Source of the DNA: Gemmatimonadota bacterium
Lineage (GTDB): Bacteria; Latescibacterota; UBA2968; UBA8231
Assembly: GCA_038128265.1 (NCBI GenBank)
Contig: JAYPJE010000070.1
Location: forward strand, 1 to 18,754
Reading direction: 5' to 3'
Length of the DNA stretch: 18,754 nt
Position numbers and translations under genes: made by a program. Each line of letters begins with the position of its first letter. Position 1 is the first letter of the stretch. Below the pieces are notes generated by a model. That model ran no database searches and had not been told where the DNA came from. It saw nothing but the letters and a program-made list of their open reading frames with translations. Of this stretch, positions 1 to 18,754 are shown piece by piece.

Positions 1-46
1 GTCTCAGCTCGGGTATTTTGAAGCAGTTTTGGAAACTCTGCAGCAT
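1..46 (-). CDS. secY: Preprotein translocase subunit SecY, N-terminal fragment (runs off the window edge)
   Basis: Not in the ORF track. The reverse complement from the ATG at 46 reads MLQSFQNCFKIPELR, matching the typical SecY N-terminus (..F.N.FKIPELR). A GAGGA SD overlaps the rplO stop, and this is the canonical position after rplO. Confidence 0.9.
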   Translation of the reverse strand, partial: MLQSFQNCFKIPELR

Positions 47-53
47 TAGATCC

Positions 54-503
54 TCAGATTACCTCGGCCTGACCGCCGGCCTTTTCAATTTTTTCGCGCG
101 CACTAGCAGAAAACTGGTGGGCTTTAACAGTTACGCTGCGGCTCAGCTCGCCTTCGCCCAAAATCTTTACTGGCTGACTGGCACTGCGGACCAAACCCGC
201 TGCGCGCAACTCCTCGATGCCAATCGCCCCTTCCAGACCGCGGGCCTCAATGTCACCCAAGTTCACCGTCTGGTACACCACTCTAAAATTGTGATTAGAG
301 AAGCCGATCTTAGGCATGTGGCGATAGTAGGCCAACGTGCCGCCAATAAAGCCAATGCGGTTGCCGCGACGGGCGCCGGAGCGCGCACGCTGTCCCTTAT
401 GCCCTTTGCCGGCTGTTTTGCCCGTACCCGAGCCAGGCCCCTGCCCCAAACGCTTGCGATTGCGGCGCGACCCCTTCGGGCACTTGATTTCCCCTAAACG
501 CAT
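54..503 (-). CDS. rplO: 50S ribosomal protein uL15
   Basis: Gly-rich RKRLGQGPGSGTGKTAGKGHKGQRARSG, VKILGEGEL and C-terminal FSASAREKIEKAGG; lies between rpmD and secY. Confidence 0.97.
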   Translation of the reverse strand: MRLGEIKCPKGSRRNRKRLGQGPGSGTGKTAGKGHKGQRARSGARRGNRIGFIGGTLAYYRHMPKIGFSNHNFRVVYQTVNLGDIEARGLEGAIGIEELRAAGLVRSASQPVKILGEGELSRSVTVKAHQFSASAREKIEKAGGQAEVI

Positions 504-521
504 AATCGGTTCGCCTTCTTC

Positions 522-704
522 TTAAGCATCCTGTTCGCGCACCTCAACCAGGTGCTTGACTTTTTCAATCATGCCGCGAATCTGCGGCGTGTCTTCGTGA
601 ACGACCTGCTGGTAGAGGCGCTTCAGGCCCAATGCCTCAATGGTGGCTTTCTGATTCTTCGCCCGGCCAATAGCACTGCGATGCTGTTTGATAACTAACT
701 TCAT
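522..704 (-). CDS. rpmD: 50S ribosomal protein uL30
   Basis: 60 aa, [19 protein letters not shown]...[16 protein letters not shown]; canonical position. Confidence 0.97.
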
Positions 705-718
705 CGAATCATACTCTC

Positions 719-1225
719 CTAACCGCGCAAAACTTCCATTGGAACGCCGCGTAGACGCGCAGTCGACTCGGCATCGCGCAGCTGACCTAGCGCTTCCAGC
801 GTAGCTTTGACGGCGTTGTGCGGGTTGGTCGAACCCAATGATTTGGTAAGAATGTCGTGCACACCGGCCAACTCCAACACAATGCGTATACCGCCGCTGG
901 CGATAACGCCCGTTCCCGGAGAAGCCGGCTTGAACAAAATGTGCGCCGCGCCAAAACGGCCTGCAATTTCGTGGGGAATAGTTCCATTCACCACGGGCAC
1001 TTCAATCATGTTTTTCTTTGCCGCTTCGGTCCCCTTGCGAATCGCTTCGGAGATCTCACCCGCTTTACCCGAGCCGGCACCGACGCGCCCGTTGCGATCA
1101 CCCACCACAACCATGGCATTGAAGCTGAAGCGACGACCACCCTTGCGCACGTGCGAAACGCGCTTGATGCTATTCTGAACGACGACTTCGCTCAGCTCCA
1201 TGCTATTGGGATCTACTTTCGCCAC
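719..1225 (-). CDS. rpsE: 30S ribosomal protein uS5
   Basis: [38 protein letters not shown] motifs; GTG start with GAGGAG SD. Confidence 0.97.
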
Positions 1226-1240
1226 AGAAGTAATTCTCCT

Positions 1241-1615
1241 CTAAAAATTCAGCCCGCCCTCGCGAGCGCCGTCGGCTACAGCTTTTATAATACCGTGATA
1301 CAGATAGCCTCCGCGATCGAAGACTACTTTTTCGATTCCCTTTTCCTTCGCCTTTTCAGCTACGATCTTGCCCACTTCTGCGCCCTGCTCAACGCGGCTT
1401 GCAAACGAGCGTTCGCGCAACTCTTTGCTCTGCGTGGAAAGGCCAAAAAGCGAATGACCTGCGCTATCGTCGACCAACTGCACTTCGATATGCCTGAGCG
1501 AGCGGTGAACGACCAAGCGCGGCCTATCGGAAGTACCCGAGACGATTTTGCGCAACCGATGGCGCCGCCGCTGTATGCGAGCCCGGTTTTTGTTAAGGTG
1601 TTTCTTATCCTTCAT
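1241..1615 (-). CDS. rplR: 50S ribosomal protein uL18
   Basis: GTSDRPRLVVHRS, VVFDRGGYLYHG, AREGGLNF motifs. Confidence 0.97.
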   Translation of the reverse strand: MKDKKHLNKNRARIQRRRHRLRKIVSGTSDRPRLVVHRSLRHIEVQLVDDSAGHSLFGLSTQSKELRERSFASRVEQGAEVGKIVAEKAKEKGIEKVVFDRGGYLYHGIIKAVADGAREGGLNF

Positions 1616-1617
1616 AA

Positions 1618-2175
1618 TTAGCCCGCTGCGGTTTTACCTTGTTTCCAGTGGATAACTTCGTTCTCATAGCGAATCCCCTTGCCCTTATAAGGCTCGGGCT
1701 TACGCTTAAAGCGGATATCGGCAGCTACCTGCCCAACGACCTGCTTATCAACACCGCTCACCGTGATGCGAGCCTGGGCGCCTCCCTCCCCGTTGCCGAC
1801 GGCAATGTCGATGCCGGCCGGGGCTTCGTAGACCACCGGATGCGAATATCCTACGTGCAATGTCAGCTTGCTCCCCTGCGCTTCAGCGCGCCAACCGACG
1901 CCAAACAAATCGAGGTTCTTGCTGAAGCCCTCGCTCACGCCGGTTATGGCATTGGCGATGAGCGAACGGGTCAAACCGTGCAGCGACTGAGCCACCTTCG
2001 AGTCGCTCTTGCGCACGACCTGAACGGCATCGCCATCCTGTTCGACGCCAATGTGATCGCCGACAAACGGCACGTCTAGAGCGCCCTTAGGCCCCTTTAC
2101 GGCAACGTGGACCCCGTCGACCTTAACGTCGACCCCTCCGGGTACTGTGATCGGTGCTTTTCCTATGCGCGACAA
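1618..2175 (-). CDS. rplF: 50S ribosomal protein uL6
   Basis: MSRIGKAPI start (TTG, GAGGAG SD), VKGPKG, GYSHPV, RKPEPYKGKGIRY motifs. Confidence 0.97.
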   Translation of the reverse strand: MSRIGKAPITVPGGVDVKVDGVHVAVKGPKGALDVPFVGDHIGVEQDGDAVQVVRKSDSKVAQSLHGLTRSLIANAITGVSEGFSKNLDLFGVGWRAEAQGSKLTLHVGYSHPVVYEAPAGIDIAVGNGEGGAQARITVSGVDKQVVGQVAADIRFKRKPEPYKGKGIRYENEVIHWKQGKTAAG

Positions 2176-2193
2176 CGTCTTTTTCTCCTCAAT

Positions 2194-2592
2194 CTACCAA
2201 ACGCTACAGAGTATCTCGCCGCCGACGCCGGCCCGACGAGCTTCTCTATCGGTCATTACGCCTTTCGACGTGGACACAATGGCAATGCCGAGGCCCCGGC
2301 GAACGCGCGGCACATCTGCATTGGCCGAATACTGGCGCAGGCCCGGACGACTAATGCGCTTAATTCCCTGAATCAGCCCTCTGTTGTTGCTATCATAGCG
2401 CAAGTAGAGTCGCAGTATGCCCTGCTTGTTGTCTTCTATCACCGCAAAGTTATCGATGAAACGCGTCTCCGCTAACACGCGGGCGATCTCGCGCTTTAGA
2501 TTGGACGAAGGGATATCTACGCGGGGGTGCTTGGCGCGGCTGGCGTTGCGAACGCGGGTCAACATATCCGCGATGGGATCGGTCATACTCAT
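2194..2592 (-). CDS. rpsH: 30S ribosomal protein uS8
   Basis: [51 protein letters not shown]. Start moved from 2640 (ORF track) to the ATG at 2592, which follows an AGGAGG SD and avoids overlap with rpsN. Confidence 0.97.
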
Positions 2593-2605
2593 TTGCAGTA
2601 TCCTC

Positions 2606-2791
2606 CTACCAGCTGGCCTTAGTGACGCCGGGAATCTCACCCCTGAGGGCTAACTCGCGGAAACAGATACGGCAGAGACCGAACTTCCGGTAATAGCCGC
2701 GCGGACGACCACAGCGCTGACAGCGATTGTATTTACGCGAGCTGAACTTGGGCGTGCGGCGCGCTTTGGCTATTAGAGACTTTTTAGGCAT
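2606..2791 (-). CDS. rpsN: 30S ribosomal protein uS14, short zinc-binding (type Z, C+) form
   Basis: 61 aa with CQRC and CRIC zinc-ribbon pairs and C-terminal [11 protein letters not shown]. Confidence 0.97.
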
Positions 2792-2810
2792 TCACTAATT
2801 CTCCCAAACA

Positions 2811-3356
2811 TTAATTGCTGAAAGGCATGCCGAGCGACTTCAGCAACTCGTGCCCTTCTTCATCGGTTTGAGCCGATGTAACGATTGTTATGTTCATCCC
2901 GCGGACCTGATCAATTCTATCGTAATCGATTTCGGGAAAGATGATCTGCTCTTTAATACCAAGATTGTAATTGCCCCGCCCGTCAAACCCACGGACGGGA
3001 ACCCCGCGAAAGTCGCGCACCTGCGGCAACGCCAGCGTGATCAGTCGGTCGAGGAACTCATACATATGGCTGCCCCTCAGCGTCACCATACAGCCAATGG
3101 GGATACCTTCGCGCAGCTTAAAGTTAGAAATGGCCTTTTTAGCGCGGCGCAGCGCCGGCTTCTGGCCCGTTATCGCCGTCAATTCGCTCACGGCGCTTTC
3201 CAGCGCTTTGGGTTCACCCACCGCCTCGCCAACGCCCATATTGACAACGACCTTATCAACGGTCGGAATCTGCATGACGTTTCCGTAGGAGAAACGCTCT
3301 TTCAACTGCGACTTAACCTCATCGCGGTACATCGTTTTAAGTCTGGGCTCGCTCAT
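2811..3356 (-). CDS. rplE: 50S ribosomal protein uL5
   Basis: [49 protein letters not shown] motifs. Start set at the ATG at 3356 (MSEPRLK), past the rplX stop. Confidence 0.97.
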
Positions 3357-3369
3357 GACCACCCTTTTC

Positions 3370-3687
3370 TTACTGCGAGTCAATCATCTCGCCGCTGCGG
3401 GCAGAGACGCGTACGTTTTTACCACCGTCGAGTGTCTTGTGACGAACGCGCGTCGGCAAATCCGTCTTCGGGCAAATCACCATCACATTGGAGAGGTGTA
3501 TGGGCGCCTCTCGCTCTATGATGCCACCCTGAGGATCGCGCGACGAGGGGCGCGAGTGATGCTTGCGCATATTTACGCCCTCGACGAGCACTCGATTTTT
3601 GTCTTTCATAACGGCCAATACGGTCGAGCGGCGGCCTTTGTCGTTGCCGCTCATCACCTGCACCGTATCCCCTTTTCTAATATCCAT
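3370..3687 (-). CDS. rplX: 50S ribosomal protein uL24
   Basis: KOW motif [38 protein letters not shown]. Confidence 0.97.
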
Positions 3688-3713
3688 GTGAATCCTCTAT
3701 TGACGTTGTCGGC

Positions 3714-4082
3714 CTAGACGACTTCGGGAGCCAACGAGACAATGCGCATATACTGCTTGTCGCGCAGCTCTCTAGCTACGGGGCCGAAAATGCGCGTCCC
3801 CCTGGGCTCTTTTTCGTCGTTGATCAACACCGCTGCGTTTTCATCAAAGCGTATGTACGATCCGTCGGGACGGCGATATTCCTTCTTGGTGCGCACGACT
3901 ACGGCCTTAGCCACCTGGCCCTCTTGCAGCGGCCCATTGGGCAGCACATTGTGCACGGCAACCACAATAACATCGCCAACGGAAGCGTAGCGCTTGCGCG
4001 TTCCGCCAAGTACGCGAATGCACTTTGCCGTGCGCGCGCCCGCGTTGTCTGCCATTTTTACTATCGTGTATTCGTGTATCAT
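3714..4082 (-). CDS. rplN: 50S ribosomal protein uL14
   Basis: [48 protein letters not shown] motifs. Confidence 0.98.
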
Positions 4083-4352
4083 TTAGACTTGATCCGCGTT
4101 TCGCTCCATGATCTCGATCAGGCGCCAGCGCTTGGTGCGGCTCATGGGACGACACTCTTCGATGCGAACTAAATCACCGACGTTGGATTCGTTTTTTTCG
4201 TCGTGCGCGACGAACTTGGCCGTGCGGCGAATAACGCGCCCATAAAGCGGGTGCGCAATGCGCTGCTCGACGGCGATCACACGCGTCTTGAGATTCTTCG
4301 CCTTCAGCACTCGACCTTCAGCCGTACGGCGCTCTGTTGTATTGTTGGACAT
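4083..4352 (-). CDS. rpsQ: 30S ribosomal protein uS17
   Basis: HPLYG, AHDEKN, GDLVRIEECRPMSRTKRW; its stop directly abuts the rplN start (TAA-ATG). Confidence 0.96.
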   Translation of the reverse strand: MSNNTTERRTAEGRVLKAKNLKTRVIAVEQRIAHPLYGRVIRRTAKFVAHDEKNESNVGDLVRIEECRPMSRTKRWRLIEIMERNADQV

Positions 4353-4355
4353 TGC

Positions 4356-4574
4356 TTAAGCCTCTCCCCCAGGCAGGCTATCCTGCTGTAAATCGCGCTC
4401 GCGCATCAGGGTGCGTACGCGCGCAATATCGCGCCTGACCTGACGCAGGCGAATGGGACTAGTCAGCTGGCCGGAGACGTGCTGGAAGCGCAGATTAAAC
4501 GCCTCTTCCTCGAGCTCTTCCAGCCTGTTTTTTACATCATCCGCGTTCATTTCGCGCAGTTCACTGGCCTTCAT
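4356..4574 (-). CDS. rpmC: 50S ribosomal protein uL29
   Basis: MKASELREM, FNLRFQ, GQL, RRDIARVRT motifs. Confidence 0.96.
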   Translation of the reverse strand: MKASELREMNADDVKNRLEELEEEAFNLRFQHVSGQLTSPIRLRQVRRDIARVRTLMRERDLQQDSLPGGEA

Positions 4575-4576
4575 AA

Positions 4577-4987
4577 CTATGCCACCCGCTCTACGAATTT
4601 GGTTTTGATCGGCAGCTTATGGCCGGCTTTGCGAAATGCCTCGCGGGCCAGCTCAATCGGCACACCCGAAAGTTCGAACATAACGCGACCCGGCTTGACG
4701 ACGGCTACCCACCCTTCAGGGGAACCCTTGCCTTTTCCCATGCGCGTTTCCGCCGGCTTCTTGGTAATGGGTTTGTCGGGAAAAACGCGAATCCACATTT
4801 TTCCGGTGCGGCTCATGGTCCTGCTGATGGTAACGCGGACAGCCTCAATTTGGCGGCTCGTTATCCAACCCGGCTCCAACGCCTTCAAGCCGTACTCGCC
4901 AAAGGAAACCATGTCTCCTCCCTTGGTCTGGCCGCGCATGCGGCCGCGAGACTGCTTTCTCCACTTTGCTTTCTTGGGCATTAACAT
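4577..4987 (-). CDS. rplP: 50S ribosomal protein uL16
   Basis: [44 protein letters not shown] motifs. Confidence 0.98.
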
Positions 4988-5017
4988 GGGTTAAATCTCT
5001 TTTCGCTCTCTCTATAC

Positions 5018-5665
<648 letters not shown>

Positions 5666-5676
5666 AAAGAACTCCC

Positions 5677-6024
5677 TCAGTTGACCTGGTCGCTGACGAC
5701 CACGGTAAGATGACAGTGACGTTTGCGAATGCGATCAGCCGATCCGCGCGCGCGGGGGCGAATGCGCTTCAGATCTCGGCCTTCGTCGGCATAAATCGCC
5801 TTGACGTAGAGGTCCTCTGCATCCACTGGATTTTCTTCGTCCTGATTGATTCCGTTGGCAATAGCCGAGCGCAGCGTCTTTTCTACTTCCCGCGCAACGG
5901 GGCGCGGCGAAAAACGCAAAATTGTCAGCGCTTCTTCAACCGGCTTGCCACGCACCAAATCGATTAATTGGCGCATCTTTGTCGCGGGAATGCCGACCTG
6001 CTTTAGTATCGCTCTAGCTTCCAT
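5677..6024 (-). CDS. rplV: 50S ribosomal protein uL22
   Basis: [45 protein letters not shown] motifs; lies between rpsS and rpsC. Confidence 0.96.
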
Positions 6025-6043
6025 AGTTTTCTAAATCCACCCT

Positions 6044-6331
6044 TTAGCGCACGCGGCTACCGCGCTCCGTGAGCTTACCGCCGTGCCCGCGAAACGTGCG
6101 GGTCGGAGCGAACTCGCCGAGCTTATGGCCGACCATATTCTCAGTTATATAGACTGGAATGAACTTGTTGCCATTGTGAACGGCCAGCGTGTGGCCGACA
6201 AAATCCGGAGTGATCGTAGAGCGACGCGACCACGTCTTGACCACGCGCTTGCCGCCCGTGCGATTGAGCTCTTCCACCTTTTTCTCCAGATGGCCATCGA
6301 TAAATGGGCCCTTCTTGACTGACCTAGGCAT
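6044..6331 (-). CDS. rpsS: 30S ribosomal protein uS19
   Basis: [38 protein letters not shown] motifs. Confidence 0.98.
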
Positions 6332-6348
6332 CTATCCGTTCACTCCTT

Positions 6349-7185
6349 CTACTTCGAATTGCGCCGACGCAATATCATGGCGTCAGAGCGGTTCTTGTGC
6401 TTGCGCGTCTTATAGCCCTTGGTGGGCTTGCCCCACGGCGTCACGGGATGGCGTCCACCGGATGTCTTGCCTTCACCACCACCGTGCGGGTGATCGACCG
6501 GATTCATCACGACGCCGCGCACCTTCGGACGGCGCCCCAACCAACGTGCGCGACCGGCCTTGCCGAGGACGACGTTGCCGTGCTCTACGTTGCCCACCTG
6601 TCCGAGCGTTGCCATGCATTGCACAGCCACCTCGCGAATTTCACCCGAGGGTAAGCGAAGCTGCGCTCGCCCATTTTCGCCGCGACCCAAAAGCTGCACC
6701 TCAGCCCCTGCACTGCGCGCCAACTGACCACCGGCACCGGGCTGTAACTCGACGTTGTGAACGGTCGAACCAAGGGGAACGTTCAGCAGCGGCATGGCGT
6801 TGCCGACGCTAATCGGCGCATCGGGCCCAGCCACCACGGAAGCTCCCACGACGAGCCCTGCAGGCGCCAGGATGTAGCGCTTGTCGCCATCGGCATAGAC
6901 GACCAAGGCGATAAAGGCAGAGCGGTTGGGATCGTACTCGACGGAAGCGACCTTGCCCGGCACGCCAATTTTATTGCGCTTAAAGTCAATGACTCGATAG
7001 CGGCGCTTGTGACCACCGCCGCGGCGGCGCATGGTCATTCTGCCCTGATTGTTGCGTCCACCCGACTTGCTTACAGCACCGCGCAGCAGCGACTTCTGTG
7101 GGCTACCGGCGCTAACCTCTTCAAACGAGTTGACCGTTTTATAGCGCAGAGTAGGCGTTACGGGACGAAACTTCTTGACTGGCAT
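6349..7185 (-). CDS. rplB: 50S ribosomal protein uL2
   Basis: [56 protein letters not shown] motifs. Confidence 0.99.
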
Positions 7186-7198
7186 AATTTAGTCCAAC

Positions 7199-7486
7199 CT
7201 ATACGTTTTCAACGAATTCAATGGAGTCGCCGGCTTTCAGCGTGACATACGCTTTCTTCCAACCTGCACGACGCCCGGCGTAGAGGCCCTGCCTCTTGGG
7301 CTTGCTGGGCACCTTGACGGTGCGCACCGATTCGACGCTCACGTCAAAGATGCTTTCTACCGCCTGCCGGATCTGCACTTTATTCGCCTTAGGATGCACG
7401 CGGAAAGCATACTTATTGCCCTCGCGCAAGATAGTGGCTTTCTCAGTGATGACCGGTTTCAATATGATGGAGCGAGGGTTGCTCAC
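7199..7486 (-). CDS. rplW: 50S ribosomal protein uL23
   Basis: PVITEKA, YAFRVHPKANKVQIRQAVE.IFDV.V, WKKAYVTL; GTG start with GGAGAGG SD. Confidence 0.97.
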   Translation of the reverse strand: MSNPRSIILKPVITEKATILREGNKYAFRVHPKANKVQIRQAVESIFDVSVESVRTVKVPSKPKRQGLYAGRRAGWKKAYVTLKAGDSIEFVENV

Positions 7487-7497
7487 AGAATCCTCTC

Positions 7498-8139
7498 CTA
7501 AGCATCAACTGCAGCGTGGTGCTCTACGAGCTTGTCCAACGCCTGTCGAGTAAAAAGTATCACATCAGCCGAAACGACGTCGTACGTGCCCAGAGAACCA
7601 ATGTGCGTTGCGTTGACTCGCCGGATGTTTCGGCTGGACTTGACCAGCACAGTTGCATTTTCGGGCGTTACAAAGAGCACCTTTTGCCCATCGAGACCGC
7701 AGGCATCAATAACCCCTTTGAACGACTTGGTGCTGGGCTGATCAAAGTCAAAATCATCGACTATCTTGACCTGTCCCTCTGTCCCTTTCAGCGTCAACGC
7801 CGAACGGAACGCCAAGCGCTTGAGCGCCTTGGGCAGTTTCGAATAGTAGGAACGAGGTTCCGGGCCGAACGCCACGCCTCCACCGCGCACGAGCGGCGAT
7901 CGATTGGATCCGCGGCGCGCACCACCCGTACCCTTTTGGCGATGGTGCTTCTTGCTCGTCCGAGAAATCTCCGAACGCGTCTTCACTTTGGCAGTACCCT
8001 GACGCTGATTTGCTTCGTAGGTGACGACCGCGCGATAGAGGGCGTATTCGGAAACCTCGGCGGCAAACAACTCGTCGGGCAATTCCACCGAGCCGTTGGG
8101 CTTACCTTCCGTCGTGAGAACTTCTACCTGTGCACCCAT
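7498..8139 (-). CDS. rplD: 50S ribosomal protein uL4
   Basis: RQGTAKVKTRSE, RQKGTGGARRGS.RSPL.RGGGVAFGP.PR, SSRNI motifs. The likely start is the ATG at 8139. An in-frame ATG at 8145, overlapping the rpsJ stop (TGATG), is an alternative. Confidence 0.96.
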   Translation of the reverse strand: MGAQVEVLTTEGKPNGSVELPDELFAAEVSEYALYRAVVTYEANQRQGTAKVKTRSEISRTSKKHHRQKGTGGARRGSNRSPLVRGGGVAFGPEPRSYYSKLPKALKRLAFRSALTLKGTEGQVKIVDDFDFDQPSTKSFKGVIDACGLDGQKVLFVTPENATVLVKSSRNIRRVNATHIGSLGTYDVVSADVILFTRQALDKLVEHHAAVDA

Positions 8140-8144
8140 GCCCA

Positions 8145-8453
8145 TCAAACCTTAATGTCTATGCCAATGCCTGCGGGCAAGTCCAACTTCATCAGCGCGT
8201 CCACGGTCTGCGGCGTCGAATCGTAGATATCGATTAGGCGCTTGTGAACGCGCGTTTCGAACTGCTCGCGCGATTTTTTGTCCACGTGCGGCGAACGCAG
8301 CACGGTGTAGATACTGCGCGAAGTCGGCAGCGGCACGGGACCCGCAATGCGGGCCCCGCTGCGCTTAACCGTCTGTACTATCTCGTCCACAGACCTATCC
8401 AATGCCACGTGATCATAGGCCTTCAGGCGAATTCGGATTCTATCAACAGCCAC
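8145..8453 (-). CDS. rpsJ: 30S ribosomal protein uS10 (NusE)
   Basis: [47 protein letters not shown] motifs; GTG start with GGGAG SD. Confidence 0.98.
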
Positions 8454-8475
8454 TTGGCGTGTCTCCCAGAGTTAG

Positions 8476-9666
8476 TTACTCGACGATCTCGGTGACCACG
8501 CCCGAACCAATCGTGCGACCGCCTTCGCGAATGGCGAAGCGCAGGTTCGACTCGACGGCGATGGGCTGAATCAGATCGACTTCCATGGTGACGTTATCGC
8601 CCGGCATGACCATTTCGGTGCCTTCCGGCAGCGTGATCGAACCGGTAACGTCGGTGGTGCGGAAGAAAAACTGCGGGCGATAGCCGGAGAAAAACGGCTT
8701 TTCGCGACCGCCTTCTTTGCTGGTCAGCACGTAGACCTCAGCCTTGAACTTGGTGTGCGGCGTGATCGAACCGGGCTTACAGACAACCATACCGCGCAGC
8801 AGTTCTTCCTTTTCAACACCGCGCATGAGCAGACCGACGTTGTCGCCAGCCTGTCCCTCGTCGAGCAGCTTGCGGAACATTTCGACACCGGTAATGGTGG
8901 TCTTGCGCGTCTCGCGGATACCGACCAATTCGACTTCTTCGCCGACCTTAACGATGCCGCGCTCAACGCGCCCCGTGCCCACCGTACCACGACCCGAGAT
9001 GCTGAAAACGTCTTCAATCGGCATGAGGAAGGGCTGATCGACCGGACGCTCAGGCAGCGGAATCCACTCGTCGACAGCGCCCATCAACTCGTCGATAGCC
9101 CCCGCGCCCGTCGGTCCGTCATTGCCCTCGACAGCAGCCAGGGCCGAACCGCGGATCACCGGCGTATCGTCGCCTTCGAAACCATATTCGTTGAGCAGGT
9201 CGCGCGTCTCCAGCTCGACCAAGTCGAGCAGTTCCTCGTCGTCGACCTGATCGACCTTGTTGAGGAAGACGCAAATGCGCGGCACGTTGACCTGGCGGGC
9301 GAGCAGAATGTGCTCGCGCGTCTGGATCATCGGACCGTCGGCGGCGCTAACCACCAGAATGGCACCATCCATCTGCGCCGCTCCAGTGATCATGTTCTTA
9401 ATGTAGTCGGCGTGTCCAGGGCAGTCGACGTGAGCGTAGTGGCGATTCTCCGTCTCGTACTCCTGGTGCGAAACGTTGATTGTTACACCACGCGCCTTTT
9501 CTTCCGGGGCATTGTCGATTTCATCGATGCCCTTGGCCTGTGCCAACCCCTTGCTGGCCAAGTGCAACGTAATGGCCGCCGTAAGGGTGGTCTTGCCGTG
9601 GTCGACGTGACCGATCGTTCCAATGTTTACGTGAGGCTTATTGCGCTCGAATTGTTCCTTGGCCAT
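8476..9666 (-). CDS. tuf: Elongation factor Tu
   Basis: GHVDHGKT P-loop, [25 protein letters not shown]; 396 aa, directly after fusA. Confidence 0.99.
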
Positions 9667-9668
9667 TT

Positions 9669-9685
9669 TCTCCGATCCTCTCCTT
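9669..9685 (-). promoter_or_regulatory. Strong Shine-Dalgarno region of tuf
   Basis: The minus strand reads AAGGAGAGGATCGGAGAAA-ATG, giving two purine-rich SD-like blocks upstream of the tuf start. Confidence 0.7.
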
Positions 9686-9709
9686 GTGCGTTAATAGCTC
9701 AGCGCTGTA

Positions 9710-11797
<2,088 letters not shown>

Positions 11798-11814
11798 TTC
11801 CCCTTGTTGCCTCT

Positions 11815-12285
11815 TTAAAATCTGTAGTGCGCAAAAGCCTTATTGGCTTCTGCCATGCGGTGGACATCGTCGCGCTGACGCACGGCGCCTCCCTCTCCCT
11901 TGGAAGCTGCAATAAACTCGTTGGCCAGACGCTCGGCCATCGTGCGCTCCGAGCGTTCGCGAGCGAAGCGAATCAACCAGCGAATCGACCGGGCCGTGCG
12001 CTCGTCGGGGCGCACCTCGACGGGAACCTGATAGGTCTGACCGCCCACGCGACGCGATTTGACCATAACGATGGGCTTGGTATTCTCCAGCGCCTTCTGA
12101 AACACGTCTATGGCATCCTGGCCGGCGCGCTCTTCAACCAAGTCGATGGCGTGATAGAAAATCCGCTCGGCGACGCTGCGCTTGCCCTGCTTCATCAGCG
12201 AATTAATAAAACGAGCTGCCAGAACGTTATTGTACTTGGGATCCGGCAGTAACTTGCGCTTAATTGCTTTTTTGCGACGCGACAT
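11815..12285 (-). CDS. rpsG: 30S ribosomal protein uS7
   Basis: [45 protein letters not shown] motifs. Confidence 0.98.
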
Positions 12286-12297
12286 AATTCCCTCTTA

Positions 12298-12675
12298 TCA
12301 GGCCTTGTCCGGCTTGCGAGCGCCGTATTTGGAACGCCCCTGTTTGCGATCGGCTACGCCCGTGGCATCGAGAACCCCGCGCACGATGTGATAGCGGACA
12401 CCCGGACAGTCCTTGACTCGGCCGCCGCGCACCAAAACGATGGAGTGCTCCTGCAGCGTGTGTCCTTCGCCGGGAACGTAGGCCGTAACCTCAATGCCCG
12501 TAGTGAGGCGAACGCGCGCCATTTTGCGCAGAGCGGAATTGGGCTTCTTCGGCGTCGTCGTAAAAACACGCGTGCAAACGCCACGGCGCTGAGGGCAGCT
12601 TTCCAGCGCCGGCGCGTCGTTCTTTTTCAGCGTTTTGCTGCGGCCCTTTCGGACCAGCTGGCTAATTGTAGGCAA
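12298..12675 (-). CDS. rpsL: 30S ribosomal protein uS12
   Basis: [52 protein letters not shown] motifs; TTG start with a GGAGA SD at 12685-12689. Confidence 0.99.
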
Positions 12676-12717
12676 GGACTATTTTCTCCGTTTATTGCGC
12701 ATAAATAGCAAACTCAT

Positions 12718-12746
12718 AAGTTAAATCTCTGCTATATAACTGTCAA
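12718..12746 (-). promoter_or_regulatory. Sigma70/SigA-type promoter for rpsL and downstream genes
   Basis: The minus strand reads TTGACA (12746-12741), a 17-nt spacer, then TAACTT (12723-12718). It sits in the AT-rich 75-bp rpoC-rpsL spacer, about 40 nt upstream of the rpsL start. Confidence 0.8.
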
Positions 12747-12750
12747 TAGT

Positions 12751-16857
<4,107 letters not shown>

Positions 16858-16898
16858 ATGAGCCCCCTTTGCGTATAGACCTTGCGGATCCGCTTCGA

Positions 16899-18754
16899 TT
16901 AATACGTTTCAATGAGTCTGCTATCTTCCAATATTACGTCGAGGCAAAGGCTCTGTAGCTCCTTCACCAACACGTTAAACGATTCGGGAATGCCCGGCTC
17001 GGGAGGATTGTCTCCCTTGACGATCGCTTCGTAGATCTTCGAACGCCCAGCCACGTCGTCGGACTTAACCGTCAGCATTTCCTGCAGCGTATAGGCCGCG
17101 CCGTATGCCTCCAACGCCCATACTTCCATCTCGCCAAAGCGCTGACCACCAAACTGCGCCTTACCGCCCAACGGCTGCTGAGTAACCAGCGAGTAAGGAC
17201 CGATCGAGCGCGCGTGAATCTTGTCGGCGACGAGGTGGGATAGCTTGAGCATGTAGATGTAGCCAACCGTAACGCGCTTGTCGAGCTTGTCGCCGGTTCG
17301 GCCGTCGTAGAGCACCTGCTTACCGTCTTCCGGCAAGTTGGCATCGCGCAGCAGGCCTTTGACTTCGCCGAGTGCCGCCCCGTCAAAAACGGGCGTCGCT
17401 ACGTGCATGCCCAGCGCGCTGGCGGCCATCCCCAGGTGCGTCTCGAAGATCTGCCCCAGGTTCATGCGCGATGGCACACCCAGCGGATTGAGCACGATGT
17501 CGACGGGAAAGCCATCTTCGCTAAACGGCATGTCCTCTTCGGGTGCGATGTGGGCAACGACACCCTTATTGCCGTGGCGGCCGGCCATCTTATCGCCGAC
17601 CGACAGCTTGCGCTTCTTGGCGACGTAGACCTTGACTAACTGAGCAATGCCCGGCGGCAGTTCGTCGCCGCGCGTAAGGCGTTCGACGTCGCGCTCTTTT
17701 TGCTCGTCGACCAGCTGCAGCTGCTCGCTCGCATAGCGCAACAGTTGATCGATGCGCACGTCCACATCATCATCGCCCGTCCAACCCTCTTCCGGTGAAA
17801 CCGCGGTGATATCGATGCGCTCGAGCAGGCGTTCGCTCATCTGCGTGCCTTCCCGAACCACGACGCTCTCGTCTTCGGTCGAACGCAGGCGACCTAGCTT
17901 GCGCTCGCCAACAATCTCAAGGAGCATCTGGTCGCGCTCGCTGGCCAAACGCTCCTTTTTCGCTTCGGCCTCCGCCTCAATCTCGGCGATGGCATTTTTC
18001 TCTTTGCGCCGTGAAGACTCACTGCGCTCCTTGCGCGAAAACACCTTGCGGTCAATGACCACGCCCTCCATACCGGGAGGTGCCTTTAGCGAAGCGTCTC
18101 GCACATCGCCTGCTTTCTCGCCAAAAATGGCGCGCAGCAGGCGCTCTTCCGGCGACAGTTCGCTCTCGCCTTTGGGCGTAACTTTGCCGACCAGAATATC
18201 GCCCGGCCCCACTTCGGCTCCAACGCGAATAATTCCCTGATCGTCGAGGTTGCGCACGGCGGTTTCGCTCACGTTGGGTATTTCACGCGTGATTTCTTCC
18301 TGCCCGCGCTTGGTGTCGCGCACCTGCAGCTCGAACTCTTCAATATGAATCGAAGTGAAGACATCGCGCTTGAGCAGACGCTCGCTAATGACAATAGCAT
18401 CCTCGAAGTTGTAGCCGTTCCACGGCATGAAAGCCACGCGCACGTTCATTCCGAGCGCTAAATCGCCGCGTTCCGTAGCGGCACCATCGGCGAGCGCATA
18501 GCCCTTCTCGACCTTGTCTCCCACCTTGACCAGCGGACGCTGGTTTATACAGCAATCCTGGTTTGAGCGCGAAAACTTCGTGAGCTTGTACTCGTCGGTA
18601 TCGGCCATATCCAGCGGCGTCAGCGGCGTGCTGTGCTTCTTGTCACGGCGCACGACAATGCGATCGGCGCTGACGTTTACGACTTCGCCCGGATTGCGTG
18701 CAATGATAACCGCACCAGAATCGCGCGCGACCTTGCTCTCCATGCCGGTACCGA
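16899..18754 (-). CDS. rpoB: DNA-directed RNA polymerase beta subunit, C-terminal part (5' end outside window)
   Basis: [98 protein letters not shown] motifs. The frame is open to the window edge. Confidence 0.99.

Follow-up and report, generated by a model that had tools for sequence, protein, structure and literature searches.

In family f1, a group of uncultured marine and sediment bacteria, the ribosomal protein gene rplC (uL3) is absent from its usual place between rpsJ and rplD in the S10 operon and is found at another site in the genome. This relocation is a natural, inherited trait of the family and is confined to f1 within our class and phylum sample. The account that best explains the observations as a whole, and which we consider likely, is that the native rplC became a stand-alone, monocistronic gene upstream of the operon, in the same orientation and a few tens of kb away.

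The stretch of DNA analyzed here (the window, 18,754 nucleotides) contains the rpsJ-rplD junction of one f1 genome. The minus strand at 8160-8131 reads ...ATT AAG GTT TGA TGGGC ATG GGT GCA CAG, with the rpsJ stop codon at 8147-8145 and an rplD ATG at 8139. Both genes lie on the minus strand and are well supported: rpsJ (uS10; 8145..8453, 102 aa) by its open reading frame and a match to NF001861 at 159 bits against a cut-off of 85, and rplD (uL4; 7498..8139, 213 aa) by a match to TIGR03953 at 213 bits against a cut-off of 130. The minus-strand spacer at 8140..8144, the normal position of rplC, is 5 nt long and holds no rplC remnant. A sequence-only reading of this DNA had described the direct 5-nt join of rpsJ to rplD, which our analysis confirmed with one refinement, a second in-frame rplD ATG at 8143..8145 (minus strand) that overlaps the rpsJ stop as TGATG. 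The spacing is thus either 5 nt or a 1-nt overlap, depending on which ATG is used. An SD-like AAGGT within the end of rpsJ (8149..8153, minus strand), 9 nt 5' of the ATG at 8139, may serve the downstream start.

Translational coupling of rpsJ and rplD through the TGATG overlap is possible in this genome. Because the overlap occurs at only 5 of 24 printed f1 junctions, every one of them in genus g1, it does not define the family, and coupling at the junction was rejected as a conserved trait. At the other f1 junctions the first plausible rplD start falls ~1-52 nt past the rpsJ stop, and no trace of rplC was seen at any of the 24. We also considered a microhomology scar, since rplC and rplD both begin M-G-A in the source genome, but rplD starts differ across f1 and the likeness was treated as chance.

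The source genome (G000) is a 102-contig assembly that is 84% complete. A Pfam L3 search of the whole genome, the kind of profile search that the sequence-only reading had proposed, returned a single match on contig C3 and none in the window, bearing out the earlier claim that the window lacks uL3. The match is an intact rplC of 205 aa on the minus strand (G000:C3:29728-30345, outside the window), which scores 263 bits against TIGR03625 (cut-off 142.9) over residues 4-202, as expected of a full-length bacterial uL3. Its third-position GC content (GC3) of 0.68 is inside the 0.63-0.70 range of nine ribosomal protein genes of the operon. The gene is flanked by a divergent heptosyltransferase-like (GT9) gene and a convergent HIT-family gene, both named at family level only because they score below curated cut-offs, with rlpA and pyrD located past the GT9 gene. 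Contig C3 begins in tRNA-like sequence (G000:C3:1-60), presumably a tRNA-Gly; this start, together with the continuous gene order in a second f1 genome (G003), suggests that C3 adjoins the tRNA cluster 5' of nusG-rplK.

To define how far this layout extends, we scored a class sample of 125 genomes that were at least 80% complete. In 118 of them the S10 and L4 matches shared a contig, and the other 7 were unscorable; rpsJ and rplD were called joined when fewer than 200 nt separated the two matches. The S10-L4 gap was 56-109 nt in all 66 scorable f1 genomes and 685-777 nt in all 52 genomes of f2-f4, the other three families of the class, so that rpsJ abuts rplD in 66/66 of the former and 0/52 of the latter; this is the gene-order comparison with relatives that had been suggested from the sequence. 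In other classes of the phylum, 22 of 24 genomes had an L3 match, and rplC adjoins rplD in 22/22. The layout is therefore a clean, rare genomic marker for f1 (66/66 versus 0/74 outside). Exactly one L3 match was present in each of 58 f1 relatives that were at least 88% complete, and in our first f1 sample a match was found in 23 of 24 genomes, the exception being one that is 86% complete. The 59 f1-type loci come from records titled mostly Candidatus Latescibacterota or Gemmatimonadota bacterium. One practical consequence is that pipelines drawing ribosomal protein marker sets from a single scaffold will miss uL3 in f1.

Mis-assembly or sequence editing and true loss of uL3 had both been raised as explanations for the missing gene, and a fragmented, 84%-complete assembly with rplC on a different contig is the kind of genome in which a binning or assembly artefact might arise. 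Both are refuted, the first by the same join in 66/66 relatives, many with the region in one contig, and by RNA-library contigs that bridge the junction, and the second by the intact rplC on C3 and the single copy in 58/58 relatives; we regard either as having next to no chance of being correct. The bridging contigs, 746 and 591 nt long, come from metatranscriptomes of two other studies and cross the junction ungapped with 23 and 16 differences, respectively. They show that the join exists outside this assembly and say nothing on whether the genes share a single transcript. In two DNA sequencing runs, no piece among the matches listed bridged the junction by 31 letters per side, a result that carries no weight either way.

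Several individual records deserve comment. One f1-type rplC locus (L119, 87% identity) sits in a record titled Planctomycetota, and a protein that is 75% identical (P0083) bears a Verrucomicrobia name; both records are likely mislabelled or misbinned. The sole rplC of G003 (G003:C66, L026) stops after codon 183 while the match runs on to residue 204, probably an assembly error, and rpsJ is split over two frames in G018:C36:14231-14516 (L152), probably through an assembly indel. In a Collinsella record (L221) the first gene of the operon is rplC and the preceding 1.5 kb has no annotated rpsJ, which is a different break at the same spot.

The new site of rplC is shared across the family. The GT9 gene lies upstream of rplC in 22/24 f1 loci (one locus lacks it and in one the contig ends), and the HIT gene lies downstream in 22/24. 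A single contig carries both rplC and rpsJ in 38 genomes. In 37 of these the two genes share a strand and rplC lies upstream; in the remaining one they are on opposite strands. They are 28-46 kb apart in the 17 genomes that do not belong to genus g14 and 40-130 kb apart in 19 genomes of g14, where the interval has expanded relative to the rest of f1; in one of the 38 genomes the distance is 1.35 Mb.

The relocated gene appears to carry its own expression signals. The motif TTGCnn-17-TAnnnT occurs no more than 200 nt upstream of rplC in 23 of 24 f1 loci, compared to 0.9 expected from shuffled sequences, and the sole miss is a locus with just 68 nt of contig upstream. Because the pattern was chosen after viewing these first 24 sequences, it was then tested on held-out loci, where it was found in 38/38 further f1 loci (kin of the first set) compared to 6/77 upstream regions of rplC in canonical context. 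A hairpin followed by a U-run comes after the rplC stop in 17 of 23 loci versus 1.8 expected (G003 was excluded for its early stop). A generic scanner run on the G000 rplC locus detected neither a promoter nor a terminator. Together, the conserved elements support rplC as a monocistronic unit with a predicted sigma70-type promoter and intrinsic terminator of its own. Transcription would start from the TTGCnn-17-TAnnnT promoter, produce a leader of about 40-75 nt in most genomes with rplC preceded by its own SD, and end at a terminator that the convergent HIT gene probably uses as well, after which uL3 would join 50S assembly in the usual way. At one locus (L110), the rplC leader is filled by about six tandem units of 16-20 nt, which displace the promoter far upstream.

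Since uL3 is a 50S assembly initiator, the move could instead be adaptive, with selection favoring an rplC outside the operon because uL3 could then be dosed or regulated separately from the other ribosomal proteins. The layout is fixed in 66/66 f1 genomes and the promoter and terminator are conserved, as such an account would predict, but family-wide fixation is explained by essentiality of the gene alone. The same promoter pattern has 242 matches across G000, 111 of them ahead of an SD-bearing open reading frame, which makes it look like an ordinary housekeeping promoter of this genome rather than a dedicated control element. No conservation of the rplC leader across genera was visible when 43 upstream regions were judged by eye, and an Rfam search of the leader in 7 loci gave no match. 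The gene for uL24, the other 50S assembly initiator, stays in the operon in the window. We consider selection for separate dosage unlikely. The broader version, that rplC escapes the S10 operon repeatedly since uL3 nucleates 50S assembly and that a separate promoter sets assembly starts apart from bulk ribosomal protein synthesis, seems to us similarly doubtful. If true, repeated adaptive escape would amount to a control point in ribosome biogenesis that has not been described before, and escape in unrelated lineages would offer a natural test of what keeps the S10 gene order so conserved.

An alternative origin is xenologous replacement, in which the uL3 gene at the new site would be of foreign origin and the operon would afterwards have lost its native copy. 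Several observations initially pointed this way. The f1 uL3 is 49-52% identical to class relatives that share 57-64% among themselves, two quick trees separate it from the f2-f4 clade, and its best PDB match, 9qt5_C, scores 220 bits, well above the next at 196 bits. The loop near the peptidyl transferase center differs from the class consensus, with an f1 signature of HGTPDRVRH and IGQGT in place of HGQSDRHRAP and IGQSS within residues about 125-165. However, uL4, which is still in the operon, shows the same pattern (43-46% to class relatives versus 53-63% among them), and in a 40-taxon control tree of uL4, uS10 and uL23, f1 likewise lies outside f2-f4 on a long stem. An AU test did not reject f1, f2, f3 and f4 as one uL3 clade (p 0.547).

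Wider sampling gave a similar picture. We searched 1.84 billion cluster representatives with a profile and added to the tree those of the best 150 that had sufficient length, 142 in all; none of these had more than 52% mean identity to f1, none joined f1, and the closest rows were mostly members of the phylum. In this enlarged tree, f1 uL3 falls among sequences of its own phylum with FastTree supports of 70 and 92, although uL3 is a 205-aa marker whose deep nodes are poorly resolved and no Myxococcota sequence was knowingly among the rows. Among the 10 nearest representatives one organism name was obtained, that of an actinomycete. Searches of plasmid and PDB sequences found no close donor, with identities of at most 52.5% in the plasmid set. 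A 79-row quick tree that had grouped f1 with non-phylum rows (support 85) was set aside, as those rows had been picked by f1-derived peptide patterns. Accelerated evolution of uL3 was also rejected: within-family identity is 68% compared to 60% for uL4, and the stem is 0.35 compared to 0.55. The signal of foreign origin was dropped because the control tree, the AU test and the wider sampling removed it, and the sequence comparisons favor a native gene, leaving xenologous replacement improbable. The sequence-only reading had listed relocation, possibly under separate regulation or with replacement by a xenolog; the relocation held, separate regulation gained support from the conserved promoter motif and terminator, and the xenolog was not supported by the phylogenetic tests.

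For a native gene, rplC would have left the S10 operon in the common ancestor of f1. The proximity and shared orientation of the new site led us to propose an ancient SNAP-type event, in which a local segment is duplicated and the copies are lost reciprocally, or an equivalent move over a short range; the operon copy would have been cleanly deleted once the other copy had a promoter. G030, a canonical relative, has the pyrD block known from the flank of the new site 28 kb upstream of its rpsJ and in the same orientation; it is the only 1 of 5 canonical relatives with pyrD near rpsJ. No empty target site was found in canonical relatives, where HIT is located elsewhere in 5/5, and the GT9 gene did not turn up in the retrieved stretches surrounding their pyrD. 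None of the genomes searched has two L3 copies, as an intermediate would, and no other S10 gene lies beside the moved rplC in 24 f1 loci; the absence of such a copy or remnant would be expected of an old event and speaks neither for nor against duplication.

Departures of single genes from the ribosomal cluster are a described class. Across 204 genomes, Brandis 2021 (PMC8046335) records 163 events, 48 of which are deletions of a single gene. The study cites the relocated rplJL of H. influenzae as one example and explains such moves by a proposed SNAP model of segmental duplication with asymmetric loss. As far as the text of that study describes it, f1 fits this 'deletion' class: one gene is missing, its neighbors are joined in order and the essential gene is present elsewhere. 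The f1 case and the published ones thus share an essential ribosomal protein gene gone from an otherwise intact operon and a copy elsewhere, with no long-distance transfer (PMC8046335). Relative to the cases presented there, f1 differs in that rplC alone moved, from inside the S10 operon, and that the move is fixed across a whole family. The study covers mainly Gammaproteobacteria and Bacilli, and its main text contains 0 occurrences of 'rplC' (PMC8046335). Our literature search, with most subscription papers outside its scope, found no description of a stand-alone rplC or of the f1 operon. The layout also shows that uL3 and uL4 need be neither co-transcribed nor translationally coupled.

Apart from rplC, the S10-spc cluster in the window is conventional. 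The remaining 18 genes from rplW to rplO (54..7486, minus strand), including rplX (uL24), were identified by Pfam in canonical order. The earlier claim of canonical order from rpsJ to secY held up, with S10 and L4 passing NCBIfam cut-offs and secY, of which the window edge holds just the start, recognized by eye only. Compared to the canonical S10 operon, 10 of 11 genes are present in canonical order and are followed by the spc genes, whereas rplC is absent here and there is no leader 5' of rpsJ, which begins 22 nt from tuf and so leaves no room for an E. coli-type L4 attenuator. The 22-nt tuf-rpsJ spacer (8454..8475, minus strand) is also too short for a promoter, so the S10 genes are probably co-transcribed from the str operon by read-through. 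A promoter-like site 5' of rpsL, TTGACA-17-TAACTT (12718..12746, minus strand), is the likely start of the transcript running from rpsL through rpsJ to rplD; the pattern is loose and has 2 minus-strand matches, the other within fusA. The uS14 encoded in the window (2606-2791, minus strand) is a short form of 61 aa with two cysteine pairs, which we take to be the zinc-binding type.
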